From positions 1-64,000 of IMG/VR virus record IMGVR_UViG_3300047281_000098: a stretch of DNA of 64,000 nucleotides. One strand, 5' to 3'. The position numbers and the translations under genes are program-made. Source of the DNA: a virus. Shown here piece by piece: positions 1 through 64,000 of the stretch (position 1 is the first letter of the stretch; each line of letters opens with the position of its first letter). The notes beneath the pieces are model-generated. The model did no database searches, had not been told where the DNA came from, and saw nothing but the letters and a program-made list of their open reading frames with translations.

Positions 1-1
1 C

Positions 2-30
2 TTGATATGTTCAGTGTAACGTAGTATACT
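2..30 (+). promoter_or_regulatory. sigma70-type early promoter for cspA-smpB
   Basis: TTGATA-17 nt-TATACT. Confidence 0.6.
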
Positions 31-59
31 AAGTTCTTTAACATGAAAGCGGTAATTAT

Positions 60-275
60 ATGTCAGCAGGAAAAAGTACAGGTCGGGTAAAATGGTTCAA
101 CGAAACTAAGGGTTTTGGATTTATTACTCCGGATAGCGGTGGAGTTGATTTGTTTGCCCATTACAGCGCAATTCAGACAAATGGTTTCAAAGTTTTGAAA
201 GAAAACCAAAGCGTTAGTTTTGATGTAGTCATGGGTGACAAAGGCGCACAAGCTGCGAATATCGCCCCTCTGTGA
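60..275 (+). CDS. cspA: cold shock protein
   Basis: [17 protein letters not shown] (RNP1), DLFAHYSAI (RNP2), 71 aa. Confidence 0.97.
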
Positions 276-289
276 TATAACGACTACCC

Positions 290-715
290 ATGTTCGAAAA
301 TAGAAAAGCCTTTTACGATTACGAAATACTCGAAGAGTACGAGTGTGGTATCATGCTCGAATCGTGGGAAGTAAAAGCCATTGCCAATAAAGTGTGCGCC
401 ATAGTAGGATCACACTGTAAGGTCCTGGACAGCGATGTATTTTTAATTGGAGCAAGTATGGGCTCATCCGAAAATGAGCAACAGCGTACTCGCAAGCTAT
501 TGCTACACCGTAAAGAAATCAATCGGCTCATTGGCAAAACAAGAGAAAAGGGCTTGACGCTGGTGCCTTTAAAGTTGTACAATAAGAATGGGAAGTTTAA
601 GTTATCAATTGGTGTTGCTCGTGGTAAGAAAGAATACGACAAGCGGGAAACTGATAAGAAGCGTGATATCGAATTAGAAACACGCAAGATTGTCAAAAGC
701 CAAAAGTTAGCATAA
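290..715 (+). CDS. smpB: SsrA-binding protein SmpB
   Basis: NRKAFYDY, RTRKLLLHRKEI, GLTLVPLKLY, ARGKKEYDKRE. Confidence 0.97.
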   Translation: MFENRKAFYDYEILEEYECGIMLESWEVKAIANKVCAIVGSHCKVLDSDVFLIGASMGSSENEQQRTRKLLLHRKEINRLIGKTREKGLTLVPLKLYNKNGKFKLSIGVARGKKEYDKRETDKKRDIELETRKIVKSQKLA

Positions 716-726
716 CGGAGAATATT

Positions 727-912
727 ATGGGAACTTGGGAATATAAAACTACGAGTGTACCAATTAGTACACAAATCATCGCCGGGCGTGAAGTCACGAT
801 TTTTTCGCTGCGCCAGGAAAAAGCCCGATATATACCAGATTGGAGACCAAATCCAATAACTAAGGTGTGGGAACAGGATCCGGACGATATTATGCCAGAA
901 AGTTTCGAATGA
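727..912 (+). CDS. hypothetical protein
   Basis: GGAG RBS; stop overlaps next start (ATGA). Confidence 0.65.
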   Translation: MGTWEYKTTSVPISTQIIAGREVTIFSLRQEKARYIPDWRPNPITKVWEQDPDDIMPESFE

Positions 913-1109
913 ACGAACGAATTAAAGAACTTGCTGAACAGTGTCATTGGGAAACTTACGGAGTCAATGGTGAGTTGTTAGCGTCTGGATTCGATGAAGA
1001 AAAGTTCGCCATGCTGGTGATTCAAGACTACGAAAACGATAAACGAGAAAGTCGCCGTGAAATTAAATCAGAGTTAGGTTACAGTCGCATCGGAAGGAAC
1101 AATGTATGA
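909..1109 (+). CDS. MNERI-family small protein (lacks GVEE end)
   Basis: MNERIKELAEQ...EKFAMLVIQ; start corrected to the ATGA overlap at 909. Confidence 0.8.
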   Translation: MNERIKELAEQCHWETYGVNGELLASGFDEEKFAMLVIQDYENDKRESRREIKSELGYSRIGRNNV

Positions 1110-1369
1110 ACGAACGAATCCAAGAACTTGCCGAGACAGCTTACCGAGATGTAGTCTGTAATCATACAATAGGTGATACTGTATCCAGAGAAGTAGTAGA
1201 TCAAAAGTTTGCCGAGTTGATTGTTCGGGAATGCGTAGGCATTGTAAACAAGATCGTTCCTCCTGGATATGAAGATTATCCTGACTACAGAGACCAGATT
1301 GAACAGTCTTTTCGTAGTGAGTGTGTGGCAGAGATTAAACAACATTTTGGGTTAAATGATGTGGAATGA
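1106..1369 (+). CDS. MNERI-family small protein
   Basis: MNERIQELAE...QKFAELIVREC...IKQHFG. Confidence 0.85.
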   Translation: MNERIQELAETAYRDVVCNHTIGDTVSREVVDQKFAELIVRECVGIVNKIVPPGYEDYPDYRDQIEQSFRSECVAEIKQHFGLNDVE

Positions 1370-1586
1370 AGACATAACACAACAAGAACAGAATGATCAG
1401 TATCTACAACAAAACCCACATATTGCAGCTGGGCTATGGGCAGAGTGGGTACGTGTAGTGTGTGGGTGGGACAAGATTGCCCACCCTACTACTAAAGAGT
1501 GGACCAAGTTAAAGGCAAAGTACTATCACGGCAAAGCGCCAATACACTCTGTTGGCGAATTAAAAAACCTGAGGATAAAAGAATGA
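1356..1586 (+). CDS. hypothetical protein
   Basis: ORF tiled between coupled neighbours. Confidence 0.65.
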   Translation: MMWNEDITQQEQNDQYLQQNPHIAAGLWAEWVRVVCGWDKIAHPTTKEWTKLKAKYYHGKAPIHSVGELKNLRIKE

Positions 1587-1864
1587 ACGAACGAATTAAA
1601 CAACTTGCCGCACAGGCCGGTGTGCTGGCGGATTTCGGCGAGGATATAAAAGTGGGTAGATGGGGTATTGGCGGGAGTTATCAGTCAATGGAAAAGTTCG
1701 CAGAGTTGATTGTGCAGGAATGTATGCGGCAGGTTGAAGAACAATACAAGCCTGTGCTGGAAGATACCGAAATGATGAAGGACACGCATTGGGATGGTTA
1801 TGTTCAGTGTGGTGTTGATAGCTATGTGGCCATTAGGGAACACTTTTTCGGAGAAGAAGAATGA
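1583..1864 (+). CDS. MNERI-family small protein
   Basis: MNERIKQLAAQAG...EKFAELIVQEC...EHFFGEEE; start corrected to 1583. Confidence 0.85.
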   Translation: MNERIKQLAAQAGVLADFGEDIKVGRWGIGGSYQSMEKFAELIVQECMRQVEEQYKPVLEDTEMMKDTHWDGYVQCGVDSYVAIREHFFGEEE

Positions 1865-2055
1865 CCGAAGAACATCCAACAGATGCTGCTGCTGAAACTA
1901 TATTTGAACTACAGCAAGAAAACATTCGCTTGCGTGGTCAAATAACATACCTGCAAGAAGAACTCTCTAGTGTAGAGGACGATTACGATAAAGCAGCAGA
2001 CATATACGAGAAGCGATTTGAAGAGCTTGAGCAATTAATCAGTAAAATTACATAA
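1861..2055 (+). CDS. hypothetical coiled-coil protein
   Basis: ATGA overlap, heptad-like acidic sequence. Confidence 0.7.
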   Translation: MTEEHPTDAAAETIFELQQENIRLRGQITYLQEELSSVEDDYDKAADIYEKRFEELEQLISKIT

Positions 2056-2061
2056 GGATTA

Positions 2062-2184
2062 ATGATGAAATTAGCCTGGCTTGTTTGGCGTGATGAAGAA
2101 ACAGAAACACCAGAGATTCACTTCTCTGAACCATACTATCACTTTAAGATAGTTGCTATTGTGTATGCGGAGATTGTACAATGA
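2062..2184 (+). CDS. 40-aa hypothetical protein (not in ORF track)
   Basis: AAGGA RBS, MMKLAWLVWRDEE...AEIVQ, stop overlaps next ATG. Confidence 0.6.
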   Translation: MMKLAWLVWRDEETETPEIHFSEPYYHFKIVAIVYAEIVQ

Positions 2185-2447
2185 ACGAACGAATTAAAGA
2201 ACTTGCGATAGAGGCTGAACTCTATGCTTGGGCAGAATATGAAAAATGGACTCCTACTGATGATTTTTCTGGAATTCCACATATCAGACACATCTGTAAC
2301 GAAAAGTTTGCCGAGTTGATTATTGCAGAATGTGCCAGTCTTTGCGAGGCACGAGCATGGGGGATGATTGAAAAAGGTTTCCCCGGGCACGAAGCTGTCG
2401 AAGAGTGTAGTGACATTATTAAACAGCATTTCGGAGTTGAAGAATGA
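2181..2447 (+). CDS. MNERI-family small protein
   Basis: MNERIKELA...EKFAELIIAEC...IKQHFGVEE. Confidence 0.85.
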   Translation: MNERIKELAIEAELYAWAEYEKWTPTDDFSGIPHIRHICNEKFAELIIAECASLCEARAWGMIEKGFPGHEAVEECSDIIKQHFGVEE

Positions 2448-2677
2448 TATTAGAAGATGTAGGCCAGAACTTAAGGGAGTTGAAGATGAGCGTATTTAAG
2501 AATGAAACATTGGCAAAAATTGATGCCATGGTGCCAGCGCAAATGGGCAAGGTCAAGCAGGTCTTGTTGTTTACGCTGATTGATGAATTTATCAACGGTG
2601 GCTGCCAACACGAGGACGAGTTTATCAATAACCTGAAAGCATTTCTCGGAGTTGAAGAATGATATTAGAAGATGTAG
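2431..2677 (+). repeat. 32-bp exact direct repeat pair (2431-2462, 2646-2677)
   Basis: TCGGAGTTGAAGAATGATATTAGAAGATGTAG occurs twice, bracketing one gene. Confidence 0.95.
2444..2662 (+). CDS. hypothetical protein ending in GVEE
   Basis: MILEDV...FLGVEE, coupled on both sides. Confidence 0.75.
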   Translation: MILEDVGQNLRELKMSVFKNETLAKIDAMVPAQMGKVKQVLLFTLIDEFINGGCQHEDEFINNLKAFLGVEE

Positions 2678-2856
2678 AGCATATTTTTAAACCGCAGATT
2701 GATGAAGGTACAGACAAATTATACTTTATGTTAATTGATGGTGAACACAAGATGATTGAACGCCACGACGCAAATGATCTGGCAACGCTGCTACCTATGT
2801 TAGATGCGTTTCAATATATTGACACAGTAGAACGTATACCAAGATTTAGTAAATAA
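2659..2856 (+). CDS. hypothetical protein
   Basis: MILEDV start shared with previous gene. Confidence 0.75.
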   Translation: MILEDVEHIFKPQIDEGTDKLYFMLIDGEHKMIERHDANDLATLLPMLDAFQYIDTVERIPRFSK

Positions 2857-2860
2857 ACGC

Positions 2861-2894
2861 TTGACAAGCAAGAAGAATAAGTATATAATAAATA
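2861..2894 (+). promoter_or_regulatory. consensus sigma70 promoter with overlapping late-type TAAATA box, driving tmRNA
   Basis: TTGACA(2861)-17 nt-TATAAT(2884), TAAATA at 2889-2894. Confidence 0.85.
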
Positions 2895-2900
2895 CTTAAA

Positions 2901-3200
2901 CAGCGTAAAGTAGGGACTGAAAAATATTCAAGAACCCGGTTCGAATCCGGGCAGGTCCACCAGAAAGTATATCATTACATACGGTCTATATAATGACAGG
3001 TATACTTCCTAATGGGCCTGAACTGGTTCTCGATTGGGTATCAAGTATGTGTTCTATCGCTCGGCAATGTAGAAGCCGTTAGGATTGGGGTAACCCGGTC
3101 AAAGAAGCAAAACAAAAATAAATGCAAATGACGAAAGTTACGCATTAGCAGCCTAAAAACTGCTTAGGGTAGTTATACCTCGTAACAGAAAATAACATAA
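2901..3200 (+). ncRNA. ssrA: circularly permuted (two-piece) tmRNA; tag ANDESYALAA at 3124-3156
   Basis: T-arm CCCGG-TTCGAAT-CCGGG (2935-2951) and CAGGTCC-A-CCA (2952-2962) lie upstream of the acceptor 5' strand GGGCCTG (3014-3020) with the G3:U70 Ala determinant; tag ORF GCA AAT GAC GAA AGT TAC GCA TTA GCA GCC TAA; outer ends approximate. Confidence 0.95.
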
Positions 3201-3224
3201 AAAGGGTAATTAATTACCCTTTTT
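3199..3224. terminator. bidirectional intrinsic terminator after tmRNA
   Basis: perfect palindrome AAAAAGGGTAATTAATTACCCTTTTT. Confidence 0.85.
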
Positions 3225-3226
3225 AT

Positions 3227-3255
3227 TTGACTATCATCAGACGATGATATATAAT
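3227..3255 (+). promoter_or_regulatory. sigma70-type promoter
   Basis: TTGACT-17 nt-TATAAT. Confidence 0.75.
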
Positions 3256-3299
3256 AACTGAATGCTTGAGAAAGCATTTTTAACTAAAAGGAAAATAAT

Positions 3300-3743
3300 A
3301 TGAAAACTATCGTAATCGCATCGTTGATCGCATTGTCAGCAGTTACTGCCAGCGCAACTGAAATTGGTCTTACTACTACTCGTGACGGCGGGACATCCCG
3401 TGACGCATTTGGAGTTACAGTTGGACAAACATTCGGTAAGGTTGGCGTAACAGCTGGATTCGAACGCAATACCACTGGTGATGCTCAAGATCGCTACAGC
3501 GTAGTTGCCAGTACTGATCTTACTAAGTTTGGCCCAGTTACTGTGTCTGCTAAGACAGGCGCAGCATACTTGAACAACACCACTGGTGAAGATGGATATG
3601 CTCTTACTGTTGCTGTTGGAGCAAGTGTTCCAGTAACCAAGCAAGTTAGCTTTGTCGCCGAGTTGGGTCGTCAATACGGCCAAGCTCGTGTATCATCATT
3701 TGATGGTTCACGCATCACTGCTGGACTCAAGTACGCATTCTAA
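3300..3743 (+). CDS. small outer-membrane beta-barrel protein
   Basis: signal peptide (..AVTASA), amphipathic beta strands, C-terminal AGLKYAF Bam signal. Confidence 0.85.
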   Translation: MKTIVIASLIALSAVTASATEIGLTTTRDGGTSRDAFGVTVGQTFGKVGVTAGFERNTTGDAQDRYSVVASTDLTKFGPVTVSAKTGAAYLNNTTGEDGYALTVAVGASVPVTKQVSFVAELGRQYGQARVSSFDGSRITAGLKYAF

Positions 3744-3756
3744 ATTAATTTAGAGT

Positions 3757-3781
3757 AAAAAGGCTCTTCGGAGCCTTTTTT
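3757..3781 (+). terminator. intrinsic terminator
   Basis: AAAAAGGCTC-TTCG-GAGCCTTTTTT. Confidence 0.9.
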
Positions 3782-3789
3782 GCCGGCGA

Positions 3790-3818
3790 TTGACAATAAA
3801 TCCATTCTATGTTACAAT
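3790..3818 (+). promoter_or_regulatory. sigma70-type promoter, leaderless configuration
   Basis: TTGACA-17 nt-TACAAT, ATG 6 nt downstream. Confidence 0.8.
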
Positions 3819-3824
3819 ACAGAC

Positions 3825-4079
3825 ATGGAACTAAAAACTGCGACAGATTGGCAAAGCTTACATTCAGTATTGCGCAGCAAAATGAATGATGTAGGTTATA
3901 ACAGTGATTTACAGCGACTATTAAACAATATTACTGATATGGTGTCAGAGTTCAGTAAACTTGAAGTTGATGCCCGCAGAATACACAAAGATACTTCCCT
4001 AGTTGGCCCAAGAGAACAAATCAATCAAGCTATAAAACGCTTAGATCAGCTTTTGCTCATGGCCCTGTTGATGAAATGA
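3825..4079 (+). CDS. hypothetical protein
   Basis: start corrected to MELKTA at 3825, downstream of the promoter. Confidence 0.75.
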   Translation: MELKTATDWQSLHSVLRSKMNDVGYNSDLQRLLNNITDMVSEFSKLEVDARRIHKDTSLVGPREQINQAIKRLDQLLLMALLMK

Positions 4080-4084
4080 TTTTC

Positions 4085-4113
4085 TTGACATTAAACCCAG
4101 AATCTGCTATAAT
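4085..4113 (+). promoter_or_regulatory. sigma70-type promoter, leaderless configuration
   Basis: TTGACA-17 nt-TATAAT, ATG 6 nt downstream. Confidence 0.85.
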
Positions 4114-4119
4114 ACATAC

Positions 4120-4551
4120 ATGGAACTAGAAATACACATCAAATCTAAAGCGCGTCATGCGTTTATTAATGTAGCTGCTGAAGTGTATATACGCAAACTT
4201 AAACTTACGTCAAGTAAACATAAAGTGATCATCTACTCAGTACCTAATCTTTTAAAAGAAGAGGGCATCAATGGATTTGTATATCCACACAGTGACAAAG
4301 AGATATTTTTGGGTCTTGAAAGCAGATTAAGCGTTCCGGACATTTGTCTTACGCTTGCTCACGAAATGGTCCATGTTAAGCAATACGCAAAGGGACAGTT
4401 AAAACAGCGACCAAAGCGTTCTGGTAAAGTAGAACACATATGGATGGGAAAAGTCAACAAAGAATCGTACTACGACTGTCCTTGGGAGCTTGAAGCATTC
4501 AGTCGTGAACGTGTGTTGGCCAATGAGATTGTAAAGATTTTAACAGCTTGA
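4120..4551 (+). CDS. HEXXH zinc metallopeptidase-like protein
   Basis: TLAHEMVHVKQY and YYDCPWELEA. Confidence 0.8.
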   Translation: MELEIHIKSKARHAFINVAAEVYIRKLKLTSSKHKVIIYSVPNLLKEEGINGFVYPHSDKEIFLGLESRLSVPDICLTLAHEMVHVKQYAKGQLKQRPKRSGKVEHIWMGKVNKESYYDCPWELEAFSRERVLANEIVKILTA

Positions 4552-4570
4552 TATCTAAATATATAATATA

Positions 4571-5113
4571 ATGAGAAAATTTATCACTAGTGACTTACAT
4601 TTTGGTCACGCAAACATTATGAAGTTCTGTCCAGTGACCCGAGCAGGATTCACTGACATATCTGATATGGATGAAAAGATGATCCTTGAATGGAACAAAG
4701 AAGTGTCTGTTGAAGATGAAGTATTCATCCTAGGGGACGTGGCATTCTGTAACGCACAAAAAGCAACTGTAATCATGCGCCGCCTGAATGGCACTAAGAT
4801 TCTGATTGAGGGCAATCACGATGTGAAGAATTTGAACGACCCTGAATTTCGTGCTTGCTTCAAAGAGATTCACAAGTACCTGCGTTACAATCATAACGGT
4901 ACCATTGTATGTATGTTTCACTTTCCCATATGCGAGTGGGATCAAATGCACCGTGGCGCCGTTCATTTCTATGGTCACGTCCACGGAAACACGACCGGGC
5001 TAGAAAAGTATCGCGCCCGTGACGTGGCGTTTGATGCGACTGGGCGCGTAGTGTCTGATTTTGATGAAATGGTCAAAGACGCATTAACGGGCGAAATTAA
5101 AAGTCACCACTAA
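4571..5113 (+). CDS. calcineurin-like metallophosphoesterase
   Basis: SDLHFGH, LGD, GNHD, GHVH motifs. Confidence 0.93.
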   Translation: MRKFITSDLHFGHANIMKFCPVTRAGFTDISDMDEKMILEWNKEVSVEDEVFILGDVAFCNAQKATVIMRRLNGTKILIEGNHDVKNLNDPEFRACFKEIHKYLRYNHNGTIVCMFHFPICEWDQMHRGAVHFYGHVHGNTTGLEKYRARDVAFDATGRVVSDFDEMVKDALTGEIKSHH

Positions 5114-5120
5114 GGAAAAT

Positions 5121-5270
5121 ATGAAATTACTTGAAGATGAATACAACGGCGTTTATGTATGGGTTGAGGAGCTGAATGAGAATATCGAACTCAGTCCTCA
5201 TTTTGATTATGAAGAAGATGCCATTCAATGGCGCGATACAATGAAAGCTAAACTGGCAAATTTCAGTTGA
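5121..5270 (+). CDS. 49-aa hypothetical protein (not in ORF track)
   Basis: AAGGA RBS; MKLLEDEY...; TGA stop lies inside the next -35 box. Confidence 0.6.
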   Translation: MKLLEDEYNGVYVWVEELNENIELSPHFDYEEDAIQWRDTMKAKLANFS

Positions 5271-5295
5271 CATTTAATCCGAATTCTGCTATAAT
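5267..5295 (+). promoter_or_regulatory. repeated early promoter element
   Basis: TTGACA-17 nt-TATAAT; near copy of the element at 37864. Confidence 0.88.
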
Positions 5296-5325
5296 ATACA
5301 CATACAACAATAAATAGGACTTAGT

Positions 5326-5475
5326 ATGGTAACAGTAGAATATGACGATGAATCAAGAATGTGGCATGTGATTCAGTGGAATGATCGCCGTGGGCAGGTC
5401 CTTGCTAAATGTCATACTGAATCTATTGCCGAGCAGTTTGCTCAATCCTATCGCCTCAACGAAAGCCGCAAATGA
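5326..5475 (+). CDS. 49-aa hypothetical protein (not in ORF track)
   Basis: AGGA RBS; MVTVEYDD...; ATGA overlap with next gene. Confidence 0.6.
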   Translation: MVTVEYDDESRMWHVIQWNDRRGQVLAKCHTESIAEQFAQSYRLNESRK

Positions 5476-5675
5476 CAGAAATTGAAAAACTGGAGGCACG
5501 CATCGAGGCAGTAGATACAGCGATTGCCAATGTTAAAATGGCAATGGGTGTAGATCGTAAACTAAGTCACGACAAACATACTAATGGTCACTTTACAAAA
5601 GCACTAGACGAGCTAACAAGCATTCGTTTACAATTAAGCAGTCTCAAACTCAGAGTAGAAACAGTAGGTCGATAA
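5472..5675 (+). CDS. hypothetical protein
   Basis: tiled ORF. Confidence 0.7.
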   Translation: MTEIEKLEARIEAVDTAIANVKMAMGVDRKLSHDKHTNGHFTKALDELTSIRLQLSSLKLRVETVGR

Positions 5676-5676
5676 T

Positions 5677-5841
5677 ATGGACGAACGAATGAAAGAGCAA
5701 CTGTTAGCCCTTGCCTATGAACAGCAAGATGAGGTGTTTGGCTCCAGTGAGCGTGACGAGTTCGATTGTCTCATTGCCCTGATTGAAGACGGCACTATCA
5801 ACACCTTTGAAGAACTTGCTAAGTACGGAGTAGAAAAATGA
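5677..5841 (+). CDS. 54-aa protein with MNERI-like ends (not in ORF track)
   Basis: MDERMKEQ...YGVEK, ATGA overlap. Confidence 0.65.
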   Translation: MDERMKEQLLALAYEQQDEVFGSSERDEFDCLIALIEDGTINTFEELAKYGVEK

Positions 5842-6020
5842 ACGAACGAATTTGGGAAATTTACGGAGCATCCCTAGTGGGCACAGCCGATAATGGTGGT
5901 GATGTACTAGATCCTATAAAGTTCGCCGAGTTGATTGTGCGGGAATGTGCTGAGATAGCCGATCATGATCACGGTATGTCTGGTCAAGAACTATTGGAAC
6001 ATTTCGGAGTTGAAGAATGA
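5838..6020 (+). CDS. MNERI-family small protein
   Basis: MNERIW...KFAELIVREC...EHFGVEE. Confidence 0.85.
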   Translation: MNERIWEIYGASLVGTADNGGDVLDPIKFAELIVRECAEIADHDHGMSGQELLEHFGVEE

Positions 6021-6217
6021 ACGATGTAACTGGTAAATTGTTAGTAGTAGGTGACCAAATCGTCTTGATACCGCAGAACGGATACACGATGTCACTGTCA
6101 ATGGGTGTCATCATTGGGTTCACCCCAAAGAAAGTAAAGATCCAATTGACCGATAAGTGTTGGTCATATTCGGCAGATGAATGTTTGAAATTTCCAGAAC
6201 AGGTAGCAAAAGTATGA
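6017..6217 (+). CDS. small SH3/KOW-like hypothetical protein
   Basis: DVTGKLLVVGDQIV...GFTPKKVKI pattern. Confidence 0.7.
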   Translation: MNDVTGKLLVVGDQIVLIPQNGYTMSLSMGVIIGFTPKKVKIQLTDKCWSYSADECLKFPEQVAKV

Positions 6218-6402
6218 TCGAACGAATTAAACTCATGCCTAAAGCCATGCCGTGGGGCGTGAAACTAGCTGTAATATTTTTGCTGATATGCTATATTGCA
6301 TTGTTATTTTTGTGGCCAGAGGCATGGCTGATCCTTACTTTCATTATTGGTCTCGGCGCTGCCATTGATAGAATCATAGAATACAATGAGAGTGGACGTT
6401 AA
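6214..6402 (+). CDS. small membrane protein
   Basis: start corrected to MIERIK at 6214; two hydrophobic segments. Confidence 0.7.
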   Translation: MIERIKLMPKAMPWGVKLAVIFLLICYIALLFLWPEAWLILTFIIGLGAAIDRIIEYNESGR

Positions 6403-6403
6403 T

Positions 6404-6598
6404 ATGAACGAACGAATTAAAAAACTTGCTGACCAGGCTGGATACACAAAGGATATGTTTGGCATTGGGCATTGGGATATGCCAGAATGTCAAAAGTTCG
6501 CCGAGTTGATTGTAAGAGAATGTTTAGATATAGGTTACAAGCATAAGGCCTACGCATTGATGGGTGAGATTATGGAACATTTCGGAGTTGAAGAATGA
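6404..6598 (+). CDS. MNERI-family small protein
   Basis: MNERIKKLADQAG...QKFAELIVREC...EHFGVEE. Confidence 0.85.
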   Translation: MNERIKKLADQAGYTKDMFGIGHWDMPECQKFAELIVRECLDIGYKHKAYALMGEIMEHFGVEE

Positions 6599-7503
6599 AC
6601 AAAGATGAATTGAAAGAGTTTGTATTAGCTAACCCAAAGTTGGTGAACATGCGGTCGGCTGGCGAAGGCATCTATGTGCTAAAGTATTCCAAGCGTGTGT
6701 TCTACGATAACTTGTGGAATGACTACTTGGAAGAATGCCGCGGTACTATCGTGGACGCCGACTTCAATGTAGTGTCCCGTCCTTTCACTAAAATCTATAA
6801 CTACGGTGTGGAAGACAAGGCTCCTGTATTGTCTGACGACACTCCTGTAACTGCTTATCGTAAGGTAAACGGTTTCATGGTGGCAATGACATGGTACAAG
6901 GACGACATCCTGATCTCCACAACTGGCTCCACTGCTAACGACTATGTGGAGTATGCAAAAGAACTGATGGTAAAGCACCAGCCTTACGCTGATTGGCAAA
7001 TGGAACTGATTGCTACAAAAGGCATGACTCTGATGTTTGAATGCTGCCACCCAAGTGATCCACATATTGTACCAGAAGATGCAGGTATGTACTTCTTGGG
7101 TTACCGTGAAAACACTTGGGACTCCAAGGTAAAGATGTACGGTGTAAGTAAGTCCAAATGGGCACGTGACTATGCCATGAGCCACCTAAAGTGCGGATAT
7201 GGAGAATCTATCCAAACTACTGTTGGTGAGTTAGTAGCCGAGTCTAAGAAGGTTAAGCATGAAGGTTTTGTCTTCTACACAGAAGATGGCGTGTCTGCTA
7301 AGATCAAGAGCCCTTACTATCTCACTGCAAAGTGGGTGGCACGTAACCCACGTACCGACAAGCTGTTGACTAAAGAGTTCAAGGAACAAATTGACGAAGA
7401 GTACTACCCATTGCTGGAGCATATCCGTGCTAACATTGTCGAGTACACTGCAATGGATGAACAAGCTCGCCTTGCTTGGTGCAGAGAATTCTTCGCCAAA
7501 TAA
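6595..7503 (+). CDS. RNA ligase (T4 Rnl1-like)
   Basis: ECRG, RPFTKIYN, motif I KVNG, motif IV EGFV, motif V KIKS. Confidence 0.88.
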   Translation: MNKDELKEFVLANPKLVNMRSAGEGIYVLKYSKRVFYDNLWNDYLEECRGTIVDADFNVVSRPFTKIYNYGVEDKAPVLSDDTPVTAYRKVNGFMVAMTWYKDDILISTTGSTANDYVEYAKELMVKHQPYADWQMELIATKGMTLMFECCHPSDPHIVPEDAGMYFLGYRENTWDSKVKMYGVSKSKWARDYAMSHLKCGYGESIQTTVGELVAESKKVKHEGFVFYTEDGVSAKIKSPYYLTAKWVARNPRTDKLLTKEFKEQIDEEYYPLLEHIRANIVEYTAMDEQARLAWCREFFAK

Positions 7504-7504
7504 A

Positions 7505-7533
7505 TTGACAACAATACAATTTAATTGTATAAT
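7505..7533 (+). promoter_or_regulatory. sigma70-type promoter
   Basis: TTGACA-17 nt-TATAAT. Confidence 0.85.
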
Positions 7534-7564
7534 TAACGCATCAAAAACTTAACTAGGAGTTAAA

Positions 7565-8614
7565 ATGAAGTTTTCAAAACTTTTGCCAGCTGTACTAATT
7601 TCCAGTACTTTCATGGTAGCACTACCCAGCGTAGAAGCTTCCAGTTTCGGACGGAGCAGTAGTTCGAGTTCCAGCGGATCGCGGTCATCGTCGTCATCAA
7701 GCAAATCAAGTTCGGCGCCAAGTCGCCCTAGTGCTCCAGCGGCTGCCCCGGCGCCAAGTCGTCCAGGTGGCATCGGCAGCACATCAGGTTCGATGGGTGT
7801 TCGCAAAAGTGAAGTTACTTCACCAGTAGCACAAAAAGTTGAACAAGGCCGGCCATCGACTACAAATCCAAGCCCAGGTAATTCGGGTAGTGCTGGTCCA
7901 ACATATGGCTCTGCTAATCAACCTAACTACGGGCAACCTCCTGTAGTAATGCAGGGAAATAGTGGTCCTGGATTTGGTACCATCTTCGGCGGCGCGCTGG
8001 CAGGTAGCGTAGTCGGTAATATGATTAACGGCGGTGGCAGTCACGGTGGTGGTACTACTGTTATTAACAACGGTACACCGGGTGGTGGCGGCGCAGTAAG
8101 TAGCAACGTAGCAGGCTCTGGCCCTGCTGGCGGATTTGATAATGGACCAGGTGGTTCAAGTTTTTCTCAACCTAAAAAGGAATATACCGTGTGGAGTTTT
8201 ATCGCTGATGTGTTTGGTTTCGTAATTGTAATTGCTCTGCTACTCGGTGTTGCATGGCTGTTCTATAAAGGATTTAAAATGGTAAATGTTTATGTTAAGC
8301 GCGAACGCGGAGTTGGTCCTAGCCAACCATTCAATCCAACACAGAAGTTTTGGGAAATTCAAAAGGCGTTTGCGGCTGCTGATGTTGATAAACTGACAGT
8401 ATTGCTGGGCCCAGACCTGGTCGACGAAGCAACTGCGAATATTGCCCCTAACACTATTACACTCAGTAAAGTCAGTCACGAAGTAGTGCTGTCTAACCCG
8501 CGCGAGTTTAGCATTCACTATACATTCGAAGACAATGGCGAAAAAGTTGATCAAGTGTTCCATTATGAACTACACGAAGGTGCATGGAAGCTCAACGGTA
8601 TCGAGACTGTATAA
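7565..8614 (+). CDS. membrane protein with Ser/Gly-rich region and C-terminal Tim44-like domain
   Basis: signal peptide, low-complexity linker, GGALAGSVVG, TM helix, FWEIQKAF...WKLNGIE. Confidence 0.75.
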   Translation: MKFSKLLPAVLISSTFMVALPSVEASSFGRSSSSSSSGSRSSSSSSKSSSAPSRPSAPAAAPAPSRPGGIGSTSGSMGVRKSEVTSPVAQKVEQGRPSTTNPSPGNSGSAGPTYGSANQPNYGQPPVVMQGNSGPGFGTIFGGALAGSVVGNMINGGGSHGGGTTVINNGTPGGGGAVSSNVAGSGPAGGFDNGPGGSSFSQPKKEYTVWSFIADVFGFVIVIALLLGVAWLFYKGFKMVNVYVKRERGVGPSQPFNPTQKFWEIQKAFAAADVDKLTVLLGPDLVDEATANIAPNTITLSKVSHEVVLSNPREFSIHYTFEDNGEKVDQVFHYELHEGAWKLNGIETV

Positions 8615-8922
8615 TGAAAATGTATATCGCAATCAAAGAGTGGGTACCAACTGGACACGCCCTTAATGTTGCCGCCCACGCCGGTTTAATCGGATACCTA
8701 GCGTTCCAAGATCATGAATGGACTCAAGACTGGTTGAAGAATTCATTTAAGAAAGTTACCTGTATGGTAAGTGATGAAGAATTTGCTGAACTGAAGAAGG
8801 TTGACTACTGTAAAGTTATCACTGAAAGTAGACTTGATAATGATCAAGTGGGTATTGTATTTGCCCCGCGTAAGAAAGAAGATTGGCCCGAGATTATGTC
8901 AACACTACGGTTGTGGAAATGA
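8614..8922 (+). CDS. peptidyl-tRNA hydrolase, Pth2-like
   Basis: KMYIAIK...GHALNVAAHAGL...W...FKKVTC...FAPR; start corrected to 8614. Confidence 0.75.
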   Translation: MKMYIAIKEWVPTGHALNVAAHAGLIGYLAFQDHEWTQDWLKNSFKKVTCMVSDEEFAELKKVDYCKVITESRLDNDQVGIVFAPRKKEDWPEIMSTLRLWK

Positions 8923-9146
8923 ACAAACGAATTAAAAAACTTGCTGAACAGGCTGGGATGAACGCATTTGAACCAACAATGGACTACGACAGAAAAGAAA
9001 CTCATTGGACTGGCTGGGATGCCAACTTAGAAAAGTTCGCCAAGTTGATTGTTCAGGAGTGTGTTGATTTTACTAATACGTATAATGTTAATGGTAAAAG
9101 CATAGTTGGACAAGTAATCAAAGAACACTTTGGAGTTGAAGAATGA
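8919..9146 (+). CDS. MNERI-family small protein
   Basis: MNKRIKKLAEQAG...EKFAKLIVQEC...EHFGVEE. Confidence 0.85.
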   Translation: MNKRIKKLAEQAGMNAFEPTMDYDRKETHWTGWDANLEKFAKLIVQECVDFTNTYNVNGKSIVGQVIKEHFGVEE

Positions 9147-9478
9147 AGTGCAACAAATGCGGATACGATGACAACGGCACAAGCGACTTTGCGCACTTTT
9201 GCGGGACATTAGACCTAAAGAACATGACTAGCGGCCAATTTAAGATGGGTGGATGCCCACAATGTGGAAAGCAAGATTGTATTGCCCTCAGTTGCACACA
9301 GTCTGAAAGTCACTTACCAGTAGCAGAACAAAGTCTAGTTTATCGTTTACGTAAGCGGGCAGAGATTCGCAGACAAATTAGTTCACGTAAAAGTGTCCAA
9401 GAGGGCAAGAATGACCGTATTGCTGACCTCTTAGAGGAAGCAGCAAATGAAATTGACCGCTTGAACGAGTTAAACTAG
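9143..9478 (+). CDS. hypothetical protein with Cys-rich N-terminus
   Basis: CNKC, CPQC motifs then basic helix RLRKRAEIRRQI. Confidence 0.75.
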   Translation: MKCNKCGYDDNGTSDFAHFCGTLDLKNMTSGQFKMGGCPQCGKQDCIALSCTQSESHLPVAEQSLVYRLRKRAEIRRQISSRKSVQEGKNDRIADLLEEAANEIDRLNELN

Positions 9479-10606
9479 TTTTTCCCACGCAATATATTCA
9501 GGATTTTTCAGATTCTGAACTCGTGCTGTGGGATAGCAGGCAAACATACCATTGGCGTAACGCATATAGATATCAAGTTCGGCAACATTATCGGAATCAG
9601 GACGTCCAATTTCAGCAATGAATAATTGACTTGTTCCGTCAGGCGCACCATATCGCAGTCGTTTGATAATGAGGTCATCAACAGTATCGATAGCCGGTAC
9701 AAGATACAATCCGGTAGAGCTGGCGTAAAAGTATGGATCTTCCGCAAAGCGAAGCATACTAGATAATTTTCCACTCTCTCGCAAATGCTTCTCAATAATG
9801 CGCTCAAACTCAACAGCAATTTTAGAGAATAATGGCTTTGCGTACCCTTTCTTAGTTGCCCAATTGGCTTGAAACCAGTCACCAAAAACACGTTGCCATT
9901 TGGCACCTGTAGTGATACTAGCGAGTATTTTTTCACGAGACCAGTTAACTGTCTGTTTACCGGTACATTTAAATGTATTAGTCAGTGGTAAGTATGTTAT
10001 TGAATATGCTATATCCTTAGGAGCAATAGCCTGATCAGGTTGCGCTTCTGCCTCATCCAGTACATCAGCAAAAATTGCCTGCTTCATGTCATTAAACTCA
10101 ATGGTTGCGTATTTGGAAAAAGTATCAATACCACGCTCTGTTTCAAGTCCTAAACTCTTAGGAGTTAAGTTAGCGAGAGTGATGCCACCTTCGGCTTTGA
10201 TGCTCACTCCCGTGATGGAACAGCCGATAAAACTGATATCAACTGCCCCTGCATCACTCTTATTTGACCCACCGGCCCACCCGTATGCTGTTACAGTTGT
10301 GTCAGTCATATTGATAGGATCAATCATGGCAGCTTGATATCTAATTCCGATTGATGCCCATTTAGCAAATACAACTGGATCATAGTTAGGTGCTAATAGA
10401 TTTTTAATATCTTTATAGACTCTTTCGGGTTCATGTAACATATCAGGATCCATTGTTCTTTCTGGATTCTTAGGGTCGAAGGTTGACACATCAACTCCCA
10501 TAAACCCGGCTAACATCCCTACCTCACTATTATACCTGATTCCACTGGACTTTCCGCCCTCAGTGATAGGTTCAATGCTCTCGTTGGTAAATTCATAATA
10601 TCTCAT
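9470..10606 (-). CDS. putative virion-associated restriction-endonuclease-like protein
   Basis: start corrected to MRYYEFTNES at 10606, directly after late promoter TATAAATA; AVDISF-x6-GVSIK resembles the D..SxK variant of PD-(D/E)xK; function inferred. Confidence 0.55.
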   Translation of the reverse strand: MRYYEFTNESIEPITEGGKSSGIRYNSEVGMLAGFMGVDVSTFDPKNPERTMDPDMLHEPERVYKDIKNLLAPNYDPVVFAKWASIGIRYQAAMIDPINMTDTTVTAYGWAGGSNKSDAGAVDISFIGCSITGVSIKAEGGITLANLTPKSLGLETERGIDTFSKYATIEFNDMKQAIFADVLDEAEAQPDQAIAPKDIAYSITYLPLTNTFKCTGKQTVNWSREKILASITTGAKWQRVFGDWFQANWATKKGYAKPLFSKIAVEFERIIEKHLRESGKLSSMLRFAEDPYFYASSTGLYLVPAIDTVDDLIIKRLRYGAPDGTSQLFIAEIGRPDSDNVAELDIYMRYANGMFACYPTARVQNLKNPEYIAWEKLV

Positions 10607-10610
10607 CTTG

Positions 10611-10618
10611 TATTTATA
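10611..10618 (-). promoter_or_regulatory. T4-type late promoter
   Basis: TATAAATA on minus strand, 4 nt before ATG. Confidence 0.75.
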
Positions 10619-10662
10619 CAATATTACACTAACAGTTAGTAACATGAACGGGCAATAAAAAG

Positions 10663-10691
10663 TTGACTTTTTAATCAATATGCTGTACAAT
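10663..10691 (+). promoter_or_regulatory. sigma70-type promoter for methyltransferase
   Basis: TTGACT-17 nt-TACAAT. Confidence 0.7.
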
Positions 10692-10720
10692 ATCACATTG
10701 ACATAGACACAGGAGAAAAT

Positions 10721-11599
10721 ATGTTCCCATATATCGGTGGAAAGGCCCATCACATTACTTGGATGGACCCGTTGTTCCCAAGCTCATTCTCAACTTTCGC
10801 AGAAGTCTTCGGCGGTGCTGGATGGACCAGCATTAAAAGTTCAAAGGTTGAAGTCGCAAAAACTAGAATCTACAATGACTTCAACCCACTATTGGCTAAT
10901 GTATATGAATGCTTTAGACAAGATCCAGCCAAGCTACTTGCTGGAATGGACGCTGTTGTAAAAAGTGACGCAGTGATTTATAAAGATTTCCAAAAGCAAT
11001 TGTTTGTTGATTTGGATTGGAATTCTATAATCGCCGGTGACTTTGATTTAGCAGTAAAATATCTCTATCTACAAACACAGGTGTTCGCTGGTACTCCACT
11101 AAGCGAAAAGAATGTATCATATTTTTGTGATGTAAAAAGTAACGGAAAATACAATAGTAAATACGACACCTTGAAGGGTAAGTTGAGTAACGATAAAATT
11201 GTAAAAAGACTTCAGGCAATTACTGCTGTGGAGAAATTAGACTGTATTGATCTGATCCACAAGTACGATAGTCCTGATACTTTTTTCTATGTGGACCCAC
11301 CGTACTTCAAAATGGAATTCTATTACAGTAAAGACTTCCCACGAGAAAAGCATAAAGAACTTGCTGATACACTGGCAAACATTCAAGGTAAGTTCGCCCT
11401 GAGCTATTATGACTTTGATGATTTGAAACTGTTTTACCCCGAAGACAAATTCAGATGGCATCGTCAGAGCGTGTACCGTAGTGCCGCAACTCGTAGCGCA
11501 AAATCAGCAGATTATGCGGAAAAAAGTAAAGGAACAGAGGTAATGATAATGAATTACAGTGATTACAGTGAATTCCCTGATAATTTTGTCGTAGAGTGA
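10721..11599 (+). CDS. DNA N6-adenine methyltransferase (Dam/D12 class)
   Basis: FPYIGGK, EVFGGAG (motif I), YNDFN, DPPY (motif IV). Confidence 0.95.
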   Translation: MFPYIGGKAHHITWMDPLFPSSFSTFAEVFGGAGWTSIKSSKVEVAKTRIYNDFNPLLANVYECFRQDPAKLLAGMDAVVKSDAVIYKDFQKQLFVDLDWNSIIAGDFDLAVKYLYLQTQVFAGTPLSEKNVSYFCDVKSNGKYNSKYDTLKGKLSNDKIVKRLQAITAVEKLDCIDLIHKYDSPDTFFYVDPPYFKMEFYYSKDFPREKHKELADTLANIQGKFALSYYDFDDLKLFYPEDKFRWHRQSVYRSAATRSAKSADYAEKSKGTEVMIMNYSDYSEFPDNFVVE

Positions 11600-11611
11600 C
11601 ACACAAATCGG

Positions 11612-11660
11612 TTGACATTAAATCATTTTGGTGATATAATAGATACTTAAACAGCAACAA
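11612..11660 (+). promoter_or_regulatory. repeated early promoter element
   Basis: TTGACATTAAATCATTTTGGTGATATAATAGATACTTAAACAGCAAC, identical to the copy at 38636. Confidence 0.9.
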
Positions 11661-11669
11661 AGACTTACA

Positions 11670-11978
11670 ATGAAACAACAAATTGAACAGTATTTTGAAG
11701 TGATTCGCACAAGCTACAGCAACTTCGGCACTCCAAGCGCAATTCGTGATAAAATGATTGTGGAATTCAATGATAAGTTGCGTGTTGACGAAGGTAACAA
11801 ATTCATTAAAATCGTTTCCAATGGCTCAGTTCACTCTTTCATTGTCAAGGAAGACGGCCCTAAGTTTAAACGCGGTGACATTCTCAAAGCAGCTAGCTGG
11901 TCAGCTCCTGCTAAAAACTTCGCCCGTGGCAATCTTCTTACCGGTGACTTCAAGAATATTTCTTGGACAGGTGCTTAA
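11670..11978 (+). CDS. conserved phage hypothetical protein
   Basis: GDILKAASWSAPAKNFARGN motif; own promoter. Confidence 0.8.
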   Translation: MKQQIEQYFEVIRTSYSNFGTPSAIRDKMIVEFNDKLRVDEGNKFIKIVSNGSVHSFIVKEDGPKFKRGDILKAASWSAPAKNFARGNLLTGDFKNISWTGA

Positions 11979-11995
11979 TTTATTTTCAAAATTAC

Positions 11996-12024
11996 TTGAC
12001 GATAAATCATTTTTCAGTTATAAT
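11996..12024 (+). promoter_or_regulatory. early promoter element
   Basis: TTGACG-17 nt-TATAAT. Confidence 0.8.
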
Positions 12025-12069
12025 AAGTTTCATTCAGCAAATCTCTCTTTTAATTAAATAGGAATCAAA

Positions 12070-13170
12070 ATGGCAGCAGTAATCAGCGACAACTTCACTA
12101 TCACTAGTGCGCAGGCTCGTAAATCAATTCTCAAAGCGTTTAAAATTAAACGCCCCGTGTTTCTCTGGGGCCCTCCCGGCATCGGCAAGTCTGAAGTAGT
12201 TGCTGAAATTGCCGAAGAACTCGGCGGCGCGATTATCGATTTGCGCATGGCGCAGATGGAACCCACTGATATTCGTGGCATCCCGTTCTTCAACAAAGAT
12301 ATCAACAAAATGGATTGGGCTCCCCCAGTTGACTTGCCCGATGAAGAATTCGCCAGCAAGTACCCCATTGTTGTGTTGTTTCTTGATGAAATGAATTCTG
12401 CGGCACCATCAGTTCAAGCCGCCGGCTATCAGTTGATTTTGAATCGCCGCGTTGGTAAGTATGTGCTGCCAGACAATGTTGTTATCGTTGCTGCTGGCAA
12501 TCGTGACTCTGACAAAGGCGTGACATATCGTATGCCAATGCCCCTAGCTAATCGTTTCATTCACTTGGAAATGCGCCCCGACTTTACTTCATGGCAAAAC
12601 TGGGCAGTGAACAAAGGCATCCATAAAGATGTCGTTGGCTACTTGTCTTTTGCTAAGCAAGATATCTATGACTTTGATTCTAAGTCTAGTTCACGTGCGT
12701 TTGCTACTCCGCGTAGCTGGTGCTTTGTGTCTGATCTGCTGAATGATGACGACACCGACATTGACACAATGTTTAGTTTGATCGCAGGCGCAGTTGGTGA
12801 AGGTCTTGCTGTGAAATTCGCAGCACACCGCAAGCTGTCAGGTAAGATGCCCGAGCCCGCAGATATTCTGTCCGGTAAAGTCAAGGACCTTGCTGTTAAG
12901 GAAATCAGCGCAATGTATGCTCTGACTGTGGCATTGTGCTATGAACTCAAAGACGCAGTGGCTGACAAGAAGGTGACAAGTAAGCAATTTCATGAAATGG
13001 CTGACAACTTCTTTGAATACATCATGAACAACTTTGAAACTGAATTGGTTGTGATGGGTGCTAAGGTAGCGTTGAAGACTTACAAGTTGCCAATCGAGCC
13101 AAGTCAGTTGAAGCACTTTGATGCGTTTCACAAGAAATTCGGCAAGTACATTGTAGAAGCAGGTAACTAA
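12070..13170 (+). CDS. MoxR-like AAA+ ATPase
   Basis: Walker A GPPGIGKS, Walker B LFLDE, AAGN, LANRF, TPRSW. Confidence 0.93.
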   Translation: MAAVISDNFTITSAQARKSILKAFKIKRPVFLWGPPGIGKSEVVAEIAEELGGAIIDLRMAQMEPTDIRGIPFFNKDINKMDWAPPVDLPDEEFASKYPIVVLFLDEMNSAAPSVQAAGYQLILNRRVGKYVLPDNVVIVAAGNRDSDKGVTYRMPMPLANRFIHLEMRPDFTSWQNWAVNKGIHKDVVGYLSFAKQDIYDFDSKSSSRAFATPRSWCFVSDLLNDDDTDIDTMFSLIAGAVGEGLAVKFAAHRKLSGKMPEPADILSGKVKDLAVKEISAMYALTVALCYELKDAVADKKVTSKQFHEMADNFFEYIMNNFETELVVMGAKVALKTYKLPIEPSQLKHFDAFHKKFGKYIVEAGN

Positions 13171-13220
13171 AATGAACAAGGTGAGCGTAGAAATATTCTC
13201 ACCTTGTATCATAATAATGA

Positions 13221-13249
13221 TTGACGATAAATCATTATTCTGTTATAAT
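13221..13249 (+). promoter_or_regulatory. early promoter element
   Basis: TTGACG-17 nt-TATAAT followed by AGATACTTAAACAG. Confidence 0.82.
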
Positions 13250-13275
13250 AGATACTTAAACAGAAAGACTTTAAA

Positions 13276-14571
13276 ATGACAACAGCAATCGCACCCAAAG
13301 CAGCTAAAAAAACAAAAAGTAAAAAGTACGAAAATCTAATCGGCCCCACTGATGCCAAGATTGACAATCAAGCACGTGAACGTTTGATCACTGCCCGAAT
13401 TGGACTGTTGCTTCGTCATTCCTTCTTTGGTAATCTTGCTACTCGCCTACAGCTTATCAATGCTGATAGCTGGTGTGGTACTGCTGCTACTGACGGCCAA
13501 AAGTTCTATTACAATTCACGCTTCATTATGCTTCTTAAAGTTAAGGAAGTAGAATTTCTCGTGGGCCACGAAGTGTTACACGTTGTGTATGATCACATGG
13601 GTCGAGTAGGTAATCGTGATCACCAGATGTGGAATATTGCTGATGACTATGCTGTCAATGCTGATTTGAAACGTCATAAAGTTGGACAGTTCATCACCAC
13701 AGTGCCTTGTTTGTACGAACAAAAATACGATGGCAAGCCCGCTGAAGAAATCTATGATGACTTGATGAAAAACGTACAGAAAATCAGTATTGATGATCTT
13801 CTGGACCAGATGATTGATGATCACATGGATGGTGAAGACGGTGAAGATGGTGACGGTGAAGATGGTGACGGCAAACCCGGACAAGGCAAAGGTCGTCCAC
13901 GTATGTCTGCTGAAGAAAAAGAACGTGTTCGCCAAGAAGTAAAGCAGGCAATTATTGCTGCTGCTCAAGGTGCTGAAGCTGGCACTATCCCTAAAGGCGT
14001 CGAGCGTTTGATTCGCAATACTACTGATCCGCAGATGCCATGGCGCGAACTGTTACAGGTAAATCTGACAAGTGCTATTCGTAATGACTATAGCTGGGGT
14101 CGCCCCAATCGTAGATCATGGCACATGGATGCTATCATGCCTGGCATGACTCCCGGTGAAGAAATTGATGTAACAGTTGCGATTGATATGTCAGGCAGTA
14201 TTAGCAATAAACAAGCATCAATGTTTCTAGGTGAGATTGCTGGAATGATGGGTTCATTCTCCGGCTACAAAGTTCATGTGTTTTGCTTTGATACCAAAAC
14301 TTACAATCCTGCTGACTTTACCAGCGAGAACATGGACCTCATTGACGAATACGAGCCAATGGGCGGTGGCGGTACTGACTTTGATTGTATTTTTGATTAT
14401 CTGAAAGAGAATGCCATTGATCCAAAGCGTCTGATTGTATTCACTGATGGATATCCATGTGGCTCTTGGGGTGATAAAGATTACTGCGACACTACTTGGA
14501 TCATTCACGGTGACAAGGATCCTCATCCCCCGTTTGGCACTTGGGCTATCTATGATGAACCGGCCAACTGA
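13276..14571 (+). CDS. metallopeptidase-vWA domain protein (DUF2201-like), MoxR partner
   Basis: TAATDG, HEVLH, MIDAS DMSGS, GGGGTDF, FTDG. Confidence 0.92.
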   Translation: MTTAIAPKAAKKTKSKKYENLIGPTDAKIDNQARERLITARIGLLLRHSFFGNLATRLQLINADSWCGTAATDGQKFYYNSRFIMLLKVKEVEFLVGHEVLHVVYDHMGRVGNRDHQMWNIADDYAVNADLKRHKVGQFITTVPCLYEQKYDGKPAEEIYDDLMKNVQKISIDDLLDQMIDDHMDGEDGEDGDGEDGDGKPGQGKGRPRMSAEEKERVRQEVKQAIIAAAQGAEAGTIPKGVERLIRNTTDPQMPWRELLQVNLTSAIRNDYSWGRPNRRSWHMDAIMPGMTPGEEIDVTVAIDMSGSISNKQASMFLGEIAGMMGSFSGYKVHVFCFDTKTYNPADFTSENMDLIDEYEPMGGGGTDFDCIFDYLKENAIDPKRLIVFTDGYPCGSWGDKDYCDTTWIIHGDKDPHPPFGTWAIYDEPAN

Positions 14572-14579
14572 TTGTAAAA

Positions 14580-14816
14580 ATGACTGACATATACGAATCA
14601 CCTGATAAGGGAGAAACCGTGTATGTTCGTCAATCTGGCTCAGTTGAACGCACATTACATAGTGTCAGTGAACGACAACATGATCTACACGCAAGTCTAG
14701 TGGAGTCACAGCTTTGGGGTCAAATACACCGGGCTGCGAAAACAAATGTGGCACTGGCTGATGCATTGGATAAGGTTAAAATGATTTATGCGCTCATCAA
14801 AAAAGAAAAAAACTAG
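14580..14816 (+). CDS. hypothetical protein
   Basis: IYESPDKGETVY motif; tiled ORF. Confidence 0.75.
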   Translation: MTDIYESPDKGETVYVRQSGSVERTLHSVSERQHDLHASLVESQLWGQIHRAAKTNVALADALDKVKMIYALIKKEKN

Positions 14817-15159
14817 ATATCTTGCAATGTGGGATATGACCGGGCTTGAATGTCTAATCAATGTGTCTGTCATACAAGAGAAACATGAACAGTGGGAAAA
14901 AGAAAATATTTTTCGTATTCTTCAAGAGAAAGAATCGTCCCCTGCCCCCAAAATCGTGCCATTGAATCAACTGATTCTCAGGGCAAGATTCAATAGTCAT
15001 CGCCACTATGAGATTTACACTTTTGATTCAGCGTTGACTGAAGAAGATATTAAAGAAACATTTGCCGATGACCCGCAATTGATTGTTGATACCATTCGTA
15101 ATGCGGGTCACGAAATTTATAGCGACCGAGTATTAAAGAAAACACAGGTGATAACATGA
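14788..15159 (+). CDS. hypothetical protein
   Basis: tiled ORF. Confidence 0.75.
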   Translation: MRSSKKKKTRYLAMWDMTGLECLINVSVIQEKHEQWEKENIFRILQEKESSPAPKIVPLNQLILRARFNSHRHYEIYTFDSALTEEDIKETFADDPQLIVDTIRNAGHEIYSDRVLKKTQVIT

Positions 15160-15572
15160 GAATGCTAATTGGAACAAGTTTGGGTGGATGCCTTCAATCT
15201 ATCATGAAGGGTGAAGTGTCCGAGGATGAAGTATTGCTACTAATTACCCGCACAATGTGTACTTCACAAGAGGGATTGATGGCGATTGTGGAAATGTATC
15301 ATAGTAACGGTAATTTCCTGGCATCACGTCCAGATCAATATAAAATGAGTGAGTTTCCTCTTGACGAGGTGAAGGCGCTTGCTATTAGATTGTACCAAGC
15401 TGGTAAAATTCATCAGCCTCGCAACTTTAATGAATATAGTGGGTTCATTCACCCCGGACTCGCACAAGGTGATGGATGCTGGATTGAAGTTAATCCGCTT
15501 GGTATTAATTCAAATCCAATAGTAGTAGATGCCTACGAAAAATATAAGATGCTGGATTCATTGACCAAATGA
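15156..15572 (+). CDS. hypothetical protein
   Basis: tiled ORF, ATGA overlaps. Confidence 0.75.
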   Translation: MRMLIGTSLGGCLQSIMKGEVSEDEVLLLITRTMCTSQEGLMAIVEMYHSNGNFLASRPDQYKMSEFPLDEVKALAIRLYQAGKIHQPRNFNEYSGFIHPGLAQGDGCWIEVNPLGINSNPIVVDAYEKYKMLDSLTK

Positions 15573-15835
15573 CAGAGTACACAATCAATCCACTAACATG
15601 GTTTGCTGGCCGAGAATCAACATTCACTCCTGAACACTTTACAGTGGCAAATGAGCCGCTTACCCCGCAATCTAAACAATGGATCATTGATAAATTGTCT
15701 GGTAGGTATTCTATTGTACAGTATATCGAATCAGAAACTGGGGTAACTATATTCCAGTCATATTCACGACTTTTCGGGCAACCTGCCTTCGAAGATCCTA
15801 AAGAAGCAGTACTTTATGAGCTTAGATGGTCATAA
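15569..15835 (+). CDS. dispersed LRW-family small protein
   Basis: ends FEDPKEAVLYELRWS like the 45-51 kb array. Confidence 0.75.
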   Translation: MTEYTINPLTWFAGRESTFTPEHFTVANEPLTPQSKQWIIDKLSGRYSIVQYIESETGVTIFQSYSRLFGQPAFEDPKEAVLYELRWS

Positions 15836-15909
15836 AGTAGTATTATAAATATTTCACACCAAATTACTCTTATTAAATAAGTTTATATCATATAACAAGG
15901 AGAACATAT

Positions 15910-16620
15910 ATGAGTTTTACACGACACGTTGGCAAACACGGCGACCGCAAAGTAGCAATCGTTTTTAGAGAAGTCCCAGGTGAGCCACACATGTGCCTGG
16001 TCACGTATACCGAACTTATCAATCAACACATTCATGATCCTTTGATCCAGTGTATTGATAGTGATATCGGCCAGAATAGTGAGAACTTAGCTGATGCGTT
16101 GAATCGCACCTATACTAAAGATGGTCGTCCGATTCTTCAAGTTCTACACACTGAAGGTCAGTTGAAGAAAGTTCAAACTGCCTTGATCGTTATGACACCT
16201 AACCCAAGCACACGCATTCGTCTTGATGAACTTAATGTCATGCTTGATGAAATGAAACAAGGTGAAGCTGCCGTTAAGAAAATGGCTGAAATGGACAAGA
16301 GCCGCGGTATGCAAGATCCAGCTGATGTTGTCCGCAGAATGCGTGGTCCAGTAACCGGAGAAGTAACTGCTCCCACTGGCGATGCGCTAGGTGATGCTAA
16401 TCTCGCAAAGCAACGAATTGAACAAGCGCAGCGCATGGAACGTGAAGCATCTGGTCTAATGGCTGAAGCAGCACGTTTGATGACTGAAGCAAAAGCACTT
16501 GACCCTGCGCTATCAACCCCAACTAAGATTACTAAAGTGAAAAAAGTGAAAGCTGTAGAAGCAATCGCACCCGTTGCGGCACCCCGCAAATACACTAAAA
16601 AAGTAACTAATGTCACCTGA
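15910..16620 (+). CDS. conserved hypothetical protein
   Basis: AAGGAG RBS, TAAATA boxes upstream, 236 aa. Confidence 0.8.
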   Translation: MSFTRHVGKHGDRKVAIVFREVPGEPHMCLVTYTELINQHIHDPLIQCIDSDIGQNSENLADALNRTYTKDGRPILQVLHTEGQLKKVQTALIVMTPNPSTRIRLDELNVMLDEMKQGEAAVKKMAEMDKSRGMQDPADVVRRMRGPVTGEVTAPTGDALGDANLAKQRIEQAQRMEREASGLMAEAARLMTEAKALDPALSTPTKITKVKKVKAVEAIAPVAAPRKYTKKVTNVT

Positions 16621-16906
16621 TTTTGTCAGTAAATGGGAACACATTCTTGAAGACGTAGAAAAGAATAATATACCTATCCAGTTCATAAAAAAATTGGTTA
16701 TTAAGTTGCAAGGTAAAAAGCAGCAAACAGTTAATATTATGAAACTACTTCAACAAGGATTAGACCCAGAGCAAATTGAAGAAGCACTAAGTAGAAAATT
16801 ACATGAACTTGATGAAACAGTTGTCAGCATTGATTTTATACTTAATGTACAATCAATTGCGGATACCGTTCAGCCTACTACCGACGAGTTGCTGAAGAAT
16901 CTATGA
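16610..16906 (+). CDS. hypothetical protein
   Basis: tiled ORF. Confidence 0.75.
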   Translation: MSPDFVSKWEHILEDVEKNNIPIQFIKKLVIKLQGKKQQTVNIMKLLQQGLDPEQIEEALSRKLHELDETVVSIDFILNVQSIADTVQPTTDELLKNL

Positions 16907-17376
16907 AGTTAATTATAGCATGTACCCCTTCGGGTGGAATAGGCTATAAGAACAAATTGCCCTGGAGTAAAATCGAGGGCGATTTACCAAGATTTAATAA
17001 ATTAACAAATGGTAAAGTTGTTGTTATGGGTCGTAATACTTGGAATAGCTTGCCGAAGAAACCGTTACCTAATAGGACAAACTACATCATCACTTCTGAT
17101 CCTACAATTATTCCTTTCTATCCCGCGAGTGCCGGCACAGCCTTTGCTACTACTATGAGAACTCTCGACTATCTTAATGAAAATGCATGTATTATAGGCG
17201 GAGCAAAACTAATTGAAGGTGCCTGGGGGAGGATTACAGAAGTTCATTTAACAATAACTTTCGCCGAATACACTTGCGATACTTTCATTGATCTGTTAAA
17301 ATTATCTAAAGAATTCACCTGTAATCAATTGAGTGACTTCCCTGATCACTCATATCAAATTTGGAAAAGACGATGA
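16903..17376 (+). CDS. folA: dihydrofolate reductase
   Basis: GIGYKNKLPW, VVMGRNTWNS, PLPNR, IIGG, CDTF. Confidence 0.96.
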   Translation: MKLIIACTPSGGIGYKNKLPWSKIEGDLPRFNKLTNGKVVVMGRNTWNSLPKKPLPNRTNYIITSDPTIIPFYPASAGTAFATTMRTLDYLNENACIIGGAKLIEGAWGRITEVHLTITFAEYTCDTFIDLLKLSKEFTCNQLSDFPDHSYQIWKRR

Positions 17377-18248
17377 AACAATACCTAGACCTACTACAAG
17401 ATATTTTAGATAACGGAGAAATGAAAGATGATAGAACTGGCACTGGCACTATTAGTGTGTTTGGACGTAGCCTTCGCTTTAATTTGCATAATTCCTTCCC
17501 GGCTGTTACCACAAAAAAGCTAGCTTGGAAAGCCTGTAAAGGTGAACTACTTTGGTTTCTTGAAGGATCAGGAGATGAACGTAGGCTCGCAGAGATTACG
17601 CACGGCACTGCTACTGGCAATGTTACCATTTGGACTGGCAATGCGCTATCTCCTTATTGGAAACCTAAAGCAAAGTTTGAAGGTGATTTAGGAAGAGTTT
17701 ACGGAGTACAATGGCGCCAGTGGAATCCACACGCTATTAAATGGACTAGTTCTAGTGAGTCAGAACCAGTGTATATCGATCAATTGGCGAATCTCATAGA
17801 AGGACTGAAACAAGATCCTAATGGGCGCAGGCACATCCTCAGTGCTTGGAACGTGGGCGAGTTAGATCAAATGGCATTGCCCCCTTGTCACGTTATGAGT
17901 CAATTCTATGTCAACAAAAATAAAGAACTCTCTTGTCATATGTATCAGCGCAGCGTGGATGTTTTTCTTGGTCTACCTTTTAATATTGCTAGCTATGCGT
18001 TACTCACTCATTTGATTGCGCAAGTGTGCGGATTGAAAGTTGGTGAGCTTGTCATTAGCACAGGTGATACTCACATTTATTCTAATCACGTCGAACAGGT
18101 TAGAGAACAGTTGGCCCGCGAACCGCTGGCAGCTCCTACACTTTGGCTTAACCCTGAAATTATTGATATCAATCAATTTAAAATGGAAGATATCAAATTA
18201 GAGAACTACACTTCATTGTCTTCTATCAAAGCAGAAATGGCAGTATAA
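17373..18248 (+). CDS. thyA: thymidylate synthase
   Basis: DRTGTGT, ELLWF, YGVQWR, MALPPCH, YQRSVDVFLGLPFN, GDTHIYSNH; ATG at 17373. Confidence 0.98.
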   Translation: MKQYLDLLQDILDNGEMKDDRTGTGTISVFGRSLRFNLHNSFPAVTTKKLAWKACKGELLWFLEGSGDERRLAEITHGTATGNVTIWTGNALSPYWKPKAKFEGDLGRVYGVQWRQWNPHAIKWTSSSESEPVYIDQLANLIEGLKQDPNGRRHILSAWNVGELDQMALPPCHVMSQFYVNKNKELSCHMYQRSVDVFLGLPFNIASYALLTHLIAQVCGLKVGELVISTGDTHIYSNHVEQVREQLAREPLAAPTLWLNPEIIDINQFKMEDIKLENYTSLSSIKAEMAV

Positions 18249-18997
18249 TGAATAAATTATTACTTACAAGTGGGTGTAGCTTTTCTAGACCAGGAACAAC
18301 AGAAGCAGAAGCAACTTGGGCTAATTGTTTAGAAAAAAAATTGGTCAACTATGATGCTGTTCATATAGGATTAGCCTCCCAAGGTAATGATTTAATCAGC
18401 AGAAAAACTATATACACACTTACGCAGCTACTAAAGAAAATGAATCCTCAGGATATATTAGTTGGTATAATGTGGTCAGGTACACCTAGACATGCTGTAT
18501 ATCTTTCTAATACAGTTGACAATTTTCCTAAGGTATTTCAAAATCAAGTAAACCCCACTTCAGTCGTGCCGAACAATGATAAATGGTATGTACTAATTCC
18601 AAAAAATCATCCTAATATGAAAGATAGAGAGTTTGATATCTATAGCAGAAGTTATTATGAATATCTATACGATCAAACTGGATCAGAAGTTGAAACTTGT
18701 GAACATATATTAAGAACACAGTGGTTCTTAGAAAAGAACAATATCAAGTACTTTATGAGTACATATATGAGTACAGTGCTACCTAGTAGTTTGAAAACAA
18801 ATATCGAAGTTGCCCATCTATATAATGAAATAAATTTTGATACTTTTTTGCCAGTTGATGGTGAATATGAGTGGTGCTTAAATAAATCAGGATTATCATT
18901 TCCTATACCAGGTGATCGTCATCCTAGTAACTTTCAACACGATAAATTTACAGACGATATCATCATTCCCTTTTTAAAAGAAAAACAATATATATGA
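18248..18997 (+). CDS. SGNH-hydrolase-like hypothetical protein
   Basis: SGCSFS near N-terminus, GN block, D-x-HP near C-terminus; AT-rich. Confidence 0.6.
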   Translation: MNKLLLTSGCSFSRPGTTEAEATWANCLEKKLVNYDAVHIGLASQGNDLISRKTIYTLTQLLKKMNPQDILVGIMWSGTPRHAVYLSNTVDNFPKVFQNQVNPTSVVPNNDKWYVLIPKNHPNMKDREFDIYSRSYYEYLYDQTGSEVETCEHILRTQWFLEKNNIKYFMSTYMSTVLPSSLKTNIEVAHLYNEINFDTFLPVDGEYEWCLNKSGLSFPIPGDRHPSNFQHDKFTDDIIIPFLKEKQYI

Positions 18998-19953
18998 ACA
19001 TTTTAGTAACAGGAGGCTTGGGCCTCATCGGACATCATGTAGTGAAACGTCTACAGAATCAAGGTCACATTGTGTCTATTATGGATACACAAACAAACTA
19101 CGGTATCATCCCTCAAGATGAAATTGATTACCTAGTCGAAGAACGAACAAAGAATCTAGACTTGTCCGGTTATTATAAGTATGATATTTGTGATTCTGCT
19201 AAAGTTACCAAGGTGTTTAGTATAGAAACCCCTGATATTGTAATTCATATGGCCAGCTTTCCCAGACAAAAAGTAGTCAATGCGAATCCTGCATTGGGAA
19301 GTCGCGTTATGAGTGAAGGCCTTCTTAATTTACTAGAAGCTAGTAAACATTTTGAGGTACGAAAGTTCGTTTATATCAGTAGTTCAATGGTCTACGGTGA
19401 CTTTACTGATGATGTCACAGAAGAGTCTCCGTGTAATCCACAGGGACAATATGGCATTATGAAACTTGCCGGCGAATGGTTAGTTAAAGATTACTCACGC
19501 CGCGACAATATTGTTCATACTATCATTCGCCCTAGTGCAGTGTACGGTCCATTAGATGTCGAAGACCGTGTTATCGCAAAATTCATGCTTACGGCAATGC
19601 GAGGTGGCGCACTTAAAGTTAATGGCGCCGGAGAAACACTAGACTTCACTTATGTAGAAGACGCAGCAGCTGGCATAGTCGCAGCAGCACTAAGTGAAAA
19701 TACTACTAACAAGACCTATAACATTACCAAGAGTCATAGTCGTACTCTACTTGACGCAGCTAATCTAGCAGTTAAGATCGCAGGCAAAGGAACGATTGAG
19801 GTCCGAGCCAAGGATGCTGACTTTCCAAGTCGAGGCGCATTAAATATTGATGCCGCAAAAAGAGACTTTAGCTTTGATCCTAAAGTAGATGTAGAAGAAG
19901 GGTTCGAAAAGTATTACGAGTGGTTAAGTGAAAGCCCATACTTTAACAAATGA
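18994..19953 (+). CDS. NAD-dependent sugar epimerase/dehydratase
   Basis: TGGLGLIG, SSSMVYG, YGIMK (YxxxK), DFTYVED. Confidence 0.94.
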   Translation: MNILVTGGLGLIGHHVVKRLQNQGHIVSIMDTQTNYGIIPQDEIDYLVEERTKNLDLSGYYKYDICDSAKVTKVFSIETPDIVIHMASFPRQKVVNANPALGSRVMSEGLLNLLEASKHFEVRKFVYISSSMVYGDFTDDVTEESPCNPQGQYGIMKLAGEWLVKDYSRRDNIVHTIIRPSAVYGPLDVEDRVIAKFMLTAMRGGALKVNGAGETLDFTYVEDAAAGIVAAALSENTTNKTYNITKSHSRTLLDAANLAVKIAGKGTIEVRAKDADFPSRGALNIDAAKRDFSFDPKVDVEEGFEKYYEWLSESPYFNK

Positions 19954-21017
19954 ATATTAGACATTTTAGATTAGATAGACAATATGCTAATCTTAAAGAT
20001 GAATTACTAGATGCAAGTCACCGTGCTCTGAAAGACGGTGTTCTTGTTGGCGGAGAGCATACCCGCGCATTTGAAAAATGGTTAGCTGAACGCACCGGTG
20101 CAAAGTATGCCATAACAGTTCATAGTGGGACACAAGCATTAGAAATTATTGCCAGGTATAAAATAGAACAATGGCACATGAATGGTAATTTTAGTAGCAT
20201 CGTGCCTACTATCCATATACCTAATATTACATATCCAGCAACAATGAACGCATTCATAACAGCAGGATGGAACATAGAGTTGAATGACACTGATAGTAAT
20301 GGACTGCTGGTACCGTCAAGCTATACTCAAGTAGGGCATTATGAATGTGTAGTTGGACTATACGGCACCGGCCTGAACAAGATTCACTATGACTCTAGTT
20401 CAGTGGTTGATGGGGCGCAGCATTGGCTCGTTGCTGATGGTAACATTGGGTCAGGCATGGCTATCTCATTTGATCCTACTAAAAATCTGCCAGCATCCGG
20501 CAACGGCGGTGCCATTGTCACTAATGATAGATATCTATATGAGTATGCCATATTGTACAAGGACAACGGTAAAAATGCTTTCTCTTCGGTTGGTACTAAT
20601 AGTAAGATGAGTGAGCAAGATTGTGCTCAACTATTAGTACGAACTAAGTACATTGATTCTTGGCAGGATCGCAGAGAGTATATCAAAAATCATTGGTGTG
20701 ATGCTTTTAAAGAGTTACCGCTAAGATGTTTGAGTGCTGGAATAGAATATCACGCTAATCAAAAGTTCGTAGTATATACTTCTGATCGTGATGATTTACA
20801 TAAATATATGATGGATCACGGGATAGAAACAAGAATTCACTATCCATATGCCCTAAGTGAGTTGTCGGTTACATCATCATATAAAAAACCCGACCTCATC
20901 AGCACAAGCGTGATGCTAGTACGTGGTGTACTAAGTTTACCAATGTATCCTGAATTAACTGATGAAGAAGTTGAATATATAACACAAACTGTTATATCAT
21001 ACTTCAATCATAAATAA
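19950..21017 (+). CDS. DegT/DnrJ-family PLP aminotransferase
   Basis: SGTQAL, DGAQ, SFDPTKNL, LSLPMYP. Confidence 0.92.
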   Translation: MNIRHFRLDRQYANLKDELLDASHRALKDGVLVGGEHTRAFEKWLAERTGAKYAITVHSGTQALEIIARYKIEQWHMNGNFSSIVPTIHIPNITYPATMNAFITAGWNIELNDTDSNGLLVPSSYTQVGHYECVVGLYGTGLNKIHYDSSSVVDGAQHWLVADGNIGSGMAISFDPTKNLPASGNGGAIVTNDRYLYEYAILYKDNGKNAFSSVGTNSKMSEQDCAQLLVRTKYIDSWQDRREYIKNHWCDAFKELPLRCLSAGIEYHANQKFVVYTSDRDDLHKYMMDHGIETRIHYPYALSELSVTSSYKKPDLISTSVMLVRGVLSLPMYPELTDEEVEYITQTVISYFNHK

Positions 21018-21021
21018 GTAT

Positions 21022-21489
21022 ATGTGGATATTATCAGTGCTCCCCGATATTGTACTTCATTTAATTCTTGTTGTTGGAATTTTGGGTACCATAGCAGGAT
21101 TCGTGTTAGGAGGCATCCCCTTCATTAATGCGTACAAGCTACCTATACAAATTTGCAGCATATTGATATTGTCATTAGGATTATACTTGGAAGGTGGTCT
21201 TGCTGATAAACAAGTCTGGTTACTTAAAGTAAAAGAAGTCGAGGCTAAGTTAGCGAAAGCCGAAGCAAAGTCTCAGCTTGAGAATGTAAAGATAGTAACT
21301 CAGGTAGTTAAGAAGCTAGAGTTAGTCAGAACACGCGGAAATGATGTAGTTCAGTACATTGATCGTGAAGTAGTCAAATACGACAATATATGTCCTATTC
21401 CAATTGAAGTAATCAGGGCACATAATGCTGCCGCCGGAGACTTGCGTCTTAAAATGGAAATGTCACTAACACTGAAGGATCTAAAATGA
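21022..21489 (+). CDS. inner-membrane spanin-like protein (Rz-like)
   Basis: N-terminal TM helices, coiled coil, C-terminal CPIP; late TAAATA box upstream. Confidence 0.7.
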   Translation: MWILSVLPDIVLHLILVVGILGTIAGFVLGGIPFINAYKLPIQICSILILSLGLYLEGGLADKQVWLLKVKEVEAKLAKAEAKSQLENVKIVTQVVKKLELVRTRGNDVVQYIDREVVKYDNICPIPIEVIRAHNAAAGDLRLKMEMSLTLKDLK

Positions 21490-21755
21490 AACAGCTAGTT
21501 ATTATTGTGGCGTTACTGATAAGTGGGTGTAGTACACCTGTTCCTATATCTTCTAAATTTCCTGATGTGCCTCCACAACTAACGGAAAAATGCCCTCAAC
21601 TGAAATTAATTGAGGGCGATGCGGTAACATTGAGTAGTCTTACCAAGACTGTTACCGCAAATTACACTACGTATTACGAATGTGCTATCAAACTAGATAG
21701 TTGGATTGAATGGTATGGCGTTCAGAAAACTATATTCGAAAACGCCGGTAAATAA
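21486..21755 (+). CDS. outer-membrane spanin-like lipoprotein (Rz1-like)
   Basis: lipobox LISGC, Pro-rich FPDVPPQL..CP. Confidence 0.75.
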   Translation: MKQLVIIVALLISGCSTPVPISSKFPDVPPQLTEKCPQLKLIEGDAVTLSSLTKTVTANYTTYYECAIKLDSWIEWYGVQKTIFENAGK

Positions 21756-22574
21756 TTAATCGTTTGCTGCCGCACCGCATTTATTTCTTTTTGCTTGTGT
21801 AAGAGCACCAAAATCAACTGGCCATTCTTTTCCTGGATGTAATTCTTTAGCATTTTTAGGAAAGCTAAAGTTAACTTCTGCGACTCTTTCAATCTGTGAA
21901 ATAGATACACGGAACTTAGTTAGGTCATTGCCTAGATTAGGATAAGGAGCAACGTGCGGGAACACCCAGCCGGCTACCTCATTGGTTTGATTGTTAATCA
22001 CCATTTTATAAAAAGCATGTGGTACAATAACGCCTGTACCAATCTTCTTATCTTGCGCATTATACATTCCACCTACATAAACTGTATAACTTTGATTACG
22101 CTGAACAGCCCATCCACGTACTGAAGTTTCTAACAACTTCCATATACCACGATTGAGCGATGGAGCTTGTGGACTCATGTTTGTCATTAGAAATGATTCA
22201 AATTCAACTTGAGTATTCCACGATAAGTCGCCTGCAGGACTCATGTGACCTTTATCATATCCAGCAGCCGCGTAATCATCAGGTCGCGCACCACCAACGA
22301 TGCTTTGGTCTACTGCAAATGCGTTTGTTCGTGCCACACACCCTAATGCGTTGCCAGGTAATAGTTCGTATGTCACCCACTGTGGTAATTTAGCGGCGGA
22401 ATCATATCCTACTAGGTATGCCTGTCTACAAATTGGAGTAACTGCTCTAGCTCCTTGTGGGAAGCCGTATGGACTATGTACGTGGCATTGAGCAAGTTGA
22501 TTTGGAACACGTTGTGTCCATGCACTCGCAGTAATGGATATAAGCAACAATAAACTGACAATAATTTTCTTCAT
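21756..22574 (-). CDS. secreted DNA/RNA non-specific endonuclease (NucA/EndoG family)
   Basis: signal peptide, YDKGHM, ESFLMTNMSPQ, NRGIWKLLE, VPHAFYK. Confidence 0.93.
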   Translation of the reverse strand: MKKIIVSLLLLISITASAWTQRVPNQLAQCHVHSPYGFPQGARAVTPICRQAYLVGYDSAAKLPQWVTYELLPGNALGCVARTNAFAVDQSIVGGARPDDYAAAGYDKGHMSPAGDLSWNTQVEFESFLMTNMSPQAPSLNRGIWKLLETSVRGWAVQRNQSYTVYVGGMYNAQDKKIGTGVIVPHAFYKMVINNQTNEVAGWVFPHVAPYPNLGNDLTKFRVSISQIERVAEVNFSFPKNAKELHPGKEWPVDFGALTQAKRNKCGAAAND

Positions 22575-22638
22575 TCGTGGACTCCTGTTGTATATTTATC
22601 TTGTTTCTTAATCTAATATCAAACGATAAATACTTTAT

Positions 22639-23172
22639 ATGGCACAAGAAATTATCAATATTGGTATATTACCGAATGACGGGAAGGGTGAGCCGATTCG
22701 CACGGCCTTGATTAAAATCGGTAATATGTTCACTGAATTGTATAAAAGCGATTTTTCAACTTCAACTGAATATACTACTGGAAATGTCCCGGGACAGCTA
22801 ATCTTTCAAACCCCAGCAGACTCTTTCACTCAAGCTAAATTACAGGTTAATTCTAGGAATCCACAAACAGACACTACGCAGAATATTACAATCGGGGCAT
22901 CTATCAATCATGATACGGCAACCGTGGGATTTTCAGCGTACGGTACTGTCTTTACTGGCGAGGCGCTGACACGTTATGACATGGATATATTCGAAGGGAA
23001 TGTGAGACTACTTAGTAACCCTCTTACCACTGATACTTTAGTTCACTTTACTTCTTGTCAAGTAACTTTCCCGGGCAAAGAACTGCCGGGTCTTGAGGTT
23101 GGGGTAGACGGATATCCTGTGGGCACATTAATGATTACCCAAGACGATCTTATACTTACAACAGAATCATAA
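22639..23172 (+). CDS. virion structural protein with T4 gp9/gp10-like N-terminus
   Basis: QEIINIG..PNDGKGEPIRTA..KI...FTELY; late box upstream. Confidence 0.7.
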   Translation: MAQEIINIGILPNDGKGEPIRTALIKIGNMFTELYKSDFSTSTEYTTGNVPGQLIFQTPADSFTQAKLQVNSRNPQTDTTQNITIGASINHDTATVGFSAYGTVFTGEALTRYDMDIFEGNVRLLSNPLTTDTLVHFTSCQVTFPGKELPGLEVGVDGYPVGTLMITQDDLILTTES

Positions 23173-23174
23173 TC

Positions 23175-23561
23175 ATGAGAGCATATGAATTTATAACTGA
23201 AACGACAAGAGTACCTTTGTCAATAGATGTAGCCAGAGCATTACCCGGTACATATGCTATTCCTGAGTTGCCTAATTCAGATTTTTACAAACAATACAGA
23301 TTTGGTGTCGCAATGGCCGGCGCAAAAGGGGCCAAGCAGCGCGAAGCAGATAACATTCAGCCTTATTCAGGTGAAACTGAATGGGGTGAGAACATGATTG
23401 TATCATCGTATATGGATCCTACGGTAGGTGAAGATATAGACTATGCGTTAGCTCAACTTGGATTATCCGGCAAAAGAAAAATCAGCACTACTAAAAGTGA
23501 AGAAGCCACTGATGTAACTAAGAAAAGTCCAGTCAACTCTTTTAAAGGATACCCAAAATGA
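23175..23561 (+). CDS. putative internal head protein
   Basis: leader MRAYEFITE; paralogous to next gene. Confidence 0.65.
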   Translation: MRAYEFITETTRVPLSIDVARALPGTYAIPELPNSDFYKQYRFGVAMAGAKGAKQREADNIQPYSGETEWGENMIVSSYMDPTVGEDIDYALAQLGLSGKRKISTTKSEEATDVTKKSPVNSFKGYPK

Positions 23562-23935
23562 GAGCAAGTGAATTTATAAGCGAAGCCCGTAAAATAGGAA
23601 AACTGTCTAAAAGACAACAAATGTCTACCCGCGGCGCGACAAAGTTTAGAGATCCGGGCGGATATGATCGTACATATGAACTCAATCGTATTATGATGGC
23701 TACGGCGTGTGCGGATGGTACGACTCCGTTGGATATCAATGCTGAGAGTTGGGCCGGAAGATACAATACTGCCCACCCATACACTGACATTGAGCAGAAA
23801 ATGTTAGTACAAGCTCTGAAAGCAGTTGGCAGCGATTATGAAGACTTAAATAGCGGAGACAATCGAAGCCAAGAATTGGAAACTACGAACAAAGCAAGTG
23901 TAGTACAGCCATTTAAGGGTTACAAGAAAAAATAA
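23558..23935 (+). CDS. putative internal head protein
   Basis: leader MRASEFISE; shared C-terminus S.V..FKGY. Confidence 0.65.
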   Translation: MRASEFISEARKIGKLSKRQQMSTRGATKFRDPGGYDRTYELNRIMMATACADGTTPLDINAESWAGRYNTAHPYTDIEQKMLVQALKAVGSDYEDLNSGDNRSQELETTNKASVVQPFKGYKKK

Positions 23936-23979
23936 GATAGTCAGTTCAATGAATAAGTACTGTATCAACAAAATACAGG

Positions 23980-24678
23980 ATGAACATGATTGATATCAAC
24001 CAAACTCTAGACCTAATCAAATTAAAATTCTACAACGAACATTTATATGTGGCACATATTTATGATGAAGGTGACAGTCAGTTTCACAAAGACTTGACGA
24101 CACAAGTTGTTAAGCAATACATTGATCCGCTAAATCTACCCAAAGATGCTAAAATTCTAGATTTGGGATGCGGCCCGGGCTACTTTCTTGACGAGATGAA
24201 GGAACGTGAATACACTGATGTAGTTGGTGTTACACTAAGCCCCGGCGACATTGCTTTGTGCGAGAGTAAAGGACACTCAATCAAGAAATATGATTTGACC
24301 TTTCTACCACAGAAAGATGGCTACTACGATGAAAGTGTAGACTTTATCTTTTTGCGGCATGCGCTAGAACACAGTCCGTATCCAATGTTCAGCTTGATGG
24401 AGTACAATCGTATTCTAAAACAAGGAAGCAAGATTTACATTGAAGTTCCCCAGCCTAACTGTGATCGTAAGCACGAGTTCAATTTAAATCACTATAGTAT
24501 ACTAGGTGAACAACAGTTAGCGGCATTGCTACACCGCGCTGGATTTGACATCAATACATTCAATAACTTTGAATTTGACTTACAAGTTGGGGTAAATGAA
24601 GATAATACTCCGGTTCTTGCCCGAGAAAAATACTACTGTATCGTGGCTACAAAAGCCAGACCACTTGATATAAAATAA
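23980..24678 (+). CDS. class I SAM-dependent methyltransferase
   Basis: ILDLGCGPG, HALEH, IYIEVP. Confidence 0.9.
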   Translation: MNMIDINQTLDLIKLKFYNEHLYVAHIYDEGDSQFHKDLTTQVVKQYIDPLNLPKDAKILDLGCGPGYFLDEMKEREYTDVVGVTLSPGDIALCESKGHSIKKYDLTFLPQKDGYYDESVDFIFLRHALEHSPYPMFSLMEYNRILKQGSKIYIEVPQPNCDRKHEFNLNHYSILGEQQLAALLHRAGFDINTFNNFEFDLQVGVNEDNTPVLAREKYYCIVATKARPLDIK

Positions 24679-24690
24679 TTTTAAGTTTGA

Positions 24691-24720
24691 TAAATACTCT
24701 CTATACGAGAGTATTTTTTT
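24691..24720 (+). terminator. terminator overlapping a late promoter
   Basis: AAATACTCTC-TATAC-GAGAGTATTT plus T run; TAAATA at 24691-24696 overlaps the 5' arm. Confidence 0.7.
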
Positions 24721-24758
24721 GTCTGGTGAAAAGACAAAGCAAACTAAGGTAAACAATC

Positions 24759-25058
24759 ATGTCAGTATTAACATTAAGAAGCGGTGCTTTCGTTCCGGGC
24801 ACTACACAGAATTTAACATCAACTGGTACCACGCAACAAAGTGCGGCGGTTAGCAGTGTAGCCAGCATCATCCGAATCGCCTGTCAGCAGGATACTTATA
24901 TTACGATAGGTGCTAATCCAGTAGCTGATGCGTCCAGCATGATGATTGTAGGCGGTGGCTCAGAATTTCTAGCAGTAGTTCCAGGTGTCACTAAAGTAGC
25001 AGTCAAGCAGATATCAACTGCTGGCTTAGTAAGCATCACAGAATTAACCGGATACTAA
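24759..25058 (+). CDS. small beta-rich virion protein
   Basis: late context, Ser/Thr/Val-rich. Confidence 0.65.
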   Translation: MSVLTLRSGAFVPGTTQNLTSTGTTQQSAAVSSVASIIRIACQQDTYITIGANPVADASSMMIVGGGSEFLAVVPGVTKVAVKQISTAGLVSITELTGY

Positions 25059-25059
25059 A

Positions 25060-25236
25060 ATGCCCGGCAAAGTTGGACTTAATGGATTAGGAAGATTAGG
25101 CTGGGGAGTGGGCTCAATTAAGCCCGGTCACGCAAGTACCTCTCCCCCTCCATTAATAGAATACGGTGTCATTCTAGAAAATGAAACTGGTTTTATATTA
25201 TTAGAAGACGGCACGCCCGTTGTAACGGAATCATAA
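25060..25236 (+). CDS. 58-aa protein (not in ORF track), fibre-associated
   Basis: MPGKVGL...ILENETGFILLEDGTPVVTES; C-terminus resembles that of 22639-23172. Confidence 0.6.
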   Translation: MPGKVGLNGLGRLGWGVGSIKPGHASTSPPPLIEYGVILENETGFILLEDGTPVVTES

Positions 25237-25237
25237 A

Positions 25238-28200
25238 ATGGCAAATACAAAAGTCAGTCAATTACCAAGTCTAAATATAGTAGATTCTACTACTATATTC
25301 CTTACTAGTAGCAATACATCAGGCACAGAGACAAGCTATCAAGCATCAATCGGAAATGTCTCTAAGGCAATTCTTAGCAATTTGACTATCAGTGATCAGA
25401 CGATTACTGGTACTACAGCGAACGCGAACATTATACTTACTCCCAACGGTACTGGATATGTATCAGTTCCTAGACTGGCGCTACCAGTGGGTTCTTTAGT
25501 AGAAGAAACTATTCCAATCATCCCAATCATTGCGAATGTTATTCTAAATCAACTATTAGAGTTCTCTACTAGTAATGTAGGCCTTGTTCCTCCGGCATAC
25601 GGTATCACAATTGGTATCCCGGCTCCTTGGGCTGTGCTTGAACTAACCGCCGATCCTAGTCCTGTATTACAAATCAACGATGTGCTATCAGGACCCGGAA
25701 TTCCTGTCCCCTCTGCTGCTACATTCATTGGATCAGGTGGATATTCTAATGTGGTTATTACTAACAAGACATTTGATGGGTTACCTCTGCCTCTGCCCGG
25801 TTATGGCACTGACATTGCCATTACACGAGAAGTGACACTGGCAAGCCTTGCGATGTCTACTATTGCCAACACCAATGTAGCACTGACTCCAGGTCTTGGC
25901 GGTGTCGTGGTAGTAGACGGCAGCATATTACCTTATGTTGATAATCTCTACACTCTTGGTTCACCTGAAAAACGATTTAGCAGAGCATATTTTGGTCCTG
26001 GCACCATTTATCTATTAGATGATATTCTAGGGGTTGACCTGACTTTGGCAGCATCCAATGGTAACTTAGTAGTAGGTGGCGGGTCAGGACTTAGTGTAGG
26101 TAAATTCAACTTATTCGGTAATACAATAACACTGGACAGCCCAACGGAAGACTTCTTTATTGGTAATGTCGGATCAACTGGTAATCTAACCGTCAACAGA
26201 CGATTCAATGTTGAGAATTCAACTGGTGCTTGGAAATTGTTTGATATTAACCAGTCGACTGGTAGTACCACATTAATTTCTAATGTAGTCTCTGATGCGA
26301 CCAAGGCAGCTTTTGAAATTATAGGTAGCACTTCACGCGATATTAATCCTCCTAATAATTTCGGAGTGTTACTACATACATCAGGAACAAGTAACTATCC
26401 GTCTCGTATTTACAATGACAGCTACGGCGATGGCACTACCAAGTATTCTGCTTATATTGGTCGACATGCCAGAGGAAATGCGCTTGCGCCCACTCAAACA
26501 CTAACCGGCGATATCATTAGTCGCATTGGATCTAACCCGGCGGATAGTTCAAACAGCTTTGCTCCTATCTCTACTACTCGCATTGATTTTGTTAATTCAG
26601 AAGATCAAACTCCAACGGCACGCGGTGGTCAGATTCAATTTTGGGCTACTCCAATCGGCAGTGATGTCATTGGTAAAGTAGTTACAGTGACGGATACTGA
26701 TTTAGTATTCAAACCATCAGCTAATAGAGGTATCACCTTCGCTGACAATACTCGTCAGACCACAGCATTCAATGCTTCTGCTGCTGTAACATACATCACG
26801 GCAGGATCAGGTCTGTCAGGTGGAGGAACAGGCAATGTTGCGCTGAACGCAACTGGTGTTCAGAATGTATTCTCTTACTCTAATAATCAGATTATCATCA
26901 CTGATGCTGGTTCAAAGAATCTAACACTAAGTCTACCGCAAGACATTAATATAAATTCATCAGTTACATTCTCAAATGTTACTGTGACTGGTAATTTGAA
27001 TGTAGAAGGCAATACGATTACAGCTAACAATCTGGTCATTCTAGACAAAGTTATATATCTTGCTAATACAGCAACAAGTAACACTGCTATCAATCAAGGC
27101 GGCATTGTACTTGGCAATGTGTCTGAACCGTGGTCACGAAGTATTCTATATGATTTGAGCAATGACCGTTGGGATACAGATGGTGCCGGATTAAAGACAC
27201 TGGCTCTTACCGCCGGTGATGTGTATGTAGCTAATCTATTTGCTAATGGCGTTGCTCACTTCGGTGAAGCTGTCGCAACAATAGATTATCCTAATGCCAC
27301 AATCCAAGCTGATAGTGATATTAATTCGTACAGTCAAATTGTTGCTGTAAATCATAGCTCAGGAACTGATGCTAGTACAGACTTTGTTGCGGTAAATAAT
27401 ATCGGAAATGACGGTAACAATTACATAGATTTGGGTATTAATTCTAGCAATTATTCAAATGTTGATTACGGACTGACTGGACCAAATGATGGGTATCTAT
27501 TCATCAACGGAGGTAACTTAGCTGTAGGCACGCAAACTGCTGGTAAAGTTATTGATTTCTTTACAGGTGGAACTGCGAATACTACATTCATTCGTGCTAA
27601 CATCACTGATATTGGTCTTAACGTGTTTGGTAATGTGTCAGCACAAAACGCTAATCTTGGCAACGCAACAACGTCTAATTACTTTATTGGTAACGGATAT
27701 TATCTAACTGGTATTCGCGGAGCGAATGTAACCGGAGCAGTAGCTTACGCAACTACTGCTAACTCAGTAGCAGGTGCTAATGTATCCGGTGCCGTTAACC
27801 TATCTACTTACGCAACTACAGCAAATGCGGTAGCAGGCGCTAATGTATCAGGTGCTGTTAATCTGGCAACATATGCGACACAAGCAAACGCCGTAGCAGG
27901 TGCTAATGTCTCTGGTACAGTAGCTAATGCGACATACGCAATAAGTTCCGGCTCAGTAACCAATGCGTTGACAGTTAACAACAGTGGTACAGGCGCCGCA
28001 TCAGGAGCTACATTCAATGGCGGCAGTGCTGTTACTATCTCTTACAATACAGTTGGAGCACCAAAAGCTGACGGTACAGGGGCATCTGGCACTTGGGGTA
28101 TCAGTATCTCAGGAAGTTCAGCTTCGTCTAACTCAGTAGCAGGTGCTAATGTCTCAGGTGCTGTGGCATACGCAACTACTGCTAACTCAGTAGCAGGTGC

Positions 28201-28969
28201 CAATGTCTCCGGTACTGTTGCTAACGCTAACTACGCTGCTTACGCAGGTAATGTTACTATTGCCGGCCAAGCTAACATCACTTCAGTTGGAACTCTAACA
28301 AGTCTGACAATAGGTGCTGGTAATCTAACTACTAATCCAATCACACTAACCTCAGGATCACTACAAACATCTACTTCAGCGGGAGATTTTGAATACGATG
28401 GTAAAGTCGCATACTTCACTCCATCTGATGCGCAACGTGGTATCATCCCTGCGATTCAAGTATTCATTCCAAATGCCAATGTTGCGTATTCCAATACGAC
28501 TGCGTTACAATCTATGTTTGGTCTGACAAATGGAGTAGGTGTCACCGCTAACACTAAGTATTTGTACAGAATATGTGGCACCGTTCGCAAATCTAGTACA
28601 GCAACCGCGTCAATGCAATACGCAATGGAGGTGAACGGCGGCGCGACTATTCAACGACATTATTATCTAGTTAATCCATGTGGTGGCGCCGCACAGACAA
28701 CAGTGACTACAGCAACTATGATGAGTAATTATTTAACTAGTGGGTTTGGCACTGCGGTAACAGTAACAAATACCATATCATCTTCTGCTGGGTTTTACAA
28801 TTTCATTATTGACGGCGAGATAGAAATATTAACATCCGGCCAGATTAATCCACAAGTTGGATTTACTGGTACGCTCGGAACATCATCTTACATCGAAGCC
28901 GGATCGTCATTTCAAATATGGCCAGTTGGTAACATCACCGGCAATACTACAGTAGGTAACTGGTCGTAA
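25238..28969 (+). CDS. tail fibre / long virion fibre protein
   Basis: 1243 aa, N/T/G/S-rich, N-terminal KVSQLP, internal GANVSGAV repeats. Confidence 0.85.
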   Translation: MANTKVSQLPSLNIVDSTTIFLTSSNTSGTETSYQASIGNVSKAILSNLTISDQTITGTTANANIILTPNGTGYVSVPRLALPVGSLVEETIPIIPIIANVILNQLLEFSTSNVGLVPPAYGITIGIPAPWAVLELTADPSPVLQINDVLSGPGIPVPSAATFIGSGGYSNVVITNKTFDGLPLPLPGYGTDIAITREVTLASLAMSTIANTNVALTPGLGGVVVVDGSILPYVDNLYTLGSPEKRFSRAYFGPGTIYLLDDILGVDLTLAASNGNLVVGGGSGLSVGKFNLFGNTITLDSPTEDFFIGNVGSTGNLTVNRRFNVENSTGAWKLFDINQSTGSTTLISNVVSDATKAAFEIIGSTSRDINPPNNFGVLLHTSGTSNYPSRIYNDSYGDGTTKYSAYIGRHARGNALAPTQTLTGDIISRIGSNPADSSNSFAPISTTRIDFVNSEDQTPTARGGQIQFWATPIGSDVIGKVVTVTDTDLVFKPSANRGITFADNTRQTTAFNASAAVTYITAGSGLSGGGTGNVALNATGVQNVFSYSNNQIIITDAGSKNLTLSLPQDININSSVTFSNVTVTGNLNVEGNTITANNLVILDKVIYLANTATSNTAINQGGIVLGNVSEPWSRSILYDLSNDRWDTDGAGLKTLALTAGDVYVANLFANGVAHFGEAVATIDYPNATIQADSDINSYSQIVAVNHSSGTDASTDFVAVNNIGNDGNNYIDLGINSSNYSNVDYGLTGPNDGYLFINGGNLAVGTQTAGKVIDFFTGGTANTTFIRANITDIGLNVFGNVSAQNANLGNATTSNYFIGNGYYLTGIRGANVTGAVAYATTANSVAGANVSGAVNLSTYATTANAVAGANVSGAVNLATYATQANAVAGANVSGTVANATYAISSGSVTNALTVNNSGTGAASGATFNGGSAVTISYNTVGAPKADGTGASGTWGISISGSSASSNSVAGANVSGAVAYATTANSVAGANVSGTVANANYAAYAGNVTIAGQANITSVGTLTSLTIGAGNLTTNPITLTSGSLQTSTSAGDFEYDGKVAYFTPSDAQRGIIPAIQVFIPNANVAYSNTTALQSMFGLTNGVGVTANTKYLYRICGTVRKSSTATASMQYAMEVNGGATIQRHYYLVNPCGGAAQTTVTTATMMSNYLTSGFGTAVTVTNTISSSAGFYNFIIDGEIEILTSGQINPQVGFTGTLGTSSYIEAGSSFQIWPVGNITGNTTVGNWS
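27719..28235 (+). repeat. 18-aa fibre repeats (A)GANVSGAVxxATxANxV
   Basis: six GANV(S/T)G units in two clusters; boundaries approximate. Confidence 0.8.
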
Positions 28970-29006
28970 TAAGTGTGCGGGCTAACTACCCGCATAAATA
29001 CTTATT

Positions 29007-29285
29007 ATGAGTACATTTGATCCTTTTAATCAGGCAAGGTTACAAAACGGACTGTCAAAGGTCCGTTCTGCCCAGTTGCCTGAACAAGATATGTCATTGG
29101 ATGAATTGAAGAGATTAAGTGGAGTTGATAAAATTAATTCTGAATCTACTAATCAAATTACCAATGAACAGAAACATCAGTTTATGCGAGAGAACAATAT
29201 TAGACCCGGTGACCAAGCCTGGTTTAAACTTTGGCATGCCAAGCCGCATTTAACCGGTGAAGATCCGTTTGGAAAGAGTAAATGA
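29007..29285 (+). CDS. hypothetical late protein upstream of terminase
   Basis: TAAATA 6 nt upstream; LDELKRLSGV motif. Confidence 0.7.
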   Translation: MSTFDPFNQARLQNGLSKVRSAQLPEQDMSLDELKRLSGVDKINSESTNQITNEQKHQFMRENNIRPGDQAWFKLWHAKPHLTGEDPFGKSK

Positions 29286-30850
29286 GTAAAAATGATATCA
29301 AGGCCCCCAGCCTAATTAAGAATCCGTATGTAAAAACGCAGTTTAATACAGAGAAAGAGTTACAAGACTTCATACGATGCTGTGACCCTGATACAGGTTA
29401 TCTATACTTCATGGATAACTTCTTTATGATTCAACATCCCACACAAGGTGCGATTCAGTATCACCCGTATGAATATCAAAAGCGTCTGATAAACACATAT
29501 CATAACTATCGCTTTAGTATATCATTGATGCCACGCCAAACTGGTAAGTCAACTAGTGCTGCTGGATATCTGCTTTGGTATGCCATGTTTGTACCAGACT
29601 CAACTATTCTTATTGCGGCGCACAAGTATACAGGTGCTCAGGAAATCATGCAACGTATCAGATACGCATATGAAAACTGCCCCGATCACATTAAAGCAGG
29701 CGTCACTACATACAACAAAGGCAATTTAGACTTTGAAAATGGTAGTCGTATTGTATCAGCAACAACGACTGGTAATACAGGGCGTGGTATGTCTATTACA
29801 CTGTTATATCTGGATGAGTTCGCATTCGTGCGCCCATCAATTGCTAAAGAATTCTGGACTTCTATCACACCAACGCTATCAACTGGTGGTAAAGCTATTA
29901 TCACAAGTACGCCAAACTCGGACGAAGATCAATTTGCTCTTATTTGGAAGCAAGCTAATAAGACTGAAGATTCATACGGTAACAAAACTGAGCTAGGCAT
30001 CAACGGATTCAGAGCATATCGTTCATTCTGGGATGAGCATCCAGATCGTGATCAAAAGTACGCAGATGAAATGAAAGCACAGTTGGGCGAAGATAAGTTT
30101 AAACGAGAAATTGAATGTCAATTCTTAATTGCGGATGAAACTCTTATCAATCCTAATACACTGATTATGATGGAGGGCATTGAGCCGATTCTTCGTCAAG
30201 GTCAGATCAGATGGTACAAGACCCCGACTAAAGGCAAGGTGTATGTAATTGCGCTTGATCCTAGCATTGGAACGGGCGGTGACCCTGCTGCCATTCAAAT
30301 ATTTGAAGCGAATACAACTACTCAGGTTGGTGAGTGGAAGCACAATAAGACTGACATTCCAGCACAAATCAGGTTGTTGGCGCAGATCAGCAAGTACATA
30401 GTAGAATGTACTGGTGAACCCAATAACATCTACTACTCTGTTGAAAACAATAGCATTGGTGAAGCCTCGTTGGTGTCACTGAATGAATACGGCGAATCTA
30501 ATATCCCCGGCGTGTTTATCAGTGAACCCGGTAAGCAACGCAAAGGCTTTAACACCAGCAATAAGTCTAAATTAGCAGCGTGTGCCAAGTTCAAAACTCT
30601 GCTTGAGAGTAAAAAGCTCACTGTCAATAGCTTTGGCCTTATCTCTGAATTGAAATCGTTTGTGGCTCACGGTGGAAGTTATGCTGCTAAACAAGGTGAT
30701 ACTGACGATTTAGTCATGTCTACGCTGTTAGCAGTCAGAATTATTCAACAATTAGGTGATCACTATACAGGTATTGAATCGCAGATTCGTGATTATGATG
30801 AAACTTACATTGCCCCGTTTCCTTTCTTTGCTGTATTGCGCGGTGGATAA
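29282..30850 (+). CDS. terL: terminase large subunit (T4 gp17-like)
   Basis: YEYQ, PRQTGKST Walker A, LYLDEFAF Walker B, STPN, ALDPSIG, DDLVM. Confidence 0.97.
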   Translation: MSKNDIKAPSLIKNPYVKTQFNTEKELQDFIRCCDPDTGYLYFMDNFFMIQHPTQGAIQYHPYEYQKRLINTYHNYRFSISLMPRQTGKSTSAAGYLLWYAMFVPDSTILIAAHKYTGAQEIMQRIRYAYENCPDHIKAGVTTYNKGNLDFENGSRIVSATTTGNTGRGMSITLLYLDEFAFVRPSIAKEFWTSITPTLSTGGKAIITSTPNSDEDQFALIWKQANKTEDSYGNKTELGINGFRAYRSFWDEHPDRDQKYADEMKAQLGEDKFKREIECQFLIADETLINPNTLIMMEGIEPILRQGQIRWYKTPTKGKVYVIALDPSIGTGGDPAAIQIFEANTTTQVGEWKHNKTDIPAQIRLLAQISKYIVECTGEPNNIYYSVENNSIGEASLVSLNEYGESNIPGVFISEPGKQRKGFNTSNKSKLAACAKFKTLLESKKLTVNSFGLISELKSFVAHGGSYAAKQGDTDDLVMSTLLAVRIIQQLGDHYTGIESQIRDYDETYIAPFPFFAVLRGG

Positions 30851-30881
30851 GATAAATACTTAAATAGAAAAAGTCATTCAA

Positions 30882-32531
30882 ATGCCAAAAAATCAAGAAA
30901 CCCTTAATCGTAAATTATACAACACATTGCTTCGATATGAACCAGATACTCTGGATTCTGATGGCAAAATAACACCTGTACCAGAAGATGCTGAAGTATT
31001 TCAGTTCAAATTCCCTAGTCAGGAAGATGCTTCTGCGGAAAATGAAGGCGGAACTGTTGCTGTATCCATTGAAGGTTCTAGCAAACTAGTAATTTACTTT
31101 GATGACTCAGTGACTGAAGTACCAGGTTGGTCACAACTATTAATAAGTTTGAAGAATTGGGCACAAGGTAAACAGCTTGGCTTCCAACCAAAGAACAGAA
31201 ACCATCTAAACCCAGATATGGCTAAAAGGAAATATATGACAAACAAAGAAAAAGTAGCAGAAGGCTATTATGCCACCGGTAAGAAATCAAGCTACAGCGA
31301 TGCCGTTCCTGCTGTAAAGATCATTCTTCAACACAATCGTCAACTTGAAGAAGGCGAAGCGCGTTATCGTTCAATTGCGAAAATCTTTGTTGAAAATGCT
31401 GATGGAGAGCGTTTCTTGTTACCAACAAACAAGCCAGGTATTGCTCGTGTATTCGCACGCCACATTGCTGAAGGCGGTACTCCGTATGATGACGCAGGTA
31501 AGCACATCAATTCGTTAGTAGAAGAATATACAAAGATGGCTGGATTCGTTCGTGCCACTCGTAACAATCAGTTTAATGAATCCACTCAATCATTAGTAAA
31601 TGAAGGCATACAGCACTATCAATCATTGCGTGAAACTCTTCATAAAATGTCCGGTCGTAAAGGATATCAGTCATACTTTGAAAGCTGGTCACCTACTCTA
31701 ACTGAAGATGCTGACGATACAACCGATCTAAGCGAAATGTTTTCAAGTAACTCATTAGACCCACGCATTGAAAGTGTTATGCCTATTCTGCGTAAGTTGA
31801 ACAAGAGTATCAGCGAAATGACAGAGACAACTGAATTATCAAACTGGGCCGATGATCTTGTTGCTGAATCAATGGGTGATGATTTAGAAGAAGATGTGAC
31901 GGAAGCAGGCCTGAAATTCAACGGTGGCACTCCTGATGTAGATCATATGCGTGGTGCAGTTATGCGTGGTGGCGAAGGCAAGAGTAAAGTATGCCCTCAT
32001 TGTAACGGCAATCGTTATGTATGGACAAATTCAGAACAGGGCAAGACACCAAATCACCCATGGATTAATCCTAATACTGCTACACTAAAGTCTAAACAAA
32101 TTCCTTGCCCAACATGTGATGGTGGTAAGAAGAAAGGTGTGACGGAGGCTGAAAAGAATCCACACACAAGCGCACTAGGTAAAGCATTGTATCGTGACCT
32201 AAGCAAAGAGAAGAAGGCAAGTCCTGAACAAGTAGAAAAGAACAAAGCAAACTGGGCGAAGAACCCGCACAACCCTGCTAATAAACAGCAAGGTGTGGCG
32301 GAAGACCTAGACGCAAATCAAAAGCGTGTTGGTCAACTTGGACCACAAGAGAAAGCTGAAACAATTAGCCCGGTACTAGGTAGCAATCCAAAGCAACATC
32401 CTTTCAAAGGTAAGTTAGTTGGTGCGGATGAAAGCATTGAAGAAGCAACTGACTTGCTAAGCATTCCTGAATGTGATAAAGAAGAAGATCCACTTGATCG
32501 TATCAGAGCAATTATGAATCATCGTAGATAA
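30882..32531 (+). CDS. putative head-associated protein with variable C-terminal modules
   Basis: late promoter at about 30853; many (I/L/V)xE sites; CxxC...CxxC insert. Confidence 0.7.
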   Translation: MPKNQETLNRKLYNTLLRYEPDTLDSDGKITPVPEDAEVFQFKFPSQEDASAENEGGTVAVSIEGSSKLVIYFDDSVTEVPGWSQLLISLKNWAQGKQLGFQPKNRNHLNPDMAKRKYMTNKEKVAEGYYATGKKSSYSDAVPAVKIILQHNRQLEEGEARYRSIAKIFVENADGERFLLPTNKPGIARVFARHIAEGGTPYDDAGKHINSLVEEYTKMAGFVRATRNNQFNESTQSLVNEGIQHYQSLRETLHKMSGRKGYQSYFESWSPTLTEDADDTTDLSEMFSSNSLDPRIESVMPILRKLNKSISEMTETTELSNWADDLVAESMGDDLEEDVTEAGLKFNGGTPDVDHMRGAVMRGGEGKSKVCPHCNGNRYVWTNSEQGKTPNHPWINPNTATLKSKQIPCPTCDGGKKKGVTEAEKNPHTSALGKALYRDLSKEKKASPEQVEKNKANWAKNPHNPANKQQGVAEDLDANQKRVGQLGPQEKAETISPVLGSNPKQHPFKGKLVGADESIEEATDLLSIPECDKEEDPLDRIRAIMNHRR

Positions 32532-32532
32532 T

Positions 32533-33159
32533 ATGGCTAATTATTCTACCCTGGCGTACAAAGCATATCACTGGCTTGCTGACATTCCAAGTAAAATATC
32601 TTGGAGTAAAAAGCACGCCTTTACTGAAGTTGATAAAGAACAATTGGCTGAGCTACTTGCCTCTGGTTACTATGTAATATTAACAGGTAATCGTAGCCAT
32701 CTAAGCAGCGTGTTAGTATGTTTCTTATCTTGGGTAAAAACAGGAGTATGGGCACAGTACAGTCATGCTCTGATGAATTGTGATAACATCACTGACCCAA
32801 GTGATCGTAGTAGCTTTAAGTTTGTTGAGGCAACTTCAGTGGGAGTACATCATTCTACATTTGATGAAATTACTGAATGTGATACTCTATGTGTTCTTAC
32901 ACCAAAGAATATATCCAATGTAGAATGGACAGCAATTATTGACGCACTGGTCAAACAAGAAGGTACACCTTACGATGACTTGTTTGATTTGTCTGACACC
33001 ACTCACATAAGTTGTGTGGAATCGGTCCTTGATGCGTTGAAGGCTGCTGATTATGCTGATGATTTTGCTAATCTGGCAGCTATGATAGCTGATACGGGAA
33101 ATCTAGTTCCGCAGATGTACCGAAACTGTACTGACTTTACAGTAACTTTTGAAAAGTAA
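32533..33159 (+). CDS. permuted papain-like (NlpC/P60, YiiX-like) enzyme
   Basis: YSHA before GTPYDDLFD...ISCVE (His precedes Cys). Confidence 0.75.
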   Translation: MANYSTLAYKAYHWLADIPSKISWSKKHAFTEVDKEQLAELLASGYYVILTGNRSHLSSVLVCFLSWVKTGVWAQYSHALMNCDNITDPSDRSSFKFVEATSVGVHHSTFDEITECDTLCVLTPKNISNVEWTAIIDALVKQEGTPYDDLFDLSDTTHISCVESVLDALKAADYADDFANLAAMIADTGNLVPQMYRNCTDFTVTFEK

Positions 33160-33196
33160 ACGGGTAATAAAAAATTATTTAATTTGCCAGATGGAC

Positions 33197-33234
33197 TAAA
33201 TACAGTTGACATTCAGAGTTTATTTCTATATAAT
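33197..33234 (+). promoter_or_regulatory. late box plus sigma70 promoter for ssb
   Basis: TAAATA then TTGACA(33206)-17 nt-TATAAT. Confidence 0.8.
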
Positions 33235-33309
33235 AGACTCTAAGTGCTAGTTATCTCATTCCGAGATAGCGACATTAAACGAAGACCAACTTAAATTTAG
33301 GAAACTATC

Positions 33310-34353
33310 ATGGCAACATCTCTCGCAGACATCCGCGCTCGTATCGCAGCGCAAGAAAACAAATCAGCACCAAAAGCATCAGCAGGTGACAACGCAATTT
33401 ATCCGCATTGGAACATGGAAGAAGGCACTATTGCCGGTCTTCGCTTTTTGCCTGACGCAAATACAATCAACCCTTACTTCTGGGTTGAGCGTAATATCAT
33501 CAAACTTCCATTCAACGGAGTCAAAGGTGACTCAAACAGCAAACGACTTGAAGTACAAGTTCCTTGTGTGGAAATGTACGGACCAGAATATGTTTGTCCT
33601 ATTCTAGCAGAAGTGCGTCCTTGGTACAAGGATGAGTCATTGAAAGAAATGGCTAACAAATACTGGAAAAAGCGTTCGTATTTGTTCCAAGGCTTTGTTC
33701 GTGCTAATCCAATTGGTGAAGACAAAGCACCAGCAAATCCTATTCGTCGCTTTATCATCAGTCCACAAATCTTTACAATCATCAAGTCTAGCTTGATGGA
33801 TCCTGAAATGGAAGAATTGCCAACTGACTACCTTAAAGGTCTTGATTTGAACATCAAGAAATCTTCTAAAGGTGGATACGCTGATTACTCTACTTCAACT
33901 TGGGCACGCAAAGAATCCGCGTTGACTGAAGCAGAAGCAGCAGCAATTGAAACTCATGGATTGTTTGATCTGGCCAGCTTCTTGCCTAAGAAGCCAGGTG
34001 AAGCTGAGTTGCGTATCATCAAGGAAATGTTTGAAGCATCAGTTGATGGTCAACCATATGACTTGGAACGTTGGGGTGCTTACTATCGTCCATGGGGTCT
34101 TGAGGCTCCAGCTGGTGCAGCTAACACTGGTTCACGACCAGCCCCAGCAGCACAGCCTGCTACTATCGCCCGTGCTCCGGCAGCAGCTCCAGTAGCTGAA
34201 TCAGCCCCGCAGGCTCAAGCATGGGAAGACGATGTTAAAGCTGCTGAAGAATCATTCAGCGCCCCAATTGCTGCCCCAGCTAAAGCTGCTGGTAGCGATA
34301 AAGCTACTGACATCCTAGCAATGATCCGCGCACGCCAGACAAAATCTGTCTAA
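33310..34353 (+). CDS. single-stranded DNA binding protein (T4 gp32-like)
   Basis: LRFLP, CVEMYG..CPI, YWKKRSY, GGYADYSTS. Confidence 0.9.
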   Translation: MATSLADIRARIAAQENKSAPKASAGDNAIYPHWNMEEGTIAGLRFLPDANTINPYFWVERNIIKLPFNGVKGDSNSKRLEVQVPCVEMYGPEYVCPILAEVRPWYKDESLKEMANKYWKKRSYLFQGFVRANPIGEDKAPANPIRRFIISPQIFTIIKSSLMDPEMEELPTDYLKGLDLNIKKSSKGGYADYSTSTWARKESALTEAEAAAIETHGLFDLASFLPKKPGEAELRIIKEMFEASVDGQPYDLERWGAYYRPWGLEAPAGAANTGSRPAPAAQPATIARAPAAAPVAESAPQAQAWEDDVKAAEESFSAPIAAPAKAAGSDKATDILAMIRARQTKSV

Positions 34354-34360
34354 AGTAACC

Positions 34361-34381
34361 AAGGGGACGCAAGTCCCCTTG
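34361..34381 (+). terminator. hairpin/terminator after ssb
   Basis: AAGGGGAC-GCAA-GTCCCCTT. Confidence 0.7.
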
Positions 34382-34398
34382 TCTTACGGAGAAGTAAT

Positions 34399-34626
34399 AT
34401 GACATTACCTGATGAACGCTATCGTGCCATCAAGCAAGGTAGAAGACTCTTAGAAGAATTGTGTGACCCTGGCAAGACACCTCGTGTTCCTAGCTTGGTT
34501 AGAGACCGAGCAAGAGCCGCACTTAGACATTACCCCAATGACGGGGAATTAGAAAATATCGCTGTAAGCTGTCCGGAGTTACTTGACACGCAACCATTCA
34601 GTGTGTATAATTTCACTAACAAATAA
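34399..34626 (+). CDS. conserved hypothetical protein
   Basis: MTLPDERYRA...ARAALRHYP; GGAG RBS. Confidence 0.75.
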   Translation: MTLPDERYRAIKQGRRLLEELCDPGKTPRVPSLVRDRARAALRHYPNDGELENIAVSCPELLDTQPFSVYNFTNK

Positions 34627-34638
34627 GAAAGAATATAT

Positions 34639-35715
34639 ATGGCAAAACCATTTGACTTATCAAAGTTTCGCAAAGGCGTAACAAAAAGTATTGAAGGTCT
34701 CTCTATTGGATTCAACGATCCAACTGACTGGATCAGCACAGGAAACTATGCGCTCAACTATTTAATCAGCGGTAACTTCAATCACGGTGTACCACTTGGT
34801 AAGGTAACTGTATTCGCAGGCGAATCAGGTGCCGGCAAGTCTTACATCTGTTCCGGTAACTTGATTAAGAACGCACAAGATCAAGGCATCTATGTTATTC
34901 TGATTGACTCAGAAAACGCATTGGATGAGGCTTGGTTACACGCATTGGGTGTCAAGACCACAGACGATAAAATGTTGAAACTCAATATGGCTATGATTGA
35001 TGACGTGGCTCGTGTTATCAGTGACTTTGTTAAAGAATACAAAACTCTGCCAGCCGATGATCGTCCAAAGGTCATGTTCGTTATTGACTCACTTGGCATG
35101 TTGCTTACTCCTACTGATGTGAATCAGTTTGAAGCAGGTGAAATGAAGGGTGACATGGGTCGTAAGCCTAAGGCATTGACCTCTCTTGTTCGTAACTGTG
35201 TGAATATGTTCGGTAGTTTGAACATTGGTATGGTGTGTACTAATCACTCATACGCATCACAAGACCCGTACAATCCTGATGACAAAATCTCGGGCGGCGC
35301 TGGATTCATCTACGCAAGTTCTATCGTTGTAGCTATGAAGAAACTCAAGCTGAAAGAAGACGAAGATGGTTCTAAGGTATCAGAAGTTCTTGGTATTCGT
35401 GCTGGTTGTAAAATCATGAAGACTCGCTACGCAAAGCCCTTTGAAGATATTCAACTTCATATTCCATACTCAACTGGTATGAGCCCATACAGTGGATTCT
35501 TTGATCTGCTTGAGAAAAAGGGAATGATTGCCAAAGAAGGTAACCGTTACACTTACATTGATCTGAATGGTGTTGTTCATAAGTACTTCCGTAAGGAATG
35601 GAACAAGAACGCCAATGGCATTTTTGATCTGGTAATGCTGGAGTATGAAGAAAAGAATAAATCAGTAACTGCGTTGGCTACTGAGGATGAGGAAGAAGAA
35701 GGAGTAACTGAATGA
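34639..35715 (+). CDS. uvsX: RecA/UvsX recombinase
   Basis: GESGAGKS, IDSENA, VIDSLG, SGG, KTRY. Confidence 0.95.
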   Translation: MAKPFDLSKFRKGVTKSIEGLSIGFNDPTDWISTGNYALNYLISGNFNHGVPLGKVTVFAGESGAGKSYICSGNLIKNAQDQGIYVILIDSENALDEAWLHALGVKTTDDKMLKLNMAMIDDVARVISDFVKEYKTLPADDRPKVMFVIDSLGMLLTPTDVNQFEAGEMKGDMGRKPKALTSLVRNCVNMFGSLNIGMVCTNHSYASQDPYNPDDKISGGAGFIYASSIVVAMKKLKLKEDEDGSKVSEVLGIRAGCKIMKTRYAKPFEDIQLHIPYSTGMSPYSGFFDLLEKKGMIAKEGNRYTYIDLNGVVHKYFRKEWNKNANGIFDLVMLEYEEKNKSVTALATEDEEEEGVTE

Positions 35716-35966
35716 GTTTAGACATGATTTCTGAAGTGTGGGAAACATTGCGTTCTCACATTGATGCTAATGATCGTAAAGATGCCGCCGATTCGTTGAT
35801 CAATTTATTGATTGACCACAACTACGAAACAAGTGATATTAAATCTGAATTCAAGGGTGATAAAGATGTCATGGCCGCGCTGAAGTATTATGCTGAACAA
35901 CATGAAGTTGAAGAAGAATACGAAGATGACGGCGACGACGATGAAGACAACAGCGACGACTATTAA
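35712..35966 (+). CDS. acidic hypothetical protein
   Basis: tiled ORF with acidic tail. Confidence 0.75.
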   Translation: MSLDMISEVWETLRSHIDANDRKDAADSLINLLIDHNYETSDIKSEFKGDKDVMAALKYYAEQHEVEEEYEDDGDDDEDNSDDY

Positions 35967-36425
35967 ATGAATTGGTATACGCAAATATCATCTGACCTCA
36001 GTGTGATACCTGATTTTATATCTCACCACGATGCGCAGTTATATGCTGCTAAGGTAGATGTAAAAATCTCAGGGAACATTGAGAGAAATATTGCTGCGTT
36101 ACCGGGTATCACTGAACGCCTCTTCAACCAACTACAGGAAGTTGAAGCGGTGCTTGAATTTTTAAATCTACAGCTACGAAAACTACGCCGTAAGCATTTT
36201 CAAAAGTATCTGGAAGCGTACAACCGAGCATTGACAAGTCGTGATGCTGAACGATACACAGATGGTGAAGAGGAAGTAGTTGACTTTGAAACACTAATCA
36301 ATTCAGTTGCTTTTTTACGCAATCAGTATCTTGGAGTCATCAAGGGTTTGGAGAGTAAAAACTTTATGCTAGGGCATATTGTTCGTCTCAGGGCTGCTGG
36401 TATGGAAGATATCTCACTTAATTAA
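35967..36425 (+). CDS. uvsY: recombination mediator UvsY-like
   Basis: helical, YLEAYNRALTSRDAERY, ends LRAAGMED; next to uvsX. Confidence 0.8.
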   Translation: MNWYTQISSDLSVIPDFISHHDAQLYAAKVDVKISGNIERNIAALPGITERLFNQLQEVEAVLEFLNLQLRKLRRKHFQKYLEAYNRALTSRDAERYTDGEEEVVDFETLINSVAFLRNQYLGVIKGLESKNFMLGHIVRLRAAGMEDISLN

Positions 36426-36432
36426 ATCGGGT

Positions 36433-36471
36433 AAACCTCATATTGACAAGATATGAGGTTTCCGCTATAAT
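36433..36471 (+). promoter_or_regulatory. sigma70 promoter with inverted repeat around -35
   Basis: TTGACA(36443)-17 nt-TATAAT; AAACCTCATAT/ATATGAGGTTT. Confidence 0.8.
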
Positions 36472-36496
36472 AGTCGTATCTTAACACAGGTACCAT

Positions 36497-37246
36497 ATGG
36501 CATACTCTCCCCCTAATCTCTCATCCATCAATACTGTTTGGGAAGACCTCTCACTGATAAGGTCTAATCCAGTAATAGACAATCCGTGGGTTCATTCAGG
36601 TCTTAGAAAAGTAGAATCATTTCAATCTACTGAAGATTTACTGGCACTCGCGGTAACTTGGAAACGATTGCGAGACAACAATATCACACACAATGTCAGC
36701 AGCTTAAAAGATGATGAATTATTTAAGTTCGTCATTGAAGAAGACCGCATTCTTGCTAATACAATCAGGGATTATTACAGCAAGAAATTAATGTTGACGG
36801 TTCTGAAGGAAATACCTCTTACTAAATTCAGAAAAGACCTGAACACCTTTATTCATGGGTCTGGGTTAGAGTTCACCGAATCAACTATTCCTCTGGTTTA
36901 CCGTCTACCTGAATTTTATGAATACGATACCGCAATGGATGTATTACGAAGAGACTTGGTCAGCATTCCCTCAACGCAAAGCTTTAGTAAAGGATCCGAC
37001 TCACTTATCCCAGTAAAGTATTTTAAGAGAAAACTAGCAGGTAAAGTGCGACATGAATATTGGCTCAAGACAGCCAAGAATCACAGTGCTATGATTTTAA
37101 TTGATGATGTCAATCCACTTCAGCATATGTGGGACCGTGAATTTGCCAAGGACCATATTGACATTGCTGCCAATTATATAATTACCAAGCGTGATGACTT
37201 TTCCTTTTATACATTGAAGAAATGGCAATTAGTAGTGGTTGACTGA
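36497..37246 (+). CDS. hypothetical protein
   Basis: 249 aa ORF after promoter. Confidence 0.8.
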   Translation: MAYSPPNLSSINTVWEDLSLIRSNPVIDNPWVHSGLRKVESFQSTEDLLALAVTWKRLRDNNITHNVSSLKDDELFKFVIEEDRILANTIRDYYSKKLMLTVLKEIPLTKFRKDLNTFIHGSGLEFTESTIPLVYRLPEFYEYDTAMDVLRRDLVSIPSTQSFSKGSDSLIPVKYFKRKLAGKVRHEYWLKTAKNHSAMILIDDVNPLQHMWDREFAKDHIDIAANYIITKRDDFSFYTLKKWQLVVVD

Positions 37247-37294
37247 TAATCCAAAAGGTGTTATAATAGATACTTAAACAGCAACAAGGTCACT

Positions 37295-37531
37295 ATGAAA
37301 TCACTGAAACAGTCACAAAAAGTTCGCATTATCGTATCCGGTGTTGCGATTTACACGACAGTGAAACAGCTTCGCTTTGGTCTGTTTGGGTTCGCAAACC
37401 AAAATCTTGCTGCTAATCAAGCCTTGGATGCTCTTGAATCCATGCGTAATAGCAAGGGTTCAGCGGCTGACAGCACCGTCGGTCTTGCTGGAACTTGGTC
37501 ACAGCTTCAAATTCAATTGGATATTCTTTAA
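37295..37531 (+). CDS. hypothetical protein
   Basis: own promoter and AAGG RBS. Confidence 0.75.
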   Translation: MKSLKQSQKVRIIVSGVAIYTTVKQLRFGLFGFANQNLAANQALDALESMRNSKGSAADSTVGLAGTWSQLQIQLDIL

Positions 37532-37599
37532 ATTTCGGTTGACATTAAATCATTTTGGTGATATAATAGACTCATAGACAGCGACAAACAGGACTTAAA

Positions 37600-37845
37600 A
37601 TGAACGAACGCATTAAAGAACTCATTAATCTGAGCGGCATTGAAATTCGGAGAAACTATGATGAAAATGGGTCTACCCCTGCTGAATTACAAAAGTTCGC
37701 CGAGTTGATCGTGAGAGCGTGCGCCGATGCCGCAGACATGGCGTATGATGCCCGGTGTAGTGACGTAGGCGACTATGTTGGAGAGCAGCTTGGTTATGGT
37801 GAAGAACACGGCATCACTGCGTGGCGGCACAGAACCGAAGAATGA
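37600..37845 (+). CDS. MNERI-family small protein
   Basis: MNERIKELI...QKFAELIVRAC...TEE. Confidence 0.85.
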   Translation: MNERIKELINLSGIEIRRNYDENGSTPAELQKFAELIVRACADAADMAYDARCSDVGDYVGEQLGYGEEHGITAWRHRTEE

Positions 37846-37924
37846 ATTGTTGGCAAATTTCGGTTGACATTTAATCCGAAATCTGATATAATAGATACTT
37901 AGACAGCAACAAACAGGACTTAAA

Positions 37925-38155
37925 ATGAACATTGGCACTATCATCAAATCGTTTGACTTCCCCGGTAATTTGAACTGCTACATGGTTGGTACAGTGACTA
38001 AAGTAGAAGGTGACTTTATCACTTGTGATACAATCAAGCAAGTATTCGACGGTAAAGCATTGCCCAATGAACAATTCAACAAAGAATTCCGTACAGTAGC
38101 ACAAGGCTCTGGAATGTTTGATGCTACATTTCAACGCATCGTTGAACTGGCATAA
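37925..38155 (+). CDS. hypothetical protein
   Basis: own promoter, AGGA RBS. Confidence 0.75.
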   Translation: MNIGTIIKSFDFPGNLNCYMVGTVTKVEGDFITCDTIKQVFDGKALPNEQFNKEFRTVAQGSGMFDATFQRIVELA

Positions 38156-38156
38156 T

Positions 38157-38270
38157 ATGTTTCGCAAATTACTTTCAATCCAGTGCGTTGAATGTCAGGA
38201 AGTTCGCGTTTGGTTCTGGCAACGACAATGTTCTTTTTGCGATCCTGGCGAAGGCAAAGTATCGACTTGA
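38157..38270 (+). CDS. 37-aa CxxC-CxxC micro-protein (not in ORF track)
   Basis: MFRKLLSIQCVECQEVRVWFWQRQCSFCDPGEGKVST; stop inside next -35. Confidence 0.55.
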   Translation: MFRKLLSIQCVECQEVRVWFWQRQCSFCDPGEGKVST

Positions 38271-38327
38271 CATTAAATCACTTTTCTGCTATAATAGACT
38301 CTTAACTTACTTACTCTGAGAAATAAA

Positions 38328-38408
38328 ATGAATCAAACTACTAAACAATCTTCTACTGGTGGCGTTATCACTTACACAAAGACCGGATTGATTCACAAAC
38401 AAAAATAA
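38328..38408 (+). CDS. 26-aa micro-protein (not in ORF track)
   Basis: only ORF between two promoters: MNQTTKQSSTGGVITYTKTGLIHKQK. Confidence 0.5.
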   Translation: MNQTTKQSSTGGVITYTKTGLIHKQK

Positions 38409-38465
38409 AGATTGACGATAAATCATTTTTCTGATATAATAGATACTTAACAACAAGGAATCAAC

Positions 38466-38639
38466 ATGAGTAAAATGAGCGAATTGGATCTGACTATTAC
38501 TGAATACCTGGAAGAAGGTGATAATGTTTATCGTATTGCGTCAGTGCTGAATGTTCCGCTGGAGCAGGTTCAAGAAATTGAAGCACGATTGTTCTCACTT
38601 GAAAATGTGCCATACGAAACTTATATTCATTACGGTTGA
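38466..38639 (+). CDS. 57-aa HTH-like protein (not in ORF track)
   Basis: AAGGA RBS; MSKMSEL...RIASVLNVPLEQV. Confidence 0.65.
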   Translation: MSKMSELDLTITEYLEEGDNVYRIASVLNVPLEQVQEIEARLFSLENVPYETYIHYG

Positions 38640-38699
38640 CATTAAATCATTTTGGTGATATAATAGATACTTAAACAGCAACACATAGAAAGATATAGC

Positions 38700-38972
38700 A
38701 TGAAAATGTCACTCACTGAAATCAATACTTTGATGGTTCAGGGTAATACTATTGTTTCTGAGTTACCAACTAGTGAGGGCCAAGTCTCTCGTGTTATTTT
38801 TGGCAAGAACTTTCAGGGCCTACGCATCCCAGTATTGCGTAAAGCACCATATATGGGACCAGCAAGCATCATGTGTGGTACTAAACTGTATTTTGTCGTG
38901 AAAACTAGTGACAAGTCTTATGAGATTCACAAATCTAAAACTGCTTACATGCGTTTTCAAAAACAAAAGTAA
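38700..38972 (+). CDS. hypothetical protein
   Basis: own promoter. Confidence 0.75.
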   Translation: MKMSLTEINTLMVQGNTIVSELPTSEGQVSRVIFGKNFQGLRIPVLRKAPYMGPASIMCGTKLYFVVKTSDKSYEIHKSKTAYMRFQKQK

Positions 38973-39052
38973 AATAAAGTGCCCAAAACTTGACATTAAA
39001 TCATTTCGGTGATATAATAGATACTTAAACAGCAACACATAGAAAGTTATAA

Positions 39053-40063
39053 ATGGCAACAGTTCGCATTCTCTCTGGCACGTATCGTAATCAGGCAGTT
39101 ATTGACAAAAGCTTTACACTTGTAAAGGGATTTCAGACTTCTAAAACTGGCAGTTATGTGACAGTTCAGAATGATGGACAGTTTGCGATTGATATCGCAG
39201 TTGTTAAAGTTAAAGTAGACAGCATTGAACAAATTGAATTTATTGATGGGGCTCCCGAGTTGACAACTAATATTAAAACAGTTACAGAGACTGATGTAGA
39301 AGCAATGGACCGTATTGCTAGTCGTTTTTCAGTTCTTGATGAAATGTCCAGCGCATGTATCGCAGGTAACATTCGTGCGATGATTGTTACTGGTCCTCCG
39401 GGCGTAGGTAAATCTCACGGTGTTACTTTACAAATGGAAAAAGCATCTATGTTTGACAAAATTTCTGGCAAGCGTCCTCGCTTTCAGATTGTCAAAGGTG
39501 CTATGTCAGGCATTGGTCTGTTCGCAACATTGTACAAATACTCTGATGCTAAAAATGTGCTGGTGTTTGATGACTGTGATGTTTGGGAAGATCAAGACGC
39601 ATTGAACGTGTTGAAAGGTGCTCTTGATTCTGGTAAGACTCGTAGAATTTCTTGGAATAAAGATTCTCGTCTGTTGCGCGAAGAAGGTGTGCCGAATACT
39701 TTCAACTTCAATGGCTCTATCATCTTTATTACCAATCTCAACTTCAATGATCGTCGGTCCAAAAAGATTCAAGCTCACTTGGATGCGCTTCAATCTCGTT
39801 GTCACTATCTTGATCTGACTATCAATACTGAACGCGATAAAATTCTGCGTATCAAACAAGTACACCGCGATGCTGATGGTGGTCTGTTTGCTAGCTATGA
39901 TTTTGATAACAACGAAGGTGATATGATCGTTGAATTCATGGAGCAGAATAAAGATAAATTGCGCGAAGTGTCGATGCGTATGGGACTGAAGATTGCTGAC
40001 TTAGTAAAAATTAGCCCACACAATTGGAAGGTACTTACCCAAGCAACTTGTATGAGAGCATAA
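39053..40063 (+). CDS. AAA+ family ATPase
   Basis: GPPGVGKS, LVFDDCD, FITN, ALQSR. Confidence 0.88.
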   Translation: MATVRILSGTYRNQAVIDKSFTLVKGFQTSKTGSYVTVQNDGQFAIDIAVVKVKVDSIEQIEFIDGAPELTTNIKTVTETDVEAMDRIASRFSVLDEMSSACIAGNIRAMIVTGPPGVGKSHGVTLQMEKASMFDKISGKRPRFQIVKGAMSGIGLFATLYKYSDAKNVLVFDDCDVWEDQDALNVLKGALDSGKTRRISWNKDSRLLREEGVPNTFNFNGSIIFITNLNFNDRRSKKIQAHLDALQSRCHYLDLTINTERDKILRIKQVHRDADGGLFASYDFDNNEGDMIVEFMEQNKDKLREVSMRMGLKIADLVKISPHNWKVLTQATCMRA

Positions 40064-40081
40064 CAATTTCTGTCACACATT

Positions 40082-40106
40082 AAAGGGACTAAGGTCCCTT
40101 TCTTTT
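40082..40106 (+). terminator. intrinsic terminator
   Basis: AAAGGGAC-TAAG-GTCCCTTT plus pyrimidine run. Confidence 0.8.
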
Positions 40107-40150
40107 CCTTTATACTTGTATTATTTTTTAGAGTCTGTTATAATCATAGT

Positions 40151-41170
40151 ATGGAATTACAAACATCAGAACATCTAATATATTTTATGAAGCATAATCT
40201 ACGCCTGAGTAGATATGATCAGAGATTCTTAGAAAATTTAGAAATACTAATTCTTCATGAAAATAGAGTTACCACCAATCAAGTAACGCTATTACATAAA
40301 ATAGTCAATACGTATCATAGACAGTTTATTAAATATGACATGTTTATTGAAGCATTAGTAAAGCTTCCGTGGAACGTGCCTCTTGTAACTAGCTCTCCTG
40401 AATATGTTGATACATACATCACAATTGAGGCTGCCGGCGAGGTGATAACGTGTAAAACTCCTTATCATAGAGCCTTTATACAAACTTTTAGTAAATCAAC
40501 TGAGCATTCATTTAAATGGGACAATGATGCGAAAATTTACAGCACATCGTTCAGCACTGGTAATCTAAAATTCATTGTTGATACAACTAAAAAACACTTT
40601 AACAATATACACCTCTGCCCAATAACTACACATCTTCTAGCTGAACTATGCGAATTTGAAGATGTTAAATACTGGACACCCACGCTGGTGTATTCAAATG
40701 GGCTATTGTTTATTGCGGCAATCAATGAAGCATTGTATAATGCGTTATCACATATTGAGTTAGCAGTTGATCCGATAACACTGTCTGAGCTAGTACGGTA
40801 CGGTATCACCATAGATAAATCTGCGTTGGAAAGATGTACTGATGTCATAGCATCTTTCGCCTCACTCTATAGCCCAGTAGTTGAACTAAGTGAGGTACAA
40901 GACATTGTTCCATGGCTACAACAATTAAAATGTGATTGTGTTTATTTCTCCGGCGGCCCTATATTGACAACAGGTAAAGCAGCACTACGTAAGTTGCTAC
41001 ATAGCGTAGATATAGCGTGTCATGAAGTTGGTGACCCAAAGACTGCTGTTGGATCATACTTCTTTCCAGTTATACTGAGATTTAGGGCAGTGTCCGATTT
41101 GTCATATGAGCCATACAAAGTGGCTAAAGTAATTAAATTAGTGGACTCACGTCCTATAACAATAAGGTAA
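40151..41170 (+). CDS. hypothetical protein
   Basis: 339 aa; TTGTAT-17 nt-TATAAT with ATG 6 nt downstream. Confidence 0.8.
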   Translation: MELQTSEHLIYFMKHNLRLSRYDQRFLENLEILILHENRVTTNQVTLLHKIVNTYHRQFIKYDMFIEALVKLPWNVPLVTSSPEYVDTYITIEAAGEVITCKTPYHRAFIQTFSKSTEHSFKWDNDAKIYSTSFSTGNLKFIVDTTKKHFNNIHLCPITTHLLAELCEFEDVKYWTPTLVYSNGLLFIAAINEALYNALSHIELAVDPITLSELVRYGITIDKSALERCTDVIASFASLYSPVVELSEVQDIVPWLQQLKCDCVYFSGGPILTTGKAALRKLLHSVDIACHEVGDPKTAVGSYFFPVILRFRAVSDLSYEPYKVAKVIKLVDSRPITIR

Positions 41171-41172
41171 TA

Positions 41173-42630
41173 ATGAAGAAATGTACGATACATATATCTG
41201 ATGAAGTCAATTGTAAGATTTCAGGATTAGAATTAAGTGAACGCAAGGCACTTATGAAATTATTTGAATATGAAATCCCCGGGGCACGATTCTTGCCTGC
41301 GGTCCGTCTAGGTAGATGGAACGGTAAGATGAGTTATTTTAGCCTTGGGGGAAGTACTTTCGTAAATCTCCTGGAAGAAATTATCCCTGTACTTGATCGT
41401 ATTGGATATGACATTGAGTTGGATGATACCAGAGAGTATCGCACTAACTTTGAGTTCTCTCCTTGTACCGAAGACACATTCAAGCACAAGACTTGGCCCG
41501 TTGGTCATCCAGTCGCTGGTACACCTATCGTATTGCGTGATTATCAAATTGAACTAATCAATAACTTTTTAAGTAACCCAGCGTGTCTACAAGAGATTGC
41601 GACAGGCGCCGGTAAGACAATTATGACTGCGGCACTTAGTTACAATATTGAGCCATATGGACGTAGTATTATCATTGTCCCTAACACCAGCTTAGTAACA
41701 CAGACCGAGAAAGATTATATCAACTTGGGGCTTGACGTAGGTGTATACTATGGTGGACGCAAAGAGATTGGCAAGACTCATACAATTTGTACTTGGCAGA
41801 GTTTGAATGTGATGTTGAAGAATACTAAGTCAGGTGAAGCAGAAGTTAGTATTCAAGACTTCTTGGAAGGTGTTGTATGCGTTATTGTTGATGAAGTTCA
41901 CCAAGCAAAAGCAGACGCCCTGAAAACATTGCTGACTACGGTAATGGCTCAGGTTCCTATTCGTTGGGGATTGACAGGTACTATTCCTAAAGCAAAGATG
42001 GAAAGTCAAGCTCTATTCGTTAGTCTTGGTCCAGTTATCAACAAGCTATCAGCAAGCACTTTACAAGAACAAGGTGTACTGGCAAACTGTCATGTCAATG
42101 TTGTACAATTACAAGATAAAGTTGAGTTCCCTAATTATCAAACAGAGTTAAAGCATCTGCTGGAAGACTCTGTTCGTTTAGATACAGTAGCAGGTCTTAT
42201 CAACAAACTGAAAGAAAGCGGCAATACACTGGTTCTAGTTGACCGTGTGAATGCTGGAACTGAATTAGTCAATCGTATCCCTGATGCTGTGTTTATCAGC
42301 GGTGGTACCAAGGCACAAGTAAGACAAGAAGAATATGACAAAGTGTCCGTGGAGTCTGGATTAGTGCTTGTGGCGACATACGGGGTGGCAGCAGTTGGTA
42401 TTAATATTCCTCGCATTTTCAACGTGGTTCTTATTGAACCCGGTAAGTCATTCGTGCGTGTCATTCAAAGTATTGGTCGAGGCATTCGTAAAGCAGAAGA
42501 TAAGGACCATGTTGAAATTTACGACATTACTTCAAGCTGTAAGTTTGCCAAGCGACATTTGACCAAGCGTAAAGAATTCTATAAAGAGGCCAATTACCCG
42601 TTCTCTATACAGAAACTAAATTACAAATAA
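41173..42630 (+). CDS. uvsW: SF2 DNA helicase UvsW-like
   Basis: LRDYQ, ATGAGKT, DEVH, LTGT, QSIGRGIR. Confidence 0.94.
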   Translation: MKKCTIHISDEVNCKISGLELSERKALMKLFEYEIPGARFLPAVRLGRWNGKMSYFSLGGSTFVNLLEEIIPVLDRIGYDIELDDTREYRTNFEFSPCTEDTFKHKTWPVGHPVAGTPIVLRDYQIELINNFLSNPACLQEIATGAGKTIMTAALSYNIEPYGRSIIIVPNTSLVTQTEKDYINLGLDVGVYYGGRKEIGKTHTICTWQSLNVMLKNTKSGEAEVSIQDFLEGVVCVIVDEVHQAKADALKTLLTTVMAQVPIRWGLTGTIPKAKMESQALFVSLGPVINKLSASTLQEQGVLANCHVNVVQLQDKVEFPNYQTELKHLLEDSVRLDTVAGLINKLKESGNTLVLVDRVNAGTELVNRIPDAVFISGGTKAQVRQEEYDKVSVESGLVLVATYGVAAVGINIPRIFNVVLIEPGKSFVRVIQSIGRGIRKAEDKDHVEIYDITSSCKFAKRHLTKRKEFYKEANYPFSIQKLNYK

Positions 42631-42683
42631 AGCTTGACATTCCCACAGATATAGACTATAATACATTAACTGAAAGACATCCC

Positions 42684-43184
42684 GTGCGTATATTAACCCT
42701 TGACAACACCTTCTATGATTTAGAAACTCTGCCCGAAGAGATTGATGATTTGCGATTCGCAATCCTAGATAATAGCAATCCACTTAATGTAGACTATCAT
42801 TACATTCCGCTGATCTTTCTTGAATCATTTAACTCGCCGGCACTTGTTTTGAAGATTGGTAAGCATACGATTAAAATGCCAGTTGATTGGCAGATTGTAA
42901 TCGGTGAGAAAGAACACGGTGATCTGGAGACATTACCACTGACAAGTATTAATGATCGTGGATTCAATGCGTTTGAATTCAATCCACTATCATCATTCAG
43001 TCCATCATTTCTTCCCATTGAAATCGTTGATATCTACAATGATGTTACTTGGTTCGCCCCACGACTGAAGAACGGTCAATTTCTGTGTGTACCGATTGAA
43101 GATGGATTGAAACCCAAGTGTGTTTACTTTGTTAAAGAAGTAAGCCGTAATTGTGAAATTGTAGACTACTCCCAAGCTTTTTAA
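42684..43184 (+). CDS. conserved hypothetical protein
   Basis: GTG start after TTGACA-17 nt-TATAAT (42634-42662). Confidence 0.78.
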   Translation: MRILTLDNTFYDLETLPEEIDDLRFAILDNSNPLNVDYHYIPLIFLESFNSPALVLKIGKHTIKMPVDWQIVIGEKEHGDLETLPLTSINDRGFNAFEFNPLSSFSPSFLPIEIVDIYNDVTWFAPRLKNGQFLCVPIEDGLKPKCVYFVKEVSRNCEIVDYSQAF

Positions 43185-43185
43185 T

Positions 43186-43617
43186 ATGAACGAAACATTT
43201 TTATTCTTTTCTTATGGTATGCTGACTAACAATGATGTTATGCCTCAGGGTGCTGAAAGACTTGGCCCAGCTGCCTTGCCCGGATTCGAATGGGAAATGT
43301 TATGCTATGCCAATGTGTATGACAAGCCCGGCAACATGGTATTGGGTGTACTTTGGGAAATTGATTACGACATCCTGGATGATCTAGATCACCGAGAAGG
43401 GTACCCCTCATTCTACGGACGAGTATATGCGGATATTATCCATGAAGGCATTCCTAAGCAAGCTTGGGTTTATGTCATGACAGAAGATTATCGCAAAATT
43501 CTTCGTGATACGCCACCGTCGGCTTCGTATGTCAGAACTGTTATCGAAGGATTCGCAACAGATGGCATTACCATGCCAAATTTAAATGTAGCTGAACTTG
43601 GCTACGAAGCATACTAG
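43186..43617 (+). CDS. gamma-glutamylcyclotransferase (AIG2-like)
   Basis: FFSYG, GVLWEI, LDHREGYP..Y, AWVYVM, PSASY. Confidence 0.85.
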   Translation: MNETFLFFSYGMLTNNDVMPQGAERLGPAALPGFEWEMLCYANVYDKPGNMVLGVLWEIDYDILDDLDHREGYPSFYGRVYADIIHEGIPKQAWVYVMTEDYRKILRDTPPSASYVRTVIEGFATDGITMPNLNVAELGYEAY

Positions 43618-43618
43618 T

Positions 43619-44227
43619 ATGGCAACCAAAGTAACTAAAGTAACTAAATCTAAAACTCCAGCTGATGAAAAATTCGGAAATCAAGATTTTGATTTATTCG
43701 AATCGCTGGCAGCAATGGATAAAAAAGACTATGGATATCTTGAACGCCTGACTGAAGAACAACAAAAAAAGTTTGTTCCATTTATGATGACTCATTGGAT
43801 GAGCGCGGTATCAGGTAGCGGTGATGTAGCTGGATACTATGTTCGCAGTGTGGATCATTATGCGAATACTCATTTGTTCAATGAAGTAGTACAAAAACAT
43901 CCTAAGCTTCAATGGTTGATGCTGTGCGCTTCAAGTCCTAACTTAGGTAAGCAATTTCACAAATGGATTCCCCACCTTAGTGGTAAAGTAAGTTTGTTAA
44001 AAGAGCCAGCAAAGACTAAAGATGTCAAAGAGTACTTTAATAAGATTTATCCCAAGACAAGCGAAGATGCCATCGATGGCGCAGCTAAAGCGTTTGTATC
44101 CGATCATAAACGCAAGTGTCATTTAGCTGAACTATTCCCTAATTTAAAGCAAGCTGATATCGAAACTCTTAATCAACTTATTACAGATGCCGACATTGCT
44201 CAATATGATAAAGACCGCGGAAACTAA
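43619..44227 (+). CDS. clamp loader small subunit (T4 gp62-like)
   Basis: FVPFMMTHWMS, HPKLQW, QFHKWI. Confidence 0.6.
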   Translation: MATKVTKVTKSKTPADEKFGNQDFDLFESLAAMDKKDYGYLERLTEEQQKKFVPFMMTHWMSAVSGSGDVAGYYVRSVDHYANTHLFNEVVQKHPKLQWLMLCASSPNLGKQFHKWIPHLSGKVSLLKEPAKTKDVKEYFNKIYPKTSEDAIDGAAKAFVSDHKRKCHLAELFPNLKQADIETLNQLITDADIAQYDKDRGN

Positions 44228-44906
44228 TCCAGTAAAATATGAATGTGAATTTTGTAAGAGAGAATTCGCAAAGGAAGCCACGGTATTCAAACATATATGC
44301 CAATACAAACATCGTTGGGTTGAACGCGACAAGAAGGGCAATCGTATTGGATTTCAAGCTTGGCTACAATTCTATACTCGCAACAGCACAAGTAAAAAGA
44401 ATAGGACCGTTGAAGAATTTATCAAAAGTCCGTACTACAACGCATTTGTAAAATTTGGCAATTACTGTGCGGAAATTAATGCGATAAGCGTCAGTAGATT
44501 CATTGATTGGTTACTGAAAGAACAGATAAAAATTGACACCTGGTGTCAAGACAGTGTTTATACAAAGTTTCTGATTGCTTATACCAGAATCGAAGATCCA
44601 ATGGACGCGATTGTTCGCAGCATTGAAACAACTATTAAATTAGCTGAAACAGAATCAATTCAATCACATGATTGTCTACGATATGGAAATGTAAATCGAA
44701 TTTGTTATGCCATTACCGCAGGGAAGATAAGTCCATGGTTGTTGTATCAAAGCGACAGCGGAACAACATTTCTGTCTAATCTAACTTCTGATAATGTTTC
44801 AATGATTCTTGATTATATCAACCCAGAGCAATGGGCTATTAAGTTCAAAAGATACCCAGAAATTGCTGCTGAAGTCAAAGCATTGTTACGAGCAGGTGGC
44901 TATTGA
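44205..44906 (+). CDS. C2H2-type zinc-finger hypothetical protein
   Basis: YECEFCKREF....FKHIC; start uncertain (44187 or 44205). Confidence 0.75.
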   Translation: MIKTAETNPVKYECEFCKREFAKEATVFKHICQYKHRWVERDKKGNRIGFQAWLQFYTRNSTSKKNRTVEEFIKSPYYNAFVKFGNYCAEINAISVSRFIDWLLKEQIKIDTWCQDSVYTKFLIAYTRIEDPMDAIVRSIETTIKLAETESIQSHDCLRYGNVNRICYAITAGKISPWLLYQSDSGTTFLSNLTSDNVSMILDYINPEQWAIKFKRYPEIAAEVKALLRAGGY

Positions 44907-44931
44907 CATTTAATCCATAATCTGTTATAAT
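44903..44931 (+). promoter_or_regulatory. early promoter heading the LRW array (leaderless)
   Basis: TTGACA-17 nt-TATAAT, ATG 6 nt downstream. Confidence 0.87.
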
Positions 44932-44937
44932 ACAGAT

Positions 44938-45273
44938 ATGAAGACATTATACGACCTTGAAAGTACGGGCTTACATAGTTTTAAGCGAGGTGAACTAACA
45001 TTGTTCACTGCTTATAGGCAGTCTGGCAAAAGTATGCTTAATCAATTGTACGGGACAATTATGACAAAAGGAAACTTTGAGATAACAGATCAGGCCCCAG
45101 TAGATGGAGAGACTTGGTATACTGTTGCGTGTGTCAGTGTCGTATGCGAATGGATGCGTGAGCAACCCAAAGAATTGTGGCACGAACACATTGACCTTAG
45201 GTGGATTCATTATTCAAACAAGTTTGACATACATGAAAAACTCTATACCGTGTTAGCACTGCGATGGAGCTAG
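44938..45273 (+). CDS. LRW-family protein with P-loop-like N-terminal fragment
   Basis: FKRGELTLFTAYRQSGKS ... LALRWS. Confidence 0.8.
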   Translation: MKTLYDLESTGLHSFKRGELTLFTAYRQSGKSMLNQLYGTIMTKGNFEITDQAPVDGETWYTVACVSVVCEWMREQPKELWHEHIDLRWIHYSNKFDIHEKLYTVLALRWS

Positions 45274-45500
45274 AACTAAGTGAAGGTGGAATACACGGTG
45301 CCAGGTATTATATAGTCAGACCCTGGCCATGGGACTCGCACATCACCTGGCTCACAATGGAAGCATGGGCTATTGGAACATTCGGACCAGACGGTGGCTC
45401 TATTTGGAATAATCTTAACTCACGCTGGTATATGAATAATAGCAAATTCTGGTTTCGCACTGAAGCGGATCGTACTTTTTTTATATTAAGATGGCAATGA
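45264..45500 (+). CDS. LRW-family protein
   Basis: ends FRTEADRTFFILRWQ. Confidence 0.8.
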   Translation: MELELSEGGIHGARYYIVRPWPWDSHITWLTMEAWAIGTFGPDGGSIWNNLNSRWYMNNSKFWFRTEADRTFFILRWQ

Positions 45501-45697
45501 GAATTCAAAAAGTGTCCAGCAGTGACAACATACATGCTCCTGGCGAATATATGTATAAAATTCATGACCACTGTAAAGATAGCGACACCCTGAGGGGGTG
45601 GAGAGACGAAATCAAGTTGGATTGTCTCATTTACTCCAATGTTGCTTATTTCAATACCGAAACAGATGCTATGTTTTTCATACTGAGATGGCAATGA
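45497..45697 (+). CDS. LRW-family protein
   Basis: ends FNTETDAMFFILRWQ. Confidence 0.8.
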   Translation: MRIQKVSSSDNIHAPGEYMYKIHDHCKDSDTLRGWRDEIKLDCLIYSNVAYFNTETDAMFFILRWQ

Positions 45698-45858
45698 CTA
45701 CCAATTACAGTTGGCAGTACAATGGTGCTGCCCCGTTCATAGATATCATGCAATGGTGCGTTGATACTTTTGAAAATGCTAACTGGTCTGCCAACTGGGA
45801 AACTTTTAGTTTCAATAATGAAAAAGATTATGTTTGGTTTGTATTGAGGTGGCAATGA
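45694..45858 (+). CDS. LRW-family protein
   Basis: WCVDTF...FNNEKDYVWFVLRWQ. Confidence 0.8.
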   Translation: MTTNYSWQYNGAAPFIDIMQWCVDTFENANWSANWETFSFNNEKDYVWFVLRWQ

Positions 45859-46097
45859 GAAAACTAATTCCAAATAATATAACTGTTACTGAACAGATTG
45901 CGATCCATCGTCAGTTTTTTAATATGGTTGGAAAATGGCGTCGTAGTCAGCAGCCTGTTTTAAGAAAGGATGAATACTTGCAGTGTTTGGAAGAGGACAG
46001 CGGTGTTCGGTGCCAATATAGTAGCGGTGGTCAGTTGACAGGATTCGAAGTTATTGATGAAAAGACTTATACCTGGTTTGTGTTGAAATGGACATGA
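45855..46097 (+). CDS. LRW-family protein
   Basis: ends DEKTYTWFVLKWT. Confidence 0.8.
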   Translation: MRKLIPNNITVTEQIAIHRQFFNMVGKWRRSQQPVLRKDEYLQCLEEDSGVRCQYSSGGQLTGFEVIDEKTYTWFVLKWT

Positions 46098-46330
46098 ACG
46101 ATACTACAAGTTGGATTACCTTTGGTAAAGACCATTATCATTTAAACAGGGTAATGGAGCAGTGGTGTCACGAACATATCGGGCAAGGTGGATGGGCACA
46201 CGAAACACCAAAGGCTTGGGGATGTATGATGGGCGATAAGATTTGGGTAATGCATAGTATGTTTGGTAACACAACTTTTTGCTTTAAAGAAGAAAAAGAC
46301 TTTATGTGGTTTAAGTTGAGGTGGGCATGA
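46094..46330 (+). CDS. LRW-family protein
   Basis: WCHEHIG...FKEEKDFMWFKLRWA. Confidence 0.8.
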   Translation: MNDTTSWITFGKDHYHLNRVMEQWCHEHIGQGGWAHETPKAWGCMMGDKIWVMHSMFGNTTFCFKEEKDFMWFKLRWA

Positions 46331-46554
46331 GTTTTATAACAGTTTCGCGTAATTTGAACGCTGATGAGTTAAGAGATTGGTTAGTCACCAATGTTGGAAA
46401 AGAGATCGGCAAGGGAGCTTATGCTAGAAAATGTGGCGACGGATGGGACTTGGATACGACCATTGGTTACAGGGAAATTCCCGCTGTCTTAAAATGGGGC
46501 ATAACCATTGATGACGAAGCATTAGCAGTATTTTTTAAATTGAGGTGGGCATGA
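46327..46554 (+). CDS. LRW-family protein
   Basis: WLVTNVG...DDEALAVFFKLRWA. Confidence 0.8.
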   Translation: MSFITVSRNLNADELRDWLVTNVGKEIGKGAYARKCGDGWDLDTTIGYREIPAVLKWGITIDDEALAVFFKLRWA

Positions 46555-46865
46555 ATAATAAAACAATTGAAGATTTTGTAATCCGTTACGGTGCCAAAGT
46601 AAATTACGAACAAAGACGCGACTATAATACTTATAATACTATGGGTAGGGCAATGGATTACTATTCATTGGATTACTATGGCAATGGTAACAGCATAGTA
46701 GGCATTGAACTACCTTTAAAGGCATTTGAGCACTTAGTCAACTCGGATAATCAAGCTGATGTAGACTATCAAGCTGGTAAGGAAGAGGCTCGCATTCGTG
46801 CTCGGTATCCATCAGTAGCAGAAGCGTATGCTCAATATAAAATGTTACTTGAACTATGCAGATAA
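46551..46865 (+). CDS. hypothetical protein (non-LRW array member)
   Basis: ends YPSVAEAYAQYKMLLELCR. Confidence 0.78.
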   Translation: MNNKTIEDFVIRYGAKVNYEQRRDYNTYNTMGRAMDYYSLDYYGNGNSIVGIELPLKAFEHLVNSDNQADVDYQAGKEEARIRARYPSVAEAYAQYKMLLELCR

Positions 46866-47251
46866 TTGAATATATTAAAGACAAGTATCTAACTTGGCGT
46901 ACTGGCCAAGATAAGCAAACACGCGATTGGAATAAGTGGTTGTATGAAACTGTTCTATTTCGTGCTGACACGATTGAAAATATGTTTGTGAACTTTAAAT
47001 ACATACTACCAGTGTCCGTAGAGATATTTGATCTTGAAGAACCGTTTGGATGGGCACTGGGCGATGACATTCGACAGTATATGTATCCTAACCGAGCATT
47101 AGGTGACTGTGCGGTTCATTACTTTGCGCGTGGGTTTCGCCATCAATGGGATGGTCGCTTTCACCTTAATGAAATTAGCGGTGGTGATCAAGTGTTTATA
47201 GCAACTAACAACAGCAAGGATGCTATGATGATAGCATTGAAGTATTCATGA
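46856..47251 (+). CDS. LRW-related protein
   Basis: ends KDAMMIALKYS. Confidence 0.78.
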   Translation: MQIIEYIKDKYLTWRTGQDKQTRDWNKWLYETVLFRADTIENMFVNFKYILPVSVEIFDLEEPFGWALGDDIRQYMYPNRALGDCAVHYFARGFRHQWDGRFHLNEISGGDQVFIATNNSKDAMMIALKYS

Positions 47252-47580
47252 ACGATTTACAAATAGAAATACACAAGCGCACTATGAAGCTGCTATCTAC
47301 TGTAATGGCACAATCTATTATAGGGGTGCAACCTATGCCAAATACTGGTATCTTCAATGTAAGGTTTAGTAAATCTAAATATAAATTCAACCGTGCTAAA
47401 TGGTATGTAGCAGTGTATAACTACAACTATTATTACGAAGTAGTTGAATGGTGTGCTGAACAGTTCGGCCCACATCCCGAGCAACCAGATGCTTGGAGTC
47501 GTTGGGTACACAAATACGAAGATACGATTCACTTCCGTGATGAAAAAGATTATATTTGGTTTACATTGAGGTGGTCATGA
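47248..47580 (+). CDS. LRW-family protein with major-capsid-like GVQPM fragment
   Basis: MAQSIIGVQPMPNTGIF ... WCAEQFG ... FRDEKDYIWFTLRWS. Confidence 0.82.
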   Translation: MNDLQIEIHKRTMKLLSTVMAQSIIGVQPMPNTGIFNVRFSKSKYKFNRAKWYVAVYNYNYYYEVVEWCAEQFGPHPEQPDAWSRWVHKYEDTIHFRDEKDYIWFTLRWS

Positions 47581-47765
47581 AATTACTGGAAGACTACTCA
47601 GTATCATTGAGCGCAGACAGATGGATCAAAATAAAAGAACAATTAACAAAAGTTGAATCTAATTCATTGGTGTCTATTACTTGGACAGGTCCGTTTGAAA
47701 GAACCAGAATATTACGATTTAAATCTGAGAATGATGCATTGATATTTGTATTGAGGTGGAGCTAA
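47577..47765 (+). CDS. LRW-family protein
   Basis: ends FKSENDALIFVLRWS. Confidence 0.8.
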   Translation: MKLLEDYSVSLSADRWIKIKEQLTKVESNSLVSITWTGPFERTRILRFKSENDALIFVLRWS

Positions 47766-48016
47766 TGATTACATATAAAGTACTGTGGACCGAGTTACCA
47801 CATATTAAAGTACCGGTATTACACACGGTAATGTATGCTCACAGTACAGATGGAGTAGACGCAAAATATCAACGAAGTTATAAGGATCATTTAGTAGATG
47901 AGTGGTTAAAAGCAAACTGTCGGGCGCCTTACTATCACTCTACCTATCATACAGAAAAGTTTATACAATTTGAAGATGATGAAGATGCTATGTGGTTTTC
48001 TTTGAGGTGGTCATGA
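47765..48016 (+). CDS. LRW-family protein
   Basis: ends FEDDEDAMWFSLRWS. Confidence 0.8.
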   Translation: MITYKVLWTELPHIKVPVLHTVMYAHSTDGVDAKYQRSYKDHLVDEWLKANCRAPYYHSTYHTEKFIQFEDDEDAMWFSLRWS

Positions 48017-48273
48017 TATATAACGAAATAGAACAAGACATTATAAACAGAGCAGGCAAGGAACTATCCAGTGAAATTGACTTCCATGTACTTGCTGATT
48101 TATACTCACAAGACGGCTGGACTGAAGTTAATTTGCCGAGACAGCCCAGAGAAACAGTAGTTGAGATTCTATCCTGGTGTGCGAGTCATAATATTAAGTG
48201 CTATGGCAGAGGGCAACGATGGGTGTTTGAGAAGAAGCAAGACGCCTTGTTCTTTAGTTTGAGGTGGGCATGA
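48013..48273 (+). CDS. LRW-family protein with major-capsid-like helix
   Basis: EIEQDII...KELSSEIDFHVLADL ... FEKKQDALFFSLRWA. Confidence 0.82.
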   Translation: MIYNEIEQDIINRAGKELSSEIDFHVLADLYSQDGWTEVNLPRQPRETVVEILSWCASHNIKCYGRGQRWVFEKKQDALFFSLRWA

Positions 48274-48449
48274 TTGTTACATTACCATATGATCCAGCAT
48301 GGAAAGCATTAGAATGGGCTAAAGACCATTGTCCTGATTATGTTACTAATGAAGTACACCCCCACAAAGCATGGATTCGCCCGATTCAGATTGACTACTT
48401 CTTTTCGTCCGAGCGAGATGCTGTATTTTTTAGTTTGAGGTGGGTATGA
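48270..48449 (+). CDS. LRW-family protein
   Basis: ends FSSERDAVFFSLRWV. Confidence 0.8.
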   Translation: MIVTLPYDPAWKALEWAKDHCPDYVTNEVHPHKAWIRPIQIDYFFSSERDAVFFSLRWV

Positions 48450-48691
48450 AATACTTTAGCAGTAGCGGAGGCAACAATAAACCATACTTTGCCCATCGTA
48501 TTAAATTACCCAAAGTGGTTAGTGAAGCATATGACTGGTGCTTAGAGTACCCAGATCAAGATAGACCCTTTAGAAGATTCCATGTAGAATGGGATCATTA
48601 TCCAGAGGGAAAATACGGGCATAAAGGTTATGAAATTATTCAATTTGAGTGGGAAGAAGCCGCCATTATGTTTACATTGAGGTGGTTATGA
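48446..48691 (+). CDS. LRW-family protein
   Basis: ends FEWEEAAIMFTLRWL. Confidence 0.8.
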   Translation: MKYFSSSGGNNKPYFAHRIKLPKVVSEAYDWCLEYPDQDRPFRRFHVEWDHYPEGKYGHKGYEIIQFEWEEAAIMFTLRWL

Positions 48692-48957
48692 GAGTAGAGT
48701 TTAGACAAGGTGTGCCTGACGGATGTGCCCGGTGGCTACGTGAGAATGTTGGACTGGGTAATATTGAGGAAGACAGCAACAACAAGAGAACACGGCAGGG
48801 GATGATTGACATGCCTGAGTATGCTTGGTTCTATGAGCGGGTAGCAATTATACCCGACGATGCCTTGAGTCTGCTTTACGAGTCCATTCATTATGTTCCT
48901 ACTATCACAGTTAAAGATCCCGAGTTGGCTACATTTTTTAGTTTGAGGTGGTTATAA
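48688..48957 (+). CDS. LRW-family protein
   Basis: ends KDPELATFFSLRWL. Confidence 0.8.
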   Translation: MRVEFRQGVPDGCARWLRENVGLGNIEEDSNNKRTRQGMIDMPEYAWFYERVAIIPDDALSLLYESIHYVPTITVKDPELATFFSLRWL

Positions 48958-49172
48958 TGGTAGACTGGCTTAATGACAGCTCTGACGAAGTTTATTGCGC
49001 TGATTCAGAAGCGTTTGAAAACTTTTTTCATGACTTCTGCCTAAATGGAAAAGCCAAAGGAGCAGAATGGGGTCCTGACTATTGGGAACAACATGGCATT
49101 AAGGTTGTGAACAGTAGAGTAGAATATGATACCCCTGCACATCGCACTATGTTTTTATTGAGGTGGTTATGA
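48957..49172 (+). CDS. LRW-family protein
   Basis: ends RTMFLLRWL. Confidence 0.8.
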   Translation: MVDWLNDSSDEVYCADSEAFENFFHDFCLNGKAKGAEWGPDYWEQHGIKVVNSRVEYDTPAHRTMFLLRWL

Positions 49173-49432
49173 AGAAACCTAAACCAAAGAAGCCAAAAGC
49201 TAAAATACCCAAAGGTGCATTGATAGTTGACTACGGCTTGTATCGTGTAATCCTACCTTATAAACACCCGATTGACTTGTATAATAACAAAGAATTAGAT
49301 ATAATATGTGAATGGTGCGATAGAACATTTCCAAAAGATGATTGGAGATGTAGCAGAAGTAGCTGGCCAGGTCATGTCTACTTTTTAAAAGAAAGCTATC
49401 TGACAATGTTTTTATTGATGTGGGCAAAATAA
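49169..49432 (+). CDS. LRW-family protein
   Basis: WCDRTF...TMFLLMWAK. Confidence 0.78.
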   Translation: MKKPKPKKPKAKIPKGALIVDYGLYRVILPYKHPIDLYNNKELDIICEWCDRTFPKDDWRCSRSSWPGHVYFLKESYLTMFLLMWAK

Positions 49433-49433
49433 T

Positions 49434-49874
49434 ATGGTTCAGCTAACTAGACCTGTACCGCCAAAACCAAGCATGATACCGTGGCCATATAAGTTGCCTC
49501 GCAATAAATTAGAAAGACAAGAAGATATGGCTAAATGGGAAATACATAAACGAGCAGGCAATCTAGTAGAAGCTGCTTGGTGGCACTGGATGCCAGGGGT
49601 AACAATTAATGTTAAATGGCCTGTTGGTTTAGTATTTGTGCTTGATGAAAAAGATCGTCGGTGGGATTGGACCATGGGAACAACCAAGCAATCATTTGAC
49701 TCGGCGGACCCTAACGACCATTATAGACCTTGGCTTGAAAAGAATGTTGGCAAGCAGGGATGGGATTGGCAATGGGGACTTAGAGATAACAACGCAGCAG
49801 AGAATAGACTTACTATTAAAGTTAGAACTAAACATGCCAAGTGGGCAACAGTCGCCTCACTTCTGTGGGGATAA
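49434..49874 (+). CDS. LRW-related protein
   Basis: WLEKNVGKQGWDW...ASLLWG. Confidence 0.78.
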   Translation: MVQLTRPVPPKPSMIPWPYKLPRNKLERQEDMAKWEIHKRAGNLVEAAWWHWMPGVTINVKWPVGLVFVLDEKDRRWDWTMGTTKQSFDSADPNDHYRPWLEKNVGKQGWDWQWGLRDNNAAENRLTIKVRTKHAKWATVASLLWG

Positions 49875-49877
49875 GTA

Positions 49878-50099
49878 ATGGATTTTGACTTCAACAAGGA
49901 AAAGCGATTTATCCTTGTCCCTGCTAATCTTGAGTTTTCAAAACTCATGGTCATACTAACTGATATGGACTATTGGAACACACATTACGAAGCACTCAAA
50001 GACTGGTGCGATCTACAACTAGGAACTAATCAAGTTGGGATGACGGTTGAGTTCGACAGTGAGCAGGACCTGATGTTGTTTATATTAAGATGGAGCTAG
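49878..50099 (+). CDS. LRW-family protein
   Basis: ends FDSEQDLMLFILRWS. Confidence 0.8.
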   Translation: MDFDFNKEKRFILVPANLEFSKLMVILTDMDYWNTHYEALKDWCDLQLGTNQVGMTVEFDSEQDLMLFILRWS

Positions 50100-50100
50100 A

Positions 50101-50367
50101 GTGAAACACATATTCAGAAATTTAATTCGCAAAGAGAAATGGACTCTTGTGGAAATTAAGCCGACCAAGGACACAATGTGGTCTTCTGGTGGGGAAGATT
50201 TAAATCGGCAAGACTATATTAAAATGCGGAATTGGTGCGAACAAACTTTTCACAAAGAAGTATTCGCCACTTCATTACAATCAGTACACGGAGTTAGTCC
50301 TGGATTGAAACGATTCATATTCAACAATCCCGCAGATGCCACGATGTTCAGATTGCGTTGGGAATGA
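50101..50367 (+). CDS. LRW-family protein
   Basis: WCEQTF...FNNPADATMFRLRWE. Confidence 0.8.
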   Translation: MKHIFRNLIRKEKWTLVEIKPTKDTMWSSGGEDLNRQDYIKMRNWCEQTFHKEVFATSLQSVHGVSPGLKRFIFNNPADATMFRLRWE

Positions 50368-50597
50368 CTAAGACCTCTGTTACAGTTTACGGTGCGTATG
50401 CTCCAATGCTAAAATGGCTAAGTGACAACATAGGCGCGGAGCTTCACAGTATGCCAATTGTTTTTTGGTACGGAAAAGGTTGGTTCATGAAACGCACATC
50501 TGATATTAGAGAAGAAAGAGTTGGACTCAGGGCTGGCTGGTCAGTTGATTTTGATGATGATCAGAATGCGACATGGTTCGCATTAATATGGGGATAA
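50364..50597 (+). CDS. LRW-family protein
   Basis: WLSDNIG...FDDDQNATWFALIWG. Confidence 0.8.
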   Translation: MTKTSVTVYGAYAPMLKWLSDNIGAELHSMPIVFWYGKGWFMKRTSDIREERVGLRAGWSVDFDDDQNATWFALIWG

Positions 50598-50598
50598 T

Positions 50599-50874
50599 AT
50601 GGCAATTTTAAATACACACGCACATGGATACTTTAGAGCAGTTGAATACGAGACAATAGAAGTAATAGACATGCCTCGCACCTACGGCGCCAAGAAAGTA
50701 TACACGTATGATTGTAGGGCAAAGTCAGAAGATCCAAGCATTATTGTAAAATGGTGCAGAAGAAACTTTGGGCAGCGAGGTGATGGTTGGGACTTTACTT
50801 TTCACTCAGACCGTGTTACAATAGAGATTACAAAAGACGAGTTTAAGACAATGTACGAAATGTGGAAACTATAA
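50599..50874 (+). CDS. LRW-related protein
   Basis: WCRRNFGQRGDGW...MYEMWKL. Confidence 0.78.
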   Translation: MAILNTHAHGYFRAVEYETIEVIDMPRTYGAKKVYTYDCRAKSEDPSIIVKWCRRNFGQRGDGWDFTFHSDRVTIEITKDEFKTMYEMWKL

Positions 50875-51419
50875 TGGCAAATAATGTAATGATAGATTTG
50901 GAAACGCTGGACACAAGTCCATTCTGCGTTATCCTCACGATTGGAGCAGTAGTATTCGACCCTAAGGGCAACGGTATCGTTGACAAGATTGATCTGCGAC
51001 CTTCAATTGAAGAACAACTTGATATGGGCAGAGTTATCAACGATGAAACTGTTAAGTGGTGGGGCAATCAAAGTGAGGCGGCGCAACATGAAGCACTAGG
51101 TGATCATGACCGAATTCCCTTCAAGGAAGCAATGGAGAAACTTCATAAATTCTGTTGGAACAAAGGTAACCCCTGGAGTCACGGCGCAGCGTTTGACATT
51201 GTAGCAGTGGAAACATCTTGGGCCAGCTTTAAGATGCAACCACCATGGGACTTTTACAAAGTACGAGACACACGAACATTGTTTGATGTTACTGGAGTGA
51301 ATCTTAAAGACGGTGGTTATGTGACAACTCACAAGGCTTCCGAAGATGCGGCACGTCAGGCATTCATTGTACAGAAGGCGTATAAGATTCTCATTGCCGC
51401 CGGAGTAACCCCTCCGTGA
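50874..51419 (+). CDS. DEDDh 3'-5' exonuclease (DexA-like)
   Basis: MIDLETL, SHGAAFD, RDTRT, HKASEDA; start at 50874. Confidence 0.9.
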   Translation: MANNVMIDLETLDTSPFCVILTIGAVVFDPKGNGIVDKIDLRPSIEEQLDMGRVINDETVKWWGNQSEAAQHEALGDHDRIPFKEAMEKLHKFCWNKGNPWSHGAAFDIVAVETSWASFKMQPPWDFYKVRDTRTLFDVTGVNLKDGGYVTTHKASEDAARQAFIVQKAYKILIAAGVTPP

Positions 51420-51423
51420 AATT

Positions 51424-51678
51424 ATGAAGATTAATCCTAAACTTAAACCAGACGAGTTAGCTCTTTTATCAGTAGATTCTGCTAGGAGATATTTTCTATT
51501 AAACGTTAATACCACTAAACTAGCACCGGACGAAGATTCTATACAGCATGAGTTTGCACTGTGGTTAGAAACAGAATACTCCTGTAAAATGTGGCGCCCG
51601 TATAAAGGAGCAACAAGACGGTTGAAATTTAATGATATGGCTAAATTAGTTTGGTTTAAACTCAAATATGAAATTTAA
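51424..51678 (+). CDS. LRW-related protein
   Basis: ends FNDMAKLVWFKLKYEI. Confidence 0.7.
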   Translation: MKINPKLKPDELALLSVDSARRYFLLNVNTTKLAPDEDSIQHEFALWLETEYSCKMWRPYKGATRRLKFNDMAKLVWFKLKYEI

Positions 51679-52267
51679 CGGTGACGTTGACATTGATCTA
51701 GGAAACAGGGACTTACTGTTGGAACACATTAAGCATATTCCTGCGGCTATGCGTAATATAACACCTATAAGAAAGCACTCCACTGGAATTCATATCACTG
51801 ATATTCCATATGATCCTATCAATAATATCGCGTCAATTGACTATGCCGCTGCTGAATCGCGCGGGTATTTTAAGCTGGACTTGCTGAATGTTCATGTATA
51901 TGCTAATGTACGTGATGAGTCACATTTAGTAGAATTAATGCGCGAGCCAGATTGGAATCTACTGAATGACAGAGAATTTGTAAGTACGCTTATACATTTA
52001 GGTAATCATTATCAAAGTATACAGCGTATGATTGAGCCTATCAATAGTATTCCCAGACTGGCTATGTTTCTGGCAATGATCAGACCTGCAAAAAAGCATC
52101 TGATAGGCTTGCCATGGAGTGAGGTTGCGAAGACTATTTGGGAGAAAGATAGTGACGGCGGGTATAGCTTTAAGAGAAGTCACGCAGTTGCGTATTCACA
52201 GTTAGTCACTGTACATATGAATCTGTTACAGGAAATGCCTGTTACGAAATTCTTTTCACAAGAGTAA
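51668..52267 (+). CDS. miniature DNA polymerase III alpha (C-family) catalytic core
   Basis: GDVDID, KHSTGI, GYFKLDLLN, LAMIRP, YSFKRSHAVAYS in only 199 aa. Confidence 0.85.
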   Translation: MKFNGDVDIDLGNRDLLLEHIKHIPAAMRNITPIRKHSTGIHITDIPYDPINNIASIDYAAAESRGYFKLDLLNVHVYANVRDESHLVELMREPDWNLLNDREFVSTLIHLGNHYQSIQRMIEPINSIPRLAMFLAMIRPAKKHLIGLPWSEVAKTIWEKDSDGGYSFKRSHAVAYSQLVTVHMNLLQEMPVTKFFSQE

Positions 52268-52622
52268 TGGATCTTCTTTTTGATCGACGCTTGCTTAGGT
52301 CTGACATACTACATACGGGGCCGTGTAGTATTACTAAGCTTTTGTTATTGAATGTTCTGATATATGGTCTGAAGATTGCCCAATCTTCTTTTAAAAACAA
52401 GTTGATAGGGATAAGTCTGTTGCTTTCCCACCACCATATATCACCTAATTCTAGAAATTTCTCTTTAACTGCTAAGTCCTGTATAGCACCATAATCATAT
52501 ATAGTGGTAACGACATCATCACGATTCTGAACAATTCCCACGTAGTCTTGGCTGGCGTATGAACAGATTGTGATGAAAGGGTGATTCTCGCTTAGGCGTT
52601 TAAAGAATTCGTTAGGTATCAT
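52242..52622 (-). CDS. conserved hypothetical late protein
   Basis: TAAATA upstream on minus strand; WWWESNRLIPIN; basic tail. Confidence 0.75.
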   Translation of the reverse strand: MIPNEFFKRLSENHPFITICSYASQDYVGIVQNRDDVVTTIYDYGAIQDLAVKEKFLELGDIWWWESNRLIPINLFLKEDWAIFRPYIRTFNNKSLVILHGPVCSMSDLSKRRSKRRSITLVKRIS

Positions 52623-52727
52623 TGATAATGTGTATTAAGTTTATTTATCTGCGGAAAGAATTCGGGTATTATTCCTGAATGACTAAATATAAGATATGCT
52701 AAATATAACATTAGAAGCGAATAACAA

Positions 52728-53501
52728 ATGTATGCAACCTCAGTTTTCTCCTATATCCCTCGGCAAATTGTCGTTGTCTTATCCGGCAACTCGGTAAGGA
52801 AATATATGCCCGTTTATGCTAAACCACTCACATTACACAAAGGTGTCGACAACCAGCTGCAGTTTCAGTTCCTTAATCAAGAGCAGAAACCTGTTAATAT
52901 CACTGGTGCGGAGATCACATGCCGTATTTTAAACTATCAAGGTAATACTGTGCTTCTTCAGAAAGCACTGACCCTACAATTAGCAGCCACAGGTATTGCT
53001 GCTCTTCAACTAAACGCAGCAGACATTGAGGGTATTGATCCACAAAAATGCTATTACACATTAGAAATTCCAGTTGGTAGTTTCAATTACCCAGTATTCG
53101 TGGATCAGAACGCAGGTGGTCGCGGTGATCTAAACATCGTTAATTCTATTCTACCAAGCTTTGTGCCGTCACAAAGTGTGTCTATTCCTACTGGGCAATT
53201 GTTCCCGAATAACAATTCAAGCGCAAATGCCAATTCAAACGCACTAACATATTTTACCAGTGTTTGGTCAACTGATGATAATCCAATTTCAACTATTCAA
53301 GCAGAATACACTGGGTTTTATGGTAACGTTCAGATTCAAGGTTCCACAATAGTAGACGGTGATTGGTATAACATTGGAAACACGTATGTCTATTCAAACG
53401 TATCCGATACCATTGGATATTCCTTTACTGGATATCATCCATACATCCAAGTACAATTCATCAGTAATATTGGTGATGTTACTAACATTTTAAGAAGATA
53501 G
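52728..53501 (+). CDS. putative virion structural protein
   Basis: late boxes upstream; beta-rich; baseplate-like QFLNQEQKPVNITG segment. Confidence 0.65.
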   Translation: MYATSVFSYIPRQIVVVLSGNSVRKYMPVYAKPLTLHKGVDNQLQFQFLNQEQKPVNITGAEITCRILNYQGNTVLLQKALTLQLAATGIAALQLNAADIEGIDPQKCYYTLEIPVGSFNYPVFVDQNAGGRGDLNIVNSILPSFVPSQSVSIPTGQLFPNNNSSANANSNALTYFTSVWSTDDNPISTIQAEYTGFYGNVQIQGSTIVDGDWYNIGNTYVYSNVSDTIGYSFTGYHPYIQVQFISNIGDVTNILRR

Positions 53502-53551
53502 ATCACCGTATCTATTGTATTTTCGTGTTCACTATGTTATAATAGATGAAC

Positions 53552-54532
53552 ATGTTTGATATTCTATCTATATTACCTGGCAAGAAAAAAACAACGAGTA
53601 GCGGCTGGACAAGTTTCAACGCTGTTTGTTGTAGCCATCTTGGACACAAGTCCGATCGCCGTATGCGCGGCGGTATTAAGTTTGACGGTCAATCCAAATG
53701 GACCATGAACTGTTTCAATTGTAGATACTCATGTAATTTTGTATTAGGCAAATCAATAAGCCCAAAAACTAGACAGCTTCTTATTTGGTGCGGTATTGAC
53801 AGTGAACAGATTCAACGATGGAGTCTGGAGAGTTTACAACATAAAGACTTACTGGACTTTTCAGGTGACGTTCTACCTCGTAAAAAAGTAAAATTCAAAG
53901 AGCAGGAATTGCCAACTGATGCTGAATTAATAAACGTAAACAACCCTGATCATAAGATATACACTGACTATTTGATCAAACGACATATTGATCCTAATGA
54001 ATATCCGTTTATGGTAACTCCGCATATTCAGGGTAGAAATAACAATCGCATAATTGTACCGTATACTTATAAAAATAAGATCGTTGGACATACTAGTAGA
54101 TACCTAGATAATAAATTACCAAAGTATATCAATTCTCAACAGCACGGATATGTATTCGGATTTGACTTTCAAAAACCTGAATGGAATATATGTCTGGTAG
54201 TTGAGGGTATATTTGATGCGCTGAGTTTGAATGCGTGCGCTACAATGCATAACACAATCAATGACGATCAAGCACAGGTATTAGCACAGTTAAACAAACA
54301 GATAATAGTAGTACCGGATAGAGACCGTGCCGGATTAGAAATATGTAGTCGTGCGTTAGAGTTAGGATATAGTATTAGCTTACCAAATTGGCACGTTGAT
54401 GTAAAGGATGTTAACGATGCGATAATCCGTTACGGAAAGCTTCCAACGCTAATGAGTATATTACAAGCAGCCACGATGTCTAAAATTAAAATCGAAATGC
54501 AAAGGAAAAAAATTGAAAAAACAAGAATCTAA
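53552..54532 (+). CDS. DNA primase
   Basis: Zn-binding CC..CFNC, PKYIN, TOPRIM VEGIFDA, PDRD, KDVND; start 53552 or 53546. Confidence 0.93.
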   Translation: MFDILSILPGKKKTTSSGWTSFNAVCCSHLGHKSDRRMRGGIKFDGQSKWTMNCFNCRYSCNFVLGKSISPKTRQLLIWCGIDSEQIQRWSLESLQHKDLLDFSGDVLPRKKVKFKEQELPTDAELINVNNPDHKIYTDYLIKRHIDPNEYPFMVTPHIQGRNNNRIIVPYTYKNKIVGHTSRYLDNKLPKYINSQQHGYVFGFDFQKPEWNICLVVEGIFDALSLNACATMHNTINDDQAQVLAQLNKQIIVVPDRDRAGLEICSRALELGYSISLPNWHVDVKDVNDAIIRYGKLPTLMSILQAATMSKIKIEMQRKKIEKTRI

Positions 54533-55952
54533 GAAACAACTTGAATATACTCCTGATGTTCAGAAATTATTTTTGCGAATGATGATAACTAACTCGGAGT
54601 TATACACCCGTGTTATGAACATTATGAACAGCGAGAATTTTGACAGATCGCTGCGCCCAGTGGCAGAAATGTTTAAAGAACATACTGACAAGTATAAGAT
54701 TTTACCTGATGCCACTCAGATTAAAGCAACAACCGGGATTGATATTGAACCGGTGCCTGAATTAAGTGACGGACATTTTGAATGGTTCTTTGATGAGTTT
54801 GAAGCATTCACTAAGCGACAGGAACTTGAGCGTGCGATTCTTAAAGCAGCAGACTTGCTTGAGAAGGGTGATTTTTCTCCTGTGGAAAAGCTAATCAAGG
54901 ACGCAGTTCAAATTAGCCTACAGAAAGACATGGGGACTGACTACTTTGCTGACCCCGCACATCGTATCAATAAGTATTTTAACTCAGGTGGTCAAGTATC
55001 AACTGGCTGGCCACAGATGGATCGTATTTTGTACGGTGGCATGAGTCGCGGCGAACTTAATATCTTTGCAGGTGGCTCTGGTTCTGGTAAGTCACTGGTC
55101 ATGATGAATTTGGCATTGAATTGGCTACAAGTTGGATTGAGCGGAGTTTATATTACACTAGAACTTTCAGAAGAACTAACCTCACTGCGTACTGATGCGA
55201 TGTTAACCAGTATGGGAACTAAAGATATTCGTAAGGATATTGACAATACTGCTTTAAAGGTAGCATTGATAGGGAAGAAGTCTGGTAAGTATCGTGTCAA
55301 GGGACTACCTGCGCAAAGTAATGTCAATGATATTCGTGCTTATCTGAAAGAAGTTCAAATTCAAACTGGTATCAAGATCGACTTTGTTATGGTCGATTAT
55401 CTTGACTTGGTTATGCCAGTATCTGTTAAAGTTAACCCCAACGACCAGTTTATTAAAGACAAATATGTAGCTGAAGAATTGCGAAATTTAAGCAAAGAAT
55501 TAGGCGTGTTGTTAGTTACAGCATCACAGTTGAATCGTTCAGCAGTTGATGAAATTGAGTTTGATCATAGTCACATTGCAGGTGGTATCTCTAAGATTAA
55601 TACAGCGGATAACGTGTTCGGTATCTTCACAAGCCGTAGTATGCGTGAACGTGGTAAGTATCAGATTCAATGTATGAAGTCGCGTAGTTCAACAGGTGTT
55701 GGTATGAAAGTTGATTTGGAATACAACATTGAAACGATGCGTATTACTGACGATGACCCTGAGGGATATGCGGATCAGCAAGCAAAATATACTCCTAAAC
55801 CTAGTCCTAATGATTTAATGACTAGGATGAAGCCTACTCCATACACTGATATTTCTCAACTATCAGATAATTCAGAACCACTGACCAAGAAAATAGTGGC
55901 AAATGTTCAGGGTAGTAAACTAAATGCGCTACTGAATAGTTTAAAGAAATAA
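54513..55952 (+). CDS. replicative DnaB-like helicase (T4 gp41-like)
   Basis: GGSGSGKS, TLEL, VDYLD, TASQLNR, KSR. Confidence 0.95.
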   Translation: MKKQESKKQLEYTPDVQKLFLRMMITNSELYTRVMNIMNSENFDRSLRPVAEMFKEHTDKYKILPDATQIKATTGIDIEPVPELSDGHFEWFFDEFEAFTKRQELERAILKAADLLEKGDFSPVEKLIKDAVQISLQKDMGTDYFADPAHRINKYFNSGGQVSTGWPQMDRILYGGMSRGELNIFAGGSGSGKSLVMMNLALNWLQVGLSGVYITLELSEELTSLRTDAMLTSMGTKDIRKDIDNTALKVALIGKKSGKYRVKGLPAQSNVNDIRAYLKEVQIQTGIKIDFVMVDYLDLVMPVSVKVNPNDQFIKDKYVAEELRNLSKELGVLLVTASQLNRSAVDEIEFDHSHIAGGISKINTADNVFGIFTSRSMRERGKYQIQCMKSRSSTGVGMKVDLEYNIETMRITDDDPEGYADQQAKYTPKPSPNDLMTRMKPTPYTDISQLSDNSEPLTKKIVANVQGSKLNALLNSLKK

Positions 55953-55975
55953 ACAAAGCAAAGCATAAATACTTG

Positions 55976-56224
55976 ATGCAAACAAATACTCGCAGCCTTC
56001 TGGAAGAATTAGAGTCTATTAGTCATAATCGTGATACAACTCACATTATAGAAAGTAGAGCTAATAATATTATTACCAGTGCTATTAATTTATTAGAATT
56101 AATGAATAAGCACTATACGGAAGAGCAATGTCAAATCCTGGAAAGAAAACTACTAGGTGCTATAAAAAGCAGAGACCAAAGTAGATTTGCAAAATCTTTA
56201 AGGAAAAATAGTGAAACTGAATGA
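55976..56224 (+). CDS. hypothetical late protein
   Basis: TAAATA 4 nt upstream of ATG. Confidence 0.72.
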   Translation: MQTNTRSLLEELESISHNRDTTHIIESRANNIITSAINLLELMNKHYTEEQCQILERKLLGAIKSRDQSRFAKSLRKNSETE

Positions 56225-57467
56225 ACTAAAACACCCTAGCGCACTAAATGAAGACCTTAGTGATTGGATAGGAACTCACGGAGCAGCGGCTGTAAAAGGC
56301 GGAATAGATAAATTTAAAGGTAATGCTGAAGGTAGCTTGAGTACTGTTGACCGAATGGCAAGAGATGGATTCATTAAAGATTTCATCGGGCGCGCATCTG
56401 CTAACATCAAAAGTGCAATTGCTAGCGGAATAGTTATCCCCCCAGTAGCAGGTCAATCTGCGCCTGTGGCAGGTCAAACAGCAACAGCAGCCCCAGAGAC
56501 TCCTGAACAAAAACGTATTAGATTACAAAAGACGCAACAGCAAACGCTTGATAAGTCCAGTGGTCAATTCAGTAAGCTGCCAAACCCTGTCTCGGCACAA
56601 GCCGAGACTCCTGAACAAAAACGTATTAGATTACAAAAGACGCAACAGCAATCACAAGCTGGTGCCAGTGGACAATTCAGTAAGTTACCGGCAAATCAAG
56701 TAGCAACGCAATCCGCTAATATCAGGACAGCAAAACAATTAGCCGCAGCTCCACAAACAACTGTAAAGCCAGTTGCTGTACCCGTACAAACCCCCGGTGA
56801 GAAAAGAGCAGCAAGACTGGCCACTGCTACAGCCGCATTAAGGGAATCATCAACATATAGCAAATTAAATGTTGTGTTTGAATCAATGATGGAAGCAGGC
56901 AACGCCACTAGCAGTGTTAGCAGCTACTTACAAAAAATGTTTACTCAGTACATGCACGGAGTTGATACATCATCACAATCTGCGAAAATCAAAGAATTGA
57001 GTGATGCTGTTGAACAATCATATTCAATGACAGACGGTGGAAAAGCAGCTATTGCTCCTCTTACACAACTAGCAAACTTAGGATTTGCGCTATCGCATAG
57101 CAACAAAGGCAGAGATGCAGCCGCTGCCCCGGCCACTGCGGCAGAACAGCCTGGTTTTTTGAGTGGACTAACACAGGGTGCTAGTTCAGCACAGGGTATA
57201 GCACCCGTAGCTGACGGCACCGCATATGCTAAAGCAAAAGCAGCAGTGACTGTTCTTGATAAAAAAGGTAAACAGCGAATAGGATCGTTAATACAGAAAT
57301 CTCTTGCGACTCCTAATGCGGCATTGGCGCCAGCAGCAGACCGGGCTAGTGCTGAAGCTGCTATGCGTGCTAGACGGGCACCGGTTGTACCGCAGTCTCC
57401 CGCGCAGCGTCGAGGCGGTATGCAGGTCGCCGAACAAAAAATAGTGAAAAAATGGGGCGAAGAATAA
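56211..57467 (+). CDS. putative internal head protein, Ala/Gln-rich
   Basis: leader MKLNEL..LNE; internal duplication. Confidence 0.7.
   Translation: MKLNELKHPSALNEDLSDWIGTHGAAAVKGGIDKFKGNAEGSLSTVDRMARDGFIKDFIGRASANIKSAIASGIVIPPVAGQSAPVAGQTATAAPETPEQKRIRLQKTQQQTLDKSSGQFSKLPNPVSAQAETPEQKRIRLQKTQQQSQAGASGQFSKLPANQVATQSANIRTAKQLAAAPQTTVKPVAVPVQTPGEKRAARLATATAALRESSTYSKLNVVFESMMEAGNATSSVSSYLQKMFTQYMHGVDTSSQSAKIKELSDAVEQSYSMTDGGKAAIAPLTQLANLGFALSHSNKGRDAAAAPATAAEQPGFLSGLTQGASSAQGIAPVADGTAYAKAKAAVTVLDKKGKQRIGSLIQKSLATPNAALAPAADRASAEAAMRARRAPVVPQSPAQRRGGMQVAEQKIVKKWGEE
56496..56651 (+). repeat. 48-bp exact direct repeat with 108-bp period
   Basis: ETPEQKRIRLQKTQQQ encoded identically at 56496-56543 and 56604-56651. 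Confidence 0.92.
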
Positions 57468-57468
57468 C

Positions 57469-58620
57469 ATGATTGATTCACTATCAACACTTACTAAGAA
57501 ACTTGATAACATTGCGTCTATTATAGTAGAAGCAAAAGGCCATCTAGACCACCCAGAAGATTTGATTTTCTTGGGAGGGGGCGCTGGGGCCACTCAAGCA
57601 CTTAATGCTATTATAGCAACAGCAAAAAATCCTAATACAGTTACTATCAAGTGGGATGGTTATCCCGCACTAATATTTGGTCGTGATTTCAACGGCAAGT
57701 TTAGTATTATGGACAAGCACATGTTCAATAAGAAAGACGGCTCTGGAAGAGCCGTCTATAGCCCTGAACAATTTAGACAGTATGATATAGCCAGAGGTGT
57801 TGATCGCAGTGATTTACATCGTTTAATCAATGAGATTTGGCCCGGATTAGAAAAAGCATCAAGTTCTGCCAAGGGATACTATTGGGGCGACTTATTATTC
57901 AGTCAACCACTAGTGGATAAGAACGGTGTGTTCACTTTTAAAGCAAATCCTAATGGTATTACTTATACAGTAGACACAAGCAGTGATGTAGGTAAGTTAA
58001 TGTCCGGAAAGACTGCCGGAATAGCAGTTCACCAACAACTTGCCCCTGAATCAGCAAGTACCGACTTTGCCACTACACTGAACGGGACAATAGGTAATTT
58101 AAAGAATAATTCTGATGTGGCAATTGTTCCTAGCGCAATGCCTAATACTCCAAAGATTAAATTAGATGCTGGATTAGTAAAGAATGTAAAAAGTGCTATT
58201 GCAAAATACGGAGCCGATGTTGATCAGTTGATAAATTCAGCTCCACAAGCAAAGAATACCTTTAATCAGCTATTCACTGTGTATATTAATAAGAAAATTG
58301 TATCAGGTAACTTAGAGAATCTAGTCGAAGACTTCATGGGATTCTTTAAAACTAGACCTATGTCAGATGATATGGCATACAAGCTATCTGAGCACTTTCA
58401 CATTAATCAAAAAGGCATCATTGGGGCATTTACTATCTGGATAGCATTATATCAGCTAAAGATGAGTATTGTTAATCAGTTGAATGAAGCTGCTAAGGCA
58501 TCCCCTGTCAAAGGATATCTACAAGATGGATCTGAAACACATGAGGGTTTCGTGTCTAATGGTCTGAAATTCGTAGATAGGATGGGATTTAGTCGTCAAA
58601 ATTTAGCCGGTAGGGCATAG
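57469..58620 (+). CDS. ligase-like nucleotidyltransferase-fold protein
   Basis: HLDHPED, KWDG (motif I), GDLLF, HEGFV (motif IV), KFVDR (motif V). Confidence 0.65.
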   Translation: MIDSLSTLTKKLDNIASIIVEAKGHLDHPEDLIFLGGGAGATQALNAIIATAKNPNTVTIKWDGYPALIFGRDFNGKFSIMDKHMFNKKDGSGRAVYSPEQFRQYDIARGVDRSDLHRLINEIWPGLEKASSSAKGYYWGDLLFSQPLVDKNGVFTFKANPNGITYTVDTSSDVGKLMSGKTAGIAVHQQLAPESASTDFATTLNGTIGNLKNNSDVAIVPSAMPNTPKIKLDAGLVKNVKSAIAKYGADVDQLINSAPQAKNTFNQLFTVYINKKIVSGNLENLVEDFMGFFKTRPMSDDMAYKLSEHFHINQKGIIGAFTIWIALYQLKMSIVNQLNEAAKASPVKGYLQDGSETHEGFVSNGLKFVDRMGFSRQNLAGRA

Positions 58621-58713
58621 ATAATCCACAATTTTTTGTTCCTGGCATAAATACATTTAGAGCAACACATTATTCATAGTGAATAATAGCTCACATACTA
58701 AAGGAAATATATT

Positions 58714-59193
58714 ATGTCAGGATTTACACGTACACACGGCGATTCACAACCAGTATTCGCTATCGACACATTGAACGGCCCAGTTGCTTCAACTGCTTCT
58801 GCTGACGGTACAACTACAAACTTCATCGGTCCAGCAATGGACTTCTTCAGCTTTGATCTAGGTGCTGCTCCAACTGCTCAGTTAGGCGTATCTGGTGCTA
58901 TTGCTGCTGTTCTACAAAGCTTAGAGCAATTGTCAACTGTTATGATCTATTCAGTATCAGCTACTGCTAATACTACTAACATGTCAGTTGGTCTATATCC
59001 AGTTGGCGCATACGGCGAAACAGCTTTAGGTACTGCTGCGTTCAACATCCAAACAGCAATTCGTGCTTTGGGTACTGTTAACACATACAGCTTAGCTGGA
59101 GCAGTTTGTTCAGGCGCTGCTACTACTGCTACTGCTCAAGACGGTTCAAACGCTGGTTTCAGATTAGCTTCTACTGTTACTTCAGCTTCTTAA
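58714..59193 (+). CDS. abundant virion protein (decoration-like)
   Basis: late promoter, AAGGA RBS, biased codons, own terminator. Confidence 0.7.
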   Translation: MSGFTRTHGDSQPVFAIDTLNGPVASTASADGTTTNFIGPAMDFFSFDLGAAPTAQLGVSGAIAAVLQSLEQLSTVMIYSVSATANTTNMSVGLYPVGAYGETALGTAAFNIQTAIRALGTVNTYSLAGAVCSGAATTATAQDGSNAGFRLASTVTSAS

Positions 59194-59209
59194 TCAATTA
59201 CTGATTAGC

Positions 59210-59241
59210 AAAAGCCCTAAGATTTTTCTTGGGGCTTTTTT
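59210..59241 (+). terminator. intrinsic terminator
   Basis: AAAAGCCCTAAGA...TCTTGGGGCTTTTTT. Confidence 0.8.
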
Positions 59242-59258
59242 ACGGCTCTAAATAGAGT

Positions 59259-59717
59259 ATGAGCTTTACTATTACATGTTACACGCTGTTTGATATCACC
59301 CCGACAGGAGTAATCAATAGACAGCGACCAGGCCCTGATCAGGATATGAATATGTGGCTTCATAAAAGAAACACACAATGTAATTTTGATACAGTGATCC
59401 AATCAGTTTCTCTTAGGTCTCAACCTGAAGTCACTCGTCTTCCAGAAAAAATACAAATACGATTTGATGAGTTTGATAAGTTTGGATTTTTGTTTGAACA
59501 ACAAGAAGATGAATTGTACAATTGTTGGTCATTTGATTTTGAGATACAACATCCAAGTGTGTTCGACAATGGAATCACTGAATTAGGAGCATTATATAGT
59601 GATTGCGATAATGTTCCAATGATCAAATGTAGTACTACATGGGATAAGTTACCCTCATTTCTAGATACATCTGATGAGTTGCGTAATATATATTTTAAGG
59701 TATCAAAGTATGAATAA
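59259..59717 (+). CDS. conserved hypothetical late protein
   Basis: TLFDITPTG, QSVSLRSQP; TAAATA 4 nt upstream. Confidence 0.78.
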   Translation: MSFTITCYTLFDITPTGVINRQRPGPDQDMNMWLHKRNTQCNFDTVIQSVSLRSQPEVTRLPEKIQIRFDEFDKFGFLFEQQEDELYNCWSFDFEIQHPSVFDNGITELGALYSDCDNVPMIKCSTTWDKLPSFLDTSDELRNIYFKVSKYE

Positions 59718-60216
59718 CAAAAAAATGGCAGTCGTCGAGAAAGCCATAAAACACGGCATGCTCTCTGATATGAGAAATATCATCATTTATCAAGAGCCAG
59801 ACGGTACTTATCAACTTTTCAATAAGTACACCATACTCAGAATAGCTTCTGGTGAGTTCGTTGTCGGAAGTAATACTGTTACTAAACATACAACATTTTA
59901 TAATCTACAAAACGCAGCTGCCTGGTGTATTTTTGATGTGCAGGATAAAGTGCGTGAATCATCACGAATAGCTGAGTTAGATTACAGACTAAGTAGCATT
60001 GACATTGATATAGCAATTCATAACAAACTATTCAAAAAGAGCAAGAATACAGAAGAAAAATTGATATATATTGCTAAGCTTGATGATGATAGATTGAAGA
60101 AGACATTGATCACCGATGAACTTCATATGTATTTGACTGATTCAAAAAGATGGCAAACAAAGCGATTTGATCAAAAACCAGACAATAATATAAGAAAGAT
60201 AAATACTACATACTAG
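59710..60216 (+). CDS. hypothetical protein
   Basis: likely start MNNKK at 59710 overlapping previous stop. Confidence 0.7.
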   Translation: MNNKKMAVVEKAIKHGMLSDMRNIIIYQEPDGTYQLFNKYTILRIASGEFVVGSNTVTKHTTFYNLQNAAAWCIFDVQDKVRESSRIAELDYRLSSIDIDIAIHNKLFKKSKNTEEKLIYIAKLDDDRLKKTLITDELHMYLTDSKRWQTKRFDQKPDNNIRKINTTY

Positions 60217-60230
60217 TTTTGGAACACACT

Positions 60231-60935
60231 ATGAAATTAACTGAATTTAACAACACCACTCTTGCTACTGCTAAAAAAGCATTAACAGAAAATTACAACT
60301 TACCATTTAATGTAGGTAATCTCTCACCTTCAGCTACTAATGCCATGCTACAAAAAGTTCGTGGTTTAATATCTGAGACCAGAGAATCGTCTGACTTCTA
60401 TTCAAGTCAGAACAATCCTGCATACATGAAACTTATGTTCATGAGTCAGGCATTGACTAATCAGATGAACGAATTCAGATCACGGGCATCTACTCGTATT
60501 GTAGTAGAAAACGAAGAAGTTGAGAAATCACAAGTAGTTTTAGCTGCTCAGGATATGGTAGATAGCATTCAAAAAATGCTTGAACAAGTAAGCGATATGT
60601 TAGTAAAAGAAATGCCTGCACTAGTTGATAGCATTCAAAGTGAAATTGGTGTTAATGAAAGTGAACAGTTTAGTTCTCAAGCTGGTGAAGCATTGACTTC
60701 ATTAACTGCTGCTCTAACTCAATCAAAGACCGGGCTTCAAGGCGCATTAGGTGTTGTCACTGGACAAGGCGGCATGGAATCTCCAGCGGCATTTGGTGAT
60801 GAAGATATGGGCGATGCTGAAATGGCCCCTCCTGAAGAAGACATCGAAGACTCGTTCCCACCTGAAGAAGAAGACCTAGCTCCTGAAGAAGAACTTGGTG
60901 CTCCCGTTGCTGATGTTGGTCGCGCAAGAAGATAA
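60231..60935 (+). CDS. prohead core/scaffold-like protein
   Basis: leader MKLTEF, coiled coil, acidic tail, basic end GRARR. Confidence 0.6.
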   Translation: MKLTEFNNTTLATAKKALTENYNLPFNVGNLSPSATNAMLQKVRGLISETRESSDFYSSQNNPAYMKLMFMSQALTNQMNEFRSRASTRIVVENEEVEKSQVVLAAQDMVDSIQKMLEQVSDMLVKEMPALVDSIQSEIGVNESEQFSSQAGEALTSLTAALTQSKTGLQGALGVVTGQGGMESPAAFGDEDMGDAEMAPPEEDIEDSFPPEEEDLAPEEELGAPVADVGRARR

Positions 60936-60937
60936 CA

Positions 60938-61261
60938 ATGTTACTTCACGAGTTTACTGGTCCAAATGATGTAGCCGTTCAATTAGTCGGGGCTATGAGC
61001 CAACTAAAAAGTAGTATTGATGACGGACAAGCAAAAAATGATTGGACAGTTGATGAGTTACTCAGTTACCTTAAGGGAAATGATATACACATTGACAAGT
61101 CTGACTTGTTTAATATGATTAAAAAGCCACCTCTTCAAAATATGATTTCCAATATCCAAGGTGAAGAGGTTGTCTTTAAGGGACAAGAGACAATTGCTGC
61201 TCCTGACCAAGATCAAAACAAGAAAATTGTCAAAGCAATGGCACACAGTGCAGCAAAATGA
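60938..61261 (+). CDS. hypothetical protein
   Basis: leader MLLHEF. Confidence 0.72.
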   Translation: MLLHEFTGPNDVAVQLVGAMSQLKSSIDDGQAKNDWTVDELLSYLKGNDIHIDKSDLFNMIKKPPLQNMISNIQGEEVVFKGQETIAAPDQDQNKKIVKAMAHSAAK

Positions 61262-61578
61262 TAACTATCACTGATAAAGCAGCAGCGAAAGTAAAACAAA
61301 CAATCGCTAAGCGAGGCAAAGGATTAGGACTCAAAGTTGGAGTCAGGACGACCGGATGTTCCGGTCTTGCCTATGTGCTTGAATTTGTTGATGTCACACT
61401 ACCAGATGATATAGTAGTTGACTGTAGCGGATGTAATTTATACATTGACCCCAAAAGTTGTGCTTATGTTCAGGGTATGGTAATAGATTATGTTCGAAAC
61501 GGACTCAATGAAGGGTTTGAGTTCAGCAACCCAAATGAGCGTGATCGCTGCGGTTGCGGAGAGAGTTTTAGAGTATAG
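61258..61578 (+). CDS. iscA: A-type Fe-S cluster carrier
   Basis: TTGCSGLAY, NPN...CGCGESF. Confidence 0.96.
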   Translation: MITITDKAAAKVKQTIAKRGKGLGLKVGVRTTGCSGLAYVLEFVDVTLPDDIVVDCSGCNLYIDPKSCAYVQGMVIDYVRNGLNEGFEFSNPNERDRCGCGESFRV

Positions 61579-61591
61579 TTATCCGAATTAA

Positions 61592-61630
61592 TTGACAGTT
61601 ATACTATAATCAACTATAATTGACTATAAT
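61592..61630 (+). promoter_or_regulatory. sigma70 promoter with three tandem ACTATAAT boxes
   Basis: TTGACA-17 nt-TATAAT(61615); ACTATAAT at 61603, 61613, 61623. Confidence 0.8.
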
Positions 61631-62318
61631 GTATATTCCAAATAAATTCAACTATGTTGCGCTTCCTCGCGAAACTATCGCAGACGGTACACGTAAATAT
61701 GCTACCCCTGACGGCGAGAAGCTTCCTAGTGTTACTACAATTCTCGGCGCAACTACGCCTGAAGAAAAGAAATTGGTGCTACAGAACTGGCGTAAGAGAG
61801 TAGGTGCTGCGAAGGCACAAGAGATTACTACTGAAGCTGCCGGGCGCGGCACCCGGATGCACAAGTATCTTGAAGACTATATTAAAACAGGCGTACTGTC
61901 TGCTCCCGGTAGTAACCCTTATAGTATTCAAAGTAATTCAATGGCAAAGACTATCATTGACCAAGGGCTTGTAAATTGTAATGAATATTGGGGGACAGAA
62001 ATTCCAGTATATTTTCCTAAAATTTACGCAGGAATGACCGACTTAGCAGGAGTTCATTCCAATGGTGAATCAATTATGGATCATAAGCAAACGAATAAGC
62101 CAAAGAAGAGAGAATGGATCGATGATTATTTCATTCAGCTTTGTGCTTATGCCGCTGCCCATAATGAATTACATGGAACAAAGATTCGCAAAGGAGTTAT
62201 CTTTATGTGCGATCCTACATGCGCCTATCAAGAATTTATTATAGAGGGTGCTGAATTTGACAAGTACTCGGACATGTGGTGGAAACGAGTTGAAGAATAC
62301 TATACAAAGTTTCTATAG
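61629..62318 (+). CDS. PD-(D/E)xK exonuclease
   Basis: PSVTTIL, RGTRMH, YAGMTD, IMDHKQ, QLCAYA. Confidence 0.9.
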   Translation: MYIPNKFNYVALPRETIADGTRKYATPDGEKLPSVTTILGATTPEEKKLVLQNWRKRVGAAKAQEITTEAAGRGTRMHKYLEDYIKTGVLSAPGSNPYSIQSNSMAKTIIDQGLVNCNEYWGTEIPVYFPKIYAGMTDLAGVHSNGESIMDHKQTNKPKKREWIDDYFIQLCAYAAAHNELHGTKIRKGVIFMCDPTCAYQEFIIEGAEFDKYSDMWWKRVEEYYTKFL

Positions 62319-62338
62319 CCCAAAGTTTCTGTAACAGA

Positions 62339-62366
62339 TAAATAAGTATGAGGAATCATACTTATG
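62339..62366 (+). promoter_or_regulatory. late promoter within an RBS-occluding hairpin
   Basis: TAAATA; ATAAGTATGA-GGAA-TCATACTTAT covers SD and start codon. Confidence 0.8.
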
Positions 62367-64000
62367 GCAATTATCCAAATTTCAAAATTACAACAGCGTT
62401 CAGGCAATCTAGTAGACTTACCACAATTAGATGACGCTGAATTTGGGTGGGCATCTGATTCCAAACGACTGTTCATCGGTAAATCTACCCCTAATGAAAA
62501 TATTGAGGTTCTAACTTCATACTCAAATATTAGCTTTAGTCAAATAAATGGTAGTATTGGTAATTTAAATATAACTGCTGCTTCAGCCGGGCAAGTACTA
62601 AGTTATGATGGTACTAATTGGATCAATTATACTGGCACAGGCTTAGCTGGATCAGGTAATTTACAGTTAGGTAATGTCTCGAATGTTCGGATAGCAGGCG
62701 GTGCTATTGGGTATGTATTACAAACAGACGGGCAAGGTAATTTATCTTGGACACCTAAAACTACAGTTACTGCTACTATAAAGGGATTAAGTGCTGCCAC
62801 TCCGGTTGTTATGACTGTTGACGCCAACACTCCGTATACTAACGCAACACAAGTAACTATTTCAGGAGCTACTGGAGCCGGCAATACCATTGTTAATGGA
62901 TTAAGCTTTTATGTTAAAGTAGCTACAAATTTCCCAACTACTGGCAATGTATCACTTTACACTGATGCTACTCTGCTGACTGCCCTAGTAGGCACCGGTA
63001 TTGTGTACACAGCAAATTCTGGTATCGCAGTGTCAACTATTAGCGGATCAGGTACTAGTGCTGCCGGCGGCGCATCAACATCAATTCAATATAATAATGG
63101 TGGTATCATCACAGGTTCAGCAAACTTAACGTTTGATTTTACCACTAATTTATTTACTGTATCTGGTAATGCTAATGCGGGGAATATTAACACCTCAGGA
63201 GTTGTTACCTCAAGTAGAGTTATCTCAAATATAGCAACCGGTACAGCGCCACTAACTATAACAAGTTCAACTCTTGTGCCTAACTTATATGTTGCACGAG
63301 CGAATGTAGCTGATTTCGAAGTTGTTACTACCCGAACAACCGGTACATTTTACCCAACTTTTGTCAGCGGAAATACTACTGCGAATTATTCGCAATCATC
63401 TAATGCTAATTTATCTTTCAATGTAGCCACTGGCGCACTAGCTGCTACTCTATTGACAGGTACATTAACAACAGTAGCACAGCCAAACATTACAAGCGTA
63501 GGTACTTTGACATCAGTAGATGTTACTGGTATTGCTACAGTAGGAGATATTCAAAAGACTGGTACAGCCGGTGACACACTGAGTATTTTTGGCGCAGGAA
63601 ATACAAATGTTAACGGGGCAGGTGGCATCATTCAAGTTTTTGCGGGTGATGGTAACGGTACAGGAACGGGCGGTGCTCTATCACTGAACGCCGGTACAGC
63701 AAATTCTAGTGGTAACGCAGCAGGTGGTATGACCGAACTTAGGGCAGGAGAAGGATATGGTCAAGGTCAAGGCGGTACGGTAGGTATCTATTCAGGTGCG
63801 TCTGCTAATACATATGGTGCTACAGGTGGTAATATCACAATTACTGGTGGTACATATGACGGCGCCGGTGGTGATATGTCTATCACTGGCGGGCAGGCTG
63901 CTGGACTAAATCATATTGGTGGTGACATTACTGTTATAGCGGGCGCATCTACTGGTACTGGCACTTCAGGAAAAATAGTATTTCAGACATCAACAGTAGG
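62364..64000 (+). CDS. tail fibre protein, truncated by window end (not in ORF track)
   Basis: MAIIQISKLQQRSG..DLPQLDDAEFGWASDSKRLFIG, then Gly/Thr/Asn-rich fibre sequence apparently open to the end. Confidence 0.85.
   Translation, partial: MAIIQISKLQQRSGNLVDLPQLDDAEFGWASDSKRLFIGKSTPNENIEVLTSYSNISFSQINGSIGNLNITAASAGQVLSYDGTNWINYTGTGLAGSGNLQLGNVSNVRIAGGAIGYVLQTDGQGNLSWTPKTTVTATIKGLSAATPVVMTVDANTPYTNATQVTISGATGAGNTIVNGLSFYVKVATNFPTTGNVSLYTDATLLTALVGTGIVYTANSGIAVSTISGSGTSAAGGASTSIQYNNGGIITGSANLTFDFTTNLFTVSGNANAGNINTSGVVTSSRVISNIATGTAPLTITSSTLVPNLYVARANVADFEVVTTRTTGTFYPTFVSGNTTANYSQSSNANLSFNVATGALAATLLTGTLTTVAQPNITSVGTLTSVDVTGIATVGDIQKTGTAGDTLSIFGAGNTNVNGAGGIIQVFAGDGNGTGTGGALSLNAGTANSSGNAAGGMTELRAGEGYGQGQGGTVGIYSGASANTYGATGGNITITGGTYDGAGGDMSITGGQAAGLNHIGGDITVIAGASTGTGTSGKIVFQTSTV

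Follow-up and report, generated by a model that had tools for sequence, protein, structure and literature searches.

The N-terminal helix of a small protein encoded in a tandem gene array of a jumbo phage is almost certainly a genuine fragment of the major capsid protein (MCP). Residues 5-35 of this 86-residue protein, referred to below as the target, would derive from the spine helix of the T4 gp23-type MCPs found in the phage's own clade, a relationship that emerges from profile comparisons and from homology carried through the family to which the protein belongs. To judge from the sequences, what is new here is probably the architecture into which Gp23-derived sequence has been built, and its place in an array of accessory genes.

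The LRW gene array and its thirteenth member

The window, the 64-kb stretch of DNA that was analyzed, makes up the beginning of a virus contig of 105,264 bp from IMG/VR with a CheckV completeness of about 30%. The large terminase of the contig shares 48-50% identity with its counterparts in Pseudomonas phage PA5oct and Sinorhizobium phage Phosso, and 42-43% with those of two jumbo phages of Xanthomonas and of Vibrio phage 2.275.O; tail sheath, tail tube, UvsX, SSB, helicases, primase, and clamp loader are also encoded. These terminase relatives and this gene content point to a jumbo myovirus of a group with T4 gp23-type capsid proteins (PMC7824862). When 50,697 phage records were searched with the array (megablast) and with the target (tblastn), no close cultured relative came to light. 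A Gp23-family gene, which would represent the cognate MCP, was looked for on the whole 105-kb contig and none was found. All target comparisons therefore use the MCPs of relatives, namely those of PA5oct, Phosso, Vibrio phage 2.275.O, and T4, together with 79 clade MCPs from IMG/VR.

The array comprises about 24 small paralogous genes in tandem (54-146 aa), nearly all of which end in F-x-L-R-W-x, and most of which are joined head-to-tail by overlapping stop and start codons (ATGA or TAATG). It is flanked by replication genes and lies far from the structural genes of the contig. A core-domain hidden Markov model (HMM) detects 19 modules within the array and a single one outside it, at 15548. 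Comparable arrays are present in a complete relative, G002, and at 12 of 12 orthologue loci. No description of the LRW domain or of its fusions to capsid fragments was found in Pfam, PHROGs, BFVD names, or the literature searched. The features of the array as a whole are as follows:

44903..44931, + strand: sigma-70-type promoter, TTGACA, 17 nt, TG (extended -10), TATAAT, matching the consensus at 12 of 12 positions
44938..51678, + strand: LRW array, with the target gene as member 13
15548..15835, + strand: single LRW-domain gene located away from the array (core HMM match at E = 9.2e-10)

The promoter is situated 7 bases upstream of the first array gene. Because it matches the sigma-70 consensus, and because the T4-type late motif TATAAATA is absent when searched for across the array, the array and with it the target gene are probably expressed early.

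At a typical junction between array genes, the DNA reads TTG AGG TGG NNA TGA, such that the Leu-Arg-Trp codons of one gene form the GAGGTGG ribosome-binding site of the next. The exact TTG AGG TGG is found at 11 of 17 L-R-W ends, and the remaining 6 use five other codon combinations, which argues that the peptide motif is selected in its own right, as well as the ribosome-binding site. One stretch of DNA is in this way under dual constraint, serving both as the conserved C-terminus of a protein and as the ribosome-binding site of the gene that follows. The target gene is built in the same manner, its ATG at 48013 overlapping the stop codon of the preceding gene (ATGA):

48004..48010, + strand: Shine-Dalgarno sequence GAGGTGG for the target, provided by the preceding gene's Leu-Arg-Trp codons TTG AGG TGG
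48013..48273, + strand: target gene, 86 aa plus stop, encoding an N-terminal helix and then the LRW domain
48025..48117, + strand: MCP-like helix, residues 5-35, equivalent to MCP 185-215 and to about 168-200 of Pfam Gp23, ending in a Gly shared with MCP
48118..48270, + strand: LRW domain, residues 36-86, strand-helix-strand-strand-helix (GWT strand, W-C helix, hairpin, DAxxFxLRW helix)
48261..48267, + strand: GAGGTGG contained in the L-R-W codons of the target, for use by the gene that follows (ATG 48270, ATGA overlap)

Residues 5-30 read EIEQDIINRAGKELSSEIDFHVLADL, and the C-terminal part takes the form ...SWCASH...FFSLRWA. The latter, SWCASH...RWVFEKKQDALFFSLRWA, fits the LRW core pattern W-[C/L]...G...W...F-x-F..[DE]xDAxxFxL[RK]Wx and matches the core HMM of the array with E = 3.8e-9, this HMM having been built with the target included. 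An AlphaFold2 model computed from 14 orthologues (mean pLDDT 86.5) displays a long helix at residues 2-33 (pLDDT 71-83), followed by a strand (37-40), a second helix (46-58), a hairpin (63-72), and a C-terminal helix (75-85). With 150 sequences the topology is unchanged, at a pLDDT of 52-56 for residues 1-20 and 84-89 for the LRW domain, which ranges from 84 to 95 over both models.

The LRW domain weakly matches ferredoxin/RRM/ACT-like folds (Z 4.7-5.3, rmsd 1.5-2.0, ~51 residues); a Foldseek search against the PDB returned nothing at E<=1e-3, and the fold-search lists contain generic small alpha/beta matches and no capsid protein. Matches of the target in BFVD and the ESM Atlas are uncharacterized phage proteins only, and in one ESM Atlas cluster, of proteins of about 114 aa, 13% of the members carry Pfam Gp23. 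The target and nine further modules were also scanned against Pfam and PHROG, which produced only noise, with the LRW domain matching no family.

Relationship of the helix to the capsid spine helix

Within the clade, the MCP segment in question is near invariant and follows the pattern G-[IL]-D-[IV]-E-A-E-[IV]-M-x-A-L-A-Q-E-I-T-x-E-I-D-Q-E-[ILVM]-[IL]..L..L.G. Profile-profile comparison of 14 target orthologues with 82 clade MCPs places target residues 5-35 on MCP 185-215, ungapped, with a score of 35.7 (P = 5e-5). The N-terminus alone scores 34.1 (P = 1e-5), a profile made from 150 family representatives gives P = 8e-6, and hhalign against only three MCPs gives P = 1.4e-4. Shuffled and reversed profiles stay well below these values: 200 column shuffles have a mean score of 11.0 (sd 2.2, maximum 20.6), 200 shuffles that keep the hydrophobic/polar pattern have a mean of 12.1 (maximum 27.7), and the reversed profile scores 13.9. 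The observed score is thus reached by none of the 400 shuffled profiles.

The same relationship is recovered in genome-wide searches. An unfiltered search with a helix-only HMM against 5,413 six-frame open reading frames (ORFs), from the complete relative G002 (374 kb) and the contig, ranks the target first, the spine helix of the G002 MCP second (E = 8e-4), and the target orthologue of G002 third, making the G002 MCP the top match outside the family. In G002, the orthologue is encoded at 157753..158055 on the minus strand and the MCP at 363377..364570. When a 37-column N-terminal profile is run in six frames over five complete or near-complete relatives, the MCP helix is matched in all five, with per-genome E-values of 4e-5 to 0.02, and the MCP is ranked best in three of them. 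The full-length family profile matches the MCP helix in three cultured phages too. Scores with the helix HMM are 24.6 bits for the MCP of Phosso, 13.6 for that of the Vibrio phage, 11.6 for PA5oct, 7.6 for T4 gp24, and 2.2 for T4 gp23, at the homologous position each time. This fading of the score with MCP distance fits descent or mimicry from the clade's own MCP, and not a generic helix.

Taken by itself, the target falls below the usual thresholds. Its N-terminus has no Pfam match at E<=10, the whole protein no Gp23 match at E<=1, and tblastn against the 50,697 phage records no capsid match. In a single-sequence phmmer search that starts from the orthologue in G002, the MCP is not the top-ranked match, and a NUDIX-like ORF of G002 also contains EIQEEID (E = 0.068). 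The evidence for the relationship hence consists of the profiles and of transitive homology through the family.

Much of this agrees with a first-pass annotation of the DNA. The peptide it had noted upstream of a WC...FFSLRWA domain is present, 48013..48105 being the first 31 codons of the target gene, and the T4 gp23 string that it had quoted is correct, corresponding to T4 gp23 residues 286-308 and thus to the homologous stretch. Its description of the segment as a gp23-family backbone helix applies to the spine helix of the clade MCP (Phosso, 24.6 bits) and does not extend to a match with T4 gp23 itself (2.2 bits). The proposed likeness is significant in profile-profile comparison with the Gp23-family MCPs of the clade (P from 1e-5 to 1e-4) and exceeds that of shuffled amphipathic helices, the score lying above all of the pattern-preserving shuffles.

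The helix-LRW family and other captured capsid pieces

A profile search of 1.84 billion representative proteins retrieves 929 clusters at E<=1e-3, 415 of them at E<=1e-10. The best 150 of the 929 clusters, 78-116 aa in length, are matched nearly from end to end, across both helix and LRW domain, and orthologues of the target range from 33 to 98% in identity. At the level of sequence, the helix-LRW fusion is therefore shown to be old and conserved across hundreds of clusters. A helix-LRW orthologue was sought in the cultured phages PA5oct, Phosso, and Vibrio 2.275.O and is absent from all three. LRW modules as such occur in both Phosso and PA5oct.

A Pfam scan of the best 150 representatives connects this family to the capsid protein directly. 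PF07068 (Gp23) is matched at E<=1 by 58 of the 150, with a best E-value of 2.3e-9, as compared with 4 of the 150 for the next most frequent of 24,736 Pfam families. Among eight representatives scanned individually, six exceed the curated Gp23 gathering cut-off of 24.4 bits: P0060 (37.6 bits, HMM 147-195), P0091 (37.0 bits, HMM 136-199), P0016 (31.4 bits), P0106 (28.5 bits), P0034 (25.6 bits), and P0073 (25.4 bits). The long members of the family have retained the MCP strand that precedes the helix, such that their Gp23 match spans 50-67 residues within Pfam positions 136-226; they read KTRKLSANW..., HGIDLE...EIDNEIL where the MCP reads KTRRLSARW...HGIDIE...EIDQEIL. At the C-terminus, these same Gp23-matching proteins bear a standard LRW domain, and they match the target over positions 4-86 at E-values of 1e-17 to 1e-21. 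The long members thereby bridge the target to the MCP and indicate, by transitive homology, that the target helix is a shortened form of a captured MCP fragment. Fused forms of more than 198 aa were not found at E<=1, which is weak evidence at that database size.

The LRW C-terminus RWVFEKKQDA resembles RWTFESAQDA of the MCP, which lies just before the spine helix (P 0.0018-0.006), and this raised the possibility that the whole unit is a circularly permuted piece of MCP. We dropped that idea given that the long members have the genuine MCP strand ahead of the helix, arranged as in the MCP, and the LRW strand besides.

Distant orthologues of the target are more MCP-like than the target itself, as in AITEEIDREIM and LADEIQKEIDESIM. 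The family consensus coincides with that of the MCP at 14 of the 31 helix columns (E7, E9, I10, L14, A15, E17, I18, E21, I22, D23, E25, I26, L27, and G35), and the target itself agrees with the MCP at 9 of 31. The shared columns are also the best conserved within the family, with a mean top-residue frequency of 0.60 vs 0.34 elsewhere (Mann-Whitney p = 5e-5). This coincidence of sharing and conservation suggests that a common constraint is still acting on the family helix and the MCP helix.

The spine helix is one of several capsid pieces found on LRW modules. In this genome, two of 25 modules are MCP-like, the target and a sister module upstream of it, with the next best at P = 0.06:

47248..47580, + strand: sister module, 110 aa, whose residues 14-35 correspond to the GVQPM region (MCP 66-90)

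By hhalign, the sister module matches MCP 67-83 with P = 9.6e-5, and it reaches 9.8 bits in the HMM search. In G002, the gene at 160314..160664 starts with MIPMIRKILPKLIAQDIVGVQPM, which compares with ILPVIRRVMPTVIANEIVGVQPM in G002's own MCP (E = 1.1e-5). This GVQPM piece is identical to the cognate MCP at 13 of 23 residues, of which 2 of 13 use the same codon. So low a codon identity rules out recent gene conversion between the fragment and the MCP gene, and the retention of residues in the face of diverged codons implies that the likeness is maintained at the amino-acid level. At a further locus (L029), the ORF 3771..4121 scores 33.6 bits against the MCP HMM (E = 1.9e-9). Three ORFs of Phosso extend the range of forms: one of 145 aa joins the C-terminal FYxPYxPL region of the MCP to an LRW-like domain, one of 228 aa has the GVQPM region on another C-terminus, and one of 61 aa contains little beyond the helix motif. 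A phmmer search for other donors, with 45 LRW N-termini against 391 long ORFs, yielded one further borderline pair and nothing else (G002 164461 and the ORF 39133..40029, E = 9e-4, the latter lacking a PHROG annotation). These comparisons show that one domain family has captured capsid-gene fragments repeatedly.

The first-pass annotation had argued from more than one kind of capsid segment in the array, and the GVQPM region of 47248..47580 (P = 9.6e-5) is indeed a different one on another module. Its broader proposal, that the array constitutes an epitope-display library, survives insofar as a few module families do hold MCP pieces and fails for the array as a whole, where this is true of only 2 of 25 modules. 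Nor does the helix behave as a variable displayed epitope; it is instead a fixed and conserved part of a widespread orthologous family.

Possible functions and comparison with known systems

Among the triggers of abortive-infection and toxin-antitoxin defenses in bacteria, major capsid proteins rank with the most common. The capsid core is highly constrained, and phage escape is thought to proceed mainly by point mutation. Against this background, we favor the reading that the target helix still acts as a mimic of the MCP, to which we would assign a probability of roughly 0.6. The shared conservation pattern favors such continuing mimicry over a silent relic. In this scheme, the host RNA polymerase would transcribe the array early from the promoter at 44903, and the helix of the resulting protein would be free to bind a partner in trans, since the small domain would not be able to cover the full length of its hydrophobic stripe and conserved acidic residues, and residues 1-20 are predicted with low confidence. 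The partner would most likely be one that binds the spine helix of the MCP as well, while the capsid protein is still unassembled, as the family helix has stayed MCP-like. Candidates include the MCP itself and a host factor or immune sensor of newly made MCP; in the latter case, the small protein would be a pre-emptive antagonist, or decoy.

That the target is specifically an anti-defense decoy is a tentative proposal made by analogy, and it ranks first among the specific functions because of the position of the array and the precedent of Gol and Lit (see below). With the same reserve, it is possible that LRW modules more generally are early antagonist decoys, in which a small stable domain would present core segments of the phage's own MCP before capsid protein is made. 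The segments so presented would be the Gol-like GVQPM strand, the E-loop return strand with the spine helix, and, in Phosso, the FYxPYxPL strands, and they would occupy, without triggering, the host sensors or factors for new unassembled capsid protein. The helix-LRW family would then be the most widespread of these decoys. Binding of the trigger is what activates the known capsid sensors. A decoy would thus have to bind without activating, which is an extra assumption. Capsid-like segments occur on only 2 of 25 modules, so a link to the capsid need not hold for the array as a whole. In the literature searched, no capsid-fragment decoy is described.

Alternatively, the helix could be an exapted relic, a piece of the capsid gene that an ancestral LRW gene captured and that now serves only as a structural or oligomerization (e.g., dimerizing) helix with no link to the capsid, its likeness to the MCP reflecting slow change of helix-forming residues. 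Hydrophobic positions that recur every 4 residues could indeed form a stripe for self-association, the family is uniform in length and architecture as an ordinary folded protein would be, confidence in the helix is moderate in the first AlphaFold model, and the N-termini of the genome's 23 other modules are unrelated. We nevertheless regard this reading as rather unlikely. The shared columns, which are the most conserved in the family, include six acidic residues beyond the hydrophobic stripe, and shuffles that preserve the pattern never attain the observed score. Moreover, the existence of independent LRW modules with other MCP pieces, kept at the amino-acid level, is hard to explain by one accidental capture.

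A role in capsid assembly appears more doubtful still. Here the helix would dock on MCP or prohead intermediates and act as a modulator or holdase, as a dominant-negative factor against co-infecting relatives, or as a targeting signal for packaging and injection. All of the captured pieces come from the most conserved core of the MCP (the GVQPM strand, the E-loop return strand with the spine helix, and the FYxPYxPL region at the C-terminus), and it is these parts that one would expect to pair with folding intermediates of the MCP. The internal proteins of T4, which have a short N-terminal capsid-targeting sequence, offer a parallel. The setting of the array, however, speaks against such a role, as it lies among replication genes and far from structural genes, with a sigma-70-type promoter and no late-promoter motif, and a fragment that poisoned assembly would harm the phage's own capsids too.

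Finally, a chance or convergent amphipathic helix with no homology to capsid is very improbable. In its favor are the shortness of the segment (31 residues) and its high content of Glu, Ile, and Leu, the lack of a significant match for the target on its own, and the recurrence of EIQEEID in the NUDIX-like ORF of G002. However, several family members exceed the Gp23 gathering cut-off over 50-67 residues that include the preceding strand, the 58 of 150 representatives matching Gp23 at E<=1 compare with at most 4 for any other of the 24,736 families, and the shuffle controls and genome-wide ranks agree against it.

If mimicry of the MCP is indeed the function, capsid fragments expressed as mimics would represent a possible further route of escape from capsid-sensing defenses. 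A large conserved family of small proteins, probably expressed early, carries the E-loop strand and spine helix of the constrained capsid core, and sister families carry the Gol-like region and the C-terminal strand region. Whatever the function, be it assembly control or a packaging signal, hundreds of "hypothetical" jumbo-phage proteins gain a two-part anatomy.

The closest known relatives of the helix are the MCPs of Pfam PF07068 (Gp23), which include T4 gp23, the vertex protein gp24, and the MCPs of about 390 aa from PA5oct, Phosso, and Vibrio 2.275.O, and with which target residues 5-35 align ungapped. Unlike these proteins, the family has only 30-65 of the 376 model positions, and an unrelated domain of 50 residues stands where the HK97-type fold would continue. 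At 86 aa, compared with 390-520 aa for Gp23 MCPs, and with a score below the Pfam cut-off, the target is best described as a Gp23-derived fragment and not as a shell-forming capsid protein. For the LRW domain itself, the order of elements superposes on that of ferredoxin-like folds such as Pes4 RRM4, BMY-1, and the TyrA ACT domain; a Z of about 5 reflects a common arrangement, however, the last classical strand is missing, and there is no sequence relationship.

The Gol determinant of T4, which binds EF-Tu and so enables the Lit protease, maps to the first quarter of gp23 and is described as the most conserved part of this protein (PMC3014915). This Gol/Lit/EF-Tu exclusion provides a precedent for a host defense that perceives a short conserved stretch of a Gp23-type protein (PMC3014915). 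In T4 gp23, GVQPM occupies residues 112-116. The sister module at 47248 carries the Gol-equivalent GVQPM region, and its likeness to Gol/Lit is one of analogy. The target differs from Gol in presenting not the GVQPM region (66-90) but the spine helix (MCP 185-215), which lies about 170 residues further along T4 gp23.

As a genomic unit, the LRW array resembles the arrays of fast-evolving early accessory genes in T4-like and jumbo phages, which likewise consist of many short, packed genes behind an early-type promoter, variable as a set and mostly without functional annotation. It differs from them in that its genes share one common C-terminal domain, in that their last codons form the next ribosome-binding site, and in that at least 2 subfamilies carry capsid pieces. 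Capsid-derived proteins are also deployed in conflicts between genetic elements, as in satellite-encoded capsid homologues and size-redirecting proteins. The target family is similar to these in that capsid-gene material is reused for something other than the element's own standard shell. Whereas the satellite types are whole-fold homologues or scaffold-like proteins with an effect on assembly, however, the target family combines a 30-65-residue fragment with a foreign domain, is encoded by the phage, and is probably expressed early.

A capsid-like stretch within the LRW domain

In addition to its N-terminal helix, the 86-residue target protein carries a second stretch resembling the major capsid protein (MCP), located in the LRW domain itself:

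48217-48246: RWVFEKKQDA, LRW hairpin and start of the following helix, target residues 69-78 (hhalign)

This segment resembles RWTFESAQDA of the MCP (MCP 169-178; hhalign P 0.0018-0.006), the strand directly ahead of the spine helix. A simple permutation as the source of the likeness was rejected, because long family members also have the true MCP strand.

Other array genes and features elsewhere in the window

Two genes, located inside the array or at its end, have no LRW terminus; three further features lie outside the array:

46551-46865, plus strand: 104-aa ORF, C-terminus ...LLELCR
50874-51419, plus strand: 181-aa ORF, start …VMIDLETLD…
15548-15835, plus strand: lone LRW-domain gene, distant from the array
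15844-15851: TATAAATA motif, T4 late-promoter-like
2847-3247, plus strand: phage-encoded tmRNA gene (Rfam beta_tmRNA and ARAGORN)

The start of the 181-aa ORF resembles that of a DEDD-type 3'-5' exonuclease, a putative assignment. The TATAAATA motif, which directly follows the lone LRW gene, is one of only two such motifs in the whole window. The tmRNA gene scores 95.8 bits against beta_tmRNA (gathering score 84), with ANDESYALAA as the tag peptide predicted by ARAGORN; the gene is of the betaproteobacterial type, a possible clue to the host.

In G002, a complete relative with an LRW array, the N-terminus of one module (164461..164739, minus strand) resembles part of a 299-aa ORF (39133..40029, plus strand; phmmer E 9e-4), which has no PHROG match and no assigned function. 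The ORF may be a second donor protein for module N-termini.

LRW domains and capsid pieces in cultured jumbo phages

Pseudomonas phage PA5oct has one copy of the LRW domain and Sinorhizobium phage Phosso at least 10, dispersed rather than grouped as a single array; the helix is absent from every LRW copy found in the two phages. Three more small Phosso ORFs bear MCP pieces; they are listed here after the PA5oct copy:

PA5oct 181632-181796, plus strand: LRW domain copy
L017 (Phosso 112603-115794), minus strand: 145-aa ORF, MCP C-terminal FYxPYxPL region and LRW-like domain
L016 (Phosso 180780-184046): 228-aa ORF, GVQPM region (MCP 66-90) and unrelated C-terminus
L110 2229..2414, minus strand: 61-aa Phosso ORF, LSLAEEIRIEIDRELIEDL helix alone

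Both phages could serve as experimental systems.

The GVQPM-carrying sister module

47248-47580, plus strand: sister LRW module with an MCP piece

By hhalign, residues 14-35 of this module (…SIIGVQPMPNTGIF…) align with the clade MCP at the GVQPM region (P 9.6e-5). Modules of this type are far clearer in G002 (160314..160664) and in the relative locus L029 (3771..4121; 33.6 bits). In T4 gp23, the counterpart of the GVQPM piece falls in the first quarter of the protein, the same part to which the Gol determinant maps (PMC3014915).

Follow-up and report, generated by a model that had tools for sequence, protein, structure and literature searches.

The gene at the center of this study is an open reading frame (ORF) of 199 codons without internal stops. 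It lies on a phage contig of 105,264 bp, an IMG/VR fragment that is ~30% complete, and the first 64 kb of this contig (64,000 nucleotides) constitute the window, i.e. the whole stretch of DNA analyzed here. In the vicinity of the ORF, the window encodes a stand-alone exonuclease, a convergently oriented small protein, a primase and a replicative helicase; a second polymerase-related gene, followed by a clamp-loader gene, is found farther downstream, outside the window (Table 1). For brevity, we refer to the products of the 199-codon gene and of this second gene as the C-half and the N-half, respectively.

Table 1. Features of the locus and correspondence of C-half residues to E. coli DnaE; positions are those of the window or, where stated, of the contig
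Feature	Position	Strand	Size, family or evidence
Predicted C-half of a split minimal DNA Pol III α (P0001)	51668..52267	+	199 aa, phrog_11778
Codons of D6-V-D8-I-D10, catalytic metal-binding strand (E. coli D401, D403, D405)	51683..51697	+	conservation in 94 homologs
C-half K36-H37..G40 (E. coli K510-H511..G514)			residue mapping
Codons of K69-L-D71, strand of the third catalytic Asp (E. coli K553, D555)	51872..51880	+	K69 and D71 in 94/94 homologs
Finger motifs R139-P140 and K169-x-S-H172 (E. coli R639-P640, K758..H760)	52082..52183	+	conservation; hhalign
Convergent 126-aa gene	52242..52622	-	phrog_11637; 26-nt overlap with the C-half gene at the 3′ end of the latter
DEDDh 3′–5′ exonuclease, stand-alone, Rv2179c-like	50862..51419	+	PF16473, E=1e-32; phrog_255
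DnaG-like primase (Toprim)	53546..54532	+	PF13155, PF08275
DnaB-family replicative helicase	54513..55952	+	PF03796, E=3e-17
Predicted N-half	contig 100433-100939 (outside the window)		168 aa; GRGS motif; PF07733; 48.8 kb downstream of the C-half
130-aa ORF, Cpn10/GroES-like gene, 99-aa ORF, RFC-like clamp-loader ATPase	contig 100985-102971 (L173 5986-7969)		downstream of the N-half

A short ORF with the motifs of C-family polymerases

Near-identical DNA is present in freshwater and aquatic metagenome runs. Two of these DNA runs, neither of them flagged as a possible source sample, yielded contigs that cover positions 51580-52154 (X13) and 51751-53146 (X5) and together span the start and nearly the whole length of the ORF. 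Since both match with 0 differences, the ORF is not an assembly frameshift. RNA contigs from two metatranscriptomes cover neighboring genes, with the C-half ORF outside their coverage, and are uninformative on its expression.

The original prediction described the ORF as a miniature C-family polymerase that carries the motifs of DnaE in the right order and comprises all catalytic motifs within 199 residues. The order is borne out by a residue mapping against indexed E. coli DnaE, in which all five motifs, including those with the three catalytic aspartates, are colinear with their counterparts (Table 1). The encoded parts are the metal-binding DxDxD strand, the strand with the third Asp, and a reduced finger/template-binding module, with fingers shortened to ~130 residues. 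Furthermore, the spacing between D10 and K36 is only 26 residues, compared with ~105 in E. coli DnaE, which implies that the thumb has been deleted. The claim of a complete catalytic set did not stand, as the GRGS nucleotide-binding element of the Pol-β-like palm is absent from the 199-aa ORF and sits in the separate 168-aa ORF.

A large and conserved family

The C-half belongs to the ‘DNA polymerase’ family phrog_11778, which has 197 positions (E=5e-55 over 4-190), and weakly matches the full-length phage DnaE family phrog_405 in a colinear manner (positions 774-811 of 1190). On its own, it gives no significant match in Pfam, NCBIfam and PDB in phmmer and profile searches, and an hhalign comparison of a shallow family alignment with E. 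coli DnaE recovers only the K-S-H motif (DnaE 739-766, 42% probability). Using tblastn, homologs of the same length that share 38-46% identity with it were identified in 96 records of isolate phages, without exception jumbo myoviruses akin to Rak2, PA5oct, Atu_ph07, GAP32 and CBB. In a metagenomic protein collection, we find 4068 clusters at 90% identity, with top matches of 189-206 aa. An exhaustive profile search, with clustering at 50% identity, returned 453 representatives, whose length is consistent. The C-half of this contig is part of a large, uncultured lineage from freshwater.

In a set of 94 diverse homologs, the catalytic residues D6, D8, K69 and D71 are invariant, and D10 is found in all except one (93/94). 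The finger residues are similarly conserved (R139 in 93, P140 in 94, K169 in 87 and H172 in 92 of the 94). A conserved clamp-binding motif at the C-terminus was not found in these sequences; the tails are variable, and an FF-like end occurs in ~5/94. The dN/dS ratio of the C-half is 0.11 in comparison with a 97%-identical relative, and the N-half has a ratio of 0.15; the comparison with L092 was left out, because an indel had shifted its codons out of register. Judged by these sequence data, the C-half is a conserved gene under selection and not a remnant. The notion of reduction rather than decay in the original prediction is thus upheld: the family is very large, its catalytic aspartates are conserved, and its members share the length of this uninterrupted ORF, rather than being full-length polymerases of which it is a frameshifted copy.

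The missing part of the palm is encoded by a distant gene

A search of the whole contig with the Pfam model DNA_pol3_alpha gave one match, at 100709-100939, within the gene for the N-half. The protein matches positions 20-94 of PF07733 (E=4.5e-8) as well as phrog_11127 (E=1e-38), and aligns to residues 238-392 of E. coli DnaE. It also matches phrog_405 at positions 376-429 of 1190, colinear with the match of the C-half. Its GVGRGSS motif represents the GS nucleotide-binding loop of the Pol-β-like palm. The N-half ends in ...DEFLK, at a point where the next residues of E. coli DnaE lead into P-D401-F-D403, and the C-half begins with MKFNG-D-V-D, i.e. from D401 of DnaE onward. Accordingly, the break point is located within the Pol-β-like palm, between the helix that follows the GRGS loop and the DxD strand. 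Because the end of one protein and the start of the other abut on DnaE, they are consecutive pieces of one polymerase core, and only together do they provide a complete Pol-β-like palm with three catalytic aspartates and the GS loop. Of the options raised in the original prediction, a split replicase subunit is hence the one that gained ground, with a GRGS-containing partner that ends exactly where the C-half begins.

We found no intein fragments at the break. The alignment with DnaE extends to the very end of the N-half, and the DxD motif of the C-half starts at residue 6; this leaves no room for intein sequence, so that the association would have to be non-covalent.

Phage records that contain the N-half number 95 and virtually coincide with the 96 that contain the C-half, and the two genes are always far apart. 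For instance, they are found at 143.9 kb and 187.6 kb in PA5oct, where gp288 and gp220 form the pair, and ~46 kb apart on the circular map of a complete relative from IMG/VR (G001; 360,683 bp, with terminal repeats). The split is conserved among phages of Agrobacterium, of Pseudomonas and of freshwater.

Natural single-chain fusions

The exhaustive search of cluster representatives also uncovered a protein of 375 aa (P0166), which matches the profile of the C-half over residues 190-370. In its N-terminal part, it shares 35% identity with the N-half of this contig, and a linker of ~10 residues joins ...EFIK to the DxD motif. Two further fused clusters of 376 aa (P0274 and P0275; 78-81% identical) come from different assembly sources and have the same architecture, so that three natural fusions of 375-376 aa display the predicted order of N-half, linker and C-half. 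P0166 matches TIGR00594 unbroken across the junction (E=7.6e-15); its score of 54 bits is far below the cut-off of 434 bits, as expected for a minimal form. These natural fusions lend indirect support to the model of two halves that form one enzyme.

The fused forms stem from metagenomic assemblies in ENA and Logan. None was found in IMG/VR, and a word-based search for longer relatives likewise returned no fused form. A scan of JGI metagenomes gave two weak matches, with L171 being an ordinary full-length DnaE. In a tree of 94 C-half regions with midpoint rooting, the fused clade is placed ten nodes inside the stand-alone forms; the fusion therefore looks secondary, a view that depends on this rooting.

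Structural models

In an AlphaFold model of the C-half alone (pLDDT 64), the fingers are well predicted, and the pLDDT is below 50 over most of residues 1-73, which form its part of the palm. With this model, Foldseek returned no significant match, the best one being Pol III α (3e0d) with E=1.2.

The fused homolog P0166 is predicted with a pLDDT of 85.5 and a pTM of 0.82, and most of residues 80-375 exceed a pLDDT of 85. The input alignment for this model (A3) comprised fused forms, N-halves and C-halves, and in the rows of the N-halves the final 11 residues are misplaced; the alignments A2 and A4 were unused for the N-half, as MAFFT stacks N-halves on C-halves in the presence of more than ~10 C-halves. 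The top 18 Foldseek matches of the fused model are all C-family polymerases, with E-values down to 5.7e-8, and comprise Pol III α from Taq and E. coli, M. tuberculosis DnaE1 and PolC; the next match has E=0.7. Using VIA-align, the model is superimposed on the DNA-bound ternary complex of Taq Pol III α (3e0d_A) with a Z-score of 22.0 and an rmsd of 3.1 Å over 294 residues, and on E. coli α with a Z-score of 16, spanning residues 44-773. Beyond the C-family polymerases, scores drop to Z 3.9, for generic Pol-β-like nucleotidyltransferases. The structural comparison with DnaE that was envisaged in the original prediction thus yields significant matches for the fused homolog and none for the C-half alone. 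The modeled fold fits a composite palm that requires both halves.

Genomic context

The context of both genes resembles that in PA5oct. On the side of the C-half, the shared order comprises the C-half, the convergent small gene, a structural protein, the DnaG-like primase and the DnaB helicase, with the last two corresponding to PA5oct gp223-224; primase and DnaB lie within 6 kb of the C-half in 44/50 loci. On the side of the N-half, the shared order comprises the N-half, a small ORF, the Cpn10-like gene, the RFC-like clamp loader and PhoH. The gene order around 100985-102971 matches that of PA5oct gp288-291, and the PhoH gene comes next, on the opposite strand.

The closest association is that with the convergent 126-aa gene, which is found directly downstream of the C-half in all 62 IMG/VR loci with room for it, and also in PA5oct. 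Its product combines a conserved core, WWWESNR..PIN, with a C-terminal tail that is basic (KRRSKRRSITLVKR); it shows 52-84% identity and is more conserved than the polymerase C-half. Searches in Pfam, NCBIfam, PDB profiles and the ESM Atlas gave no lead. Given the strict linkage, this protein could be a putative accessory factor.

The DEDDh exonuclease, which the original prediction had placed two genes upstream of the ORF, is confirmed by its match to PF16473. It is linked to the C-half only within a freshwater subclade, i.e. upstream of it in 30/35 close and 2/24 distant loci, and it was detected nowhere in the complete G001 and PA5oct genomes. Because of this distribution, the exonuclease is no general partner of the mini polymerase.

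With respect to other polymerase genes, a family B polymerase (PolB, PF00136), as originally expected from the T4-like replication genes, has not been displaced and is present in the complete relatives G001, whose C-half is 65% identical, and PA5oct. It was not found in the 105-kb contig, which is uninformative in this regard, since this ~30% fragment stops short of the place where PolB is expected; by PA5oct synteny, the PolB of this lineage would lie past the contig end. The stated absence of a PHP domain is borne out by Pfam searches: PHP (PF02811), HHH_6 (PF14579) and DNA_pol3_finger (PF17657) had no match in the contig (~30% of the genome), in G001 and in PA5oct, and the same models did match in control genomes.

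As a side observation, the PolB model matches two open frames of 825 aa and 379 aa in PA5oct (MK797984.1, 217618-221395; L003-L005), which are ~2.5 kb apart. This suggests that the PolB gene of this phage is interrupted or split.

Relation to known systems

A split minimal Pol III α in group 2.2 jumbo phages has been described on the basis of sequence analysis (Iyer et al., 2021, Viruses 13:63, PMC7824862). According to that article, Rak2/PA5oct-like jumbo phages are its carriers, and it accompanies a family B polymerase, with a proposed role in the synthesis of one strand or in repair (PMC7824862). The concept of the split has therefore been in print since 2021, and the ORF described here adds no new one. 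It corresponds to the published system in several respects: two distant genes for an NTP-binding N-subdomain and a Mg2+/template-binding C-subdomain, no match to the other Pol III domains searched for (PHP, HhH and distal fingers), membership of the C-half in phrog_11778 and of the N-half in phrog_11127, T4-like replication genes that in the complete relatives include a family B polymerase, and synteny with PA5oct. Unlike the members from isolate phages, the C-half of this contig, at only 38-46% identity to them, belongs to a subclade with a DEDDh exonuclease directly upstream. Fused single-chain variants are not mentioned in the consulted part of the article (PMC7824862). In the literature, we found only this computational description of the split family and no experimental follow-up, and the genes are mentioned neither in the PA5oct omics paper nor in a 2026 jumbo-phage review.

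The bacterial enzymes DnaE (E. coli 2hqa/5fkv, Taq 2hpi/3e0d) and PolC (3f2c) share the palm with GRGS, DxD and third Asp, as well as the RP and K-S-H finger motifs, and they align with the fused model with Z-scores of 14-22 over ~290-330 residues. Canonical members of these families are single chains of at least ~1000 aa that contain all domains and score above the model cut-offs, whereas the C-half has 199 aa and no Pfam or NCBIfam match. Even both halves together amount to ~370 aa in two chains, compared with 1100-1400 aa in one chain, and the two-chain core has no PHP, thumb, distal fingers, HhH β-binding, OB or τ-binding parts.

In cyanobacteria, DnaE is likewise encoded by two distant genes, dnaE-n and dnaE-c, and a split intein splices the halves into one chain. 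The phage enzyme resembles it as a C-family polymerase derived from two distant genes, and differs from it in that the cyanobacterial break is located elsewhere and accompanied by intein fragments, whereas the phage break lies inside the palm and comes without intein parts. Group 3.2 jumbo phages and others, in turn, possess a host-like, single-chain DnaE with a PHP domain (phrog_405), which is their sole replicase. The mini polymerase, by contrast, is minimal, split and found beside PolB, although both of its halves match phrog_405 colinearly.

Proposed mechanism and alternative explanations

Given the abutting halves, the fused forms and the conservation of the catalytic residues, we consider it very probable that the product of the ORF is one half of a minimal C-family polymerase core encoded in two parts, namely the C-terminal half, which binds Mg2+ and the template. 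Such a core is typical of group 2.2 jumbo phages, i.e. those resembling Rak2, PA5oct and Atu_ph07. Each half would be inactive alone, and both proteins would assemble non-covalently into an obligate heterodimer with one active site; we infer this assembly because the halves are colinear, co-occur and exist in fused form. The assembled enzyme of ~370 aa would consist of the palm and reduced fingers, and would possess no PHP, thumb, HhH, OB or conserved clamp-binding tail. Since it lacks the thumb, proofreading, HhH and a conserved clamp-binding tail, it would likely be a short-patch DNA polymerase of low processivity, working beside the family B replicase of the phage. It may serve in lagging-strand primer extension or gap filling, and a role in repair is equally possible; a function at the replication fork is suggested by the proximity of the C-half to primase and DnaB and of the N-half to the clamp loader.

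In an extended form of this model, the mini Pol III would be a dedicated lagging-strand polymerase for primer extension and gap filling that is physically coupled to the primase-helicase, and the strictly linked 126-aa protein with its basic tail would make up for the absent thumb and clamp-binding parts as a third subunit, either by binding DNA or as a tether. We regard this arrangement as conceivable, if unlikely. It would resemble a process in Firmicutes, where a hand-off from DnaE to PolC has been reported.

A different possibility, and one that appears quite improbable to us, is that the two-subunit enzyme is active but neither a DNA replicase nor a repair polymerase, and instead acts, for example, as a template-independent terminal transferase, as an RNA-primer or ribonucleotide polymerase, or as the producer of a nucleotide signal in phage-host conflict. 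After all, the loss of the thumb and of most of the fingers could point to a non-replicative nucleotidyltransferase activity: clamp-binding and proofreading parts are missing as well, the C-terminal clamp-binding tail is not conserved, relatives already have a full PolB replicase, and the structural neighbors that follow the C-family polymerases are Pol-β-like nucleotidyltransferases. However, the finger motifs that align with R639-P640 and K758..H760 of DnaE are retained and conserved, both genes reside in replication modules (primase/DnaB and clamp loader, respectively), and the best structural match is a DNA-bound ternary complex of Pol III α.

That the 199-aa protein could function by itself as a C-family polymerase or nucleotidyltransferase, as the original prediction implied, now seems highly improbable, even though its three catalytic aspartates and two finger motifs are all conserved and thousands of genomes carry it as a separate ORF. 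The first strand of the palm, the GRGS loop and the following helix lie in the other gene, the protein alone is modeled with a disordered palm and a best Foldseek E-value of 1.2, the partner co-occurs in 95/96 phage records, and fused forms exist. A decoy, which had been offered as a further option, is not supported either. Finally, the view that the genes are what is left of a bacterial dnaE that was acquired, disrupted by rearrangement and is now decaying and non-functional could appeal to two pieces of one ancestral gene that are tens of kb apart and have lost most domains, but is effectively refuted by conservation, i.e. by thousands of clusters of consistent length, invariant catalytic residues, dN/dS values of 0.11-0.15 and a split shared by Agrobacterium, Pseudomonas and freshwater phages.

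Read as two halves of one polymerase, the split family represents the core of the bacterial replicative polymerase in its smallest known version, naturally cut through the active site. If activity is restored when the halves combine, they would show which catalytic unit is the minimum for C-family polymerases and help to explain why a second polymerase is retained next to PolB in T4-like jumbo phages. If, moreover, the coupled three-subunit arrangement were true, no smaller C-family polymerase holoenzyme would be known, and it could be used as a working model of an ancestral Pol III core. What is new here is a divergent freshwater member, the rare natural single-chain fusions, one of which has a confidently predicted fold that matches C-family polymerases only, the strictly co-located 126-aa gene, and the limitation of the exonuclease linkage to a freshwater subclade. 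The fused forms could serve as single-chain constructs for biochemical or structural work.

Further observations in the window

Two longer ORFs on the forward strand, of 1243 aa (25238-28969) and 418 aa (56211-57467), have no Pfam match, and the latter has no PHROG match either. Between 47756 and 51678, the forward strand carries tightly packed small ORFs of 61-146 aa, most of which end in F-x-L-R-W or a variant thereof; this run leads to the exonuclease. The ORF of 84 aa that immediately precedes the C-half (51424-51678) ends in an LKY variant.
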